Shown: piece after piece, positions 1 through 40,069 of the stretch
Layout: each line of letters opens with the position of its first letter
How positions within the stretch are numbered: position 1 is the stretch's first letter
Source: a virus
Length of the DNA stretch: 40,069 nucleotides
IMG/VR virus record: IMGVR_UViG_3300001682_000095
Span: 1 to 40,069 of that record
Direction: 5' to 3' (one strand)
Notes under the pieces: generated by a model
Database searches by the model: none
The model's input: the letters and a program-made list of their open reading frames with translations, nothing else
What the model was told of the DNA's origin: nothing
Position numbers and translations under genes: made by a program

Positions 1-88
1 GATCCGGATCAAGCACAACACCTGCAACATATACGGTAAAAAAAGGCGACAATCTTACAAAGATTGCAAAGAAATTTAATACAACCGT
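1..88. repeat. Terminal overlap, copy 1 (identical to 39982-40069); signature of a circular or terminally redundant assembly
   Basis: Base-by-base reading shows both window ends are identical over 88 bp. Confidence 0.9.
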
Positions 89-164
89 TGATAAACTCGT
101 TAAGTTGAATGGAATTAAAAATAAAAATATCATCAATGTAGGGCAGATCTTAAAGATCAGATAA
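1..164 (+). CDS. Endolysin, C-terminal end (LysM domain); continuation of the CDS that runs off the window at 40069
   Basis: Open from base 3 to TAA 162-164. Translates [53 protein letters not shown], a LysM pattern. Bases 1-88 duplicate 39982-40069 and the reading frame is continuous. Confidence 0.85.
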
Positions 165-174
165 GGAGGCACGC

Positions 175-447
175 ATGGCAGAAACAAACAAGGGCGCAGA
201 AACGCCACAGAACGCCGAAAAAGAGGTTAAGGGGTACAAAATTACCTCCGGCAATTTCAAAAGCAAAATTGAGGCAGCAGGGAAAGTCAGAGAGGCAAAC
301 AAAAAGGGCTTTACACCTGCGTTAATCATCGAAAAGGGCGAATATAAATTGCTTTATACCGAGGAAACCACAAGGGCAGCAGCCGACAGAGTTTTAAAGG
401 CAGTAAAGGCAGCGGGATTAACAGCGGAAATTTACGCAAATAAGTAG
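175..447 (+). CDS. Small SPOR-like (septal peptidoglycan-binding repeat) protein
   Basis: AGGAGG RBS 165-170, ATG 175. Two beta-alpha-beta-like halves (GYKITSGNFKSKIEAAGKVREANKKGF..ALII and YKLLYTEETTRAAADRVLKAVKAAGLTAEIY) match the SPOR pattern. Confidence 0.5.
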   Translation: MAETNKGAETPQNAEKEVKGYKITSGNFKSKIEAAGKVREANKKGFTPALIIEKGEYKLLYTEETTRAAADRVLKAVKAAGLTAEIYANK

Positions 448-463
448 ATACAAATAAAATGTT

Positions 464-496
464 GGGGTGTGGCGAAAGCTGCACCCCTTTATTTTT
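464..496 (+). terminator. Rho-independent terminator after the lysis/SPOR genes
   Basis: GGGGTGTGGC-GAAA-GCTGCACCCC stem-loop followed by TTTATTTTT. Confidence 0.8.
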
Positions 497-515
497 GTGC
501 GCGAAAATATTTTAA

Positions 516-562
516 AATATTGCGTAATATGTATTGACATATTGCGCAATATGTAATATAAT
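516..562 (+). promoter_or_regulatory. Early promoter/operator cassette, copy 1
   Basis: TTGACA 534-539, 17-nt spacer, TATAAT 557-562. Near-palindrome ATATTGCGTAATAT at 517-530 and perfect 16-bp palindrome CATATTGCGCAATATG at 538-553 inside the spacer. Confidence 0.85.
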
Positions 563-612
563 TAAATCATCGAAAGGGAAACAATAAACGAAAGGTTAAA
601 ACGGTGGTTAAT

Positions 613-945
613 ATGAGAACATACGAAGAATTAGTAAAAGAGGCAATCAAGGCAGCGCACGAAAAGGCAGAGGCAGAAAAGAAAGCAGCAGAGCAGGCGG
701 CAGCTAACCAAATGGCAAAATTTGAAGTTGGCGCAACATACGCAACAAGATCCATTTGCAACAGCGAATGTATTTTTAAAATAACAGTTGTAAAGCGCAC
801 AGAAAAAACCGTAACCATTGACAAAGGAAACGGAAAAACACAGCGTTGCAAAATTCATAATGAGGCACGCGGCGCAGAATACATTTTTCCTTATGGCGTT
901 TATAGTATGTGTCCGGTAATTGATGCAACCGAGAAAATAGCATAA
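613..945 (+). CDS. Early hypothetical protein (N-terminus paralogous to 1297-1584)
   Basis: ATG 613 preceded by GGTGG (a GTG at 604 is possible). Starts MRTYEELVKEAIKAA. Sits directly downstream of promoter copy 1. Confidence 0.65.
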   Translation: MRTYEELVKEAIKAAHEKAEAEKKAAEQAAANQMAKFEVGATYATRSICNSECIFKITVVKRTEKTVTIDKGNGKTQRCKIHNEARGAEYIFPYGVYSMCPVIDATEKIA

Positions 946-952
946 ATTTTAT

Positions 953-999
953 AATATTGCGTAATATGTATTGACATATTGCGCAATATGTAATATAAT
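953..999 (+). promoter_or_regulatory. Early promoter/operator cassette, copy 2
   Basis: The 38-nt core AATATTGCGTAATATGTATTGACATATTGCGCAATATG is identical to copy 1. TTGACA 971-976, 17-nt spacer, TATAAT 994-999. Confidence 0.85.
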
Positions 1000-1031
1000 G
1001 AATATATCAAAGGAAAGCGAGGTTAAACCAC

Positions 1032-1286
1032 ATGAAGGAATTATTAGAGAGATTAAAAGCGGCAGAGGAAAGAGCAAACAAAGCGGATCAAGCATGGGAG
1101 CAGGAACCGGAAAGCGCAGAAAAAGAAAACGAGTTTAACGAGGCGTACAAGGAAGAATACAAAGCATTTGAGGCATTAGCGGCAGGCATCGTAAAAGCAA
1201 CCGCCGGAAAGATTGACAGAAAGACCGCCGGAAACATGATCCGCATGAAAAGAAACGAATTAGAGGCATTGTTAGTAATGATGTAG
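1032..1286 (+). CDS. Early hypothetical acidic helical protein
   Basis: 84-aa ORF downstream of promoter copy 2, with GCGAGG upstream of the ATG. Confidence 0.6.
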   Translation: MKELLERLKAAEERANKADQAWEQEPESAEKENEFNEAYKEEYKAFEALAAGIVKATAGKIDRKTAGNMIRMKRNELEALLVMM

Positions 1287-1296
1287 GAGGCGCAAA

Positions 1297-1584
1297 ATGA
1301 GAGAATACAGCGAATTAGTAAAAGAGGCAATAGAGAAAGCAAAACAGCAGGCAGCAGAGAAAAGGCAGAAAGCGACCGTTTCGGAAATATACGAAGGTAA
1401 GTTAATAGAAACAGAATACATAAAGCGTAACGGCGCAATTTGGCAGCAAATAAGAGTTGACGGAAAAGTAACGAGTGAAAACAGAGTATATAAAGTTGAT
1501 ACAGAAAGACCGTATACAAGAGGTTTCGGCAAGTATTGGTATTTAGATAATGAGGCAAAAGAGGCTATGAAAGCCGCGATATAA
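1297..1584 (+). CDS. Early hypothetical protein (N-terminus paralogous to 613-945)
   Basis: TAGGAGG RBS 1284-1290, ATG 1297. MREYSELVKEAIEKAK shares a 20-nt identical stretch (1312-1331) with 628-647. Confidence 0.7.
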   Translation: MREYSELVKEAIEKAKQQAAEKRQKATVSEIYEGKLIETEYIKRNGAIWQQIRVDGKVTSENRVYKVDTERPYTRGFGKYWYLDNEAKEAMKAAI

Positions 1585-1592
1585 ATTTTAAA

Positions 1593-1639
1593 AATATTGC
1601 GTAATATGTATTGACATATTGCGCAATATGCGCTATAAT
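1593..1639 (+). promoter_or_regulatory. Early promoter/operator cassette, copy 3
   Basis: Same 38-nt core. TTGACA 1611-1616, 17-nt spacer, TATAAT 1634-1639. Confidence 0.85.
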
Positions 1640-1692
1640 AATATTGTAATCAAGTAAGGGGCAACACAAAAGAAAGGATAAGACAAAGCCCC

Positions 1693-1824
1693 ATGATAGA
1701 TTTAATAGTAGTTTTGGTAGAAATAGCGATAGTGACTAAGATAGTTTCAGACATAATAAAAGACATAAAAAAGAGGGTTGACAGCGACCAAACCGACAAC
1801 CCCGACAAAAAGGAACTAAAGTAA
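1693..1824 (+). CDS. Possible 43-aa peptide with a hydrophobic N-terminus
   Basis: ATG 1693 to TAA 1822-1824: MIDLIVVLVEIAIVTKIVSDIIKDIKKRVDSDQTDNPDKKELK. It is below the ORF-track cutoff, has a weak RBS, and is the first ORF after promoter copy 3. Confidence 0.3.
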   Translation: MIDLIVVLVEIAIVTKIVSDIIKDIKKRVDSDQTDNPDKKELK

Positions 1825-1900
1825 CCGATTAACCAAAGCCCCTTATTTGATTACATTATATATCATGGGAATTAAAAAATCAAGATAGGAGGATCGGAAT

Positions 1901-2083
1901 ATGAGAACATCGCCGCAGGAGTTTAACCAAATCGCATACCAAAATGACTATATCAAGGAAAAGTACGATCGTATAAATTTGACGGTGCCAAAGGGCAGAA
2001 AGGAGGAAATAAAGAAAAAAGCTGCATTAGCAGGAATGAGCGTAAACGAATATATTAACAGTTTAATTGATAAAGATATGTAA
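1901..2083 (+). CDS. Ribbon-helix-helix (Arc/CopG-like) DNA-binding protein
   Basis: AGGAGG RBS, ATG 1901. INLTVPKGRKEEIKKKAALAGMSVNEYINSLI fits a beta-strand plus two helices, as in RHH proteins. Confidence 0.55.
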   Translation: MRTSPQEFNQIAYQNDYIKEKYDRINLTVPKGRKEEIKKKAALAGMSVNEYINSLIDKDM

Positions 2084-2086
2084 AAT

Positions 2087-3245
2087 AAAATGGTTTGGCG
2101 CGTGTAAAGGGCGGCAGGTAGAATATACCCGCCGCCCTTCAGCATTTCAAAAGAGAGGTAAAGGCACATGAGGACATTTAAACATTTTTCATTCAATGAT
2201 AGATTGAGATTAGAGGTTTTATTAAAAGCCGGACACAAACCGGACGAAATAGCCGAAATTTTGCATTTTCATATAAGTACAATATATAGAGAGATAAAAC
2301 GCGGGCAATATGAGGCGTTAAATTCTGATTTAACCACAGAAACGAGATACAGCCCCGATATTGCGCAGGAATATATGAACGGCGTTTTAGCTGCAAAGGG
2401 CGCAGATTTAAAAATAGGCAAAGAAAGAGAATTTGCAGACCGGATAGAGGAAATAATAATAAATGAGGGGTACAGCCCTGCGGCTGCATTGGCAAAGGTA
2501 AAAACAGAGGGTATAGATTTTACGGTATGCGTAACAACCCTATATAGTTACATAGATAAAGGCGTATTTTTAAATTTGACATTGAAAGACCTGCCGGAGA
2601 AACGCAAGGGAGAAAAGCGAACCAAAAGGACAACAACACAAAAAAGAGCATCTAAAGGGGAGAGTATAGAAAACAGACCGCCGGAAATAGAAACGCGGGA
2701 GGAGTTCGGACATTGGGAAATGGATAGCGTAGTAGGTGCGCGCGGCGTTTCTAAAAAGTCTTTATTAGTATTAACAGAGAGGAAAACCCGAAAAGAAATT
2801 ATATTTTTACTAAAAGAACATACAGCGGCAGCAGTTGTAAAGGCATTAGACCGTTTAGAGCGCAAATTAGGCGCAAAATTTCGGGATATATTCAAATCTA
2901 TTACAGTAGATAACGGATCGGAGTTTTCAGATTGGGAAGGCATGGAGCGATCCAAGAGAGCCAAAAAGAAAAGAACCAAAATATATTATTGCCACCCTTA
3001 TAGTAGTTGGGAGCGCGGCAGCAATGAGAACCAAAATAAATTAGTGCGCCGCCACATTCCAAAAGGTGTTAATTTCGATGATAAAACACAAGGCAATATA
3101 GACGATATAACCGAATGGATCAATAATTACCCGCGCCGCATTTTTGAATATAGAACGGCAGAGGAATTATTTAATGAGGAATTAGAGAAAATCGCAGCCT
3201 AAAAAATGAGCATGGCGATATAGTGGTATAAGTGCGCCCATTTTT
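2087..3245 (+). mobile_element. IS30-family insertion sequence (boundaries tentative)
   Basis: Contains the IS30-type transposase gene. AAAATGG..GGCGCG at 2087-2105 weakly matches the reverse complement of 3226-3245. I could not identify direct repeats. Confidence 0.4.
2168..3202 (+). CDS. IS30-family DDE transposase
   Basis: N-terminal HTH (HISTIYREIKRGQY), GHWEMDSV, TVDNGSEF and HPYSSWERGSNENQNKLVRR motifs are typical of IS30 transposases. 344 aa. Confidence 0.85.
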   Translation: MRTFKHFSFNDRLRLEVLLKAGHKPDEIAEILHFHISTIYREIKRGQYEALNSDLTTETRYSPDIAQEYMNGVLAAKGADLKIGKEREFADRIEEIIINEGYSPAAALAKVKTEGIDFTVCVTTLYSYIDKGVFLNLTLKDLPEKRKGEKRTKRTTTQKRASKGESIENRPPEIETREEFGHWEMDSVVGARGVSKKSLLVLTERKTRKEIIFLLKEHTAAAVVKALDRLERKLGAKFRDIFKSITVDNGSEFSDWEGMERSKRAKKKRTKIYYCHPYSSWERGSNENQNKLVRRHIPKGVNFDDKTQGNIDDITEWINNYPRRIFEYRTAEELFNEELEKIAA

Positions 3246-3392
3246 AGGCATCGGCAGCAGGCGATCCGGATCCGGATCTGCATCAACCCAACACCAAAAA
3301 TAAAGAATTATAAAAAGTGCATAAAATAATATATATCTATTTGTGCATATTGCCAAAAGTGAAAAAGTGCGAAAAAATATTCGCATTGAATG

Positions 3393-3421
3393 TTGACATT
3401 TTTAATGCAAGGTTTTATAAT
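3393..3421 (+). promoter_or_regulatory. Perfect consensus sigma-70-type promoter flanked by CGCATTGAA repeats
   Basis: TTGACA 3393-3398, 17-nt spacer, TATAAT 3416-3421. 9-mer CGCATTGAA at 3382-3390 and 3452-3460, and its inverse TTCAATGCG at 3421-3429. Confidence 0.75.
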
Positions 3422-3485
3422 TCAATGCGAAAGAGTTAATTAAAACTCTAACGCATTGAATTTTTTTATTTACGAAAAAGCTAGT

Positions 3486-3530
3486 AAAAATGCGGTTAGA
3501 GCGTAAAAACTCTACCGCATTTTTTATTTT
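3486..3530 (+). terminator. Terminator-like hairpin in the leader upstream of the HTH gene
   Basis: AAAAATGCGGTTAGAG-loop-CTCTACCGCATTTTT followed by TATTTT. A related hairpin with a T7 run lies at 3421-3467. Confidence 0.65.
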
Positions 3531-3559
3531 GCCACAAACAGAGAAGGGAGGCGTTTGGA

Positions 3560-3757
3560 GTGAGAAAACAGTACAAAAAATTAACCTATGCAGACCGGCA
3601 GACAATAGAACACATGAGCGCAGAAGGGAAACCACCTAAAGCGATTGCAACAGCTACCGGCGTACACATCGCAACAATATATAGAGAATTGCAGAGGGGA
3701 GCCGATGCAGAGGGAACATATAAAGCAGAATTAGCGCAGCAGGCATTATTTTGTTAG
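3560..3757 (+). CDS. Stand-alone IS30-type helix-turn-helix protein (transposase N-terminal domain only)
   Basis: GGGAGG RBS, GTG 3560. LTYADRQTIEHMSAEGKPPKAIATATGVHIATIYRELQRG parallels residues about 8-47 of the transposase at 2168. Confidence 0.65.
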   Translation: MRKQYKKLTYADRQTIEHMSAEGKPPKAIATATGVHIATIYRELQRGADAEGTYKAELAQQALFC

Positions 3758-3778
3758 GCGGCACCACAACCGCCGCTT

Positions 3779-3850
3779 GTGCCTTTAGTCTAGTGGATAG
3801 AACACCACCCTCCGAAGGTGGCGGCGCGGGTTCAATTCCCGCAAGGCACA
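3779..3850 (+). tRNA. tRNA-Arg (anticodon CCG)
   Basis: Hand-folded cloverleaf. Acceptor GTGCCTT/AAGGCAC, anticodon stem CCACC/GGTGG with loop CTCCGAA, T arm GCGGG-TTCAATT-CCCGC, discriminator A. No encoded CCA. One mismatch in the D stem. Confidence 0.85.
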
Positions 3851-4301
3851 CTTGTAGCAAGGGCGGCAACCTTGCGGCAGAGGCAGCAGGCTAAAAGCTG
3901 TTATCTGTATACTGTGAAAAAATAGCAGCGGGCGCACCTGCTAGAAAGTGCGTAGACGGTCAACAAGTTTTCAGATGCTTTTTAATGTGAAAAGCACCCC
4001 ACACAGTAAATATAAAAGCCAAAAGGTATTATATGGGAAAAGCAAGAGAACCACCAAAGGAGGAATTGTGAAAGATATATTTTTAGAAAAAAGAATAGAA
4101 AAATAGCCGTTACGTTGGCAGCGTACCGGCTAAAGATTTAATGCAAATGCAATAACTCAATCTGTATAAATTATACCACTTATTGCGTTTGCCGTCAAGC
4201 CAAGAAACGGCGAAGGTAAGCCGTTTTTGGACTTGTTCAAACTATTAACTTTAGGATCCCTAGAGTACAGAAATACAGAAACGCAAAGGGGTGTAATTTA
4301 T

Positions 4302-5039
4302 ATGCCGTATTTTAAAACAACAGTAGAGGCAGGGGCGACAATAGAGGTTTATAAAAGCTACACAAAAAGAGTAGGGGTTAAGGTTAAGGGCAGTAAAGAA
4401 AAACCAACACCCGAAGAAATGGAAAAAGTAAACCAAATGAACGCAGAGCGCACCCTGCGGCTAAAGATAAATGCAAATTTTGGAGTTGATGATCCATTTA
4501 TAACATTGACATACAGAAAGAACGAACGCCCAACACCGGAGGAGGCAAAGAAAAATATAAAAAAATTATTGGATAGCCTGCGAAAAAAATATAAGGATAT
4601 GGGCGCGGATCTTAAATACATCAATGTTACAGAATATCAAAACAAAGCAATACACCACCATATTTTAATAAACCACATAGCAGGCGCAGATGTTTCTAAA
4701 TGGGTGCGCGATTTGTGGAAGTTTGGCAGACCGGATTTTAAATATTTGGACGATACCGGACAATATAAAGATTTGGCGGCGTATCTGATAAAAGAAACAT
4801 CGAAAACCTATAAAGAGAATGACGGAGGACACAAGCAGCGTTACAGTTGCAGCCGCAATTTAATTATGCCAACGCCAAAAACAGAGATTATAAAAAAGGC
4901 GAAAAAGTGGGCGGCAGATCCAAAACCGATAAAGGGGTATTACATCGATCAAGACACCGTATACAACGGCATAGATCCTTTTACCGGCAGAGAATACCAA
5001 AGATACACCATGATCCGAATATCCGGCGGCAGTGGGTAG
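4302..5039 (+). CDS. Rolling-circle replication initiator (HUH endonuclease superfamily)
   Basis: All three RCR motifs are present in order: FITLTY (motif I), IHHHILI (HUH, motif II), AAYLIKETSK (YxxK, motif III). ATG 4302 follows AAAGGGG. The TTG at 4227 in the ORF track is less likely. Confidence 0.7.
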   Translation: MPYFKTTVEAGATIEVYKSYTKRVGVKVKGSKEKPTPEEMEKVNQMNAERTLRLKINANFGVDDPFITLTYRKNERPTPEEAKKNIKKLLDSLRKKYKDMGADLKYINVTEYQNKAIHHHILINHIAGADVSKWVRDLWKFGRPDFKYLDDTGQYKDLAAYLIKETSKTYKENDGGHKQRYSCSRNLIMPTPKTEIIKKAKKWAADPKPIKGYYIDQDTVYNGIDPFTGREYQRYTMIRISGGSG

Positions 5040-5119
5040 ATTGTGGATAATTTAAAGCAAAAAGCCGGTGCCGACTAATAATTACTAGACGGCAGGGCGG
5101 TTGAAAAGAAGGTGGATAA

Positions 5120-5548
5120 GTGGAAGTAAGTATTTATATTAAGTGCCGTTTTAGAGGCAATCCAAGAGGCGCAGGGGAGGCAGCGGCGGTTATAGAGTAC
5201 ATAGACAAAGGTAGCAACACACATAACCGGCAGCAGCGGATCGAGATTGAAAAGGACACAAAGAACGCTTTATATTTAAAAATTTGCAATGCAGCGATGC
5301 GACTATTATTAAAGCCTTGCAACATCACAATTTTTATAGATTGCGATTACATGGCGAACGCCTGCCGGTTGGGATGGGTGCAAAAATGGCAGCAGGACGG
5401 TTGGAAGAAAGCAAACGGAAAGCCCCCGGCAAATGTTGAGGATTGGAAAGGCTTTTATATACTCACACAGATCCACACCGTAACATTTGAACCATACAAC
5501 GAGAAGTACAACGAGGAATTAGAGGAAATTTTAGGAGGCACAACATGA
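5120..5548 (+). CDS. RNase HI-like protein with substituted catalytic residues
   Basis: GTG start after AAGGTGG. VSIYIKCRFRGNPRGAGEAAAV and IFIDCDYMAN...WVQKWQQDGWKKANGKPPANVEDW align by eye with E. coli RNase HI (IFTDGSCLGNPGPGG; STDSQYV...[20 protein letters not shown]). The first Asp and the Glu positions appear replaced. Confidence 0.5.
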   Translation: MEVSIYIKCRFRGNPRGAGEAAAVIEYIDKGSNTHNRQQRIEIEKDTKNALYLKICNAAMRLLLKPCNITIFIDCDYMANACRLGWVQKWQQDGWKKANGKPPANVEDWKGFYILTQIHTVTFEPYNEKYNEELEEILGGTT

Positions 5549-6277
5549 AATACATGGGTTCCAAAGCGAAAATAGCAAAATTCATAGTGCCGATCATTCA
5601 ACAAAAAATTGATGAAAGCGGCAAAAGAATTTACATAGAACCATTTGCGGGCGGCTGCAATGTGATAGACAAGGTAGAGGCAGATCGGCGCATTGCATCA
5701 GACAAAAACCGGTATTTAATGGCGTTATTTCAGCACCTGCAGGACGGCGGCGAATTGCCGGAACACATAACGCGGGAAGAATACAACAAAGTTAGGGCAA
5801 ATATAAATCAATTTCCGGCGTGGTATGTTGGCGCGGTTGGTTTTCTTGCATCGTATAACGGCAGATTTTTTGACGGCGGCTATGCCGGTTTCGGAAAAGA
5901 TAAAGGCAGGGTTAGGGATTATTACAGAGAAAGCAAAAATAATATTCTTAATCAGATGCAGCAGGGGGGGGATTGCCGGTATAGAGTTTCAAACGCGGGA
6001 TTACAAAGAATTTAGCCCGCAGGGGTGCGTGATATATTGCGATCCACCGTATGAGGGTACAAAACAGTACGGCAACGCAAAAGATTTTGATTATACGGAA
6101 TTTTGGGAAACAATGCGCAAATGGAGTAAACACAACAATATAGTTTTGATTTCGGAGTTACAAGCACCGGCAGACTTTATAACAGTTTGGGAAAAGGAGG
6201 TAGATCGCAGCATGAAAGCAAAAGAGCATTTCAGAGCGACAGAAAAATTATTTATGTGGGGGGGTAGCGATAAATGA
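5545..6277 (+). pseudogene. dam: Dam-type N6-adenine DNA methyltransferase interrupted by a frameshift in a G8 tract (5964-5971)
   Basis: ORF 5545-6015 carries MGSKAKI and EPFAGGCNV (SAM-binding motif). ORF 5825-6277 carries IYCDPPY (motif IV) but has no credible start of its own. A G7 tract would read ...NQMQQGGIAGIEFQTRDYKEF... in one frame. Confidence 0.85.
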
Positions 6278-6741
6278 TTAAGCGAGGCGACATTTATTAT
6301 ATTCGCGACACCCGCCAAAGTATCGGCAGCGAACAGAGAGCAGACAGACCGGCGGTTATTGTTTCAAACGATGCAAATAACAAGCATAGCGGCGTTTATG
6401 AGGTTGTTTACATGACAACACAGCCAAAAACAGACCTGCCAACACATTTTATTACACATTCCGCATTGAAACCGTCAACGGTATTATGCGAGCAGATAAG
6501 CAGCGTTTACGAGGAACGGATCGGAGAATGGATCGGAACGCTGACACTCGAAGAAATGGAAATGTTAAATAAATGTTTGGCGGTATCGGTAGCAATAAAG
6601 CCCGATGCAGCACCGGCAGAAACAGAAAGCCTGCGGCAGCAGGTGGCAGCAGCGTTAGAGGCGCAGCGGGCAGCAGAAAAGCAGGCGGCAACATACAAGG
6701 AAATGTACGAATTTCTTTTAAATAAACAGTTAGGAGCGTGA
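6274..6741 (+). CDS. MazF/PemK/EndoA-family toxin homolog with a roughly 45-aa helical C-terminal extension
   Basis: KRGDIYY, GSEQRADRPAVIVSND, LPTHF, EQISSV and EEMEMLNKCLAVSVAI parallel B. subtilis EndoA (KRGDVYF, GSEQGGVRPVLVIQND, LPTHV, EQIRTI). ATGA overlap with the dam stop. Confidence 0.75.
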   Translation: MIKRGDIYYIRDTRQSIGSEQRADRPAVIVSNDANNKHSGVYEVVYMTTQPKTDLPTHFITHSALKPSTVLCEQISSVYEERIGEWIGTLTLEEMEMLNKCLAVSVAIKPDAAPAETESLRQQVAAALEAQRAAEKQAATYKEMYEFLLNKQLGA

Positions 6742-6745
6742 GAGC

Positions 6746-6916
6746 ATGACAGCGATCGGAACACATAGAAAGTGTTATAAGTGCGGCTGCACAACAAATA
6801 AATTAGATGCTACAAGGTGCGAGTGCGGCGGCTTTTTATACTTAATTAGTCAATTATATATGCCAAAGGTAGCAAAAGAGCAGCAAAAGGAAGAAGGCGA
6901 GAAATGCAGCGAATAG
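6746..6916 (+). CDS. 56-aa zinc-ribbon-like protein
   Basis: AGGAG RBS 6732-6736, ATG 6746, TAG 6914-6916: MTAIGTHRKCYKCGCTTNKLDATRCECGGFLYL... (CxxC ... CxC). Below the ORF-track cutoff. Confidence 0.5.
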   Translation: MTAIGTHRKCYKCGCTTNKLDATRCECGGFLYLISQLYMPKVAKEQQKEEGEKCSE

Positions 6917-7830
6917 GTTTAATTGATGTAGACGGTCACAATTTCCCAAACTTGCCACTTATGAAAATATCAGCATATCACAAGGCGCGCGGCGATAGCG
7001 TGGAATGGTACGAGCCGTTATTTTCGGGAGAAATGGATCGGGTGTATATGTCAAAAGTATTTACATTTACGCCGGATTACCCATATTGCATAAATGCCAA
7101 AGAAATTATAAGAGGCGGCACCGGTTACAACTACCCAAACGGTGGCGAACCGCTACCGGAAGAAATAGAGCATATTTACCCCGATTATGAATTATACGGA
7201 ATTACAAACGAGGCATACGGCTTTTTAACAAGAGGTTGCCCGCGAAATTGTCAATTTTGCATAGTTGGAAAGAAAGAGGGTTTAAAAAGCAAGAAGGTAG
7301 CAGACCTGCAGGAATTTTGGAACGGTCAAAAATACATAAAGTTATTAGATCCCAACATTTTAGCAGCAAAAGAACATAAAGACCTGCTAAAGCAGCTTGC
7401 AGATAGTGGCGCGTGGGTAGATTTTACGCAGGGATTAGATGCAAGGTTATTAACCGAGGAAAATATAGAACTTATAAAGCAGATCAAGATCAAGAATGTA
7501 CATTTTGCGTGGGATAACATAGCCGATGAAAAGGTAATTGTACCAAAGTTAAAGTTATTCAAAGAAAAGACCGGATTAGACAAAAGAAAAATTACGGTTT
7601 ATGTGCTGACAAATTTTAATAGCACATTGCAGGAAGATTTACACCGCGTTTATACGCTTAGAGAGATTGGAGCCGCGCCGTACATAATGATTTACGAAAA
7701 ACAGACCGCACCAAAGGAAATTAAAGACCTGCAAAGGTGGGTTAATAATCGGATCATTTGGTACAGCAGCGAAACGGCAACATTTGAAGATTACAGAGGC
7801 GACACAAAGACCAAAAGGAGGGCAACATGA
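6904..7830 (+). CDS. Radical SAM enzyme (CxxxCxxC) with a B12-binding-like N-terminal region
   Basis: FLTRGCPRNCQFC is the canonical radical SAM cluster motif. The N-terminus IGLIDVDGHNFPNLPLMKISAY resembles the Rossmann-like domain of class-B-type radical SAM proteins. Confidence 0.7.
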   Translation: MQRIGLIDVDGHNFPNLPLMKISAYHKARGDSVEWYEPLFSGEMDRVYMSKVFTFTPDYPYCINAKEIIRGGTGYNYPNGGEPLPEEIEHIYPDYELYGITNEAYGFLTRGCPRNCQFCIVGKKEGLKSKKVADLQEFWNGQKYIKLLDPNILAAKEHKDLLKQLADSGAWVDFTQGLDARLLTEENIELIKQIKIKNVHFAWDNIADEKVIVPKLKLFKEKTGLDKRKITVYVLTNFNSTLQEDLHRVYTLREIGAAPYIMIYEKQTAPKEIKDLQRWVNNRIIWYSSETATFEDYRGDTKTKRRAT

Positions 7831-8315
7831 ATAGCGTACATTTTAGCACCGGTAAAGACGATTGGGGAACCCCGCAGGATCTTTTCGATGCACTCAATAA
7901 AGAATTTAATTTTACATTGGATCCATGCGCAGACGATAACAACCACAAATGCGACAAGTATTACACCATAGAGCAGGACGGTTTGGCGCAATCATGGGCG
8001 GGCGAAACAGTATTTTGCAACCCGCCGTACAGCAGAAAGACCAAGACAAACGCCGGTCAAATTGCATGGGTTGAAAAATGTTACAAAGAGGCGACCGAGG
8101 GGGGGATCATCGTGGTTATGTTGATACCTGCCCGCACCGACACAATAATGTTTCACGATTACATTTTAGGCAAAGCAGAAATACGATTTATCAAAGGGCG
8201 TGTTAATTTCGAGGTTGACGGAGAGAAAAGCAAGGATCCGGCACCATTCCCAAGCATGATCGTAGTATTTCGAGGAAATCAGCCCACAAGCGAAATTAAA
8301 AGCGTGACGGTGTAG
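7827..8315 (+). CDS. Phage-type N6-adenine DNA methyltransferase (Dam_2-like)
   Basis: DDWGTPQDLFDALNKEFNFTLDPCA and FCNPPYS motifs. ATGA overlap with the upstream gene. Confidence 0.75.
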   Translation: MNSVHFSTGKDDWGTPQDLFDALNKEFNFTLDPCADDNNHKCDKYYTIEQDGLAQSWAGETVFCNPPYSRKTKTNAGQIAWVEKCYKEATEGGIIVVMLIPARTDTIMFHDYILGKAEIRFIKGRVNFEVDGEKSKDPAPFPSMIVVFRGNQPTSEIKSVTV

Positions 8316-8330
8316 CAGGGAGGTTATACG

Positions 8331-8600
8331 GTGGAACTTTTAACAGAGGATATAGCGCGCGAATACAGAGATAGAGCCGCAAAGCTACCGTATAACGGTA
8401 TGCAGGATATTGGAGAGCGCAGGCGGTTACGCCTAGAGTTGCAGGAGCGATGCGGCGTAACCGAATTAGAGGCAATAAACATTTTAAACGGTTTTCATAC
8501 AGATGTTTATTGTATGAAATATTGGATTAAGGCGCGAGAGGCAAGAGAAGGAAAACCGGAGCCGCGCAGAAAGAAACAGCGCAGGCAATACGGTTATTAG
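8331..8600 (+). CDS. Hypothetical protein with a basic C-terminus
   Basis: AGGGAGG RBS, GTG 8331, 89-aa ORF. Confidence 0.55.
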   Translation: MELLTEDIAREYRDRAAKLPYNGMQDIGERRRLRLELQERCGVTELEAINILNGFHTDVYCMKYWIKAREAREGKPEPRRKKQRRQYGY

Positions 8601-8609
8601 GTGGAAAGA

Positions 8610-8801
8610 ATGAAACCAAAGAAATTTTATATTATAAGACCGGAAATAGAAATAGAGTACATCAAACACCCATTATTAGGGCGGCTATATATCCTATTCA
8701 ATTATTGGCGATTTGTAAAAGTCGGTTTCTATTGGATATATACATACAAGGTTTATTATATTGCATTTCCGAGGATATACAGAAAGGCAGAATATGAGTA
8801 A
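8610..8801 (+). CDS. Hypothetical aromatic-rich small protein (doubtful)
   Basis: AGGTGG then ATG 8610. AT-rich stretch with unusual Y/F/I-rich composition. Confidence 0.3.
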   Translation: MKPKKFYIIRPEIEIEYIKHPLLGRLYILFNYWRFVKVGFYWIYTYKVYYIAFPRIYRKAEYE

Positions 8802-9090
8802 AACAAAAAGCATTGTAACGGACTATGACAAAATATGTTTCTTTTGTGGCGATCCGGCAGAGTGCGAACATCATTTATTATTTGGCAATGGCATTAGAGA
8901 GTTGGCAGAGCAGGACGGCTTAAAAGTACCGGCGTGTAATAGATGTCACAATATGGGCGCGACAATAGAGCGCGTGCATGAAAATATCATGGCTGAAAAG
9001 TTATCTAAGATGTTAGGGCAGGCGGTTTACGAAGGAAAGATTGGAACGCGGGAAGAATTTAGAAAGCGTTACGGCAAATCGTATTTGTAG
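8794..9090 (+). CDS. HNH-like zinc-finger protein
   Basis: ATG 8794. CFFCG...ECEHHLLFGNG...CNRCHN fits a CxxC / HH / CxxCH HNH-type arrangement. Confidence 0.5.
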   Translation: MSKTKSIVTDYDKICFFCGDPAECEHHLLFGNGIRELAEQDGLKVPACNRCHNMGATIERVHENIMAEKLSKMLGQAVYEGKIGTREEFRKRYGKSYL

Positions 9091-9099
9091 GAGGTGCGC

Positions 9100-9396
9100 A
9101 TGGCATTATCTGAATTGGTAACAGCTTTACAGCAGCAGGCAATGATGCAGCGGGAGAAAGAAAGCGAATTATTAAAAAGCATCGCCGCATTATCAGACTA
9201 TGAAACGGCAGAGGCAGCAGCCGACATTTACGCAGCAGAAAAGCACGCGTATTCATTTGACGGCTATTTATACCAACTTGAAAAGCTGCAAACAGTATTA
9301 GCCGCCGGAGTACCGGCAGAGTTGGCATTAGAGGCGGTAGACAGTTGCGCCGATGCAGCAACAATTATTAGTTTTTATAGAGGAGGTACAGCGTGA
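9100..9396 (+). CDS. Hypothetical protein
   Basis: TAGGAGG RBS 9087-9093, ATG 9100. Confidence 0.6.
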   Translation: MALSELVTALQQQAMMQREKESELLKSIAALSDYETAEAAADIYAAEKHAYSFDGYLYQLEKLQTVLAAGVPAELALEAVDSCADAATIISFYRGGTA

Positions 9397-9785
9397 ACAA
9401 ATGTATTTTCATGGGTAGATTGACGAGGGATCCGGAAATTCGCTACACACAAGGCGAAAAGCCGGTGCCGGTTGTCAACTACACATTAGCAGTAGATAGA
9501 AGATTTAAAAGAGAGGGCGAACCTTCGGCAGATTTTATAAATTTTGTAGCGTATAGCACAGCCGCCGAGTTTGCGGAAAAGTATTTTAAGAAAGGCACAA
9601 AGTTAGTAGTAACGGCGCGTTGCCAAACAAGATCATATACAAACAATGAGGGCAAGAAAGTATATGTTACGGAATTTATTGTAGAGGATCAAGAGTTTGC
9701 GGAAAGCAAGCGGGCAGCAGGAAACGAACCGGCGGGCGATGAATTTATGCAGGTGCCGGACGATGCAGATTTACCATTTAACTAA
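9393..9785 (+). CDS. ssb: Single-stranded DNA-binding protein
   Basis: GAGGAGG RBS, GTG 9393. MNKCIFMGRLTRDPEIRYT OB-fold start and acidic tail ending DDADLPF. Confidence 0.85.
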   Translation: MNKCIFMGRLTRDPEIRYTQGEKPVPVVNYTLAVDRRFKREGEPSADFINFVAYSTAAEFAEKYFKKGTKLVVTARCQTRSYTNNEGKKVYVTEFIVEDQEFAESKRAAGNEPAGDEFMQVPDDADLPFN

Positions 9786-9801
9786 CAAGGAGGAAAAGCA
9801 A

Positions 9802-10626
9802 ATGCGAGTAATTTCAATCATCAGTTTAAAAGGCGGCACCGGAAAGACAACAACAGCCGTAAACATTGCGTACACATTGGCAACAGTACACAATAAAAAA
9901 GTTTTGATTATCGACAATGACAAGCAGGGGAATACCTCAAAATCATTTAAAAGATATGATACAGAGGACACCAACACCATAGCGCGGGTTATGCTGCAAA
10001 GAAATGTTGATGTTTCCGAGGTTATCAAAAGTACAGCTTATGAGGGTATCGACATTATAACCGCAAATATGGACTTGCTAGAGGCAAACCTGCGCACCAT
10101 TGTAGACACCGGCAGGCAGCAGCAAACGAGATTTAAAAAGGCGTTGGAAAATGCAAAGGTAATTGATCGCGGTTGGGCTAAATTTGATTATTTACCATTA
10201 ACGGAGGCATACGATTATTGCATCATAGACAACGCACCCGATATTAACATGAGCATTATTAACGCGCTTGTAATGTCAAATGATGTTATCGTGCCTATAT
10301 TCATGGATCAGTATTCATTTGACGGTTTAGACATTCTGTTAGACCAAATAGCGCAGGTAAAAGAAGATTTTAACGAAAATCTCAATTTTGCCGGTTGCCT
10401 CATTACGCAATACCAAAATAACGAGGTAAACAATCAAGGTATAGAATGGTTAAAGGCGCATGATATACCGATTTTTAAGCAGCAGATCCGCCGGACAGAA
10501 AAGAAAGTAAGCGAAAGCACATTTGCAAAAATGCCGCTTGTGGAATATTCCGTAAGATGCGGCGCGGCGCAGGATTATAAAAAATTCGTATTGGAATATT
10601 TGGAGGGCAGAAATGAAAGCAATTAA
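9802..10626 (+). CDS. parA: ParA/Soj-family partition ATPase
   Basis: AAGGAGG RBS, ATG 9802. Deviant Walker A (SLKGGTGKTTTAVNIA) and the IIDNDKQGN motif. Confidence 0.85.
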   Translation: MRVISIISLKGGTGKTTTAVNIAYTLATVHNKKVLIIDNDKQGNTSKSFKRYDTEDTNTIARVMLQRNVDVSEVIKSTAYEGIDIITANMDLLEANLRTIVDTGRQQQTRFKKALENAKVIDRGWAKFDYLPLTEAYDYCIIDNAPDINMSIINALVMSNDVIVPIFMDQYSFDGLDILLDQIAQVKEDFNENLNFAGCLITQYQNNEVNNQGIEWLKAHDIPIFKQQIRRTEKKVSESTFAKMPLVEYSVRCGAAQDYKKFVLEYLEGRNESN

Positions 10627-10816
10627 ATTTAAAGCCAAATGCCCTTATGAAATAGGCGACAAGATACAGTTTGAAAAGGGCGGCGAAACAAAGATAATGC
10701 AGATTACGGATATTATAACGCAGGTAAGTGCAAAGACCGGTAGCATCACATTTATTTTAGAGTTAGACGGTTGGTACAAGCTAAACACGAATTTACACGA
10801 TGTAAAAATACCGTAA
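10613..10816 (+). CDS. Hypothetical small protein
   Basis: GGAGGG RBS, ATG 10613, 67 aa. Confidence 0.5.
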   Translation: MKAIKFKAKCPYEIGDKIQFEKGGETKIMQITDIITQVSAKTGSITFILELDGWYKLNTNLHDVKIP

Positions 10817-10872
10817 CGCCTAGTATTTACTAGACGAAATACCCAAATTAGGTACACAAAGGAGGCAGGCAA

Positions 10873-12234
10873 ATGGGCTTTAATATCAATAGTTTTTTGA
10901 ATGATGAAAGCAAGAAAGAAATAAAAAGTGATTGGAAACCGGTTAAATTGAGTGTACACAAATTAAGACCGGCAGCGGGCAAAGAAAACTTTTACCACAT
11001 GGACGATAGAGAGGTAGAAGAAACAGCCCGCACAATCGAATTAGTGGGAATACAGCAATATCCGGTTGTAAAACCGGTTGAGGGTACGGACGAATACGAG
11101 ATTATCGCCGGACACAAAAGGCGGCTTGCAGTTTTAAAGTTAATTGCAGAGGGTAAGACAGAATATGAAATGATCCCTTGCAAGATTGAAAGCGCAACCG
11201 ACAGCATCAGAAACCGTTTAATTTTAATCTTTACAAATTCCACACAGCGCGAAAGAACCGATTACGAGAAAATGCAGGAAATAAAAGAGGTTCGCAAGCT
11301 GTTAGAGGAATGGCAGAAAAATAACGAGTTATCGGGCAAGCTGCAAAACATCATTGCCGAGGTTTTAGGCACCAACAAAACCAAAGTAGGCACATTAGAA
11401 CACATAGACGGCAAGTTAATAGAACCGTTTAAAGAAGAATTTGCAGCGGGAAAGATTAGCACCCATGCAGCAAATGAGATAGCCGGATTAGACGAGGCGG
11501 CGCAGCAGGTATTATATGAAACCTACAAAGAAACCGGATCATTAACCGCCAAAGATGCAAGGGCGATTAAGGAACCGGAAAAGCCGCAGGCGGCAGCCAA
11601 AGAGCCGCCAAAAGAGGCAGAGGCGAAAGAAACCCCGAAGGAACCGGAAACGCCCGAAAATGAGGCGCAGGACGAGCCACAGCCGCAATTTATGAATGAA
11701 CCGGAAACCAAAGTAACATATAATCAGCCGTTACCGGACACCACAGACCGCCGATCACTCATAATTAACGGCAGAATTAACCGATACAAGGAATTTAACG
11801 GCATGACGGTTAATTATTTCATGGGTGCGGTTATCGGTTCCGATCTATTCGATACGCAGTTTTGGGAAGGTTGGAAAGAAAACACCGGCGCAAAATGGGA
11901 ATACATAGCAGATTACGCCGGAACAAAGACCACATACACCGTACAGACCGACACAACCGAGAAATGCGAGGCACTTTTAACAGATACCGGATTAGAGGTT
12001 TTAAGAGTGGCAGCAGGACAAACGGCGGTTATCAGATACGAGGAATTGGCAGAACTCATAGACATTATGATCTATACGAAAGTAATTGAAATAACCACCA
12101 TAGAAAGCGATTTAAAGTATTGGGCGGCACGCACAACCAAAGAATTAGCGGCGGTTAGTAATTACTTGACGGAAAATGAAATTTATGTATTGCAGGATCT
12201 TATGATGAAATGCAAGGAAAGGGCGGGCAGATAA
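10873..12234 (+). CDS. parB: ParB/Srx-domain protein with a Pro/Glu-rich linker and an uncharacterised C-terminal domain
   Basis: QYPVVKPVEGTDEYEIIAGHKRRLAVLKL is the ParB N-terminal motif. Linker KEPEKPQAAAKEPPKEAEAKETPKEPETPENE. Confidence 0.75.
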   Translation: MGFNINSFLNDESKKEIKSDWKPVKLSVHKLRPAAGKENFYHMDDREVEETARTIELVGIQQYPVVKPVEGTDEYEIIAGHKRRLAVLKLIAEGKTEYEMIPCKIESATDSIRNRLILIFTNSTQRERTDYEKMQEIKEVRKLLEEWQKNNELSGKLQNIIAEVLGTNKTKVGTLEHIDGKLIEPFKEEFAAGKISTHAANEIAGLDEAAQQVLYETYKETGSLTAKDARAIKEPEKPQAAAKEPPKEAEAKETPKEPETPENEAQDEPQPQFMNEPETKVTYNQPLPDTTDRRSLIINGRINRYKEFNGMTVNYFMGAVIGSDLFDTQFWEGWKENTGAKWEYIADYAGTKTTYTVQTDTTEKCEALLTDTGLEVLRVAAGQTAVIRYEELAELIDIMIYTKVIEITTIESDLKYWAARTTKELAAVSNYLTENEIYVLQDLMMKCKERAGR

Positions 12235-12548
12235 TGGAAAATAATTTAGCTTATATATGCAGCCCATACAGAGGAAATATTATTGAACGGTTCCGCAATA
12301 TCCGGTACGCAAGATATATAACAAAGATTGCGTTAGATTTAGGTTACACGCCGATAACAACGCATTTGTATTTAACGCAGGTACTTGATGATAAAGTACC
12401 GATGCAGAGGCGGCGCGGATTAAGAGCCGGACAAGATATTTTAAACGCCTGCGGCACAATTATTATAGGCGCGCGATATGGCGTAAGTGAGGGCATGGCA
12501 GCAGAGATAAAGGCAGCCAAAGGCAAAAATACAATTATCATACCATAG
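12234..12548 (+). CDS. Hypothetical protein, possibly nucleoside 2-deoxyribosyltransferase-like (DUF4406-type)
   Basis: TAATG overlap with parB. LAYICSPYRG... resembles that fold family. Call is from memory only. Confidence 0.35.
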   Translation: MENNLAYICSPYRGNIIERFRNIRYARYITKIALDLGYTPITTHLYLTQVLDDKVPMQRRRGLRAGQDILNACGTIIIGARYGVSEGMAAEIKAAKGKNTIIIP

Positions 12549-12556
12549 GAGGACTT

Positions 12557-12754
12557 ATGACACCGGAAGAAAAAGCGGCAGAGGCAGAAAAGAACCTGCA
12601 GGAAATATTCAAAGAAGATCCGGAATTAAAAAAGGCGTTCAAAGAAACTATTGCAGAAATGAAAAAGCCGGAGAATATAAAAAGAGATGCGGCGGCAGCA
12701 GCAAAAGCATTTAATAAAATTATGGAGGTAGCACGCAATGGCAAAGGGAATTAA
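12557..12754 (+). CDS. Hypothetical helical protein
   Basis: AGGAGG RBS, ATG 12557. Confidence 0.55.
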   Translation: MTPEEKAAEAEKNLQEIFKEDPELKKAFKETIAEMKKPENIKRDAAAAAKAFNKIMEVARNGKGN

Positions 12755-12986
12755 GTTAAACAGAGAACAATATAAAAGAGTTAAACGCATGGATCATAAG
12801 CAAATGGAAACTTTTATTGTGAATATGTATAACGAGGGTTTCGAGGACGGAAAAAAGGCAGCGGGCAGCAGGGTTAAGCCTTCAGACATTGCAAGCGTAT
12901 TAGTAGACATTAAGGGCGTAGGAACCAAGAAAGCCGCCGAAATCATGGCAGCAGTAAACAAATTATACGAGGGAGGCGCAAAATGA
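12738..12986 (+). CDS. Hypothetical protein with a helix-hairpin-helix-like motif
   Basis: GGAGG RBS, ATG 12738. IKGVGTKKAAEI. Confidence 0.55.
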   Translation: MAKGIKLNREQYKRVKRMDHKQMETFIVNMYNEGFEDGKKAAGSRVKPSDIASVLVDIKGVGTKKAAEIMAAVNKLYEGGAK

Positions 12987-13032
12987 TGTTATCAGAAATC
13001 GTAGAAAAGACAGAACGGACAGCGGGGGGGTA

Positions 13033-13416
13033 GTGACAGCCACCGGCACCTGCAAATTTTGTAAGCAGATAGCAACGCGCAAGGCGTTAAAGGAATGGAG
13101 CCAAGAGGAAATAGACGAATTGGCAACAGAAACTTGCGAATGTATAGACGCGCGTATATATGCACATAAGAAAAGCCAAAAAGAAAGAGCGCATAGCAGA
13201 ATAGATCTTTTATTTGGCGCAGAAAACAAAGCCGTTACGGTTCCCGATGCAGCAGTAACCCTGCTGCATAAAGCCGTTTACCCAATATGCGAAGGGTTTA
13301 TTACAGCCATTACCGTAGACATTGGAAACGGTGTAAAAGGCAAGATTAGTATTACATCAAAGGGAATTGTAAAGGTAGCGCGAACAAAAACAGATACAAG
13401 CACATACGAGGCGTAG
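13033..13416 (+). CDS. Hypothetical Cys-containing protein; true start probably ATG 12983 across a G7 tract
   Basis: The GTG at 13033 lacks a spaced RBS. ATG 12983 has GGGAGG 6 nt upstream but stops at 13031 right after GGGGGGG (13024-13030). One extra G fuses the two frames. Confidence 0.6.
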   Translation: MTATGTCKFCKQIATRKALKEWSQEEIDELATETCECIDARIYAHKKSQKERAHSRIDLLFGAENKAVTVPDAAVTLLHKAVYPICEGFITAITVDIGNGVKGKISITSKGIVKVARTKTDTSTYEA

Positions 13417-13424
13417 GAGGCACG

Positions 13425-13952
13425 ATGCGAAAAGGTAAAATAATTTGTATTGACATTGAAACAACCGGATTAAACAGAGATACAGACGAGATCCTGCAGG
13501 TTGCGATCATCAATGGCAGAGGGAAAACGCTTTATAATTCCTATATCAGACCGGAAAAGGCGCGATCATGGAAAGAGGCAGAGGAAATAAATAAAATCGG
13601 TTGGGAGGCAGTAAAGAACGCCCCGACATTGCGGCATGAGAAACGGAAAATTGAAAAGATTTTGAAAAAAGCAGGCTTAATCATCGGTTACAATCACAAA
13701 GGGTTTGATTTGCCGTTTATGGCAGCTAAAGGCATAAATACAGCAGTAAAGGCGGCTATTTATGATGTTATGTTAGAGTTTGCGCCGGTAGCGGGAGAAT
13801 ATGACGAAAAACACGATTGCTATAAATGGAAACCGCTAACATATTGCGCCGATTATTACGGCTACACAAATTATAAACCGCATGATGCGTTAGAAGATGT
13901 GCGGGCAACGCTGCATTGTTATTTCGCGATGCAGAGAGGAGGCAAGCGATGA
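13425..13952 (+). CDS. DnaQ-like 3'-5' exonuclease (DEDDh)
   Basis: IDIETTGL (Exo I), GYNHKGFDLPF (Exo II), HDALEDV (Exo III). Confidence 0.8.
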   Translation: MRKGKIICIDIETTGLNRDTDEILQVAIINGRGKTLYNSYIRPEKARSWKEAEEINKIGWEAVKNAPTLRHEKRKIEKILKKAGLIIGYNHKGFDLPFMAAKGINTAVKAAIYDVMLEFAPVAGEYDEKHDCYKWKPLTYCADYYGYTNYKPHDALEDVRATLHCYFAMQRGGKR

Positions 13953-14311
13953 ACAAAAGACAGAGAAAGAAACAGTTTAAAAAGCGTTTTGGGTTCAATC
14001 CACCGCGCAACATTTCCATACAGACCGCAACGCGGATTATGGAGAATAAAGAAAGCATTATTGCAGCCTGCGAGAGATTAAAAGCGGCGATAAATGATTT
14101 ATGGGAACATATAAAGAAACCATTATTAGAGTTGGTAGAGGCTTTAAAGGAAATTAAAACCGCGTCTATAGACCACATAGAAAGGAACCGCAGGCAATAT
14201 GTAGCGTTGGCGAATTTCCAAAGCAAGGTATTATTGCAGCAGCGGCAGCAGGAAAGGAAGGTAATGCAGATTGAAAGCAGTTTTAACATACACAACCATG
14301 ATAGACGGTAA
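13949..14311 (+). CDS. Hypothetical protein with a basic N-terminus
   Basis: ATGA overlap with the exonuclease stop, GGAGG upstream. MNKRQRKKQFKKRF. Confidence 0.55.
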   Translation: MNKRQRKKQFKKRFGFNPPRNISIQTATRIMENKESIIAACERLKAAINDLWEHIKKPLLELVEALKEIKTASIDHIERNRRQYVALANFQSKVLLQQRQQERKVMQIESSFNIHNHDRR

Positions 14312-14549
14312 GGCGGTAGAAGAAACAAAACTTTTCGACACCGCAAAAGCAAAGAAAATTTGCGATGTTAAAAACAGTTTTGGTTATAAGGTGCAGGAAA
14401 TCTACATAACACCTAAAAATATTTTGTTTCTACACAATACAAATCAAGGTAGCTTAGAGGTAGCAGATCAAAAGGCTTGTAAGAAGTGGATCGGCGAGCA
14501 TGAGCCGGAAAAGTACATTAAATTTTTCGGAGAAGTGGAGGAAGGCTAA
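14271..14549 (+). CDS. Hypothetical protein (start uncertain: TTG 14271 or ATG 14298)
   Basis: ORF in the operon gap between neighbouring genes. Confidence 0.5.
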   Translation: MKAVLTYTTMIDGKAVEETKLFDTAKAKKICDVKNSFGYKVQEIYITPKNILFLHNTNQGSLEVADQKACKKWIGEHEPEKYIKFFGEVEEG

Positions 14550-14551
14550 CA

Positions 14552-15109
14552 ATGGCAGTAACAAAGGAAATCAAGGAAACAATAGCAGTAACCATAGACG
14601 AAGTATTTAAGAAAATGAATAGTATTTCGTGGTTGGAACGCCAAAAGGCAATGAAGGACGAGGCATTTAAAAATACAGAAAAGATCTTGTATTGTTTTAA
14701 TATCCTCAAAGAACACGTTGCAGACGAAAAAGAATATATTGCAATGATGCAAAAGCAAACATCGGGCAGCGTGGTTAAATATTCCAAAAACAAGGTTGAA
14801 AAGCCGGACGAAGATCAATTATTAGAGGATAGAATAGCATCATACAACCGCAGCAAATCAGATGTAGACCGCATAGAAAAGGCACTAAAGAAAATCAAAG
14901 GGCGCAAGGGTTACGAGGTTATAGAGTACCGGTATTTAAAGCGCAAGGGCGAAAAGCAAGACGAAATTTACACATACGAGGAAATAGCGGATATTTTAGC
15001 GGGGCAGCAGGGCTATAATGAGAACTTAAACGAAAAGACCGTAAGAAATTATAAAAATACATTGGTTCGCGATATGGCGGTATTTTTATTTGGTTCCGAT
15101 GCAATATAG
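14552..15109 (+). CDS. Sigma-70 region-4-like late transcriptional regulator (ArpU/RinA-type position)
   Basis: C-terminal YTYEEIADILAG...EKTVRNYKNTLVRDMAVFLFG resembles a sigma region 4 HTH. It lies just upstream of the HNH/terminase genes. Confidence 0.5.
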   Translation: MAVTKEIKETIAVTIDEVFKKMNSISWLERQKAMKDEAFKNTEKILYCFNILKEHVADEKEYIAMMQKQTSGSVVKYSKNKVEKPDEDQLLEDRIASYNRSKSDVDRIEKALKKIKGRKGYEVIEYRYLKRKGEKQDEIYTYEEIADILAGQQGYNENLNEKTVRNYKNTLVRDMAVFLFGSDAI

Positions 15110-15247
15110 GCGGCAGGGCGCATAATGAGGCGCAAACCGGCAGCAGGAGAACATAAAACGGCACTTGACAACACGCCCGATTTAACACCCTTCACAAGTC
15201 CGTTTAACTATGTTAAAATAATTACAATTCATAATTTGGCGATTTAC

Positions 15248-15290
15248 AAGGCGGCGTTTTCTAACCATGAAAACAGCCGCTTTATTTTTA
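15248..15290 (+). terminator. Rho-independent terminator between the regulator gene and the late genes
   Basis: AAGGCGGCGTTTT-loop-AAAACAGCCGCTT followed by TATTTTTAT. Confidence 0.65.
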
Positions 15291-15308
15291 TGTGCGGAGG
15301 TGTATATA

Positions 15309-15764
15309 GTGGCATTGATGAAGTATTGCAACAGAAACGGCTGCAATAAATTAGTACCGCAGGGCGTTAGGTATTGCGCAGCGCATACGATAGACAAGAC
15401 CGCAGAGAATAGAGAACGGCACAAAGAATATGATGCACATTGCAGGAACCAAACGGCAAAGGCTTTTTATAATAGCAGCGAATGGAAAGCGGCAAGGGCT
15501 AGAGCGTTGGCAAGAGATACCGGCATAGATATTTATTTGTATATCACAGAAGGTAGAGTAGTACCCGCCGACATGGTGCATCACATTGTAGAGTTGCAAG
15601 AAGATTATACAAAGCGTTGCGATATTGATAACTTAATAAGCGTATCAGATACAACGCACAAATCTGTTATAGATAAGGCGTACAAAGACGAGATAAAGAA
15701 GGCACAGATGCAACAGACACTAAGGGAGTGTGTAAGAGAGTACCAACGGAGGGTTAATGGGTAG
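15309..15764 (+). CDS. HNH endonuclease associated with the terminase
   Basis: KYCNRNGCNKLVPQGVRYCAAH zinc motif and MVHHIVEL...DNLISVSDTTH HNH core. Start is GTG 15309 or ATG 15318. Confidence 0.75.
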   Translation: MALMKYCNRNGCNKLVPQGVRYCAAHTIDKTAENRERHKEYDAHCRNQTAKAFYNSSEWKAARARALARDTGIDIYLYITEGRVVPADMVHHIVELQEDYTKRCDIDNLISVSDTTHKSVIDKAYKDEIKKAQMQQTLRECVREYQRRVNG

Positions 15765-15867
15765 GGGGTGCAAAAAAGTTTTTACCCGCCTGCCCCTAGA
15801 CCGCAGCCCACCTAAATTCCCGCAAAAACTCCCTAAATGAGATTTTTTGAAAGGGGGTTGCAGGAGA

Positions 15868-16371
15868 ATGGCAAGACCAAGACAACCGGTAGACTTAATA
15901 GCCGCAAAAGGGCGTAAACACTTGACGATCCAAGAATATGTAGATAGAAAAAATGCAGAGGTAACAGCCCCCGCAGACAATGTAAAACCGCCCGATTTTT
16001 TAACAAAAAAAGAGAAAGAAAAGTTTGACGAATTGGCAAAACAGTTAGTTGATTTAAAAATTATGACTAACTTAGATTGCGATGTATTGGCGCGGTATAT
16101 TAAGGCTGAAAGCGAATATATCAAAGTAACAAAGCAGTTACAAAAGATTAAGTTTACACCGGATAAAAAAAGCATGGTTCCGGCAGATGCGCAGTTAGCG
16201 GAACAATACGCGCAATACAATTATCTTTCCAAAATACAAAATAGGCTTATGAAAGCCTGCAACGAAAACGCAAAGGAATTAGGCTTGACGATTTCGAGCA
16301 GGTGCAAATTAGTGATACCAAAAGAAAAAGAAGAAAAACCGCAAAACAAATTTATGAAACACGCGCAGTAA
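15868..16371 (+). CDS. terS: Terminase small subunit (P27-family-like)
   Basis: CAGGAGA RBS, ATG 15868. MARPRQPVDLIAAKGRKHLT start is typical of this family. It sits upstream of terL. Confidence 0.7.
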   Translation: MARPRQPVDLIAAKGRKHLTIQEYVDRKNAEVTAPADNVKPPDFLTKKEKEKFDELAKQLVDLKIMTNLDCDVLARYIKAESEYIKVTKQLQKIKFTPDKKSMVPADAQLAEQYAQYNYLSKIQNRLMKACNENAKELGLTISSRCKLVIPKEKEEKPQNKFMKHAQ

Positions 16372-16374
16372 TAC

Positions 16375-18150
16375 ATGAGCAGAATTATAAAGACAGCGGA
16401 TCGGGTATCACAATTTGCAGAAAAGAACCTAAAGAACAAAAAAGAGTTTGGAGAAGATGCGCGGTTAGCGTTTAAGAGGCATTTAAACGATCTGAAAAGG
16501 TCAGAGAAAGACGATCCGGAATTTCCGTATATTTTTGTACCGGAAAAAGCAGAGGACATTATAGAACTTGCCAACAAGCTAACAATAGCAGAGGGCGAGG
16601 GCAACGAAACATTTACCTGCGCCGGTTTCCAAGAGTTTATTTTAGGTTCCCTTTTTGGTTGGGTGCATAAAGAAACCGGAAAACGCCGCTTTACTGATAG
16701 TTATGTACAAGTAGCAAGGCAGCAGGGAAAAAGTGTTTTAAATGCAATATTGGGTATTAAATGCAGCAATTTTGATAATTACAATTACGCCCAAATATAT
16801 TGTACGGCAACCAAGCAGGATCAAGCACGAATTGTATTAAATGAAATATCAAAATTCATAAATGCAGATGCAGACCTGCAGGAATTGTTTGAAATAAAAG
16901 ATTATAAGAGCGAGATCATCGCTAAACTAACAAATGCAGTAGTTAGAGCGTTGGGGCGTGATACAAAATCAATAGACGGTTTTAGACCGTATTTAGGTAT
17001 TGTAGACGAATACCACGCGCACAAAGATAACCAAATGTACAAGCTGTTAAAAGGCGGTACAAGAAAGTTAAAACAATCGTTAATATCAGTAATAACAACG
17101 GCGGGTTTCAATTTGAACGCGCCCTGCTATGAATTGTATAAATATTGCCGGAGGGTTTTACGCGGAATTGATGTAAACCACCGGCAATTTATTTATATCG
17201 CCCAAATGGACGAAAAGGACGATATTTGGGATCCGAAAAATTGGATCAAATGTTGCCCGCTAACCGGAAATGATCCCGAATTGATTTCGCAAATGTTGGA
17301 AGATGCGAAAAAAGCTAAATCAATGGGCGGCGAGGAATTGCGCGATTTCTTGACAAAATCGCTAAATATATGGGTAACAAATGCAGAAACGGCATTTATC
17401 AATTTAGCAGAGTGGGAAAAGTGCGCAAGCAAAAAAACGCTAGAAGATTTCAGAGGCAAAAAGGCAATATGCGGCTTAGATTTATCAAGCGGCGGCGATT
17501 TAACATCGCTTGCCTTAATATTCCCGCATGAGGATCCAAAAACCGGCGACAAAAAATATTATATATATTCTCATTCATTCATACCAAAAAGGCGTATGCA
17601 AGAACACATGGATAAAGAGGATAATGCGCCGTATGTGATTTGGGAAAAAGAGGGCTTATTAACCGTTACAACAGCAGCAGGCGCCATAAAGACGGATTAC
17701 AAAACGATTTTAGCGCACCTGCATAGGATTGTAGACACATACGAAATAGATTTAACGGCGATAGGTTACGATCCGCATAATGCAAGCGCATTTTTGTTAG
17801 ATCTTGAAGATTTCGGGTGCGATTTGGTGGAAATAAAGCAAAGTGCAAGAAGTCTAAACGATGCAACGGTAGATTTTCAATTAGAGGTAGAGGCACACAA
17901 TATAGAATACAACGAAAAAAATGTGCTTTTAACCCGATCTATGAACGATGCTATTTTATCGGAGCCTAACAGTTTCGGCGAAATTAAGATAGACAAAATG
18001 TTACAAAAGAACCGTATAGATCCATGTGATGCGGTTATATGCGCGCACAAATTGGCAATGGGCGTAGAAGTAGAAGAAATTACAACAGATCAAAGCGTAG
18101 AGGCTTATTTAAAAATGTTTGAAGAAAAGGCAGGTGTAAATGAAGATTGA
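16375..18150 (+). CDS. terL: Terminase large subunit
   Basis: 591 aa. VARQQGKSVL Walker-A-like motif and GIVDEYH Walker B. Position is between terS and the portal gene. Confidence 0.85.
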   Translation: MSRIIKTADRVSQFAEKNLKNKKEFGEDARLAFKRHLNDLKRSEKDDPEFPYIFVPEKAEDIIELANKLTIAEGEGNETFTCAGFQEFILGSLFGWVHKETGKRRFTDSYVQVARQQGKSVLNAILGIKCSNFDNYNYAQIYCTATKQDQARIVLNEISKFINADADLQELFEIKDYKSEIIAKLTNAVVRALGRDTKSIDGFRPYLGIVDEYHAHKDNQMYKLLKGGTRKLKQSLISVITTAGFNLNAPCYELYKYCRRVLRGIDVNHRQFIYIAQMDEKDDIWDPKNWIKCCPLTGNDPELISQMLEDAKKAKSMGGEELRDFLTKSLNIWVTNAETAFINLAEWEKCASKKTLEDFRGKKAICGLDLSSGGDLTSLALIFPHEDPKTGDKKYYIYSHSFIPKRRMQEHMDKEDNAPYVIWEKEGLLTVTTAAGAIKTDYKTILAHLHRIVDTYEIDLTAIGYDPHNASAFLLDLEDFGCDLVEIKQSARSLNDATVDFQLEVEAHNIEYNEKNVLLTRSMNDAILSEPNSFGEIKIDKMLQKNRIDPCDAVICAHKLAMGVEVEEITTDQSVEAYLKMFEEKAGVNED

Positions 18151-19415
18151 AACTATTTGAAAAAATAAAAAATATGTTTAACAAAGTGCTAAGACCGGCA
18201 GCAGGCGCAAACGATGAAAAACTATTAGAGTGGTTAGGAATATCGGGAACGCCTAAAAAGGTATTAAGCGAGGTAACATATTTTACCTGCCTTAAAATGC
18301 TATCCGAAACATTGGCAAAAATGCCTATTAAATTCTATCAGCAGACAGAAAAAGGGGTAGAGAGGGCAGAACCAAACGCAGCATACGAGTTATTAAAGAC
18401 AAGACCAAACCCGCAAATGACACCCTCCGTATTTTGGGGCGCAGTAGAAAACAACCGCAATCATTACGGAAATGCTTATGTATGGATCCGGCGGCAGTTT
18501 AACCGGAAAAAATACGGCGGCGAAATGGTTATTAAGGACTTATGGATCATGCCTTCGGCAGACACAACGATCGTTATTGATGATAAGGGCGTATTTGGTG
18601 CCGCAGGCGATATTTATTATTGGTATACCGACAAATACAGCGGCGAAAGTCACATTTTCCCTTCAGCCGATGTAATGCACTTTAAAACCTCATTATCTTT
18701 TGACGGTTTAAGCGGCGCGCCGGTAAGGGATATTTTAGCGGCAACGATACAAGGCGGCTTAGAAAGTCAAAACTTTATGAATAATCTTTATAAAGGCGGC
18801 TTGACAGCAAGGGCAGCCCTGCAATACACCGGCGATTTATCGCCAAAACTTGAAAAAGCGTTAATTGCAAGGTTGGAAGAATACGCAAACGGCGCAAATA
18901 ACGCCGGTAAGTTTATACCGATACCGATCGGCATGAAATTAGAGCCGTTAAACATCAAATTAACAGATAGTCAGTTTTTCGAGTTGAAAAAGTACAGCGC
19001 ATTGCAGATAGCGGGCGCATTTGGCATTAAGCCAAACCAAATTAACGATTACGAGAAAAGCAGCTATGCCAACAGCGAAATGCAAAACATTTCTTTCTAT
19101 ATTGACACAGAATTATATATTTTAAAGCAGTATGAGGAGGAAATAAATTATAAGTTGTTGGAGCCAAGCGAAACAAGCGCGGGCAAGTATTACAAATTCA
19201 ATGAAAATGTTATTTTGCGTACCGATGCAAAGACACAAGAGGAAATTTTAACTGGATATGTGCAAAACGGCATATATACGCCAAATGAGGCGCGGGAGTA
19301 TGTAAACAAACCGAGGTTAGAAGGTGGCGATGATTTGATTTGCAACGGAAACTATATAAAGGTTGCGCAGATTGGCATAGAAGAAAAAAAGAAAGGAGGA
19401 GGCGAAAGTGGCTAA
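18147..19415 (+). CDS. Portal protein (HK97 family-like)
   Basis: Size and position fit. Start is TTG 18147 or ATG 18174. Confidence 0.8.
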   Translation: MKLFEKIKNMFNKVLRPAAGANDEKLLEWLGISGTPKKVLSEVTYFTCLKMLSETLAKMPIKFYQQTEKGVERAEPNAAYELLKTRPNPQMTPSVFWGAVENNRNHYGNAYVWIRRQFNRKKYGGEMVIKDLWIMPSADTTIVIDDKGVFGAAGDIYYWYTDKYSGESHIFPSADVMHFKTSLSFDGLSGAPVRDILAATIQGGLESQNFMNNLYKGGLTARAALQYTGDLSPKLEKALIARLEEYANGANNAGKFIPIPIGMKLEPLNIKLTDSQFFELKKYSALQIAGAFGIKPNQINDYEKSSYANSEMQNISFYIDTELYILKQYEEEINYKLLEPSETSAGKYYKFNENVILRTDAKTQEEILTGYVQNGIYTPNEAREYVNKPRLEGGDDLICNGNYIKVAQIGIEEKKKGGGESG

Positions 19416-20247
19416 AATCTTAGAATTGCAGAAAAAGGACAAAAAAGGCAAGTGCAGGACGGTCGGCAGCATCGAGATTAAAAACCAAACAGAGGCAGCC
19501 GCAGACCTTTATTTTTTCGGCGACATTAACAGCGAGAGTTTGGGAGAATGGCAAAAGTATTACCCCGATGATAAAGCCCCAAAAGATGTACAAGACTTTT
19601 TAGATCAGCTTGACGGCGTTTCAAAAATCAATGTACACATTAACAGCGGCGGCGGTTCAGTATTTGGCGGTATTGCTATTTACAATATTTTAAAACGGCA
19701 CAATGCGGAAATTGTTGTGTATGTAGAGGGATTAGCGGCGAGCATTGCAAGCGTTATAGCAATGGCAGGCGATAAAATTATTATACCGGCAAATGCGCAA
19801 ATGATGATCCACAAACCAAGTAGCATTACATGGGGAAATGCGGACGATATGCGCAAAGAGGCAGATATTTTAGACGGTTGCCAAAAGGTTATTTTAAATA
19901 CCTATATGCAGCACGCAAAAGACGGCGTAACAGCCGAAGAAATAAACGCCCTCATAGATGCGGAAACATGGAAAAACGGCGAAGAATGGCAAGAATATTT
20001 CGATATTGAAGTATCAGAAAAGAGCCAAGCAGCAGCCTGCGAAAGCGAATATTTCGACAAATACAACAATTTGCCGGATAAGCTAAAAGAGCAGCCGGAA
20101 CCACCGCAGCTTGATATTGACGATTTAGCGGAAAAGGTAGCGGAAAAAATCAAAAATGTGCTATCGGAACCGCCAAAAGAGCCAAAGGCAGCAACGGAAA
20201 CAGAAAAGAGAATAGCAGAGTTGTTAGAGGATTTAGATTTAGTTTGA
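19408..20247 (+). CDS. ClpP-like prohead (head maturation) protease
   Basis: INSGGGSVFGGIAIYN...GLAASIASVIAMAGD...MMIHKP is the S14 protease core. Confidence 0.85.
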   Translation: MAKILELQKKDKKGKCRTVGSIEIKNQTEAAADLYFFGDINSESLGEWQKYYPDDKAPKDVQDFLDQLDGVSKINVHINSGGGSVFGGIAIYNILKRHNAEIVVYVEGLAASIASVIAMAGDKIIIPANAQMMIHKPSSITWGNADDMRKEADILDGCQKVILNTYMQHAKDGVTAEEINALIDAETWKNGEEWQEYFDIEVSEKSQAAACESEYFDKYNNLPDKLKEQPEPPQLDIDDLAEKVAEKIKNVLSEPPKEPKAATETEKRIAELLEDLDLV

Positions 20248-20266
20248 TCTAAGTCCTTTATTTTTT
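20229..20266 (+). terminator. Terminator-like hairpin at the protease gene end
   Basis: GGATTTAGAT-loop-ATCTAAGTCC (one G-U pair) followed by TTTATTTTTT. Confidence 0.5.
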
Positions 20267-20292
20267 ATCAAAAACAAGGAGGATATAACCAC

Positions 20293-21621
20293 ATGAACAA
20301 AGAATTAAGAGAATTGTTAGACAGTATCAAGAACAAAAAGCAGGAAGTTAAGGATCTTTGCAAGGCGGGCAAAATTGAAGATGCAGCAAAGGCAAAGGAA
20401 GAATTAAAAGACCTGCAGGCACAGTTCGATCTGCTTTATGATTTAGAGGCAGACAAGTTAGACGATATGGAAGATAAGGCAGCAGCCGGAACCGCTAAAA
20501 AGGTTTTGGATAAGACAAAGAACATCGCAAACGCTTTTGTAAATGCAATCAAAGCAGCGGTAGGCAAGGGCGCATTGTCAGACGAGGACAAAGAGATCTT
20601 AAATTCCATGAACGAAGGAAAGGACGAGGACGGCGGTTTAACAGTACCAAAGGATATTAGAACAGCCGTAAAGGAATTAAGAAGAACAGAGGACGCATTA
20701 GAAACGCTTGTAAATGTTGAGCGTGTAAGCACATTAAGCGGCAGCAGGGTTATTGAGCGTTACGCAGATCAGACACCATTTGACAATGTGGACGAGGCGG
20801 CAGAGTTTCCGGAGGTTTCTACACCACAGTTTGAAAAGATTGATTACAAGGTTAAGAAAAAGGGCGGCATTTTAAAGGTTACGCAGGAATTATTGAGCGA
20901 TACAGCAGAAAATATTATTGCGTACCTCAAAAAGTGGATTGCTAAGAAAGCAAAGGCAACAAGAAACTTTATGATCGTTAAGAAGATCCGCGAGATTACA
21001 GCAGATGCGGAGGTGCCGGTAGAAGATTTGGACGATCTGAAAAAGATTTTCAATATTTTACTTGATCCTGCGATTGCATTAACAGCGGGCGTAGTTACTA
21101 ACCAAGACGGCTATAATTGGCTTGATACCTTAAAGGATAAAGATGGCAAGTATATTTTGCAGCCGGATCCAACAAAGCCTACAAGTATGCTTTTGTTTGG
21201 CAAATATCCGGTTAAGAAGGTAAGCAATAAGACAATGCCAAGCGTAACCGTTGAGGGCGGTTATAAAGTGCCTATTGTATGCGGCGATTTGAAAGAGGCT
21301 ATTACAATTTTCGATCGTGAAACATTGACTATTGATATTTCCGACAAGGCAGGCGATTTATGGAAAACCGATCAGACCGGCATCAAGGTTAGAGAGCGTT
21401 TAGACATTCAGAGCGTAGACGAGGAGGCGATCATCATGGCAGAGCATTTGATCGTAACCGATAGTGACGGCAACGGCACATATACGCAGGAAGAATTAGA
21501 GGCAATGACAAAGGCTGAAATTTTGGCAGCAGCTACCCAATTAGGGTACACAATGACAACAACCGAGGCTAGCAAGAAAGAAGAAATCATTGCAGACTTT
21601 TTAGCGCAGCAGGGCGCGTAA
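20293..21621 (+). CDS. Major capsid protein (HK97 fold) with an N-terminal delta/scaffold region and a C-terminal HeH-like extension
   Basis: Coiled-coil N-terminus, GGLTVPKDI start of the mature domain, 442 aa. The C-terminal TKAEILAAATQLGYTMTTTEASKKEEIIADFLAQQ is unusual for a capsid protein. Confidence 0.85.
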   Translation: MNKELRELLDSIKNKKQEVKDLCKAGKIEDAAKAKEELKDLQAQFDLLYDLEADKLDDMEDKAAAGTAKKVLDKTKNIANAFVNAIKAAVGKGALSDEDKEILNSMNEGKDEDGGLTVPKDIRTAVKELRRTEDALETLVNVERVSTLSGSRVIERYADQTPFDNVDEAAEFPEVSTPQFEKIDYKVKKKGGILKVTQELLSDTAENIIAYLKKWIAKKAKATRNFMIVKKIREITADAEVPVEDLDDLKKIFNILLDPAIALTAGVVTNQDGYNWLDTLKDKDGKYILQPDPTKPTSMLLFGKYPVKKVSNKTMPSVTVEGGYKVPIVCGDLKEAITIFDRETLTIDISDKAGDLWKTDQTGIKVRERLDIQSVDEEAIIMAEHLIVTDSDGNGTYTQEELEAMTKAEILAAATQLGYTMTTTEASKKEEIIADFLAQQGA

Positions 21622-21627
21622 TATACG

Positions 21628-21653
21628 ATGCGGCGGGGTAAAACCTGCCGCAT
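21628..21653 (+). other. Stem-loop after the capsid gene, no U-tract
   Basis: ATGCGGCGGG-GTAAAA-CCTGCCGCAT (one G-U pair). Confidence 0.4.
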
Positions 21654-21671
21654 ATTAAGGCAGGTGTAACA

Positions 21672-21962
21672 ATGATAACATTACAAGAGGTTAAAGAGTA
21701 TGCAAGGATTGATGTAGACGAGGACGATCAGTTATTGCAAAATATCCTTATACCGGCAGCGGTTGAATATCTGAAAAACGCAACCGGCAAAGAGTACCCG
21801 ACAAATGATGAGGCGGGCAACGCGATTAACTACACACTTGAAAAAGTGTACTTGCAATTACTTATTGCCTATTGGTATGAGCATCGCGCACCGGTTGGAA
21901 AAGTTGGGGAAGATTTCACATATTCAACAAAATCAATTATGCTGCAATTACAAAATAAGTAG
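21672..21962 (+). CDS. Head-tail connector (gp6-like)
   Basis: ITLQEVKEYARIDVDEDDQLLQNILIPAAVEYL is the typical family start. Confidence 0.75.
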   Translation: MITLQEVKEYARIDVDEDDQLLQNILIPAAVEYLKNATGKEYPTNDEAGNAINYTLEKVYLQLLIAYWYEHRAPVGKVGEDFTYSTKSIMLQLQNK

Positions 21963-21970
21963 GTGGCGGC

Positions 21971-22336
21971 ATGGATATAGGAAGAACAAATAAAAGAATT
22001 TCATTTTGCAGATATACAGAAAAGGAAAACGAGTTATTACAGACAGAGCAGGTATTGGAAGTTGTAAAAACGGTTTGGGCGAGCGTGGAGCCGACAAGGG
22101 GCAGAGAGTACCAAGAGGCGCAGCGCATTAGACCGGAATTAACCTACAAAATAACAACCCGATACCACAAGGAAGTAACGCCGGATATGTTTATTAAATT
22201 CAAGGATCGTTATTTTCAAATTATTTCAATAATCAATGTCAGAGAGCGCAACGAGATGTTAGAAATTATTTGCACCGAGAAGATCACAGAGGAACCGGCA
22301 GCAGAAAATATAACATTAAATGCGAATGACAAATAG
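21971..22336 (+). CDS. Head closure / head-tail adaptor protein
   Basis: VWASVEPTRGREYQEA...YKITTRY pattern. Confidence 0.7.
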   Translation: MDIGRTNKRISFCRYTEKENELLQTEQVLEVVKTVWASVEPTRGREYQEAQRIRPELTYKITTRYHKEVTPDMFIKFKDRYFQIISIINVRERNEMLEIICTEKITEEPAAENITLNANDK

Positions 22337-22383
22337 CGAATAAGGAGGTATAATAGAGAAAAACATATAGGAGGCGGCAAGCT

Positions 22384-22644
22384 ATGAAAGATTTTTTGAT
22401 AACATTGTGTTTAGGGTGGTTGGGCGTACACCGATTTATGCAAAAGAAATACATAACCGGCGCAATATGGTTTTTTACATTAGGGTTATGCGGCATAGGT
22501 TGGGCGGTTGATACACTTATAGCACTTGTAAAGGTAGTAAACGAAAAGAAACCACAGACGACGCAGCAGACCACACAAAACCCGAAAAACGAACAAAAGA
22601 TCGGGGGGGGTACAGCCTATTGGCAATACTCCAAAAACGCATAA
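22384..22644 (+). CDS. TM2-domain membrane protein (moron); G8 tract near the 3' end
   Basis: LGWLGVHRFMQKKYITGAIWFFTLGLCGIGWAVD is the TM2 signature. GGGGGGGG at 22603-22610. Confidence 0.7.
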   Translation: MKDFLITLCLGWLGVHRFMQKKYITGAIWFFTLGLCGIGWAVDTLIALVKVVNEKKPQTTQQTTQNPKNEQKIGGGTAYWQYSKNA

Positions 22645-22696
22645 CGCGCAAAGCGACAATACGGTAAAGGTATTTACAAAAGCGCAGATAGAGGCA

Positions 22697-23155
22697 ATGT
22701 CAAAAGCAGATATTTTAAACATGGCAGCAGGATTAGGGTACACAATGACAACGGTTGAAAGAAATGCAAAAGATATGATTGTTAATGATTTTATAGAGCA
22801 GCAGGACAAACAACCAAGTACAGACAAAAGAAAATGGCTTATTAAGTCTTTCAAAACGGAAATCGTGGGAACATTTGCAAAATGTGACTTAGATAAAAGT
22901 TACAATAGAGAAGAAATTGTGTGTTCATTAAAGCCGAATAGTAAGCTATATTTGGAATATTGGGAATACAAAGGCGAACCCGCATTTTATGTTTGTTGCA
23001 ACGGAGTAGATGCAGGTTGCGTACCGGCGGTTATATCTAAAACATTGCACGAGGTATACAAAGATTGCGAAATAACGGTAGTATTACGAGGCGAGGCAGA
23101 GTATAACTCACACGATGATTTAATACAAAAAATCTTAATAGAAGTATATAAATAA
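22697..23155 (+). CDS. Hypothetical protein with an N-terminal HeH-like module; probably the 3' part of a fusion with the TM2 gene
   Basis: Poor RBS of its own. This frame is open from the G8 tract onward. KADILNMAAGLGYTMTTVERNAKDMIVNDFIEQQ mirrors the capsid C-terminus. Confidence 0.6.
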   Translation: MSKADILNMAAGLGYTMTTVERNAKDMIVNDFIEQQDKQPSTDKRKWLIKSFKTEIVGTFAKCDLDKSYNREEIVCSLKPNSKLYLEYWEYKGEPAFYVCCNGVDAGCVPAVISKTLHEVYKDCEITVVLRGEAEYNSHDDLIQKILIEVYK

Positions 23156-23159
23156 TTTC

Positions 23160-23185
23160 GGAGGGTTCGCCCTCCTTTTTATTTT
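23160..23185 (+). terminator. Rho-independent terminator after the moron
   Basis: GGAGGG-TTCG-CCCTCC followed by TTTTTATTTT. Confidence 0.8.
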
Positions 23186-23198
23186 ATCGGGAGGCACT

Positions 23199-23642
23199 AT
23201 GGCAGAGGGTTTTGATTTTCAAATTGACGGCTTAGAGGAATTGGAAAGAGATTTGAAAGAGGCAATAAGAAAAGCACCGGCACAAGCGGAAGAAACACTA
23301 ATAGAAATTGCAAAAGATTTCAAAAAGTCAGCCAAAAAGCGGGCAAATTCGGAATTAAAGCCACATGACAGAGAGGGCGACCAAAAGAAAAAAGCAATTA
23401 AAAGAAAATGGGGGCATAAATTGGTTGATGATAATGTTGGCGCAACGGTTTTAGTGTGGAATAGTGCGCGACATTTTCATTTAGTCGAAAATGGTCACAA
23501 TCTTGTAAAAGGTGGTCAAATCATCGGGTTTGTGGCAGGCAAACACATTATGGAAAAAACGCGTAATGAGTATGAAAATATCGTGCCGCAACGGTTTGAA
23601 CAAATGATTGACGATATTTTAAAGGAGGGCGATTTAGATTAG
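23199..23642 (+). CDS. HK97 gp10-like tail-attachment/neck protein
   Basis: VWNSARHFHLVENGH motif and position. Confidence 0.65.
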   Translation: MAEGFDFQIDGLEELERDLKEAIRKAPAQAEETLIEIAKDFKKSAKKRANSELKPHDREGDQKKKAIKRKWGHKLVDDNVGATVLVWNSARHFHLVENGHNLVKGGQIIGFVAGKHIMEKTRNEYENIVPQRFEQMIDDILKEGDLD

Positions 23643-24069
23643 ATATGCAGAGATAAAAACGGCGATCAATACGCTGTTAAAAAGCAAATACCCCTATAAG
23701 ATTTACGGCAAAGAAATAAAAGAGGGTTACAAAGTCCCATGTTTCTTTACAGAAATTGTAGACAAGGGCAGCAAAGCAGAAACACAAAATTTTACCGGCG
23801 GCGGCTTTACAATAAAAATCACATATTTTCAGAGTGAAAAGAACGAATTGGATCAGCTTGAAAAGGTAGACGAAATAAAAGACCTTTTCGGGCTGATTTT
23901 TTGCGTTGGAGAAAGGCGGCTAACGGTCGGCGAGTATTCGCATGATTACATCGGGGAATATTCCGATATTTTGCAAATTAGTATTGATATTGATTACAAA
24001 GAGAATACACAGAAACAAGAAACAGCACCAATAGCAGAAGGCGTAGATGTAAACATCACGCAAGGTTAG
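23638..24069 (+). CDS. Tail terminator/completion-like protein, apparent ATT start
   Basis: The frame is open from 23638. GGAGG at 23624-28 lies 9 nt upstream of ATT 23638. No ATG/GTG/TTG occurs before TTG 23848, yet the 70 upstream codons read as protein (RYAEIKTAINTLLKSKYPYKIYGKEIKEGYKVPCFFTEIV...). Confidence 0.6.
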   Translation: MRYAEIKTAINTLLKSKYPYKIYGKEIKEGYKVPCFFTEIVDKGSKAETQNFTGGGFTIKITYFQSEKNELDQLEKVDEIKDLFGLIFCVGERRLTVGEYSHDYIGEYSDILQISIDIDYKENTQKQETAPIAEGVDVNITQG

Positions 24070-24085
24070 AAAGGAGTAAAAAGCA

Positions 24086-25243
24086 ATGGGCGCACCTAGT
24101 ATGGATATTCAGTTTATCGAAAGAGCAATAACAGCAATCACAAGAGGAGAAAGAGGCATTGTTTTATTGTGGGTAAAAGATGCACTACCGGCAGCAGCAG
24201 TAAACCCTGCAACAGTAATTTTGGAAAGCGATATTCCAAGCGGTTTAAGCGATGCAACAGTAGAACAGATTAAACTTGCAATGTTCGGATATACCAACGC
24301 ACCTAAGAAGGTTTTAGTGTACGGTATGGGAATTACAGAAGATGCAGAAACGGAGGCAGTAGAGGCGGGATATAAAAAGGCTATGGAAGTATCGGAAACG
24401 GTAAAATTTGATTATTTAGCAATCCCGACAGTAGAAACAGACGGAAAGGCGCAGGATATTGCAACATGGGTTAAGTCAATGCGCGATACCAAGAAAAAGA
24501 AGATTAAGGCGGTATTGCCAAACACAGCGGCAGATCACGAAGGTGTAATCAATTTTACAACGGATAAGAATGTAAAGACGGAAACCGTAACAGAAAAGGA
24601 CGGCACCAAAACAACGGTAGATATTGTTTACACAGCAGAGCAGTATTGCGCGAGAATTGCCGGCTTAATTGCCGGTACACCGCTAACAATCGCCTGCACA
24701 TACGCACCACTAAACGAATTATCGGATTGTACAAGATTAACCGACATTGACACACCGGTAGACAATGGCGAATTTATCGTTTTCTATGACGGCGAGAAAG
24801 TAAAGGTTGTAAGAGGCGTTAATAGCTTTAAAACAACCGTAGACGGCAAGGGCGAGAGTTTCAAGAAGATAAAGATCGTTGAGGCTATGGATATGATCAA
24901 CGATGATATTATTAAGACCGCGCAGGATAGTTATTTAGGAAAGTACGCAAACAGCTATTCCAACAAATGCCTGCTTATTTCCGCAATTAGTGGATATTTC
25001 GCGCAGTTAAAGCGTGACGGTATTATTAGCAGTTATTCAGTTTCTTTAGATGCAGAGGCGATCCGCATTTACTTAAAGAGCAAGGGATTAAAGGCAACTT
25101 TAGACGATGGAACTATTAAAGAGGTTGACGAGTGCAGCGATGAAGAAATTATAACAGCAGACACCGGATCATTTGTATTTTTAAAGGGCAATGTAAAAAT
25201 CTTAGATGCAATCGAAGATATTAAAATGCCTATTTATATCTAA
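24086..25243 (+). CDS. Contractile tail sheath protein (XkdK-like)
   Basis: Size and position upstream of the tube gene. KFDYLAIP... pattern. Confidence 0.75.
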   Translation: MGAPSMDIQFIERAITAITRGERGIVLLWVKDALPAAAVNPATVILESDIPSGLSDATVEQIKLAMFGYTNAPKKVLVYGMGITEDAETEAVEAGYKKAMEVSETVKFDYLAIPTVETDGKAQDIATWVKSMRDTKKKKIKAVLPNTAADHEGVINFTTDKNVKTETVTEKDGTKTTVDIVYTAEQYCARIAGLIAGTPLTIACTYAPLNELSDCTRLTDIDTPVDNGEFIVFYDGEKVKVVRGVNSFKTTVDGKGESFKKIKIVEAMDMINDDIIKTAQDSYLGKYANSYSNKCLLISAISGYFAQLKRDGIISSYSVSLDAEAIRIYLKSKGLKATLDDGTIKEVDECSDEEIITADTGSFVFLKGNVKILDAIEDIKMPIYI

Positions 25244-25257
25244 GGAGGTAAGGAACA

Positions 25258-25686
25258 ATGAAAGGTTTTAGACCGGAGCAGGTTATTAACGGAACATGGG
25301 GCGAGGTTTGGTTTGATAATGAGTATTTGGCGCAGGTTACAGCGTGCAAAGCAGAGGTAGGATTTAAGAAAACCGCAATTACGCAGGTACAAAGTTTAGT
25401 TGACGGTCAGAAAATTACCGGATTAGAACCAAAAGGCGAATTAAAGCTGCATCATATTAACAGTTTCGTAATGAAAAAGGTTAGCGATGCAGTAAAAGCC
25501 GGAAAAACCCCGACACACACCATTATTTCAAATGTAGCCGATCCCGATGCAATCGGGGCAGAGCGCGTAGCGTATTATAATTGCGTGCTTGACAAAATGA
25601 TCCTTGCAGATTGGGAGGCAGGAAAGACCTGCGAGGAAAGTTACGGCTTTACTTTTGGAGATTGGGAACCGATGCAGACAATTTAA
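25258..25686 (+). CDS. Tail tube protein (XkdM-like)
   Basis: VINGTWGEVWFDNEYLAQV...KGELKLHHINS pattern. Confidence 0.75.
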   Translation: MKGFRPEQVINGTWGEVWFDNEYLAQVTACKAEVGFKKTAITQVQSLVDGQKITGLEPKGELKLHHINSFVMKKVSDAVKAGKTPTHTIISNVADPDAIGAERVAYYNCVLDKMILADWEAGKTCEESYGFTFGDWEPMQTI

Positions 25687-25697
25687 CAACAATAACC

Positions 25698-25727
25698 GAA
25701 GGGCTGCATCGTGCAGCCCTTTATTTT
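25698..25727 (+). terminator. Rho-independent terminator after the tube gene
   Basis: AAGGGCTGCA-TCG-TGCAGCCCTT followed by TATTTTT. Confidence 0.8.
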
Positions 25728-25749
25728 TCAGTAAAGGAGATATAAGACA

Positions 25750-26157
25750 ATGAATTTAGTAGAAAAGTTAATGGCAGTAGATAAAGGCGAATTTAACAAA
25801 ATTGAGAAAAAGGAGATCCCAAGCAAGCAGCTATCTAAACTTGTGGGAGAAGATGCGAAGGTAACAATTCAAGCAGTAGACGGCGATCTTTTCGGCGCAC
25901 TTTCCGCAAGTGGGTTAGACGAGGCAGGGGAGGTTGATTACGGCAGAGCGTTTAGCACAAATGCCAAGATCGCAGCCGCAGGCATTGTAGATCCAGATCT
26001 GAAAAACGAGGGATTATTAAGACATTTGGGAGTTGCTACACCGGCAGATGCAGCAAAGAAGATTTTTAAAGGCGAAATTAACAAAATTTCCACAGAGATC
26101 GCAAAGTTAAGCGGTTTTGAAAATGAAGAAACAACGGATAAAGAAGTAAAAAACTAA
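25750..26157 (+). CDS. Tail assembly chaperone (XkdN-like), zero-frame product
   Basis: Position immediately upstream of the tape measure gene. Ends in a slippery heptamer. Confidence 0.75.
   Translation: MNLVEKLMAVDKGEFNKIEKKEIPSKQLSKLVGEDAKVTIQAVDGDLFGALSASGLDEAGEVDYGRAFSTNAKIAAAGIVDPDLKNEGLLRHLGVATPADAAKKIFKGEINKISTEIAKLSGFENEETTDKEVKN
26148..26154 (+). promoter_or_regulatory. Programmed -1 ribosomal frameshift site A_AAA_AAC
   Basis: Zero-frame codons are GTA AAA AAC TAA. After a -1 slip the frame stays open (CTA ATT CAA AGC GAT AGG GAG GTA CAA ATG...) and runs into ORF 26181-26342. Confidence 0.7.
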
Positions 26158-26180
26158 TTCAAAGCGATAGGGAGGTACAA

Positions 26181-26342
26181 ATGGATTACCTGCACTATCG
26201 CTTTAAAAATTGGAAACCTTTTGAGTACATGAGCCTGCCCGAAGGTCAAAAGCGGATAGCAAGGGCGTATATGCGGCAGGAAATGGCAGACAAAGACGAG
26301 ATAAACGAACAAATAAATAAAATGTTGGGAGGTGCATCGTAA
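26181..26342 (+). CDS. Tail chaperone extension (T part of a G/GT-like pair; could also initiate independently)
   Basis: 53-aa ORF in the -1 frame relative to 25750-26157. AGGGAGG is also present upstream of its ATG. It ends with TAATG overlapping the tape measure start. Confidence 0.65.
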   Translation: MDYLHYRFKNWKPFEYMSLPEGQKRIARAYMRQEMADKDEINEQINKMLGGAS

Positions 26343-29300
26343 TGGGTAGGGTAATAAGTACGGCAATACAGTTTATTGACGGTTTCACAAAGCCTTCAAA
26401 AGAAGTTATAGACAGCATGAAAAAAATGGCAAACAACATAGAAAAGGGCGCAAAACAGATCCAAAATGCGGGCAAAACCATTTCTAATGTTGGATCCACT
26501 CTCACAACAGCGATTACCCTGCCTATTGCGGGCGTAGCAACAGCAGCAGTAAAAACCGCCGCCGATTTCGAGGCGGCAATGTCGGAGGTTAGTGCAATTT
26601 CGGGCGCAACCTCCGCAGATATGGAGATATTAACCAACAAAGCTAAAGAAATGGGAGCCACAACCGCATTTTCGGCAAGTGAAAGCGCGGAGGCTATGAA
26701 ATATATGGCTATGGCGGGTTGGAAAACCGCAGATATGGTAGACGGCATAGCCGGAATAATGAACCTTGCAGCAGCAGCGGGGGAAGATTTAGGAACCACC
26801 TCCGACATAGTAACAGACGGTTTAACGGCGTTTGGAATGGCTGCAAAGGAAAGCGGGCGTTTTGCCGATGTAATGGCGGCGGCATCAACAAATGCAAATA
26901 CAAATGTTACCTTAATGGGAGAAAGTTTTAAATATTGCGCAGCAACAGCAGGCGCAATGGGTTACAGTATAGAGGATATTTCCGTAGCAATCGGCATTAT
27001 GGCAAACGCGGGCATTAAAGGAAGTACCGCCGGTACAACTTTAAAGAATGTAATTGCAAATATGGCAAAGCCGACAGATGCGCAGGCAGCAGCTATGGAA
27101 AAATTAGGTATCAGCCTAACAGATAATAGCGGAAACATGAAAAGTTTCGCCGAAGTAATGACGAACCTGCGGGCATCATTCGCAGGATTATCAGAAACGG
27201 AAAAGGCGGCATACGCAACCACTTTAGCGGGTAAAGAGAGTATGTCGGGATTATTAACCATTGTAAACGCGAGCGCGGCAGATTTCGACAAATTAACGGC
27301 TGCAATCAATGGAGCAAGTGGCACCGCCGAGGAAATGGCGGCAACAATGCTAGATAATTTAAACGGACAATTAACCCTTTTAAAATCAGCAATAGAGGGT
27401 ATAGCAATAACAATAGGCGATAAGCTGCTACCGTACATAAAAACGGCGGTTTCGTGGGTACAAACGGCAGCAGATTATATAAATAATTTAAGCGATGCAC
27501 AAGTAAATAATATTATGAAATGGGCGGGGATTGCAGCAGCGATACCGCCTATTATTATGATTTTTGGAAAGATAGTAACGGCAGTAGGAACGGCGCAAAG
27601 AACATGGGCGAAAGCATTAAAAGTATTTGCGAAGTTTGAGAGCATAGCCGGACTTATTACAAGCCCTGCAGGAATTGTAATCGGCGTATTGGCAGCAATC
27701 GCAGTAGCGGCGGTTTTGATTATTAAAAATTGGGATCAAGTAAAAGTATTTCTTTCTAATGTTGGCGCATGGTTTAAAAACGCTTTTGAGAAAGCAGGCT
27801 TTACGGTCGAAGGGTTCAAAAGCAAATTTACATCAATAGGCAATACAATAGGCAGCATAGCAGGGAAAATAGGCGGCTTTTGCAAGAGCATAGCCGGCAT
27901 TTTTAAAAATGAGTTTGGCGCAGGAGTTACAGCAGCAGCCGGAGAAATAAACAACGGTTTAGAGGCTATTGTAGCGGGTGCCGTAACAGCATTTGACGGA
28001 ATTGTAACGGCAGTAGATACCGGATTAAAGGCATTTGAGGCGTTATTGGACTTTTTCGGCGGTGCATTTGCGGGGAATTGGAATAGCGCGGCACAAGGCT
28101 TTAGAAACAGCCTTAAAAACATTTTCCCGCCGGATATTGCAAACGGATTAACCGCAGCTTTTGACAAGGCATTACCGGTAATTAAAGCGGTTGTAGAGGG
28201 TATAAAGTCGATGTTTGGCGGCTTAATCCAAGATGCAAAAACAGTATTTAGCAATTTTAAGACCGTATTTGAGGGCGTAGGAACGCTATTTAAGGGAATA
28301 TTTACCGGCGATGTAGAAACAGCACTAAGCGGCTTTAAAACAGCCGCAGGCGGGGCGATAGATGCGGTAGGAAACATATTTAAAAGCAAAATAAACGCTA
28401 TAAAGAATTTTGTAACCGGTGCGCTATCTACATTCCTGCCACAAGAAACCGTAAACAAAATTGCGGGCGCATTTGATGTAGTAGCCTCCGCGTGGGATAT
28501 TGCAATAGGAGCCGCAAAGGGATATATAGACGGTTTTGTAACAGCAATTAAACCGGTAATAGAAAATATTAAAAGCATTTTCAAAGGCGTAGCGCAGTTT
28601 GTGAAAGGCGTATTTACCGGCGACTGGAAGGGCGCGCTGAATGGATTAAAAACCATAGCAAGCGGCGCATTATCCGGCTTGGTAAATGCGATAAAGGCAC
28701 CGTTTACACTTATAAGCAATACGGTTAAGGGCGCAATAAACACTTTTAAGAGTTTAGATATTGTAAAGACAATCTTTACAGCGGTAGGAAACGCAATAAA
28801 GAATGTGCTAACCAAATGCGGCGTTGATATGAACAAATTCAGCGCAAACATAAATAATATAAAAACGCGGGTAGGCAGCATTATAAATAATCTGAAAACG
28901 ATATTTAGTACAGTTTTTGGAGCGATCGGAAAAGTGGTAAAAGGTGCGGCAAGCATCGTAGCCGGTATTTTCGGCAAGAAGATTAGCGACACTTGCAGCG
29001 CAGCGGGCGCAGTATTAACCGCATTTAAGGCGGTAGCGGGCGCGGCGTTTGGTTTTATTTCCGGCGCAATTCAAAAAGCAATGAATATCATTGTACCGGT
29101 TGTAAAAGTTGCATTTTCGGCGATTAAGGGCGCGATTTCCGCAGCGGTTCAGAATGTAACCGCAATTATAAGCGGATTATTAACCGTTTTTGACGGCATT
29201 ACAACCTTTATTTCGGGCGTATTTACCGGTAATTGGTCGAAAGCATGGGAAGGTATAAAAAGTATTTTCAAGGGCGTATTTGACAGTTTGGCGGCGTTAT

Positions 29301-29719
29301 GCAAAACCCCGATCAATGCGGTTATTGGGATTATTAACGGCGCAATTTCCGGCATCAACAATTTAGGTTTAACAATACCGGATTGGGTGCCGGTTATCGG
29401 CGGTCAATCATTCTCTATTAACATACCAACGATCCCGATGTTATACAAAGGTACGAATAATTGGCAAGGTGGCGCGGCTATGATCCACGATCGCGGCGGC
29501 GAAATTGTAGACCTGCCAAAAGGTACAAGAGTATACCCGCATGACAAAAGCGTAGAAATGGCGCGCAAAGAGGGCGCAGCGCAAAGCGGATCCGGATCTG
29601 TATCGGTTGTTATTCAGAAATTGGCAGACAAAATAGAAGTGCGCAGCGATGAAGATATAGACAGAATAGCAGAGGCGTTAGCACTCAAATTAAAGAAAGT
29701 AGCATTTAACACAGCATAA
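26342..29719 (+). CDS. Tail tape measure protein
   Basis: 1125 aa, Ala/Gly/Ile-rich, with internal FxGxFTGxW repeats. Follows the chaperone genes. Confidence 0.9.
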   Translation: MGRVISTAIQFIDGFTKPSKEVIDSMKKMANNIEKGAKQIQNAGKTISNVGSTLTTAITLPIAGVATAAVKTAADFEAAMSEVSAISGATSADMEILTNKAKEMGATTAFSASESAEAMKYMAMAGWKTADMVDGIAGIMNLAAAAGEDLGTTSDIVTDGLTAFGMAAKESGRFADVMAAASTNANTNVTLMGESFKYCAATAGAMGYSIEDISVAIGIMANAGIKGSTAGTTLKNVIANMAKPTDAQAAAMEKLGISLTDNSGNMKSFAEVMTNLRASFAGLSETEKAAYATTLAGKESMSGLLTIVNASAADFDKLTAAINGASGTAEEMAATMLDNLNGQLTLLKSAIEGIAITIGDKLLPYIKTAVSWVQTAADYINNLSDAQVNNIMKWAGIAAAIPPIIMIFGKIVTAVGTAQRTWAKALKVFAKFESIAGLITSPAGIVIGVLAAIAVAAVLIIKNWDQVKVFLSNVGAWFKNAFEKAGFTVEGFKSKFTSIGNTIGSIAGKIGGFCKSIAGIFKNEFGAGVTAAAGEINNGLEAIVAGAVTAFDGIVTAVDTGLKAFEALLDFFGGAFAGNWNSAAQGFRNSLKNIFPPDIANGLTAAFDKALPVIKAVVEGIKSMFGGLIQDAKTVFSNFKTVFEGVGTLFKGIFTGDVETALSGFKTAAGGAIDAVGNIFKSKINAIKNFVTGALSTFLPQETVNKIAGAFDVVASAWDIAIGAAKGYIDGFVTAIKPVIENIKSIFKGVAQFVKGVFTGDWKGALNGLKTIASGALSGLVNAIKAPFTLISNTVKGAINTFKSLDIVKTIFTAVGNAIKNVLTKCGVDMNKFSANINNIKTRVGSIINNLKTIFSTVFGAIGKVVKGAASIVAGIFGKKISDTCSAAGAVLTAFKAVAGAAFGFISGAIQKAMNIIVPVVKVAFSAIKGAISAAVQNVTAIISGLLTVFDGITTFISGVFTGNWSKAWEGIKSIFKGVFDSLAALCKTPINAVIGIINGAISGINNLGLTIPDWVPVIGGQSFSINIPTIPMLYKGTNNWQGGAAMIHDRGGEIVDLPKGTRVYPHDKSVEMARKEGAAQSGSGSVSVVIQKLADKIEVRSDEDIDRIAEALALKLKKVAFNTA

Positions 29720-29731
29720 GGAGGCGGCAAA

Positions 29732-30370
29732 ATGGAAATATGGTTAAAGCAGGATAAAACACAATTCAGATTTGCGGTTTTGCCGCCGGAGTATGAATTA
29801 ACAAGCGAAAGCAATAATACGCAAGTTAATGTAAATGCTTTAGGGGAAATAAACTTGATAGGCAAAAGGAAACTGAAAAATGTTTCCTTTTCCTCATTTT
29901 TCCCAAAACAGAAATATTATTTTTGCCAATACACAACATTCCCAACGCCAAAAGAAAGCGTAAAGATTATTGAGAAAATGAAAAATAAAGGCGTTTTGCG
30001 GCTAACCATAACCGGAACGCCGATCAATATGGAATGTACAATAGAAAATTTCACATGGGGCGAAAATGACGGTACAAAAGATATAAATTTTACATTGGAA
30101 TTTAAGGAATACAGAAAAGTAAAGGTTAAAACATCGAAGAAAAAAGAAACCGTTACAAAGAAAGTGGTACCGGCAACCACGCAAAGAGCAGCTAAAACGG
30201 TGGAAAGCACCACATACACCGTAGTAAAAGGGGATAATTTAAGCAAGATTGCAAAGAATTTAACCGGCAGTAGCGCAAATTGGCAGGCGATTTACAACCA
30301 AAACAAAGGCGTGATCGGCGGCAACCCTAACTTGATTTATCCGGGGCAAAGGTTGGTAATTAGCGTATGA
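29732..30370 (+). CDS. XkdP-like tail protein with a C-terminal LysM domain
   Basis: YTVVKGDNLSKIAKNLTGSSANWQAIYNQNKGVIGGNPNLIYPGQRLVI. Confidence 0.75.
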   Translation: MEIWLKQDKTQFRFAVLPPEYELTSESNNTQVNVNALGEINLIGKRKLKNVSFSSFFPKQKYYFCQYTTFPTPKESVKIIEKMKNKGVLRLTITGTPINMECTIENFTWGENDGTKDINFTLEFKEYRKVKVKTSKKKETVTKKVVPATTQRAAKTVESTTYTVVKGDNLSKIAKNLTGSSANWQAIYNQNKGVIGGNPNLIYPGQRLVISV

Positions 30371-31365
30371 AAATAGAGTGGATCAGAAGTAAGGGCGGTT
30401 ATGTTTACACAACAGATATTACAGAGGCGGTAGCAAGCGTAAGTTGGGGCGGTTCCGTATCGCAGGCAGCGAGAACAGCAGAAATAGCGGTTATCAATGC
30501 ACCAAATGATAAGAATGTAACAAACTTAGATTTAGCGATTGCAGCCGGACACACAATAAAGCTGCATGAAAACGGAAAAGTAATATTTGTTGGGGAGGTA
30601 ATAACCAAAGAAAGCACAAGCGAAACCGGCACCATTACATATTTTTGCACCGATTTACTAAACCATTTGTTAAAAAGCACCGGCGTATATAATTTTGCAG
30701 ATACCACAGCAGAAAAGATAACAAAAAAAGTATGTGCAGATTTTGAAATAGGCACCGGCACCATTGTAGCAACTAACGCGCCTATTAAGAAAATGATTAT
30801 AGACGGTAGCAGCATTTACGATATTATCATGCAGGCGTACACAAAAGCGGCAAAACAGACCGGCGAAAAGTATATTTGCCGCATGAGTGGCACTAATTTA
30901 ACGGTTGAGGTAAAAGGCACCGTAGTTAGTAATTTTGTACTTGCAGAGGAATATAACATAACCAACACGCGGTACGAGGAAACAATAGATAACATGGTAA
31001 ACGTAGTAAAGATTTACGATGAAACCGGAACACAGATCGGGGAAGTTAAAAAAGATACATGGGTTAATAATTACGGCATTTATCAGCAGATTTATAAAAA
31101 GGAAACCGGCATAAATGAAACAACGGCAGCTAACAATATGCTGCAGGGCGTGGAAAAGAAGGTAACGCTTGACGGAATAAACGGAGATTTAGCCTGCATC
31201 GCGGGCAATGGCGTAGAGGTTTACGATAAAGCAACCGGATTAAACGGCGTATTTTGGATTGACAGCGACACGCACACATGGGAAAACGGCACCCATATAA
31301 TGAATTTAGAATTAAACTTTAAAAATATTATGGATAGCAAGGAATACACAGAAACCGAAGGATAG
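30367..31365 (+). CDS. XkdQ-like baseplate hub / late control D-like protein
   Basis: Order in the PBSX-type module; 332 aa. Confidence 0.6.
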   Translation: MKIEWIRSKGGYVYTTDITEAVASVSWGGSVSQAARTAEIAVINAPNDKNVTNLDLAIAAGHTIKLHENGKVIFVGEVITKESTSETGTITYFCTDLLNHLLKSTGVYNFADTTAEKITKKVCADFEIGTGTIVATNAPIKKMIIDGSSIYDIIMQAYTKAAKQTGEKYICRMSGTNLTVEVKGTVVSNFVLAEEYNITNTRYEETIDNMVNVVKIYDETGTQIGEVKKDTWVNNYGIYQQIYKKETGINETTAANNMLQGVEKKVTLDGINGDLACIAGNGVEVYDKATGLNGVFWIDSDTHTWENGTHIMNLELNFKNIMDSKEYTETEG

Positions 31366-31379
31366 GAGGCGCGGAAAAT

Positions 31380-31682
31380 ATGAACCCATACGAGGAAATT
31401 TTAAACACGATGCGGCAGCAGGGCAAAAAAGATAACACGCCGCCTATTCAAATCGGAATAATGGAAAGCGCAGATACCTGCGCAATAGGCAAACTAAAGC
31501 TATCCGGCAGCGATTTGTTAATAGCAGAGCATTTAAAAACCGGCTATCATTACGCGGTAGACAACGAAACACCCTCCAAGAAAGATAAAAATACATTCAT
31601 AGGCGGGCTTAAAAAAGGCGATAAAGTAGCAGTTTATAGAGTTAGCGATGAATTATATATTATTTTGGAAAGGTTGGTGTAA
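31380..31682 (+). CDS. XkdR-like small baseplate protein (DUF2577-type)
   Basis: Size and synteny. Confidence 0.55.
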   Translation: MNPYEEILNTMRQQGKKDNTPPIQIGIMESADTCAIGKLKLSGSDLLIAEHLKTGYHYAVDNETPSKKDKNTFIGGLKKGDKVAVYRVSDELYIILERLV

Positions 31683-31684
31683 TT

Positions 31685-32113
31685 ATGGGTTTATTTCCGA
31701 CATACATAGAAAGCGATGCAATAACAGAAGAAACACAAGAAAGCAAGATCCCGAAAGAATACGAAATAGATTTTAAAACCGGACAGCTAACCGGCAGGAT
31801 CGTTGAGGGCGTAGAGGCTATAAAAGTTTGGATATGGCTTGTATTGCAAACACCGCGATACCGCTATTATATTTATTCATGGGATTATGGAAACGAATTT
31901 GAGGAACTAATAGGGCGGGGATATTCCGAGGAATATATAAACGCAGAGGCGCAGCGCATGACAGAAGATTGCCTGCTTGTTAATGAGTATATCGAAAGCA
32001 TAACCGATTTTTCGGTAGGCATGGAAAACGATCAATTAACAATCAGCTTTACCGCCAACACTATTTACGGCACAATACAATTTGACAATGAAAAGATAGC
32101 GCGGGCGGCGTAA
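31685..32113 (+). CDS. XkdS-like / gp25-like baseplate wedge protein
   Basis: YEIDFKTGQLTGRIVEGVEAIKVWIWLVLQTPRYRYYIY pattern; synteny. Confidence 0.6.
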   Translation: MGLFPTYIESDAITEETQESKIPKEYEIDFKTGQLTGRIVEGVEAIKVWIWLVLQTPRYRYYIYSWDYGNEFEELIGRGYSEEYINAEAQRMTEDCLLVNEYIESITDFSVGMENDQLTISFTANTIYGTIQFDNEKIARAA

Positions 32114-32125
32114 GGAGGCGACAAT

Positions 32126-33193
32126 ATGTTATTTGAAGATAAAACACAAAACAATATTATGATCGATCTTGTGGCAACGGTGGATAGCGATGTAAACACA
32201 GAAGAAGGCACACTAATAGATCATTCATTCAGAGGCGCAGCCGCCGAGTTTGAGCAGGCATATATCGGCATTGCATTAGTAGACCAAAACGGAAACTCAA
32301 CAACAGCCGACAGAGAGCATTTAATTTTAAGAGCCAAAGAAAGAGGTATAACACCGCTTGCGGCATCTAACGCCGTTTGGAAAGCGGTATTTAATATTGA
32401 AATACCGTTGAATGCGAGATTTTCGGCGGGGGAATTAACCTATATATGTACCGAAAAAATAGAAAGCCTAACATATAAACTCATGTGCGAGCAGGCGGGA
32501 ACGGCGGGAAATCAAAAGCAAAATGATTTAACACCGATAGAGTATATAGACGGTTTCAACACTGCCGAATTAACGGAACTTTTAACCCCTGCGCGTGACG
32601 AGGAGGAAACGGAGGCTTTTCGCGCCCGCTATCATTCTATCGTAGGCGAAACGCAGGCTTTTGGCGGCAATAGGGCGCAGTACAAAAAGGCAATGTACGA
32701 AATTGAGGGCGTTGGAGCCTGCAAGATTTACCGAGTAACCAAAGAAGAACGGCGCATAAAAATATATTTCCTCAATAACCTTTACCAAGTGCCGAGTGAA
32801 ACGCTTGTAGCAGATGCGCAGGAAATCATAGATCCGATAGGAAAGCAAGGCGAGGGCGAAGGAGAGGCGGTTATTTACCACATTGTAGATTTATACCCAT
32901 GTACAGCGGAAAGCGTAGCGATTGAGGCAGATATAACCATAGATACCGGTTACACATGGGAGGATATGTTACCGAGTATACAAACCAAAATAGACGAATA
33001 CTTTTTAGAACTTGCCAAAGCGTGGGAAAACGAAAATTATTTAACGGTAAGAATATTAAGGGTAAACGCGGCGATCGGAAGTGTGGAGGGCGTTGTCGAT
33101 GTGCAAAACACAGCATTAAACGGCAAAGAAGAAAACCTGCTTTTGGATCCTAACGCAATACCGGTTAGGGGCGTGATTGTATGCAGACAGTAA
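32126..33193 (+). CDS. Baseplate J-like protein (XkdT-like)
   Basis: Size and synteny. Confidence 0.65.
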   Translation: MLFEDKTQNNIMIDLVATVDSDVNTEEGTLIDHSFRGAAAEFEQAYIGIALVDQNGNSTTADREHLILRAKERGITPLAASNAVWKAVFNIEIPLNARFSAGELTYICTEKIESLTYKLMCEQAGTAGNQKQNDLTPIEYIDGFNTAELTELLTPARDEEETEAFRARYHSIVGETQAFGGNRAQYKKAMYEIEGVGACKIYRVTKEERRIKIYFLNNLYQVPSETLVADAQEIIDPIGKQGEGEGEAVIYHIVDLYPCTAESVAIEADITIDTGYTWEDMLPSIQTKIDEYFLELAKAWENENYLTVRILRVNAAIGSVEGVVDVQNTALNGKEENLLLDPNAIPVRGVIVCRQ

Positions 33194-34050
33194 TTATAAA
33201 CCATTACCCGCCGGTTATTAAGCAAATAAAGGAAATGCAGCAGATCGCAAGGGCAGAGGATATAGAGTTTGAGAAACTAAAAGCAGTTACAACCCAAACT
33301 ATAAGAAATATGTTTGTTTATACAGCAGACGAAACCGGCGTAAAGAGATTTGAAACCGTTTTTAAAATCACGCCGAAAGCATCACAGAGCCTAGACGATC
33401 GAAAGGCTTATATACTTTCCATGATGAACCGCCGGAAAATGAGTTTATCAGAATTAACGGCGATGCTATCGAATTATTCAGAGGGGATAGAGTTATTAAA
33501 TGATTTTTCCAACATGGAAATGATTGTAACCATAAATACAGATGCGGGCAGCTTAGAAACACTTAATAATATCATTGACGAGATCCTGCCCTTAAATATT
33601 TATTTTGAGTTTGCCCTGCAAAGGGAAACAACCATAAAATACAAATTGGAAGATTTGATCTTTATGGCGTTTGAACCGGCAGCAGCCGAAACAGAGCATT
33701 GCAATTTTGACAACAACATAACACAGATAGAACAAACCGGCTATACACAGAGCGTAGCCGGCTTTTCTTATACAAACAATTACGAAACCGCGGGGGCTTT
33801 TGTGTGCGGCGTAGAATGTTGTTTAGCGATGCAGGCACCATTAGAAACGCAAGAAAGCGTTATTGACATAGAAACGGCACAAGACAGCTTTACAACGCCG
33901 GTTAGGGCGTGTAGCGAAAGCATGGCAGTTATTGGAGAAGATCCACCGTTTGAAATGTCAGAAAGCGCGGTAGTGGTGCAGGAAGATGCAGCGGCAGCAG
34001 TAACACAATTAAAAGTATGCGGTACAGATTACGCAAGAGAGGAGGTTTAA
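33181..34050 (+). CDS. XkdU-like tail protein (DUF2313-type)
   Basis: Synteny after baseplate J. N-terminal YPPVIKQIKEMQ pattern. Confidence 0.55.
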   Translation: MQTVIINHYPPVIKQIKEMQQIARAEDIEFEKLKAVTTQTIRNMFVYTADETGVKRFETVFKITPKASQSLDDRKAYILSMMNRRKMSLSELTAMLSNYSEGIELLNDFSNMEMIVTINTDAGSLETLNNIIDEILPLNIYFEFALQRETTIKYKLEDLIFMAFEPAAAETEHCNFDNNITQIEQTGYTQSVAGFSYTNNYETAGAFVCGVECCLAMQAPLETQESVIDIETAQDSFTTPVRACSESMAVIGEDPPFEMSESAVVVQEDAAAAVTQLKVCGTDYAREEV

Positions 34051-34051
34051 G

Positions 34052-34333
34052 ATGCTAAAAGATCGACTTATGGATTATACGGAAAGCATTGTAAAACGCG
34101 CAACATACACCATTAACGGCGTAGTGAAAGAAGGAACCATTGGCAAGGTTATTAGAAAGGGCGACAGTATTACTTTCTATCTGTATATTGATGATGATAC
34201 GCAGGGTAAGATCACAAATGCCAAATTGTACGATGTAAACGGCGAATTGTTGGAAAGCAAGGATTACAACACACCGAAGGACACATTAGCAACCGCAACA
34301 ATAGGCATTAAGATAACAATTAAGAGAGAATAG
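34052..34333 (+). CDS. Hypothetical tail-fibre-region protein
   Basis: GGAGG RBS, 93 aa. Confidence 0.5.
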   Translation: MLKDRLMDYTESIVKRATYTINGVVKEGTIGKVIRKGDSITFYLYIDDDTQGKITNAKLYDVNGELLESKDYNTPKDTLATATIGIKITIKRE

Positions 34334-34347
34334 GAGGACAAAGTTAA

Positions 34348-34839
34348 ATGTATGATTTGATTTTGTGGAAAAATCGCCGTACTGAAAAAAGTAATACTTA
34401 TGAAGTTACAGAAAACAAAGACGGCACAATCACATTAACGCCGGTAGTTGGGGAAGTAATAGAGGCAGGCACAAGTTTTAACCAAACCAACATGAACCAC
34501 ATGGACAACGGTATAAACGAGGCTATGATCATTGCTAATATGGCTATCGTGCAGCTTTTACAGCATCAGCGGGAATTAGAGAACACATATTTTGAGGTTG
34601 GATCCGTTGAGATTGCAAGTAATGAAAATTACCCATTTAACACCGAAAGCGTAACCGTTGCAATAAAAGACAAGCGCAACACCTTAGATTATGTTGTATT
34701 GGCATATTGTGACGATTTGCAGCAGGGCAGAGCGATCCGGATCAAGGATAAGCAGTTAAACGGTTTCAAAATCGAGGTTGAAGATTGCCCGAAGGAACCG
34801 GTAACAATAAAGTATTTCATTATAGGAGGTAAGTTGTAA
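34348..34839 (+). CDS. Short tail fibre-like protein
   Basis: GTSFNQTNMNHMDNGI matches the common GTxLNAxNLNxMExGI fibre motif. Confidence 0.55.
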   Translation: MYDLILWKNRRTEKSNTYEVTENKDGTITLTPVVGEVIEAGTSFNQTNMNHMDNGINEAMIIANMAIVQLLQHQRELENTYFEVGSVEIASNENYPFNTESVTVAIKDKRNTLDYVVLAYCDDLQQGRAIRIKDKQLNGFKIEVEDCPKEPVTIKYFIIGGKL

Positions 34840-35192
34840 TGGCAAAAGCAACAATCAAGGTAGTAGAAAAGAACGCCGGAAAAAAGATCGGTTATGAGTT
34901 GGACGGTAACACACTTTGGATCGGCGATGCTATCGCAATGAAGTTACACAAATTACAGACAGACGATGTAGTAAGAAAGGATATTTGCGCGGACAAAGAC
35001 GGCAATTTAGTTTTTGGATTGGGCGAAAATTATGTTGCGCAGGTAGAAATTCCACCAAAGGAATACGAGTACATCGAGGGCGAGCCGGACGGCGAAGGAA
35101 AGGCAACATACGAAAAAGTACAGAAAGATTTTGATGCATCGAAATGTACATTAACATTGTGGAGTATTGAGGAGGTATATATCAATGAGTAA
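34839..35192 (+). CDS. Hypothetical tail-fibre-region protein
   Basis: TAATG coupling; 117 aa. Confidence 0.5.
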   Translation: MAKATIKVVEKNAGKKIGYELDGNTLWIGDAIAMKLHKLQTDDVVRKDICADKDGNLVFGLGENYVAQVEIPPKEYEYIEGEPDGEGKATYEKVQKDFDASKCTLTLWSIEEVYINE

Positions 35193-36237
35193 TTATGAAG
35201 ATTTAAGAGGCGCAGCAGCCAACACAGAAATTATTTTAGATGATTTGGGCGTACCTTCAGTAATGGTAAAACAGCCCCTTGTATATTTGGACGAATTAGG
35301 GATCGGAGAGGCGCACACGCCACACCCTGCATTTATTATCAATGATAAAGTAGTACCATACATTTACTTGCCTTCGTTTATAGGCACTATCAAAAACAAC
35401 AGAGCATACAGCCTGCCAAATCAAGATCCGGCAAACTATGTAAATTACGATCGCGCGGTGGAAGTATGCGCAAATAAGGGCGCAGGGTGGCATCTTATGA
35501 CCGGCGCAGAATGGGGATTGGTTCACAACATGATTACAGCAGCGGGAGAAGAACCAAGAGGAAACACAAACAACGGAAGATCACACGTTAAAACATACGA
35601 ACATGGAGTGTTAAGCCCTACAAATCAAAGCGGCGCATATAGAACACTAACCGGAACCGGCGGCAAAACATGGGAGGCTTGCGGCATCAATGATTTAGTT
35701 GGAAATGTCAACAAATGGATCGCGGGCGTAAGATTAGTTGACGGAGAGATCCAAGTTATCCCTAACAACAACGCGGCTATTCACAAAACAGATTTAAAGG
35801 CAAATAGTGCAGCATGGCGCGCAATCCTGCAGGACGGTTCATTTGTGGCACCGGGAACAGCAGGTACACTAAAATTTGATTATTCCGCAGCACCGGCGGC
35901 AAATACAGCGAATTTCTATTTATCAACAACAATAGAAAACAAGCAGACAGAGGAGGCGCACTATGGCTATAAAGATTTTGGAGCATTAACGGCAAAAGCG
36001 GGCGTAACGGTGCCGGATATTTTAAAGGCTTTAGCACTATTCCCTAACACCGACAAAACCGGCAGGGGCGGCTTTTGGATGCGCAACATGGGTGAACGGT
36101 TGCTTATTCGTGGCGGTCATTATGGTCATGGTGCGAGCGCGGGCGAGGCTTGCGGCCGTTTGAACAACGAGCGTTCTCGCTCGTCTGCGCATTTGGGGCT
36201 TTTCCCCGCTTACGTGGATCCTGCGCTTTATGCGTAA
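35185..36237 (+). CDS. DGR target protein: receptor-binding candidate with a C-terminal C-type lectin / FGE-sulfatase-like fold carrying the VR
   Basis: GAGGAGG RBS, ATG 35185. AVEVCANKGAGWHLMTGAEWG is an FGE/CLec-type motif. The C-terminus RLLIRGGHYGHGASAGEACGRLNNERSRSSAHLGLFPA is the VR. Confidence 0.85.
   Translation: MSNYEDLRGAAANTEIILDDLGVPSVMVKQPLVYLDELGIGEAHTPHPAFIINDKVVPYIYLPSFIGTIKNNRAYSLPNQDPANYVNYDRAVEVCANKGAGWHLMTGAEWGLVHNMITAAGEEPRGNTNNGRSHVKTYEHGVLSPTNQSGAYRTLTGTGGKTWEACGINDLVGNVNKWIAGVRLVDGEIQVIPNNNAAIHKTDLKANSAAWRAILQDGSFVAPGTAGTLKFDYSAAPAANTANFYLSTTIENKQTEEAHYGYKDFGALTAKAGVTVPDILKALALFPNTDKTGRGGFWMRNMGERLLIRGGHYGHGASAGEACGRLNNERSRSSAHLGLFPAYVDPALYA
36095..36211 (+). repeat. 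DGR variable repeat (VR)
   Basis: 117 bp collinear with the TR at a constant offset of 632 bp. 12 mismatches, all opposite TR adenines. Confidence 0.9.
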
Positions 36238-36244
36238 TTCTTGT

Positions 36245-36268
36245 GGGTGTATGCGGCAGCATACGCCC
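36245..36268 (+). promoter_or_regulatory. GC-rich hairpin just 3' of the VR (candidate DGR target-recognition hairpin/cruciform)
   Basis: GGGTGTATGC-GGCA-GCATACGCCC: 10-bp stem with one G-T pair and a 4-nt loop, 34 nt after the VR end. Confidence 0.55.
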
Positions 36269-36298
36269 CTATTTTAATTTTGCGAGGAATAAAAGGTA

Positions 36299-36703
36299 AT
36301 GCAAAGAAATTTCAGAGCATCAGCGACACCACCGGAACCAAAAGCCGATCTTTTAATTTTCAAGAAAACAAGAGAAATGATCGCATACGGAAATGAATGT
36401 TTATATAACAAACAATTTCCGAGGAATAGGCGCGTAGGGAATACGATCGGCGCACAAATGGAAAAGACTATGTATGAAATTTTAGAGGGATTGACAGAGG
36501 CAGCAACAAAAGAACATAAGAAAACAGCATTAACGCAGGTTGATGCTAAAATATCATACCTCCGGCAATTACTGATAATTTCGGTAGATCCCAAAATGAA
36601 TACAAAAGGCGGTTTAATTCCACTTGATGATCAAAGAAGGTGGTGCGCGCAGCTAGAGGAAATAGGAAAAATTTTAGGTAGTTGGCTAAATAAGCTAAAA
36701 TAG
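36299..36703 (+). CDS. avd: DGR accessory variability determinant (four-helix-bundle Avd)
   Basis: 134 aa, basic. DLLIFKKTREMIAYGNECLYNKQFPRNRRVGNTIGAQMEKTMYEILEGL matches the Avd pattern. Lies between VR and TR. Confidence 0.8.
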   Translation: MQRNFRASATPPEPKADLLIFKKTREMIAYGNECLYNKQFPRNRRVGNTIGAQMEKTMYEILEGLTEAATKEHKKTALTQVDAKISYLRQLLIISVDPKMNTKGGLIPLDDQRRWCAQLEEIGKILGSWLNKLK

Positions 36704-36726
36704 ATCAACTATGGGGAATATGCCGT

Positions 36727-36843
36727 AACGGTTGCTTATTCGTGGCGGTAATTATGGTAATGGTGCGAACGCGGGCGAGGCTAACGGCAATTTGAACAAC
36801 GAGCGTTCTAACTCGAATGCGAATTTGGGGCTTTTCCCCGCTT
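36727..36843 (+). repeat. DGR template repeat (TR), non-coding
   Basis: Adenine-rich copy of the VR with 10 AAY codons in the VR frame. Lies between avd and the RT gene. Confidence 0.9.
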
Positions 36844-37007
36844 TTCTCAATTAGTCAGCATACGCCGCAACACGCGGGCGGCGTACCGTACAGAGAGAAG
36901 AAAAGGGGCATATTTCCCTTCTTGCGAAAGCGAGAAAAACAAAAATTTCCATGAATACGGCTAGTAGCGAAAGTGAAGGGCGTAACGCATGGAGAAATTG
37001 GGCTAAA

Positions 37008-38120
37008 ATGAAGAAATTTAATATAACCTATGAACAGATCACAAGCTACAACAATATCTATGCAGCCTATTTAGATGCGCGGAAAAGCAAAAGCGAAAGA
37101 AACGAAATTATGCGTTTTTCCTTAGAATTAGATAGCAGTTTAAATAGCTTGTATGAGGAATTGCAGGAGGGGCGTTACAAAGTAAGTGGGTACAGAATTT
37201 TATATATTTATGTACCAAAGAAACGGCTAATTATGGCGTTACAGTTTCGCGATCGCGTGCTGCAATGGGCTATTTATAGGTTGCTTAATCCGATGTATGA
37301 GAAAACTTATATAAAGGATAGTTACGGTTGTAGAAAAGAAAAAGGCAGAGAAAAGGCAGCTAAACGCTTGCAATATTGGTTACGGCAGACGGATAGAAAG
37401 CCAAAACAATATTATTACTTGAAACTTGATATTTCAAAATTCTTTTATAGAGTGGATCACGAGGTATTATTAAACATACTAAAACGCCGGATAAAGGACG
37501 AAAAGATCATAAGGTTGTTTGATAATATCATAAATTCAGAGAAACGAGCCTTCGGGCTACCGTTGGGAGTAGATCCCTGCGAGATAGATCCGCGCGAAAT
37601 GCTATTCGATAAGGGTATGCCAATAGGCAATTTAACATCGCAGATGTTTGCAAATATCTACATGAATGAATTAGATCAGTACCTAAAGCATGAGTTACGG
37701 TTAAAATATGTAATTCGCTACATGGACGATTGTATAATATTGCATGAGAGTAAAGAAGAATTGCGGCAAATATTGGCAAAAGTAGAAGTTTTCCTTCTTG
37801 AAAAGCTAAAATTAAATCTGAATAAGAAAACCGTTATAAGACCAACAACCTGCAATGTTGATTTTGTGGGGTATGTGATAAATAAAGACGAAATAAGATT
37901 AAGATCCGCGACAGTAAAAAGAATGAGATCCCGCATAAAGTACATAGTGAAAGCATACGAGCGCGGCGAAATGACTTTAAAGGAAGTGAACGCAACCATG
38001 CAAAGCTATTTCGGTTTGATGAAACATTGCACAAATGAGGGATTAAAAGAAAACATTATTAACGGTTTTGTGCTGCATTGCACCGATGCAGCGCGAGCCA
38101 AAGCACAAGAAAGCCGATAG
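37008..38120 (+). CDS. DGR reverse transcriptase
   Basis: YYLKLDISKFFYRVDH, GMPIGNLTSQMFANIYMNELD (the IGxxxSQ DGR signature) and IRYMDDCII (YxDD). Start is ATG 37008, or 36951 as in the ORF track. Confidence 0.9.
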   Translation: MKKFNITYEQITSYNNIYAAYLDARKSKSERNEIMRFSLELDSSLNSLYEELQEGRYKVSGYRILYIYVPKKRLIMALQFRDRVLQWAIYRLLNPMYEKTYIKDSYGCRKEKGREKAAKRLQYWLRQTDRKPKQYYYLKLDISKFFYRVDHEVLLNILKRRIKDEKIIRLFDNIINSEKRAFGLPLGVDPCEIDPREMLFDKGMPIGNLTSQMFANIYMNELDQYLKHELRLKYVIRYMDDCIILHESKEELRQILAKVEVFLLEKLKLNLNKKTVIRPTTCNVDFVGYVINKDEIRLRSATVKRMRSRIKYIVKAYERGEMTLKEVNATMQSYFGLMKHCTNEGLKENIINGFVLHCTDAARAKAQESR

Positions 38121-38134
38121 GCTTTATTTTTTTT
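38110..38134 (+). terminator. Weak terminator overlapping the RT stop codon
   Basis: AAAGCC-GATA-GGCTTT followed by ATTTTTTTT. Confidence 0.5.
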
Positions 38135-38155
38135 GCACAGAAAAGGAGGCAGACA

Positions 38156-38743
38156 ATGAAAGAGATTTTATTAGCAGTAAAGGCAGCGGCGGTAAAGGCA
38201 GCAGCCCCCGCAACAGATAGTTTGGGTTTGAGTGTATCGGCGATTTTTACGGCAATCGCGGCGGCGTTAGGGCAGATCCCGATCCTTTTAATTTTGTTTA
38301 TGGCGGCGGTAGCACTTGACTATTTAACCGGTTGGATCAAGGCAAAGTATTTTTTAAGAGATTGGAACTCTAAAACCGGATTGCAGGGCATCATCAAGAA
38401 AATTATGTATTTCGTAATGATTGGCACCGCCTTTTTGATCGGGTGGGGTATTCGCGAAATGGGCGACAGCGTAGGCGTTAATTTAGAATTTGCTATGTTG
38501 ATCGGTTGGTATGTAACCGCCGTAATGCTAATAAACGAATTAACAAGCATTTTAGAAAATCTTTATGTGATTATGCCGGAGAAGGTGCCGGTTTGGTTAA
38601 TTAAAACGCTGAAAATTGCAGACGAGAAGTTAGAAAACAAAATCAATGATGTAGTTTGCAAAAATCAGAATTGCGACACCTGCACTATTAAAGACAGATG
38701 CAATTATAAAAAAGAGTTGGAGGCGCAGCATGACAACGAATGA
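38156..38743 (+). CDS. Holin (Holin_4_1 / TcdE-like family)
   Basis: AAGGAGG RBS, ATG 38156. ALDYLTGWIKAKYF...SKTGLQGIIKKIMYFVMIG motif; about 3 TM segments. The C-terminal Cys-rich tail (CKNQNCDTCTIKDRC) is unusual. Confidence 0.75.
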   Translation: MKEILLAVKAAAVKAAAPATDSLGLSVSAIFTAIAAALGQIPILLILFMAAVALDYLTGWIKAKYFLRDWNSKTGLQGIIKKIMYFVMIGTAFLIGWGIREMGDSVGVNLEFAMLIGWYVTAVMLINELTSILENLYVIMPEKVPVWLIKTLKIADEKLENKINDVVCKNQNCDTCTIKDRCNYKKELEAQHDNE

Positions 38744-40069
38744 AATAGCAGCAAAAGCAGCGGTTATTATTTTCGGTAACGAAGGTAATTATGGCAGCGT
38801 AAATAAAAATGATAATGGGGCGGTTTCTATCGGTAAATTGCAATGGCACGCCGGTAGAGCCGCCGCATTGCTTAGAAACATTATTAAGGCAATCGGAGCC
38901 AACGCGGAAAGTATTATAGGATCCGCGCTTTATGCAGAATTAAAAGGCGGCGCAAGTTGGGGTACACGAACCGTTACGAGCGCAGAGGCAAGCAAGATAA
39001 CCGCAATTTTAACCACCAACGAGGGAAAAGCAGAGCAGGACAAGCAGGCTATTTCCGATGTAACAAGCTACATTAAAAAGGGGCAGAGTTACGGTTTATC
39101 AGATGCGGGCGCACTTATTTATTTTGCAGACGGCGTAAACCAATACGGAACAAATAGCGCATTATGGAAAACGATCGCAACAGAGGCTTTAAAAGGCGCG
39201 GGCGATGTAGGGGCAATGTATAACGCCACTATTAACCATACAAGCAAATATCTAACACGCCGCAAAAGGGTATACGAAAAAGTAAAGGCGTTAGAAATGG
39301 AGGACAGCATGACAGAAAAACAGTTAAGAGCAAAGGCAGTAGCGCAGGCGGTTGCGTGGGTTGGCTGCAAGGAAAGCAACGGAACACACAAACAGATCAT
39401 TGATCTTTACAATTCTGTAAAACCCCTGCCGAGAGGGTACGCGGTACAATATAATGATGCGTGGTGCGCAACATTTGTAACCGCCGTAGGAATTGCCGCC
39501 GGATTGAGCAATATTATTTTGCGCGAGTGCGGTTGTCAAAAAATGATCGAACTTTACAAAGCTGCAGGGCGTTGGCAGGAAAATGACGGCTATACACCAA
39601 GCGCGGGCGATGTAGTATTTTATGATTGGCAGGACAACGGCAAGGGCGATAATACCGGATATTCCGATCATGTCGGTATTGTACACAGCGTAACCGGCAA
39701 TACAATTAAAGTAGTTGAGGGCAACAAAAACAACGCCGTAGAATACAGAAATTTAACCGTAAACGGTAGATACATTAGGGGTTACGGTTTACCGGATTAT
39801 GCAAGCATGGCAACAGCAGAGGAACCAAAGGCACCGGAAACAACAAAGAGCGTTGCAGAGGTAGCGAAGGAAGTATTAGCCGGTAAATGGGGCAATGGAA
39901 CCGCTAGAAAGGCAAAATTAGAGGCGGCAGGCTATAATTATGCGGAAGTGCAGGCGGCGGTTAATACTTTAGTAAAGGGCGGATCCGGATCAAGCACAAC
40001 ACCTGCAACATATACGGTAAAAAAAGGCGACAATCTTACAAAGATTGCAAAGAAATTTAATACAACCGT
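38730..40069 (+). CDS. Multidomain endolysin (N-terminal lysozyme/GH46-like domain, CHAP/NlpC-P60 domain, CW_7 repeat, LysM); 3' end continues at 1-164
   Basis: ATG 38730 overlaps the holin stop, and there is no stop codon before the window end. CHAP motifs NDAWCATFV, SDHVGIVHSV, VVEGNKNN. CW_7 motif GKWGNGTARKAKLEAAGYNYAEVQAAVN. Confidence 0.85.
   Translation, partial: MTTNEIAAKAAVIIFGNEGNYGSVNKNDNGAVSIGKLQWHAGRAAALLRNIIKAIGANAESIIGSALYAELKGGASWGTRTVTSAEASKITAILTTNEGKAEQDKQAISDVTSYIKKGQSYGLSDAGALIYFADGVNQYGTNSALWKTIATEALKGAGDVGAMYNATINHTSKYLTRRKRVYEKVKALEMEDSMTEKQLRAKAVAQAVAWVGCKESNGTHKQIIDLYNSVKPLPRGYAVQYNDAWCATFVTAVGIAAGLSNIILRECGCQKMIELYKAAGRWQENDGYTPSAGDVVFYDWQDNGKGDNTGYSDHVGIVHSVTGNTIKVVEGNKNNAVEYRNLTVNGRYIRGYGLPDYASMATAEEPKAPETTKSVAEVAKEVLAGKWGNGTARKAKLEAAGYNYAEVQAAVNTLVKGGSGSSTTPATYTVKKGDNLTKIAKKFNTT
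39982..40069. repeat. Terminal overlap, copy 2 (identical to 1-88)
   Basis: Direct reading shows identity with 1-88. Confidence 0.9.

Follow-up and report, generated by a model that had tools for sequence, protein, structure and literature searches.

The window analysed here, a stretch of 40,069 nt, is a circular 39,981-bp 'IScream' phage that is mobilised by an IS30 transposase, and one part of it carries the same promoter three times. Which protein acts on these promoters, and what do they control? The repeat is a 38-nt core, AATATTGCGTAATATGTATTGACATATTGCGCAATATG, which an earlier note on this DNA had described as present in three identical copies. All three are exact (516-553, 953-990 and 1593-1630), no further copy is found in the window with up to three mismatches, and 100 shuffles gave 0 matches (expected number, 0). 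Each copy supplies TTGACA and TATAAT 17 nt apart (score 12/12), both elements perfect as the note had stated, together with two palindromes, O1 and O2:

516-562, plus strand: P1 unit, with O1 at 517-530, the -35 element at 534-539, O2 at 539-552 and the -10 element at 557-562; predicted start at ~569.
953-999, plus strand: P2 unit, with O1 at 954-967, the -35 element at 971-976, O2 at 976-989 and the -10 element at 994-999; predicted start at ~1006.
1593-1639, plus strand: P3 unit, with O1 at 1594-1607, the -35 element at 1611-1616, O2 at 1616-1629 and the -10 element at 1634-1639; predicted start at ~1645.

The palindromes, too, are as first described, operator-like and with centres 22 bp apart. 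O2 is perfect whether taken as 14 bp (539-552 in P1) or as 16 bp (538-553); its first base is the final base of the -35 element and it covers 13 of the 17 spacer positions. The upstream palindrome, O1 (517-530 in P1), pairs at six of seven positions. Taking both as 14 bp, O1 spans -52 to -39 and O2 -30 to -17 relative to the predicted start. Beyond P1-P3, the 14-bp motif occurs nowhere else in the 40 kb at one mismatch or fewer. Perfect consensus promoters number only four in the whole genome, P1-P3 and one at 3393-3421 that lacks these operators. By its match to the consensus, each repeat should be a strong housekeeping-sigma promoter, the yardstick being that of E. coli and B. subtilis, whereas the hosts here are Lachnospiraceae.

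The promoters head a series of small genes, and all genes of the window lie on one strand:

464-497, plus strand: intrinsic terminator before P1, a 10-bp GC-rich stem with a T-run (-23.1 kcal/mol, z = -4.3).
613-945, plus strand: cassette 1, orf110 (110 aa in relatives).
1032-1286 and 1297-1584, plus strand: cassette 2, orf84 and orf95, headed by P2.
1645-1855, plus strand: cassette 3a, putative type I toxin mRNA encoding a hydrophobic 43-aa peptide, orf43 (1693-1824).
1760-1883, minus strand: putative antisense RNA gene, with a -35 element at 1883-1878, a -10 element at 1860-1855 and a terminator hairpin at 1802-1775 followed by a U-run; predicted start at ~1848.
1901-2083, plus strand: cassette 3b, a 60-aa Arc-like ribbon-helix-helix (RHH) protein and proposed autorepressor, with the RBS AGGAGG at 1887-1892.

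The terminator at 464-497 is predicted to end the late/lysis transcript and to shield P1. P2 and P3 begin 8-9 nt past the preceding stop codon (8 nt past that of orf110 for P2), and a terminator scan and folding revealed nothing convincing between the cassettes, the sole plus-strand match being a weak 7-pair stem inside orf110 (753-770). Parallel transcription units, as had been proposed, are thus not what is found; P1-P3 are tandem and nested in series, with no terminator separating them. Because the promoters run head to tail without terminators and the RHH gene comes last, all three would transcribe their own repressor gene.

Searches of Pfam, PHROGs, PADLOC and NCBIfam returned nothing credible for orf110, orf84, orf95 or orf43, and without family matches the suggestion that they are anti-defence or host-takeover factors finds no support. 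Their description as small acidic products fits orf84 and orf43 (both pI 5.1) but not orf110 and orf95, which are basic (pI 8.7 and 9.1). The AF2 model of orf110 (pLDDT 88) consists of a long N-terminal helix and a small β-barrel, for which Foldseek gave no PDB match better than E = 0.3; orf95 resembles orf110 over the first 24 amino acids. No relative of the array was recovered by blastn of 1-4200 against GenBank phages, a tRNA was the sole Rfam match over 1-4300, and no description of an RHH-promoter module was found in the literature.

The first gene of the P3 cassette, orf43, looks like a type I toxin gene. The 5' end of its mRNA (1645-1662) pairs with 1838-1855, and this helix closes the minimum-free-energy folds in all six homologues; RNAalifold yields 12 pairs, among which three show compensatory changes and one is touched by a gap in the alignment. 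This conserved helix at the 5' terminus begins at 1645, in keeping with a P3 start 5-6 nt past the -10 element. On the other strand, the promoter-like site of the putative antisense RNA scores 10/12, its elements are kept in relatives, and the RNA folds with -26.7 kcal/mol (z = -4.7).

Cassette content is variable. A near-identical prophage (97-99.7% identity) lacks exactly one P2-to-P3 unit of 640 bp, with the breakpoint inside the repeat, and near-identical phages contain one to three cassettes. The identical promoter copies may double as homology for the gain and loss of cassettes, and a gene arriving behind a promoter copy would join the regulon of the RHH protein.

The RHH protein has the β-strand R24-I-N26-L-T28. 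It matches phrog_13890 (6e-21) and phrog_582, 'Arc-like repressor' (6e-6), and its profile aligns with Arc 1b28 over the strand and both helices (E = 0.0025), placing RINLTVP on the Arc strand QFNLRWP. Scores against the Pfam NikA-like, CopG, RHH_5 and Arc families all fall under the gathering thresholds. The AF2 monomer is poor (pLDDT 66) and draws the expected β-strand as a helix; since RHH proteins are obligate dimers, we judged the monomer model uninformative. No second RHH protein was found in the window and no XRE- or CI-type domain in the scanned proteins; a single candidate repressor is present. The same scan contained no CI/Cro-type HTH, in agreement with the earlier statement that the genome has no recognisable CI/Cro pair.

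The promoters and the RHH gene are inherited together. The 19-mer TTGACATATTGCGCAATAT, used alone, retrieved 37 IMG/VR loci, each with one to three copies of the same layout, and the only protein of the window common to these loci is RHH, present in 33 of the 37. It lies downstream on the promoter strand in all of the 33 except L022 and L028. Three of the RHH-less loci are cut at a contig end or split over two loci, and the fourth (L017) has a divergent promoter. Conversely, the RHH alignment alone retrieved 79 loci, which were scanned for a TTGACA-like/17/TATAAT-like promoter bearing a 14-bp palindrome (one mismatch or fewer) beginning at the final base of the -35 element. This layout is found upstream of RHH in 76 of the 79, counts that overstate the independent support because many of the compared loci are closely related (~31 distinct RHH sequences and ~8 operator classes). 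As a control, the detector scored 85 sense and 0 antisense matches upstream, against five sense and 0 antisense downstream. The operator classes vary in sequence while their position is constant; across diverged phages the layout keeps its register relative to -35 and -10, and the flanks and the three spacer bases outside O2 vary freely. Pairs of palindromes 21-23 bp apart are kept across loci, which is compatible with a cooperative dimer of dimers, though not diagnostic of it.

Operator and protein also covary. The operator variant TTGACATATSCCGRSATAT precedes an RHH strand of the form R-I-E-I-K/T-V in 21 of 22 usable loci, and TTGACATTATRCGYATAAT precedes INLTMKAG, INLMVPAG or INLLIPAG. In a table of 50 distinct RHH-operator combinations, Asn at residue 26 goes with the core T(G/A)CG(C/T)A (37/39), Glu with (G/C)CCG(A/G)(C/G) (8/8) and Ser with TGAGCA (2/2). 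At residue 11, Ile, Phe, Val or Leu goes with the outer bases ATAT (43/43) and Asn, Ser or Thr with ATTAT (7/7). Phages with two RHH paralogues have two matching operator classes; at six variant-operator loci, a pattern search found no RHH within 1.8 kb. Indirectly, this covariation suggests that side chains of the RHH strand read the operator bases. As residue 11 covaries with the outer bases, the N-terminal segment ahead of the strand probably contacts DNA as well, as it does in Arc. The two positions, 11 and 26, make up a predicted recognition code, under which an N26E variant would prefer ATATGCCGACATAT and an I11N variant ATTATGCGCATAAT.

From these comparisons of sequence, it is likely that the RHH protein (1901-2083) controls P1-P3 through O1 and O2, forming a negative-feedback array of the Arc/Pant type. 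RHH dimers would bind the two 14-bp palindromes about two helical turns apart, one overlapping the final -35 base and most of the spacer and the other covering the stretch directly upstream of the -35 element, and occupancy of both would exclude or stall RNA polymerase. The RHH gene starts 262 nt downstream of P3, on the same strand, and the O2 of P3, at -30 to -17, overlaps the core promoter. Since the repressor gene is downstream of the promoters it should repress, regulation would be negative and autogenous: P1, P2 and P3 would all feed RHH, the last gene of the array, which would then shut them off. Entry into an RHH-free cell would thus produce a burst of cassette expression that settles to a clamped low level, also in the prophage. 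'Immediate-early' firing on entry is plausible, and clamped expression in the prophage equally so. Of the single-repressor switch suggested in the earlier note, one element stands, a small phage-encoded repressor being the best candidate binder, but the circuit is not bistable, as there is neither an antagonist nor a divergent promoter; no minus-strand promoter overlapping P1-P3 was found.

What the array is for within the phage depends on its surroundings, which comprise the following features:

2107-2139, plus strand: strong hairpin in the gap from RHH to the transposase gene (centroid -24.1 kcal/mol, z = -3.1).
2168-3202, plus strand: IS30-family DDE transposase, which acts as the phage integrase (NF033563, 239.9 bits against a cutoff of 80; phrog_4646 at full length).
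3380-3431, plus strand: abutted phage ends, with the right IR at 3380-3404, a 2-bp spacer at 3405-3406 and the left IR at 3407-3431; outside the RHH regulon.

The transposase faces outward, downstream of and co-directional with P1-P3, and is the final gene before the host flank in integrated copies (three different flanks), while the gene next to the host flank at the other end (six different flanks) is that of a 65-aa HTH_38 protein (3560-3757). A related prophage is present in the isolate Clostridiaceae bacterium Marseille-Q4145 (L141/L150). In the integrated prophage, the array occupies the right end, which faces outward, and a strong terminator separates it from the lysis genes that precede it. 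The phage ends were defined from integrated copies (three right ends and six left ends) and from circle junctions, whose 2-bp spacers are AT, GA or GT. The 25-bp ends share an internal 12-bp repeat, and the one contig showing both ends has a target duplication of 15-16 bp, AATCAGCGTTCGCGA(G). The fourth consensus promoter spans the junction, with its -35 element (3393-3398) in the right end and its -10 element (3416-3421) in the left end at 17-nt spacing. Split in this way, it exists only in the circle.

This arrangement raises the possibility that the array mainly meters transcription into the transposase, with the RHH level setting the rate of circle formation and the circle rebuilding a junction promoter that drives the left-end genes. 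Such a function is compatible with the autorepression circuit, and we consider it possible, if on balance unlikely. P1-P3, RHH and the transposase are co-directional, and the only element between the latter two is the hairpin at 2107-2139, which has no U-tract and would therefore be a partial terminator or stabiliser at best. The gap between the two genes is 75-98 nt in six relatives in which they adjoin, and 835-842 nt in two further loci. IS30 itself makes a strong junction promoter over a 2-bp spacer (PMC9333248), as the circle-only promoter here would. However, among 80 related loci selected by their transposase, RHH is upstream in just eight and the operator promoter in six, so that coupling is not a general design; an RHH module built into the IS30 machinery was rejected on the same count. 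Moreover, a weak promoter-like site (2095-2124) could drive the transposase independently, and the hairpin may yet terminate transcription.

A wider scheme would make these parts a lysogeny circuit free of CI/Cro. RHH-limited read-through from P1-P3 would set the transposase dose, the circle would rebuild the junction promoter to drive the left-end genes (HTH_38, rep and possibly beyond), integration would split and silence it, and a type I toxin/antisense pair under RHH control would stabilise the prophage. We put this forward as a speculative and rather unlikely extension.

It is less probable again that P1-P3 are immediate-early lytic promoters whose repressor is a master lysis-lysogeny switch replacing CI/Cro. 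No CI/Cro-like protein was found in the genome, P1-P3 are three of its four perfect consensus promoters, and with no repressor present at entry they should fire first. Yet the operators are confined to P1-P3 and absent before replication and structural genes, the array lies behind a terminator after the lysis genes and in the prophage aims outward, away from the lytic genes, and both an antagonist repressor and a divergent promoter are absent. Furthermore, 72 of the 80 related IS30-transposase phage loci do without the RHH module, and the module recurs in the lysin-to-integrase gap of tyrosine-integrase phages that have a CI-like S24 repressor of their own, as well as in the same position in Roseburia phage Shimadzu. 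An array specific to the lytic programme is not supported.

Binding of the palindromes by something other than RHH, whether HTH_38 (3560-3757), the HTH at the transposase N terminus or a regulator of the host, is very unlikely. HTH_38 is a small DNA-binding protein encoded nearby, the palindromes would be compatible with HTH dimers too, and a few genomic sites carry the exact 19-mer without RHH in the vicinity. In the operator loci, however, homologues of HTH_38 and the transposase are present in 6 of 37 as opposed to 33 of 37 for RHH, and both proteins were rejected on this co-occurrence; tyrosine-integrase phages keep the operators while having neither. The earlier note had named both the RHH and the HTH protein as possible binders, and comparison favours the former and not the latter. 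More plausible targets of HTH_38 than O1/O2 are the CGCATTGAAT repeats within the phage ends. A host factor would not explain why operator variants track RHH residues. The genomic matches in Bacteroidota (L137, L139, L146 and L147) have neither O1 nor a -10 element nor an RHH gene and appear to be chance matches; a few RHH-less Clostridia matches keep O2 and a plausible -10 element but not O1, and may be orphan operators. Each Clostridia genome match with full O1 and O2 either comes with a same-strand RHH gene or is truncated by the end of the locus, and with the chance-like Bacteroidota matches this led us to reject a host-factor regulon.

That the repeats are mere products of duplication or recombination at cassette boundaries, with palindromes of no regulatory role, would agree with their 100% identity over 38 nt, with breakpoints in the repeat where cassette number differs among near-identical phages, and with the 24 N-terminal amino acids common to orf110 and orf95, but is highly improbable given a layout that holds its register with -35/-10 across diverged phages while the flanks are free, operator classes that change sequence and never position, and an antisense-strand control with 0 matches. 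Recombination at the repeats is real, and is an added property of the autorepressed array rather than an alternative to it.

The mechanism proposed, autorepression of the Arc/Pant type, is itself classical, and the main value of the system therefore lies in its context and tractability rather than in surprise. It names a concrete repressor-operator pair, from a family of small phage proteins that is widespread in the gut Clostridia of humans and animals but uncharacterised. An identical promoter scaffold bears at least four specificity classes in nature, and these could give compact orthogonal regulators for the genetically difficult Lachnospiraceae. The array also illustrates how accessory genes may be swapped within one regulon by recombination at identical promoters, and it provides the first candidate regulatory elements for IScream phages, which were described in 2025 without an account of gene control.

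The closest parallel is Arc and its promoter Pant in the immI region of Salmonella phage P22, where, as proposed here, a strong promoter transcribes, within its operon, the gene of the small RHH protein that represses it. The operators of Arc and CopG overlap the promoter of their own operon, and CopG blocks access of RNA polymerase there (PMC2724298); as with Arc/Pant, the operator here overlaps the core promoter (PMC2724298), and a burst of expression followed by shut-off is predicted. There are differences, however. Sequence similarity to Arc is marginal (E = 0.0025), two separate 14-bp palindromes 22 bp apart replace the one 21-bp operator of Arc, and the repressor gene ends the operon instead of opening it. 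Whereas immI has the divergent, overlapping promoters Pant and Pmnt and a second repressor, Mnt, this locus has neither such a promoter pair nor a further repressor. One to three tandem copies of the promoter-operator head different cassettes, and the hosts are gut Clostridia rather than Salmonella.

The omega repressor of plasmid pSM19035 is an RHH protein that autoregulates its own gene and, by way of short repeated sites, acts on several other promoters of its replicon. As with omega and with CopG/Pcr of pMV158, a single RHH protein is proposed to act on its own gene, and each 14-bp palindrome can be read as two inverted 7-bp units. In contrast to both, the array is a phage accessory locus and not a control of plasmid copy number or partition; upstream of rep, parA and parB in this genome there are no operators.

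Autonomous promoter-plus-gene units are also known from phage 'morons' and from the lysogenic-conversion region of Firmicutes prophages, which lies between the lysin gene and attR. Like morons, the units described here follow the lysis module at the prophage end and vary in content between near-identical phages. They differ in sharing one operator-bearing promoter and, as proposed, one dedicated repressor, and, having no terminators of their own, make up one co-regulated array.

In IScream phages (Wirbel, Hickey et al., Nature 2025), one end carries a full-length, outward IS30 transposase and the other end a truncated IS30 fragment, and their description makes no mention of promoters, repressors, inverted repeats or target duplications (PMC12823448). 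The present phage likewise has a full-length outward transposase, an HTH-only IS30 fragment at the opposite end and many host sites in Clostridia, but it belongs to the minority of IScream-type phages that carry the RHH array. The target duplication of IS30 is 2 bp (Olasz et al. 2022, PMC9333248), in contrast to the 15-16 bp found here, whereas the circle junction resembles that of IS30, with a 2-bp spacer and a predicted junction promoter (PMC9333248).

The 38-nt core is present in three exact copies (516-553, 953-990 and 1593-1630), and a search tolerating ≤3 mismatches found no fourth copy in the window; 100 shuffles yielded none. Each copy contains TTGACA, a 17-nt spacer and TATAAT, and the 40 kb hold only four such perfect consensus promoters: these three (P1-P3) and a site at 3393-3421. 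Two palindromic, operator-like sites accompany each promoter, with centers 22 bp apart. O2 (ATATTGCGCAATAT) is a perfect palindrome whose first base is also the final one of the -35 element; O1 (ATATTGCGTAATAT) is palindromic at six of seven pairs. The earlier note had described the identical cores, the perfect promoters and the spaced palindromes, and all three hold. Taking the predicted start as 7 nt past the -10 element, O2 would span -30 to -17 and O1 -52 to -39. A whole-genome scan found the palindrome motif nowhere else at ≤1 mismatch. The probable ligand is RHH, a 60-aa putative Arc-like ribbon-helix-helix protein, dimers of which would sit on O2 and O1 and bar RNA polymerase from all three promoters.

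The final 88 nt of the window repeat the first 88, so the genome is circular, at 39,981 bp. Its real genes all lie on the plus strand and encode a lysin, the LysM-bearing C-terminal end of which spans the contig ends, as well as rolling-circle Rep, ParA and ParB. The phage conforms to the 'IScream' type described by Wirbel, Hickey et al. (PMC12823448), a paper with no mention of promoters, repressors, inverted repeats or target sites. Other features are as follows.

Further features of the window
1901-2083, plus strand: RHH
2168-3202, plus strand: IS30-family transposase
3560-3757, plus strand: HTH_38, a 65-aa helix-turn-helix (HTH) protein
35167-36237, plus strand: diversity-generating retroelement, target gene with C-terminal variable region
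36299-36703, plus strand: diversity-generating retroelement, bAvd
around 36732-36850: diversity-generating retroelement, template repeat
36951-38120, plus strand: diversity-generating retroelement, reverse transcriptase

A D12-class adenine methyltransferase (region 5545-6277) occupies two ORFs that overlap, 5545-6015 and 5825-6277, where relatives have a single gene of 240-245 aa, which suggests a frameshift or assembly error. Just upstream of the rolling-circle rep, a near-consensus promoter on the minus strand (4170-4198; TTGACG-17-TATAAT with a TG extension) points leftward and may produce a countertranscript like those controlling RCR plasmid copy number.

A strong terminator (464-497) lies upstream of P1, and P2 and P3 start 8-9 nt past the preceding stop codon. 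A terminator scan found no credible terminator inside the array, so transcripts begun upstream must run through the later promoters and on into the RHH gene. Because that gene ends the array, RHH would act by negative autoregulation, with a burst upon entry into a naive cell followed by a clamp. Where a single-repressor switch over three parallel units had been proposed, the one repressor is retained as the candidate on co-occurrence and covariation, but the units are tandem and probable autoregulation takes the place of the switch. Relatives carry one, two or three promoter copies with differing cargo, and a prophage sharing 97-99.7% identity with the window is without exactly one P2-to-P3 unit (640 bp), the junction falling within the repeat. 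From its left end, the prophage runs through HTH_38, rep, the structural and then the lysis genes, the terminator, P1-P3, RHH and the transposase to its right end; the array therefore points outward from the element. This layout also fits an excision gate, in which RHH would meter read-through into the transposase; such a role is compatible with the arrangement in this lineage, though unproven and not general.

The RHH module occupies the gap between lysin and integrase in tyrosine-integrase phages that have a CI-like S24 repressor. It does likewise in the cultured Roseburia phage Shimadzu, where RHH is orf30 (40% identical) and the spacer holds another palindrome, TATCTTGYRCAAGATA; in Flavonifractor phage Castelnaud, an Arc-like gene lies at the genome end. 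Among 80 phage loci selected by their IS30 transposase, RHH was upstream in only eight, and membership of the mobilisation machinery was rejected on this count. Together with the lysin-to-integrase siting, it makes the module a portable accessory array, separate from mobilisation. A CI/Cro-like master switch is unlikely, since the operators are absent from lytic genes, the array is directed outward, and the module is found alongside CI in other phages and is missing from most IS30-type phages. Hosts are Lachnospiraceae and relatives, including the isolate Clostridiaceae bacterium Marseille-Q4145. No close relatives were found among GenBank phages, nor any description of the RHH promoter module in the literature.

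The assignment of RHH to the operators was approached from both directions. A search with the 19-mer TTGACATATTGCGCAATAT retrieved 37 viral loci, each with one to three copies of the O1/-35/O2/-10 layout, against which every window protein was compared by tblastn. RHH was the sole window protein common to these loci (33/37), and was downstream on the promoter strand in all of the 33 except L022 and L028. Conversely, an alignment restricted to RHH homologues fetched 79 loci; in 76 of them a promoter lies upstream, always with a 17-nt spacer, and carries a 14-bp palindrome (≤1 mismatch) that starts on the last -35 base. Both RHH and the HTH protein had been put forward as binders; these data favor RHH as the candidate, the transposase and HTH_38 occurring in 6 of the 37 operator-found loci. 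Both this co-occurrence and the covariation described below contradict a role for HTH_38, the transposase or a host factor as the binder. As a strand control, the detector gave 85 sense matches and none on the reverse complement upstream of RHH, and five sense (further cassettes) and no antisense matches downstream. Across 63 non-redundant promoter copies only the -35 and -10 elements, O1 and O2 are conserved; the flanks vary, as do the three bases of the spacer that O2 leaves uncovered. This conservation in register with promoter elements, and the strand control, contradict a reading of the repeats as pure duplication scars.

The position of the palindrome is constant while its sequence varies with RHH.

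RHH β-strand regions and accompanying operators
RINL(T/V): ATATTGCGCAATAT
RINLTMKAG, RINLMVPAG: ATTATGCGCATAAT
RINLLIPAG: ATTATACGTATAAT
RIEIKV: ATATGCCGACATAT
RIEITV: ATATCCCGGGATAT
RISLML: ATATTGAGCAATAT

Searches with two variant operators returned the matching RHH variants, in 21 of 22 usable loci for the E26 class. The operator core tracks residue 26 and the outer bases residue 11, with very few exceptions among 50 distinct combinations. Related sequences enter these counts, which represent about 31 distinct proteins and some eight operator classes. Phages with two RHH paralogues have both operator classes, one before each sub-array. In some tyrosine-integrase phages (L021, L010, L025 and relatives), the paralogues are ~1.5 kb apart, each with its own class (ATATTGCGCAATAT and ATTATACGTATAAT). 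Such pairs would constitute two orthogonal self-repressed sub-arrays in one genome.

The RHH family profile aligns with P22 Arc (1b28) over RINLTVP and both helices (E = 0.0025), and more weakly with Mnt and NikA. From the Arc alignment, R24, N26 and T28 are predicted to face the groove. PHROGs matches were phrog_13890 (6e-21), a family of unknown function, and 'Arc-like repressor' (6e-6); all Pfam RHH families fell below threshold for the 60-aa protein, and its AlphaFold2 monomer model was poor.

The cassette products orf110 (after P1) and orf84 and orf95 (after P2) have no family or fold match, nor did a structure search with orf110 give one. P3 is followed first by a gene for a hydrophobic peptide of 43 aa. 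The 5' end of its mRNA (1645-1662) pairs with 1838-1855 in the folds of six of six homologues, with compensatory changes in 3 of 12 consensus pairs. On the minus strand, a conserved promoter (1883-1855) and a terminator with a U-run (1802-1775) would define a putative antisense RNA, convergent with the peptide gene and overlapping it at the 3' end. Type I toxin-antitoxin loci of Firmicutes are arranged in this way, with a hydrophobic peptide mRNA and a 3'-overlapping antisense RNA, and the P3 cassette (1645-1883) looks like a putative locus of this type; Rfam returned tRNA only, without a match here. This layout argues for prophage-resident functions over host takeover, the role earlier suggested for the small cassette genes, which is not borne out.

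Look-up of RHH and HTH_38 as exact protein matches retrieved integrated copies. The right end (...TTCGCATTGAATGTTGACATTTTTA) adjoins three different host flanks and the left end (GCAAGGTTTTATAAT...) six; one contig (L039/L048) shows both, with a target duplication of 15-16 bp, as against 2 bp for IS30 (PMC9333248). Many right flanks read (L038, L141, L148, L176-L189) have a host TTGACA...TATAAT-type promoter a few tens of nt past the junction, which in L148 precedes an apparent tRNA gene, and the prophage is co-oriented with flanking host genes.

The promoter at 3393-3421 is divided between the phage ends: its TTGACA lies 6 nt short of the right terminus at 3404, and its TATAAT belongs to the left end, which runs from 3407, so that the promoter exists only in the circular form. 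This split design recurs in a second IScream clade (L175-L189; transposase 58% identical) and in L165. Circle junctions have a variable 2-bp spacer (AT, GA or GT), and IS30 circles have a 2-bp spacer too (PMC9333248). An internal 12-bp repeat, ATTCAATGCGAA, is common to the 25-bp ends. Three copies of the motif CGCATTGAAT lie around the junction, one per inverted repeat (3382-3391 and 3420-3429) and one 21 nt inside the left end (3452-3461); they are likely to be bound by the transposase HTH or by HTH_38, an HTH-only protein resembling the transposase N terminus. The leader between this promoter and the HTH_38 gene (3432-3531) contains a strong intrinsic terminator (3487-3531), the 5' arm of which could alternatively pair with CTCTAACGC (3445-3453), a nearly identical stretch further upstream. 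This arrangement may be an attenuator, and it would also protect the prophage against read-through from the host.

The proposed mechanism of P1-P3 belongs to the Arc/CopG type of autorepressed promoter, the operators of Arc at Pant and CopG at Pcr likewise overlapping the promoter of their own operon (PMC2724298). What is new is the tandem promoter-cassette array of variable copy number, the natural set of orthogonal RHH-operator classes on one scaffold, and the setting in IScream phages, the regulation of which was previously undescribed.

Follow-up and report, generated by a model that had tools for sequence, protein, structure and literature searches.

A predicted stand-alone radical SAM enzyme of the PHROG 9298 family with a DNA-directed genomic context, encoded in the early operon of a virus

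Spore photoproduct lyase repairs DNA through radical chemistry. Action on DNA is known for only two radical SAM enzymes, the other being gp53 of phage M6, a GlyT isomerase that takes part in the hypermodification of phage DNA (PMC8989533). A radical SAM/DUF483 module described in Thermus phages has another set of genes, with DUF483 partners (PMC11437467). The protein analyzed in this study probably belongs to a different subfamily from spore photoproduct lyase and M6 gp53, which, as enzymes that apply radical SAM chemistry to DNA, are proposed as its analogues in function. Kinase and transferase genes of thymidine hypermodification were found neither among the 22 scanned ORFs of the window nor among the commonest neighbours of the family.

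The window, i.e. the whole analyzed stretch of 40,069 nt (IMG/VR record IMGVR_UViG_3300001682_000095), carries an operon with genes for Rep, RNase H, two adenine methyltransferases (D12 and Dam), SSB, ParA and ParB. The features discussed below are as follows:

5545-6277, plus strand: D12-class adenine methyltransferase gene (PF02086), frameshifted (identified with profiles; intact in relatives)
6274-6741, plus strand: MazF/PemK-like toxin gene (PF02452, 9.3e-22; phrog_1936)
6746-6916, plus strand: ORF of 56 aa with 6 Cys, zinc-ribbon-like (from the ORF list)
6904-7830, plus strand: radical SAM gene, 308 aa, PHROG 9298 (from the ORF list and family profile)
7237-7260, plus strand: codons of the [4Fe-4S]/SAM cluster motif, C112-x3-C116-x2-C119 (from the family alignment)
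7827-8315, plus strand: Dam-type (PF05869) orphan N6-adenine DNA methyltransferase gene, 162 aa (from profiles and the NPPY motif)
12210-12548, plus strand: DUF7768/nucleoside 2-deoxyribosyltransferase-like ORF (PF24963, 9e-26; phrog_355, 8.3e-17)

The radical SAM ORF of 308 aa, recognized in an earlier note made from the sequence alone, was confirmed, and its GCPRNCQFC stretch corresponds to residues 111-119. The protein belongs to PHROG 9298, of which it is typical (phrog_9298 HMM, 8.9e-116; residues 3-299 on profile positions 2-296 of 305), and no structural difference from other members was seen. Cysteines C112, C116 and C119 (CX3CX2C) are invariant in 68/68 aligned members of the family, and outside this motif no alignment column, such as might mark an auxiliary cluster, has Cys in more than 31% of them. 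The general radical SAM profile PF04055 gave 24.3 bits against a cut-off of 29.5, so this sequence model by itself would miss the protein. NCBIfam returned no equivalog and nothing better than E 1e-3, PADLOC gave no match, a sequence search of the PDB produced only marginal matches to MiaB and RimO (best E 0.0045), and a BFVD search returned only generic or unnamed radical SAM proteins. The AlphaFold (AF2) model, with a pLDDT of 95.6, has an N-terminal Rossmann domain of the B12-binding-like type, which covers roughly the first 100 residues, and a radical SAM core (about 100-300), a partial TIM barrel with which dozens of radical SAM structures align over residues 100-300 (Z 8-18). On sequence and model together, the product of ORF 6904-7830 is predicted to be a stand-alone radical SAM enzyme using a [4Fe-4S] cluster and SAM. 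The median pI of the family is only 8.2 and 17/68 members are acidic, an observation counting against DNA as a substrate.

Matches covering both domains were obtained with AprD4 (Z 18.4), MgmA (18.3), MiaB (17.4), RimO (16.4) and TsrM (16.3). The N-terminus, previously described as resembling a B12 domain, indeed superposes, over approximately its first 100 residues, on the corresponding domains of AprD4, MgmA and TsrM (Z 16-18), and the MgmA and TsrM matches to the whole model begin at residues 1-3. The best structural match, AprD4 (290 residues aligned, rmsd 3.4), shares 13% identity with the window protein and differs from it in length (454 aa), in having an aminoglycoside substrate and in being encoded within a biosynthetic cluster, of which there is no counterpart here. 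AprD4 is a radical SAM diol dehydratase whose B12-like domain binds no cobalamin, and therefore the fold cannot decide cobalamin binding in the window protein. The class B methylases (MgmA, TsrM, CysS with Z 13.9 and TokK with Z 12.4) likewise have a B12-binding-type Rossmann domain in front of the core, whereas in the window protein this domain comprises only about 100 residues and no C-terminal domain follows. The methylthiotransferases MiaB, RimO and MtaB share the N-terminal Rossmann-like domain and the core, but the window protein is about 130 residues shorter, aligns with residues 17-393 of MiaB only, and lacks both their auxiliary-cluster cysteines and a TRAM domain, since it stops at residue 308 (AF2 model and fold comparison). 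The closest solved folds act on RNA, proteins or small molecules and not on DNA, which counts against a DNA reading.

Three better-known assignments can be set aside, as had been supposed. QueE (Z 9.7), the activase PFL-AE (Z 11.1) and viperin (Z 10.0) align with the core only, neither QueE nor NrdG-type activases are matched in NCBIfam and viperin-like enzymes are matched in neither PADLOC nor NCBIfam; moreover, the N-domain is foreign to activases, and the clusters that most often neighbour the family include no QueC, QueD or FolE. Spore photoproduct lyase (4fhc) aligns over residues 89-291 with Z 8.3, on par with unrelated radical SAM enzymes.

PHROG 9298 is a very large family, comprising no fewer than 8000 clusters when grouped at 90% identity (3416 at 50% identity) and carried by phages, plasmids, conjugative elements and archaeal viruses. 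Members occur in cultured phages of Bacteroides, Phocaeicola and Clostridium and in approximately 5% of the sampled Clostridia species genomes, and relatives at 31-32% identity were found on Methylorubrum and Bosea plasmids. Two phage members, phiCT453B gp19 of a Clostridium phage (59% identity) and QVQ57207 of the Bacteroides LoVEphage (40% identity), share both the length and the early-region position of the window protein. Longer forms of 618-626 aa carry a C-terminal extension of about 300 residues, for which Atlas gives a weak exonuclease-like lead (0.90-0.91). The family has no assigned function: PHROG 9298 is named only as a 'radical SAM domain protein', and no characterisation of it was found in the literature.

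The radical SAM gene is followed directly by the Dam gene, and the ATGA overlap reported earlier was verified, the stop of the former and the start of the latter sharing positions 7827-7830. The Shine-Dalgarno sequence of Dam, AAGGAGGG (7815-7822), lies within the 3' end of the radical SAM gene. The assignment of Dam is based on PF05869 (E 1.8e-32; 112.8 bits, with the cut-off at 28.1), the PADLOC orphan methyltransferase model PDLC03726 (3.7e-51) and an NPPY catalytic motif in the translation; against TIGR01712 it scored 96.7, slightly below the cut-off of 97.05. Upstream, what had been taken for a second, phase-broken Dam is a genuinely broken gene of another class, namely a D12 methyltransferase (PF02086), which a +1 shift at a G8 tract (5964-5971) breaks into two pieces, 5545-6015 and 5825-6277. 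In two relatives at 78% identity (L005 and L006) it is a single intact gene of 247 aa that abuts the radical SAM gene, and the MazF/PemK-like gene that separates the two here is missing from that place. The arrangement MazF-like gene, radical SAM gene, Dam gene is otherwise found only in the closest relatives of the window phage. The deoxyribosyltransferase-like ORF noticed before is DUF7768 (phrog_355). It belongs to the same long operon but is located 4.4 kb away, past SSB, ParA and ParB, so its link to the radical SAM gene is weak. Members of a DUF4406 cluster are found near the radical SAM gene in 3/92 lineages, and DUF4406 also occurs on a Selenomonas plasmid. Genes of HNH-like and NDT-like type close to the radical SAM copy of that plasmid were considered as counterparts of window genes and rejected, as there is no homology.

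The surroundings of the family were compared in 177 loci, dereplicated to 92 lineages at 80% identity, counting as DNA-modification genes those for C5, N4/N6, Dam, D12 and MT-A70 methyltransferases and for PAPS-reductase-like proteins. The commonest neighbours within three genes on either side were (i) N6_N4 methyltransferases (17 lineages), (ii) C5 methyltransferases (16 + 7), (iii) Dam PF05869 (8), (iv) PAPS-reductase-like proteins (8 + 6) and (v) MT-A70 (3). Position -1 is occupied by a DNA-modification gene in 20.6% of lineages, compared with 1-3% at positions 4-8. A directly adjacent DNA-modification gene was observed in 23.8 of the 92 lineages, compared with 7.4±2.0 (maximum 14.8) in a random-centre control drawn 2000 times. 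It counts against a DNA reading that phage early regions are methyltransferase-rich in any case and that the control came from the same radical SAM-centred loci. All adjacent partners are on the same strand, and most overlap the radical SAM gene or lie within 25 nt of it. In 58% of lineages no recognised DNA-modification gene is present within three genes, and this, together with phiCT453B, a complete phage that carries the radical SAM gene and no annotated methyltransferase, counts against a DNA reading.

A second line of evidence comes from fusions. The complete radical SAM module is joined to an ERF annealase in 34 clusters and to ParB_N in 8 clusters (both at 90% identity), and to methyltransferases of the N6_N4 (P0271), N6_N4 plus MT-A70 (P0344, an NCBI record) and C5 (P0322) types. 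In the tree of radical SAM domains, at least 8 clades, each pure and apart from the others, consist of fusions with DNA-acting partners. Some of the fusions may be gene-calling artefacts; in one locus (L197:4001-5746) the radical SAM-ERF protein is encoded by an uninterrupted ORF of 581 aa, followed by a YqaJ exonuclease gene. Fusions with TraG, topoisomerase III and YodL/LPD26 contain only a partial radical SAM module and were rejected, being read as signs of adjacency or artefacts.

As the family recurs beside, or fused to, DNA-handling enzymes, it probably works on DNA, and a DNA-directed role for the PHROG 9298 enzyme is well supported by context. The earlier suggestion that coupling to a DNA methyltransferase points to chemistry on DNA therefore stands in part: the DNA context is family-wide, as seen in the enrichment and the fusions, whereas the coupling itself is lost at 78% identity. 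Our main reading, to which we assign a probability of roughly 45%, is that of a stand-alone radical SAM enzyme that modifies the DNA of the mobile element itself and so shields it from host nucleases. The enzyme would be expressed from the early replication and modification operon, and its most likely target would be the DNA of the element, plausibly in single-stranded or freshly synthesised form, on which it would install or reshape a base modification that supplements ordinary methylation; the purpose would be protection of this DNA. Coupled translation with the orphan Dam would be one among many interchangeable arrangements and not an obligate pathway. What counts against this reading is the diversity of the partner classes, which rules out any one modified base as a shared substrate.

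The most probable alternative, though still rather unlikely, is DNA repair or processing, in which the 5'-deoxyadenosyl radical would reverse or remove lesions, for example aberrant alkylation caused by promiscuous methyltransferases or SAM, in a way similar to the repair by spore photoproduct lyase. The enzyme would then act on single-stranded DNA while the element replicates, recombines or enters a cell by conjugation. Conjugative elements enter cells as single-stranded DNA, and genes of the family adjoin those for T4SS coupling proteins on plasmids and conjugative elements. ERF, the commonest fusion partner, anneals single-stranded DNA and is followed by the YqaJ gene, a weak SSB-like fusion was found (P0326), and in the window the SSB gene lies 1.1 kb 3' of the radical SAM gene. 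The association with every class of methyltransferase would also suit repair of by-products more than a base-specific pathway. However, spore photoproduct lyase aligns with the core only (Z 8.3), no lesion-recognition domain is evident and it is genomic context by itself that suggests repair. The relatives on Methylorubrum and Bosea plasmids (31-32% identity) are found in aerobes, where oxygen-dependent repair is available, which weakens the argument for an anaerobic substitute; an oxygen-free substitute confined to anaerobes was rejected for this reason.

It is improbable that the substrate is a small molecule, i.e. a nucleotide, SAM (turned into an altered alkyl donor for any methyltransferase) or a host defence signal. 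The ERF and ParB_N fusions are hard to account for in this way, some carriers lack any annotated methyltransferase, the neighbour clusters include no conserved gene for a biosynthetic partner and there is no PADLOC match. The points in its favour are the best fold match, AprD4 (Z 18.4), an enzyme that has a B12-like domain and works on a small molecule, the recurrence of NDT-like genes (DUF7768, DUF4406) nearby, and the range of methyltransferase classes, which, together with a SAM synthetase gene in one family locus, would suit a role at the level of the cofactor.

Still less probable is RNA modification by a reduced relative of the methylthiotransferases, altering host or phage tRNA or rRNA in favour of phage translation. 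MiaB, MtaB and RimO are the top sequence-profile and Foldseek matches, extending over both domains (Z 16-17), but the three cysteines of their N-domain auxiliary cluster are absent, those of CX3CX2C alone being conserved, the RNA-binding TRAM domain is missing, no NCBIfam equivalog is matched, and the genomic context, in neighbours and fusion partners alike, is one of DNA and not RNA.

An obligate two-enzyme module, in which m6A produced by the coupled Dam would be the substrate of a further conversion by the radical SAM enzyme, is very unlikely. The ATGA overlap and the position of the Dam Shine-Dalgarno sequence would fit it, as would the presence of Dam-family genes near the radical SAM gene in 8/92 lineages and that of a Dam two genes downstream in LoVEphage. 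The pairing is nevertheless lost at 78% identity, an extra ORF separating the two genes in L005 and an MT-A70 gene occupying the Dam slot in L006; C5-cytosine and N4/N6 methyltransferases outnumber Dam among the varied partners, and phiCT453B does without an annotated methyltransferase. Since the Dam coupling is not conserved, it cannot define a module: it is local, and a specific module of radical SAM enzyme and Dam is not supported.

Peptide or protein maturation, be it RiPP-type modification of the 56-aa ORF with 6 Cys, which overlaps the radical SAM start by 13 nt, or glycyl-radical activation, is the least credible alternative, with this overlap as the point in its favour. That ORF, which has no family match in profile or PADLOC searches, is not a conserved family partner (small Cys-rich ORFs abut the gene in just 7/92 lineages upstream and 11/92 downstream, with unrelated sequences, and a RiPP partner was rejected as no small ORF is conserved across the 92 lineages), while the enzyme has neither a SPASM/twitch Cys cluster nor an RRE domain (model and 68-member alignment) and activases match its core only.

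With a compact enzyme of 300 residues, a confident model and cultured carriers, the question of DNA as substrate is directly testable. If DNA is modified or repaired, the family would reveal that the contest of restriction with anti-restriction among the mobile elements of the gut has a layer not recognised so far, and that nucleic acids undergo a radical reaction new to science; it could also account for anomalies of base calling or kinetics in metagenomes sequenced with long reads. We suggest, tentatively, that PHROG 9298 may be a third kind of radical SAM enzyme that acts on DNA, structurally unlike the other two and widespread in gut phages. It would place a radical-derived, non-methyl mark on the DNA of phages and conjugative elements while this is single-stranded or nascent, or would remove lesions from it. 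If true, many viruses of the human gut would have a DNA modification that has so far gone unrecognised.

The radical SAM (rSAM) gene and the methyltransferase gene coupled to it are carried by a complete 40,069-bp IMG/VR virus genome with direct terminal repeats, in which nearly all long ORFs lie on the plus strand.

Gene order around the rSAM gene in the window
Upstream, first in order: rolling-circle Rep gene
Upstream, between Rep and the D12 methyltransferase: RNase H gene
Upstream, after RNase H: D12-class methyltransferase gene, broken
Upstream, between the D12 methyltransferase and the 56-aa ORF: MazF-like gene
Directly upstream: 56-aa six-cysteine ORF, overlapping the rSAM start by 13 nt
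6904-7830, plus strand: rSAM gene
7827-8315, plus strand: Dam gene
Downstream, before SSB: HNH-like gene
Downstream, after the HNH-like gene: SSB, ParA, ParB, DUF7768 and DnaQ-like exonuclease genes, in this order

The ORFs, their junction, the Dam match and the gene layout were all found in the window, which confirms the observation made in the earlier note. The rSAM gene encodes a 308-aa protein with GCPRNCQFC at residues 111-119, and its TGA overlaps the Dam ATG as ATGA, with a strong AAGGAGGG site 5 nt upstream of that ATG. The Dam product was assigned to the PF05869 Dam-family adenine methyltransferases (1.8e-32) and to the orphan methyltransferases by PADLOC class (3.7e-51). No terminator-like sites were found on the plus strand at 4000-13000. 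A protein from the same single-linkage cluster as this Dam (L110:5400-5855) scored for the Pfam 'Mom' model PF25680 (28.0 bits, cut-off 27.1) and not for PF05869, which suggests, from sequence matches, that the two models overlap within this small-methyltransferase family.

The second, phase-broken Dam that had been placed upstream is also present; it is of the D12 class, its reading frame shifts by +1 at a G8 tract (5964-5971), and relatives have it intact. The near-identical contig L004 has G7 at this site, yet an extra A farther upstream, so the two copies are broken differently. The frameshift at the G tract could reflect phase variation, decay or a homopolymer sequencing error. Further G7 tracts are located at 6258-6264, where the D12 gene ends, and at 8099-8105, within the Dam gene; the window contains 7 matches to G7+ tracts against a shuffle mean of 3.3, an excess that is not significant.

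The regions 2168-3202, 4227-5039 and 9697-12234 encode a phrog_4646 'transposase' along with rolling-circle Rep, ParA and ParB; no integrase was found among the window ORFs scanned, and the virus may be maintained as a phage-plasmid. GC skew ranges between +0.12 and +0.22 and AT skew between +0.15 and +0.35, both uniformly positive over all 40 kb. The MazF/PemK-like toxin gene has a C-terminal extension and no recognisable antitoxin upstream; together with the 56-aa ORF (both within 6274-6916) it constitutes an insertion between the D12 and rSAM genes relative to the related phages L005 and L006.

The rSAM protein matched PHROG 9298 'radical SAM domain protein' over its full length (8.9e-116). 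Its score for the Pfam radical SAM model is below the cut-off; the NCBIfam profile search gave no equivalog and PADLOC no match. Across 68 aligned members, cysteine is conserved at the three CX3CX2C positions alone, the other invariant positions being G72, G111, G126, D149, D204 and N281. A confident AlphaFold model (pLDDT 95.6, pTM 0.90) comprises a Rossmann-like domain of ~100 residues and a radical SAM core. Superpositions spanning the two domains were obtained with AprD4 (Z 18.4), MgmA (18.3), MiaB (17.4), RimO (16.4) and TsrM (16.3), in agreement with Foldseek, and the protein is therefore a pared-down relative of the clade joining a B12-binding-like domain to a radical SAM core. This bears out the B12-domain-like N-terminus proposed earlier. 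The common core alone accounts for the matches to QueE, activases, viperin and spore photoproduct lyase (Z 8-11), in keeping with the earlier note, which did not recognise the protein as QueE, an NrdG-type activase or viperin-like; methylthiotransferases are defined by an auxiliary cluster and a TRAM domain, both of which this protein lacks.

PHROG 9298 comprises at least 8000 clusters at 90% identity (word-indexed search); an exhaustive search gave 3416 clusters at 50% identity with E ≤ 1e-3 and 456 with E ≤ 1e-30. No published characterisation was found in the literature searched. Viral carriers are phages of Clostridium, Bacteroides, Phocaeicola and Oscillospiraceae, viruses of Methanomassiliicoccales and one Marinitoga virus, and prophage-like carriers occur in Blautia, other Lachnospiraceae, Phascolarctobacterium, Christensenella and Melainabacteria. 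Among Clostridia (the class of the Blautia genome), 19/301 sampled species genomes contained the family at E ≤ 1e-10, and roughly a dozen of these gave strong matches. Plasmid carriers include a few from aerobic alphaproteobacteria (31-32% identity). Intein or LAGLIDADG/HNH homing-endonuclease insertions break up some members (P0277, P0325 and P0227), and the nr annotation of one of them names a radical SAM enzyme with an intein.

The specific rSAM-Dam module proposed in the earlier note is not supported by comparison with relatives. Of two related phages whose rSAM is 78% identical to that of the window, L005 has a 91-aa ORF between rSAM and Dam and L006 has an MT-A70 methyltransferase in the Dam slot, while the complete phage phiCT453B has the rSAM enzyme and no annotated methyltransferase. 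Dam coupling is thus not a property of PHROG 9298, and an obligate Dam partnership, for which the window junction might speak, is less likely. In L005 and L006 the D12 gene is unbroken and runs directly up to the rSAM start. Methyltransferase cassettes have clearly been swapped in the shared downstream slot (PF05869 Dam at L005:5419-5922, MT-A70 at L006:5345-5893).

At the family level, PHROG 9298 is linked to DNA modification. ORFs were called and proteins clustered in 177 loci, dereplicated to 92 lineages at 80% rSAM identity. Within three genes of rSAM, the commonest cluster was an N6_N4 methyltransferase (17 of the 92 lineages), followed by C5 methyltransferases (two clusters, 16 and 7), Dam PF05869 (8), PAPS-reductase-like proteins (two clusters, 8 and 6), MT-A70 (3) and D12 (2). 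Position -1 held a gene of these classes in 20.6% of lineages, against 6-10% for the rest of the three-gene range and 0-6% (mostly 1-3%) for positions 4-8. Directly adjacent genes were found in 23.8/92 lineages, against 7.4±2.0 (maximum 14.8; 2000 draws) for random centres drawn within the same rSAM-collected loci, and genes within three positions in 38.6 against 20.5±2.5. Adjacent partners were always co-directional with rSAM and mostly ≤25 nt apart or overlapping.

Longer proteins were also scanned for the complete rSAM module. It was found joined to an ERF single-strand annealing protein (34 clusters at 90% identity), ParB_N (8 clusters), an ABC-type ATPase (14 clusters, all one lineage), an N6_N4 methyltransferase (P0271), N6_N4 plus MT-A70 (NCBI protein P0344), a C5 methyltransferase (P0322) and, as a weak match, an SSB-like fold. 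In the topology of a midpoint-rooted FastTree of the rSAM domain, ERF fusions formed three pure clades and ParB fusions two, and the three methyltransferase fusions were separate from one another. The one fusion checked at the DNA level (rSAM-ERF, L197:4001-5746) reads through without interruption as a 581-aa ORF under table 11, and the next gene encodes a YqaJ exonuclease. Apparent fusions to a TraG-type coupling protein, topoisomerase III and YodL/LPD26 were only partial and are better read as adjacency on conjugative elements, as is the layout of a Selenomonas plasmid (DUF4406, coupling protein, two ORFs, rSAM, HNH).

The DNA-directed chemistry suspected earlier is supported by this context, namely the enriched adjacent DNA-modification genes and the fusions to DNA-handling proteins. 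Several recurrent partners handle single-stranded DNA, and a repair or processing role there is the main rival, though an unlikely one. Modification of RNA, chemistry on small molecules or cofactors and maturation of a peptide are less likely. Action on DNA has been reported for just two radical SAM enzymes, spore photoproduct lyase and M6 gp53 (PMC8989533), which belong to a different subfamily from PHROG 9298. All recurrent partners handle DNA, and the reading that accounts for this most economically (probability about 0.45) is a DNA-directed radical SAM enzyme that would belong to the genes with which a mobile element modifies and protects its DNA. The window adds no feature beyond what PHROG 9298 displays elsewhere; its rSAM gene is real and intact, and typical of a large and uncharacterised family of enzymes.

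Follow-up and report, generated by a model that had tools for sequence, protein, structure and literature searches.

The locus considered here lies in a 40,069-nt stretch of viral DNA (the window), comprising positions 1 to 40,069 of the IMG/VR virus record IMGVR_UViG_3300001682_000095. All of its parts are encoded on the plus strand. The target (variable protein) gene (35185–36237) encodes a protein of 350 aa, is the final gene of the tail/baseplate block, and contains at its 3′ end the variable repeat (VR; 36095–36211), which codes for target residues 304–343. The accessory variability determinant gene avd (36299–36703; 134 aa, pI 9.63) follows, and then come the non-coding template repeat (TR; 36727–36843), a structured spacer RNA (36841–36992) and a reverse transcriptase (RT) gene (37008–38120; 370 aa from its conserved start). 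A baseplate module (Baseplate_J, Mu gp48-like and YqbQ-like) precedes the cassette and genes for a holin and an endolysin follow it, in a phage that also carries sheath and tube genes, in agreement with the original prediction that it occupies the interval between the baseplate module and the lysis genes of a contractile-tailed phage.

In a computed alignment, the 117-nt TR, which contains exactly 26 adenines, and the VR were found to match at a constant 632-nt offset with no gap and to differ at 12 positions, each being an adenine in the TR. The substitutions comprise six A-to-C, four A-to-G and two A-to-T changes, and the probability that 12 random mismatches would all land on the 26 A sites among 117 positions is 1.3e-9. 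In the target frame, the TR contains 10 AAY codons, eight of which differ in the VR, where they encode H, H, S, C, R, R, S and H. Every figure given in the original prediction, namely a 117-bp ungapped pair at an offset of 632, 12 A-only mismatches at the same 12 positions, "roughly 26" TR adenines, and eight changed codons out of 10 AAY codons, was reproduced by this alignment, and a mismatch at a non-adenine TR position, named in advance as contrary evidence, does not occur in it. Codon positions 1 or 2 hold 25 of the 26 TR adenines, and no substitution of a TR adenine can yield a stop codon. The two repeats are identical across their final 21 nt, and their common 3′ end, TTGGGGCTTTTCCCCGCTT, occurs twice in the window and no more; a search of both strands of the window revealed no additional VR, leaving a single one. 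The TR adenines at 36727 and 36778, the latter within a GAG codon, are invariant across 21 relatives, which is most simply explained by selection.

The population check suggested with the original prediction, that VR variation should be restricted to positions opposite TR adenines, was carried out on related assemblies and gave the anticipated result. Among 27 distinct TR/VR pairs, the VR departs from the TR at 315 of 692 adenines (45.5%) and at 21 of 2467 non-A TR bases (0.85%). Lineage-specific non-A alleles of the TR are mirrored in the VR of the same lineage in 208 of 219 cases. In L046, a single T-to-C change in the TR is accompanied by the same C in the VR. Two cassettes from independent samples (L044 and L045) contain TRs identical to that of the window at 117 of 117 positions and VRs that differ at 11 and 12 A-sites, and apart from the identical TR the cassettes are 95–98% identical. 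Four further relatives (L001, L003, L038 and L040) have another identical TR in common and four different VRs. At the protein level, the 10 columns of highest entropy among 82 family proteins correspond to the 10 AAY positions (3.03 versus 0.44 bits), and the residues found at these positions belong to the NNY-encoded set in 817 of 820 instances. Information flows from TR to VR in this lineage, and the population evidence for a diversity-generating retroelement (DGR) in the lineage is strong.

The longest open reading frame of the RT starts at 36951 and would encode 389 aa. The upstream ATG is stopped or out of frame in more than 10 relatives, and the MKKF start at 37008 is conserved, with a GGAG 13 nt 5′ of its ATG; on sequence grounds, 37008 is most likely the true start. 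The best match of the RT in the PDB is Bordetella bRT (8ub7; E = 5.5e-41, 144 bits), with group II RTs scoring approximately 78 bits, and its PHROG match is phrog_1423 (3e-133). DGR-type RTs are recognized by [I/V/L]GxxxSQ instead of QGxxxSP, together with YxDD, and the window RT contains IGNLTSQ (I225–Q231) and YMDD (residue 257), both of which had been noticed at the outset. Pairwise scores and motifs support its assignment to the DGR type. R92 and I225 of the window RT align with R74 and I181, respectively, of bRT; these two bRT residues are promoters of adenine mutagenesis. The 134-aa protein between VR and TR, described earlier as Avd-like, was assigned to the same family by Pfam PF22296 bAvd (61.2 bits, cut-off 40) and by the PHROG family "Avd protein of DGR" (2.2e-19), with a score for NCBIfam DivGenRetAVD (71.2 bits) under the cut-off of 80. 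A phmmer search returned no solved Avd structure matching the protein. Avd proteins of DGRs are small, basic proteins with four helices, and the size and pI of the window protein agree with the first two traits.

Could the repeats be a chance-diverged duplication that happens to lie beside an unrelated RT of a group II intron, retron or defence system? The top named NCBIfam match of the RT is indeed a group II intron RT/maturase (137.6 bits), and PADLOC returned generic RT and UG17 matches. However, all of the NCBIfam scores are far under the curated cut-offs (group II, 137.6 versus 300; retron, 50.8 versus 235; DRT, 56.2 versus 200), and the score against bRT is double that of any group II RT. 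In addition, a scan of the window with Rfam found RT-14 alone, and neither a group II intron nor a retron RNA, and the A-only mismatches (P 1e-9) recur in 27 distinct cassettes. The probability of a chance duplication is negligible, this explanation being refuted for practical purposes by the A-only mismatches, the bRT-like RT and RT-14.

The sequences surrounding the two repeats were found to contain several conserved elements. VR and TR diverge fully past 36211 and 36843, respectively. The segment immediately 3′ of the VR, which is missing from the TR (36212–36244), codes for the C-terminus YVDPALYA, includes the stop codon (36235–36237), and is almost invariant in nucleotides across 21 relatives. 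This segment is a candidate for an IMH-like determinant that would designate the VR as recipient; a (GC)14-type IMH as in BPP-1 is absent. In DGRs, transfer is given its direction by an IMH at the VR end and a non-identical IMH* at the TR end. It is followed by a GC-rich hairpin/cruciform (36245–36268; GGGTGTATGC-GGCA-GCATACGCCC, then a T-run) in which a 10-bp stem carries a 4-nt GGCA loop; it begins 33 nt beyond the VR end. The hairpin is kept in 21 of 21 relatives, with a GGCA or GACA loop and, in L016, one compensatory stem change. These dimensions fit the published consensus for DGR hairpins, i.e., a GC-rich stem of 7–10 bp and a GRNA loop at 4–34 bp from the VR (PMC3240598), and the T-run makes the element resemble a terminator as well.

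The spacer RNA begins at the final 3 nt of the TR and was identified by cmscan as Rfam RF02921 (RT-14), with 74.3 bits (gathering score 48.1) over the full-length model. It consists of P1 (36843–36848 with 36895–36900), an inner hairpin (36861–36868 with 36878–36885), P2 with a GAAA loop (36920–36935), an A-run (36935–36945) and P3 (36949–36992). RT-14 adjoins the TR 3′ end in 18 of 18 relatives scanned, including L028, whose TR comes after the RT; in L029, RT-14 likewise follows the RT. Compensatory changes were observed at 20 of 38 pairs of the alignment, and 84.9% of its cells are paired, compared with 38–58% in slid controls. A second pairing, a 12-bp long-range duplex, brackets the TR and is formed by 36713–36724 (GGGGAAUAUGCC) and 36907–36918 (GGCAUAUUUCCC), the latter being a conserved stretch that is unpaired in the Rfam model. 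Across 25 TR units, this duplex occurs as 14 distinct sequence pairs with many compensatory changes, and its mean ΔG is −22.3 kcal/mol, versus −9.9 kcal/mol with shuffled partners. The RNA flanking the TR thus appears to have the structure expected for cis-primed reverse transcription. Weinberg et al. (2017) tied RT-10 alone to a DGR and speculated on other RT motifs (PMC5737381); in the cassettes analyzed here, RT-14 always starts at the TR 3′ end and is accompanied by the additional long-range pairing outside of the RF02921 model.

Whether the window copy might be a fossil, once active in the ancestry of the phage and now inert with its VR frozen, has to be considered, as decay is evident in some relatives: the TR of L023 has lost adenines (19 are left) and shows non-A mismatches, and L004 shows six non-A mismatches. 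The window also contains, where its TR ends (36826–36840 plus a T-run), a hairpin resembling a terminator that is specific to it and not conserved in the relatives, and that could in principle truncate the TR RNA ahead of the spacer. However, the three open reading frames of the window cassette are intact, with conserved catalytic and signature motifs, all cis RNA elements are intact, and non-A mismatches number zero. Moreover, identical TRs with VRs differing at A-sites alone, as seen in the two other samples amid 2–5% flank divergence, indicate a turnover more recent than the strain split. A fossil is therefore improbable, and the window copy itself is probably active.

By analogy with BPP-1 (mtd-avd-TR-brt), the prototype of these elements, the DGR would work as follows. 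A transcript covering at least 36712–36992, and so holding the TR and the structured spacer, would be bound by an RT–Avd complex. The spacer would fold back onto the TR 3′ end through P1, and the 12-bp duplex between the spacer and the sequence just 5′ of the TR would bracket the template. cDNA synthesis would then be primed in cis close to the TR 3′ end and halt at the TR 5′ end, with the RT copying C, G and U faithfully and misincorporating opposite A. The mutagenized cDNA would replace the VR, with the unique sequence downstream of it and the GRNA-loop hairpin at 36245–36268 possibly identifying it as the recipient. As a predicted outcome, 15 codons (10 of them AAY) would be recoded in the C-terminal ligand-binding face, giving approximately 7e14 protein variants and no stops.

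Several features are shared with BPP-1. The gene order target-avd-TR-RT is the same, both VRs lie at the 3′ end of a C-type lectin (CLec) target and differ from their TRs at adenines only, and both are followed by a GC-rich hairpin with a GRNA loop. Of the solved RTs, bRT is the closest relative of the window RT, the IGxxxSQ motif and the equivalents of R74 and I181 being common to both. The order of elements in the spacer also agrees: first a strand that base-pairs with the 3′ end of the TR approximately 50 nt downstream, and then the duplex with the sequence upstream of the TR, a short stem-loop, and adenosines. The Bordetella layout consists of a template:primer duplex, the avd:Sp "cPRT Stop", a stem-loop and adenosines (bioRxiv 10.1101/2023.10.23.563531), and the window strand 36907–36918, which lies beyond the 3′ strand of P1 and ahead of a short stem-loop and the A-run, mirrors the cPRT Stop in position. 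The systems differ in that BPP-1 has a (GC)14 IMH, whereas the window does not; the window spacer is RT-14 and not RT-10; the upstream duplex strand is in the avd–TR gap rather than inside avd; the BPP-1 target Mtd obtained a weak score in the fold search with the window target; and the window phage, unlike BPP-1, has a Gram-positive anaerobe of the gut as its host.

The target protein is homologous to TaqVP, the variable protein of a Thermus aquaticus prophage DGR (PDB 5VF4), over residues 21–344 (E = 2e-60, 36% identity). Its AlphaFold model (pLDDT 91.8) superimposes on 5VF4 with a TM score of 0.90, VR being aligned on VR, and the next fold-search matches were TvpA and Mtd. Judging from this homology and the predicted model, the fold is that of a TaqVP-type, FGE-subtype CLec protein with the VR at the C-terminus, which bears out the FGE/C-type-lectin-like C-terminus proposed originally; in DGRs generally, the VR lies at the 3′ end of a target open reading frame, on a scaffold that tolerates variation (CLec or Ig). 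TaqVP and the window target share, in addition, the extreme C-terminal VR and a prophage DGR with avd-TR-RT, whereas they come from different phyla and temperature regimes and have different VR sequences. Homologues of the target number 1462. The strongest PHROG match is phrog_2889 (4.5e-94), a family without an assigned function, and a secondary match is the "tail protein" family phrog_5302 (1.7e-14). TaqVP has no known ligand or virion location, and homology to it does not assign a function to the window target.

Three small open reading frames to which no function was matched (34052–35192) precede the target, whose start at 35185 overlaps the last of them (34839–35192) by 8 nt; given this overlap and the strand shared with the baseplate genes, the region resembles one late operon. 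The order baseplate J, gp48-like, three small open reading frames, target is maintained in every relative whose gene content was examined, and also in the cultured Clostridium phage Saumur. As its gene closes the baseplate block, the target is most likely the receptor-binding protein. The specific designation as a tail-fibre gene held in part: the gene does follow the baseplate module, but the product is a single TaqVP-like domain with no recognizable fibre, collar or trimerization domain and belongs to a family lacking an assigned function, so that a tail-fibre role is suggested solely by gene position. These same properties, together with TaqVP being monomeric and without a known ligand and with the gene being the last one ahead of the lysis cassette and having a terminator-like hairpin after it, would suit a functional DGR whose target is not a virion protein, such as a surface or secreted binding protein of the lysogen or a protein of the lysis stage. 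Such a role is unlikely in view of the baseplate strand, the overlap with the preceding open reading frame, the conserved baseplate-to-target synteny and the phrog_5302 match.

The phage itself had been described as plasmid-like, a label that draws on ParA (a strong match), a ParB_N match that is weak and below cut-off, and Rep. Phage-plasmids combine phage structural genes with plasmid genes for partition and replication and persist as extrachromosomal replicons instead of integrating. The contig is circular, and a plasmid collection contained nothing matching beyond 122 nt. A full-length IS30-family transposase gene is present at 2168–3202, and a truncated, HTH-only IS30 copy lies at approximately 3566–3700, on the far side of the circle junction and 360 nt further downstream. 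The same phage was found at different chromosomal loci in L038 and L039, with the break corresponding to window position 3404/3405, and the identical transposase marks the phage end beside chromosomal genes at two sites. IS30-bounded "IScream" phages have been described from gut Clostridia (PMC12823448), and are characterized by a full-length, outward-facing IS30 transposase at one prophage end and a truncated IS30 at the opposite one, the lack of any further integrase, and varied integration sites. The window phage agrees with this description, the IS30-family transposase being the sole recombinase, with no tyrosine or serine recombinase, among the open reading frames scanned, which include part of the small ones. 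As the identical transposase occurs at two integration sites, an IS30-mobilized temperate phage fits better than a phage-plasmid; the phage looks like one that was captured as a circle, and the plasmid-like label is doubtful.

How does this DGR relate to those of other gut phages? By RT, the closest deposited phage is Saumur (ON453901), whose host is Enterocloster clostridioformis. Its synteny is that of the window (baseplate, small open reading frames, 355-aa target, Avd, TR, RT, lysis), all 14 of its 14 TR/VR mismatches are at adenines, and a hairpin with a GGTA loop follows its VR; TR and VR are unannotated in the record. The RTs are 48.5% identical and the targets 38% identical, and the Saumur spacer falls short of the RT-14 gathering score, unlike that of the window. 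A megablast search of the window phage against a collection of 50,697 phage records yielded no match. In temperate phages of the gut such as Hankyphage, crAss-like phages and Faecalibacterium phage Lagaffe, DGRs likewise diversify proteins of the tail or of receptor binding. The window cassette has the avd-TR-RT core designated architecture B1 in PMC5758913 and a CLec/FGE-type target, and differs from those of Hankyphage, crAss-like phages and Lagaffe in its lineage and in residing on an IS30-bounded phage. Overall, the locus is very probably a complete DGR, ordered target-avd-TR-RT, that diversifies the C-terminal face of a CLec target in a temperate phage of gut Clostridia, and it joins a kind of DGR that is already common in gut phages.

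The window carries a complete diversity-generating retroelement (DGR) in the classical order target–avd–TR–RT, all on the plus strand, which diversifies a TaqVP-type CLec protein encoded at the end of the tail module; the original prediction of a complete DGR was essentially right. Base-by-base comparison showed TR (36727-36843) and VR (36095-36211) to be 117 nt each and to align without gaps at an offset of 632. All 12 mismatches noted from the sequence were recovered at the same positions, the TR base being adenine in 12 of 12 (six A>C, four A>G and two A>T). The TR contains 26 adenines, and the probability that 12 random mismatches would all hit these positions is P = 1.3e-9. Codon positions 1 or 2 hold 25 of the 26. 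In the target frame the TR has 10 AAY codons, eight of which are recoded in the VR (to H, H, S, C, R, R, S and H), and stop codons are unreachable by mutation from any of the 15 A-containing TR codons. TR and VR form the largest repeat of the region, their 3′ 19-mer occurs only twice in the window, and a scan ignoring A positions found no second or remote VR on either strand of the window. The 16 nt upstream of each copy match at 9 of 16 positions with non-A mismatches, and were treated as outside the repeat. Two TR adenines, at 36727 (the first TR base) and 36778 (GAG, Glu321), are invariant in the VRs of 21 relatives, where the other adenines vary freely; this presumably reflects selection on the protein or a boundary effect. 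A terminator-like GGGG-CTTTT-CCCC hairpin followed by CTTTTCTC at 36826-36840 (VR 36194-36208) is seen in this window only. Relatives carry GGGGCTGTTTTCC at the 3′ end of TR and VR, in which no such hairpin forms, and because it is unconserved it was not counted as a functional part.

The avd gene (36299-36703) encodes a basic protein (134 aa, pI 9.63) that matches Pfam bAvd at 61.2 bits (cut-off 40) and the PHROG 'Avd protein of DGR', as its Avd-like appearance had suggested, with an NCBIfam equivalog score (71.2 bits) just under the cut-off of 80. Its identity rests on profile HMMs, since phmmer against PDB sequences returned nothing at E<=1. The RT contains both expected motifs, IGNLTSQ (an instance of the DGR signature [I/V/L]GxxxSQ) and YMDD. 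Among solved structures it is closest to bRT of the Bordetella phage BPP-1, the prototype DGR (8ub7, E 5.5e-41), which scores 144 bits where group II intron RTs reach about 78. The two bRT residues demonstrated to promote adenine mutagenesis, R74 and I181, have R92 and I225 as their aligned counterparts here. Membership in the group II, retron or DRT families is contradicted by NCBIfam scores far under the cut-offs; PADLOC gave generic RT matches only, and no intron or retron RNA was found by Rfam. The longest RT ORF begins at 36951 (389 aa), and was rejected, the equivalent ATG being out of frame or stopped in more than 10 relatives. The ATG at 37008 (MKKF...), preceded by GGAG 13 nt upstream, is conserved among relatives, for which gene callers likewise yield a 370-aa RT. 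Given this conservation and the broken 36951 start, the RT is assigned to 37008-38120 (370 aa).

The target gene (35185-36237) encodes a 350-aa protein for which one solved structure was matched, PDB 5VF4 (E 2e-60, residues 21-344), the target VR aligning onto that of 5VF4. This structure is TaqVP, the variable protein of a Thermus aquaticus prophage DGR, a monomeric, single-domain protein of the FGE subtype of the C-type-lectin fold with solvent-exposed variable residues (PMC6328139). An AlphaFold model built with 50 homologues had a mean pLDDT of 91.8, and its best structural matches were TaqVP (TM 0.90), followed by TvpA, PvdO and Mtd. The proposed FGE/C-type-lectin-like character of the target is borne out by these sequence and model matches, the Pfam FGE-sulfatase match by itself being sub-threshold. 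The further proposal of a tail fibre or receptor-binding tip stood in part: the gene is placed at the end of the tail module, but no fibre domain is present in the target. The gene shares 8 nt with the ORF before it and keeps its place among relatives as well as in Clostridium phage Saumur, which has been cultured; from this position, a receptor-binding protein is the best inference. The 90% cluster holding this target has 13 members. Sister 90%-identity target clusters P0019, P0028, P0094 and P0013 contain 8521, 617, 398 and 327 distinct member sequences, respectively; such inflation is expected if every sample holds its own VR variants.

Related loci, mostly from gut Clostridia, were retrieved by an RT search (17 viral and 19 genomic) and supplemented by exact-protein look-ups; the genomes concerned include Lachnospiraceae, Acetatifactor, a Borkfalkiaceae MAG and a Clostridiaceae isolate. 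Twenty-eight cassettes could be placed in register, representing 27 distinct TR/VR pairs with 17 distinct TRs and 27 distinct VRs. TR adenines were found to be changed in the cognate VR at 315 of 692 positions (45.5%), compared with 21 of 2467 (0.85%) for other bases. The former value is close to the misincorporation measured for bRT at template adenines (~52%). More than half of the 21 non-A changes sit in two decaying copies, L004 and L023. In L023 (5092-5831) the TR has only 19 adenines and six non-A mismatches, and in L004 (353-1093) the VR holds a block matching the TR of another lineage (L002); both cassettes look decaying or recombined. Lineage-specific non-A TR alleles were mirrored in their own VR in 208 of 219 cases, and therefore TR-to-VR transfer took place after the TRs diverged.

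Closer comparisons come from assemblies that share a TR. L044 (SRR33718333) and L045 (ERZ28633746) have the window's TR (117/117) in cassettes 95.3% and 97.8% identical overall, and their VRs differ from it at 11 and 12 positions, adenines only, in patterns unlike the window's. In a third assembly, L046, the TR shows one T>C change, and its VR has this C as well. Four further loci (L001, L003, L038 and L040) have another identical TR in common and four different VRs. Across 82 full-length target family members, the ten highest-entropy columns are exactly the 10 AAY positions (3.03 vs 0.44 bits), and 817 of 820 residues there fall within the 15 NNY-encoded amino acids. The A-site-restricted VR variation that the original prediction called for in population data was thus observed, with assemblies rather than reads. 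Judged from these sequence patterns, recent activity of the window's DGR in its lineage is very probable.

Beyond the VR, the target sequence parts from the TR, encodes the C-terminal YVDPALYA and ends at the stop codon 36235-36237. Seven nucleotides past the stop lies a hairpin (36245-36268; GGGTGTATGC-GGCA-GCATACGCCC, then a T-run), which is present in 21 of 21 close relatives with a GGCA or GACA loop, and with one compensatory stem change in the relative L016. It fits the reported phage DGR consensus of GC-rich 7-10 bp stems with a 4-nt GRNA loop 4-34 bp after the VR; in BPP-1, such a hairpin is needed for target recognition (PMC3240598).

On the other side of the TR, Rfam motif RF02921 (RT-14) was detected at 36841-36992 with 74.3 bits (gathering score 48.1), starting at the final three TR bases. 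RT-14 adjoins the TR 3′ end in 18 of 18 related loci scanned. In L028 (3533-4854), a distant relative with a 37% identical RT and a VR 2.5 kb upstream of its TR, the order is RT-TR-spacer, and RT-14 likewise lies downstream of the RT in L029 (1130-2451); these two loci link RT-14 to the TR and not to the RT 5′ end. When the Rfam-derived structure was counted explicitly in an alignment of 18 sequences, compensatory changes were observed in 20 of 38 pairs, and paired cells amounted to 84.9% vs 38-58% with slid partners. Run on a plain MAFFT spacer alignment, RNAalifold yielded no more than P2, P3 and a portion of P1. Of the RT motifs, RT-10 is the only one that Weinberg et al. connected with a DGR, that of BPP-1; on the others they speculated (PMC5737381). 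A literature search found no paper in which 'RT-14' appears together with DGR.

The stretch 36907-36918 (GGCAUAUUUCCC) is unpaired but conserved in the Rfam RT-14 model, and is fully complementary (11 Watson-Crick pairs and one G-U) to 36713-36724 (GGGGAAUAUGCC), a strand that stops 2 nt short of the TR. This 12-bp duplex was found in 25 TR units as 14 distinct sequence pairs with many compensatory changes (UAUGCC/GGCAUA, UGCGCC/GGCGCA and the wholly different GGGAGUAAAUC/GGGAUUUACUUCC), and its mean dG is -22.3 kcal/mol vs -9.9 for shuffled partners. A local GGGG/CCCU hairpin at 36905-36919, helix 4 in the covariation count, was the alternative for this stretch; the duplex explains its conservation better. 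Two tandem TR + RT-14 units (5439-5687 and 5710-5963) lie upstream of one RT in L027, an Acidaminobacter MAG, each with its own compensated upstream:spacer duplex.

From 5′ to 3′, the window thus has the upstream duplex strand (36713-36724), the TR, the P1 5′ strand at the TR end (36843-36848), an inner hairpin (36861-36885), the P1 3′ strand (36895-36900), the duplex 3′ strand (36907-36918), a short GAAA stem-loop (36920-36935), an A-run (36935-36945) and P3 (36949-36992). In the BPP-1 ribonucleoprotein, as solved by cryo-EM, a TR:Sp template:primer duplex (Sp 47-56, Sp being the spacer RNA) comes first, and after it the avd:Sp 'cPRT Stop' duplex (Sp 59-70), then a stem-loop and adenosines in A-minor contacts (bioRxiv 10.1101/2023.10.23.563531). 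The order of spacer elements is the same in the window, and A36901, adjoining the P1 3′ strand, is our guess for the priming nucleotide. By this analogy, the covarying TR-bracketing duplex appears to mirror the BPP-1 mechanism. With covariation as support, Clostridia phages keep the cis-priming RNA layout of BPP-1, and therefore a concrete role can be proposed for the orphan motif RT-14.

The contig is circular, its ends being identical over 88 nt (1-88 = 39982-40069; circle of 39,981 bp), and an endolysin ORF (38730 to 164) crosses the junction. It encodes both terminase subunits (small and large), a portal, a ClpP-type protease and a capsid protein, further sheath, tube and tape measure, LysM/Dit-like, YqbQ-like, sheath-initiator, baseplate-J and Mu-gp48-like proteins, and a holin; three small ORFs without known function precede the DGR, and this gene content agrees with its predicted location between the baseplate module and the lysis genes. 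The cassette had no megablast match among 50,697 phage records, and the first 25 kb matched plasmid records only in a 122-nt ClpP-protease segment, so that no close DNA-level relative was found among deposited phage and plasmid records; the nearest deposited phage RTs are <50% identical. The early region encodes ParA (a strong match), a protein with a weak ParB_N match, a Rep_ORF2/G2P protein, SSB, MazF and Dam. A MazF/PemK-type toxin gene lies at 6274-6741, and a tRNA-Arg(CCG) at 3779-3851 adjoins the end junction. A G8 tract (~5964-5971) breaks the gene for the D12-class adenine methyltransferase (5545-6277) into two overlapping ORFs, and is either a phase-variable homopolymer or a sequencing error; the 99.3% identical gene of the related locus L042 has G7 and is intact (243 aa).

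The phage had been described as plasmid-like, and the strong ParA match and the Rep protein would suit a phage-plasmid lifestyle, but the ParB_N match is weak, and among the ORFs scanned the sole recombinase is a transposase of the IS30 family (2168-3202). Integrated copies of the same phage, in L038 and L039, are bordered by the identical transposase, with chromosomal transketolase and glycosyltransferase genes beyond it in one and rpsO-pnp in the other: two distinct insertion sites. In L040, L042 and L043 the gene order is that of the window, with an HTH ORF and Rep after the transposase. The window also has a truncated, HTH-only IS30 copy (~3566-3700), 360 nt downstream of the full-length gene. 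This arrangement matches that of the 'IScream' phages described from gut Clostridia, in which one end bears a full-length IS30 pointing outward and the opposite end a truncated IS30 (PMC12823448). On the basis of this layout, the window is read as the excised circle of an IS30-mobilised temperate phage, which fits better than a phage-plasmid lifestyle; the latter is less likely and is not needed. Homology to the integrated copies ends at 3404/3405, the right prophage end. This break falls in the spacer of a perfect consensus promoter straddling the joined ends (TTGACA, 3393-3398, 17 nt, TATAAT, 3416-3421), of which the right end supplies the -35 and the left end the -10. The arms of a perfect inverted repeat of 12 bp (3380-3391 and 3420-3431) flank the promoter, which points into the HTH ORF, tRNA-Arg and Rep genes. 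It would exist only in the circular form, where it may turn on the replication genes after excision or entry.

Tens of thousands of DGRs have been catalogued, with gut phages as the richest source. DGRs of this design are plentiful in gut phages (surveys: PMC5758913 and others), and as an example of its kind the window's DGR is clean but ordinary. It is of value as a well-resolved case from a Gram-positive gut phage lineage with a cultured relative, phage Saumur, and for its series of identical TRs with different VRs from independent samples. What goes beyond routine is the putative assignment of RT-14 as the DGR spacer RNA of the clade, the TR-bracketing duplex with its apparent BPP-1 parallel, and the placement of a DGR on an IS30-mobilised phage with an end-joined promoter. 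A joint reading combines an IScream-type circle, breadth through DGR and IS30, a junction promoter switch and, for this DGR clade, RT-14 in the role of the cis-priming 'Sp' RNA; taken as a whole it is speculative and rather improbable. For breadth, a hypervariable receptor-binding protein (~7e14 variants) may be combined with low-specificity transposase integration, which may explain an unusually wide distribution over Lachnospiraceae, Christensenellaceae-like and Clostridiaceae-labelled genomes. The text of the IScream paper draws no link to DGRs (PMC12823448). The present analysis links a DGR to these recently described IS30-mobilised phages and may bear on the determinants of their broad host range, a connection that may interest phage ecologists more than the DGR itself.
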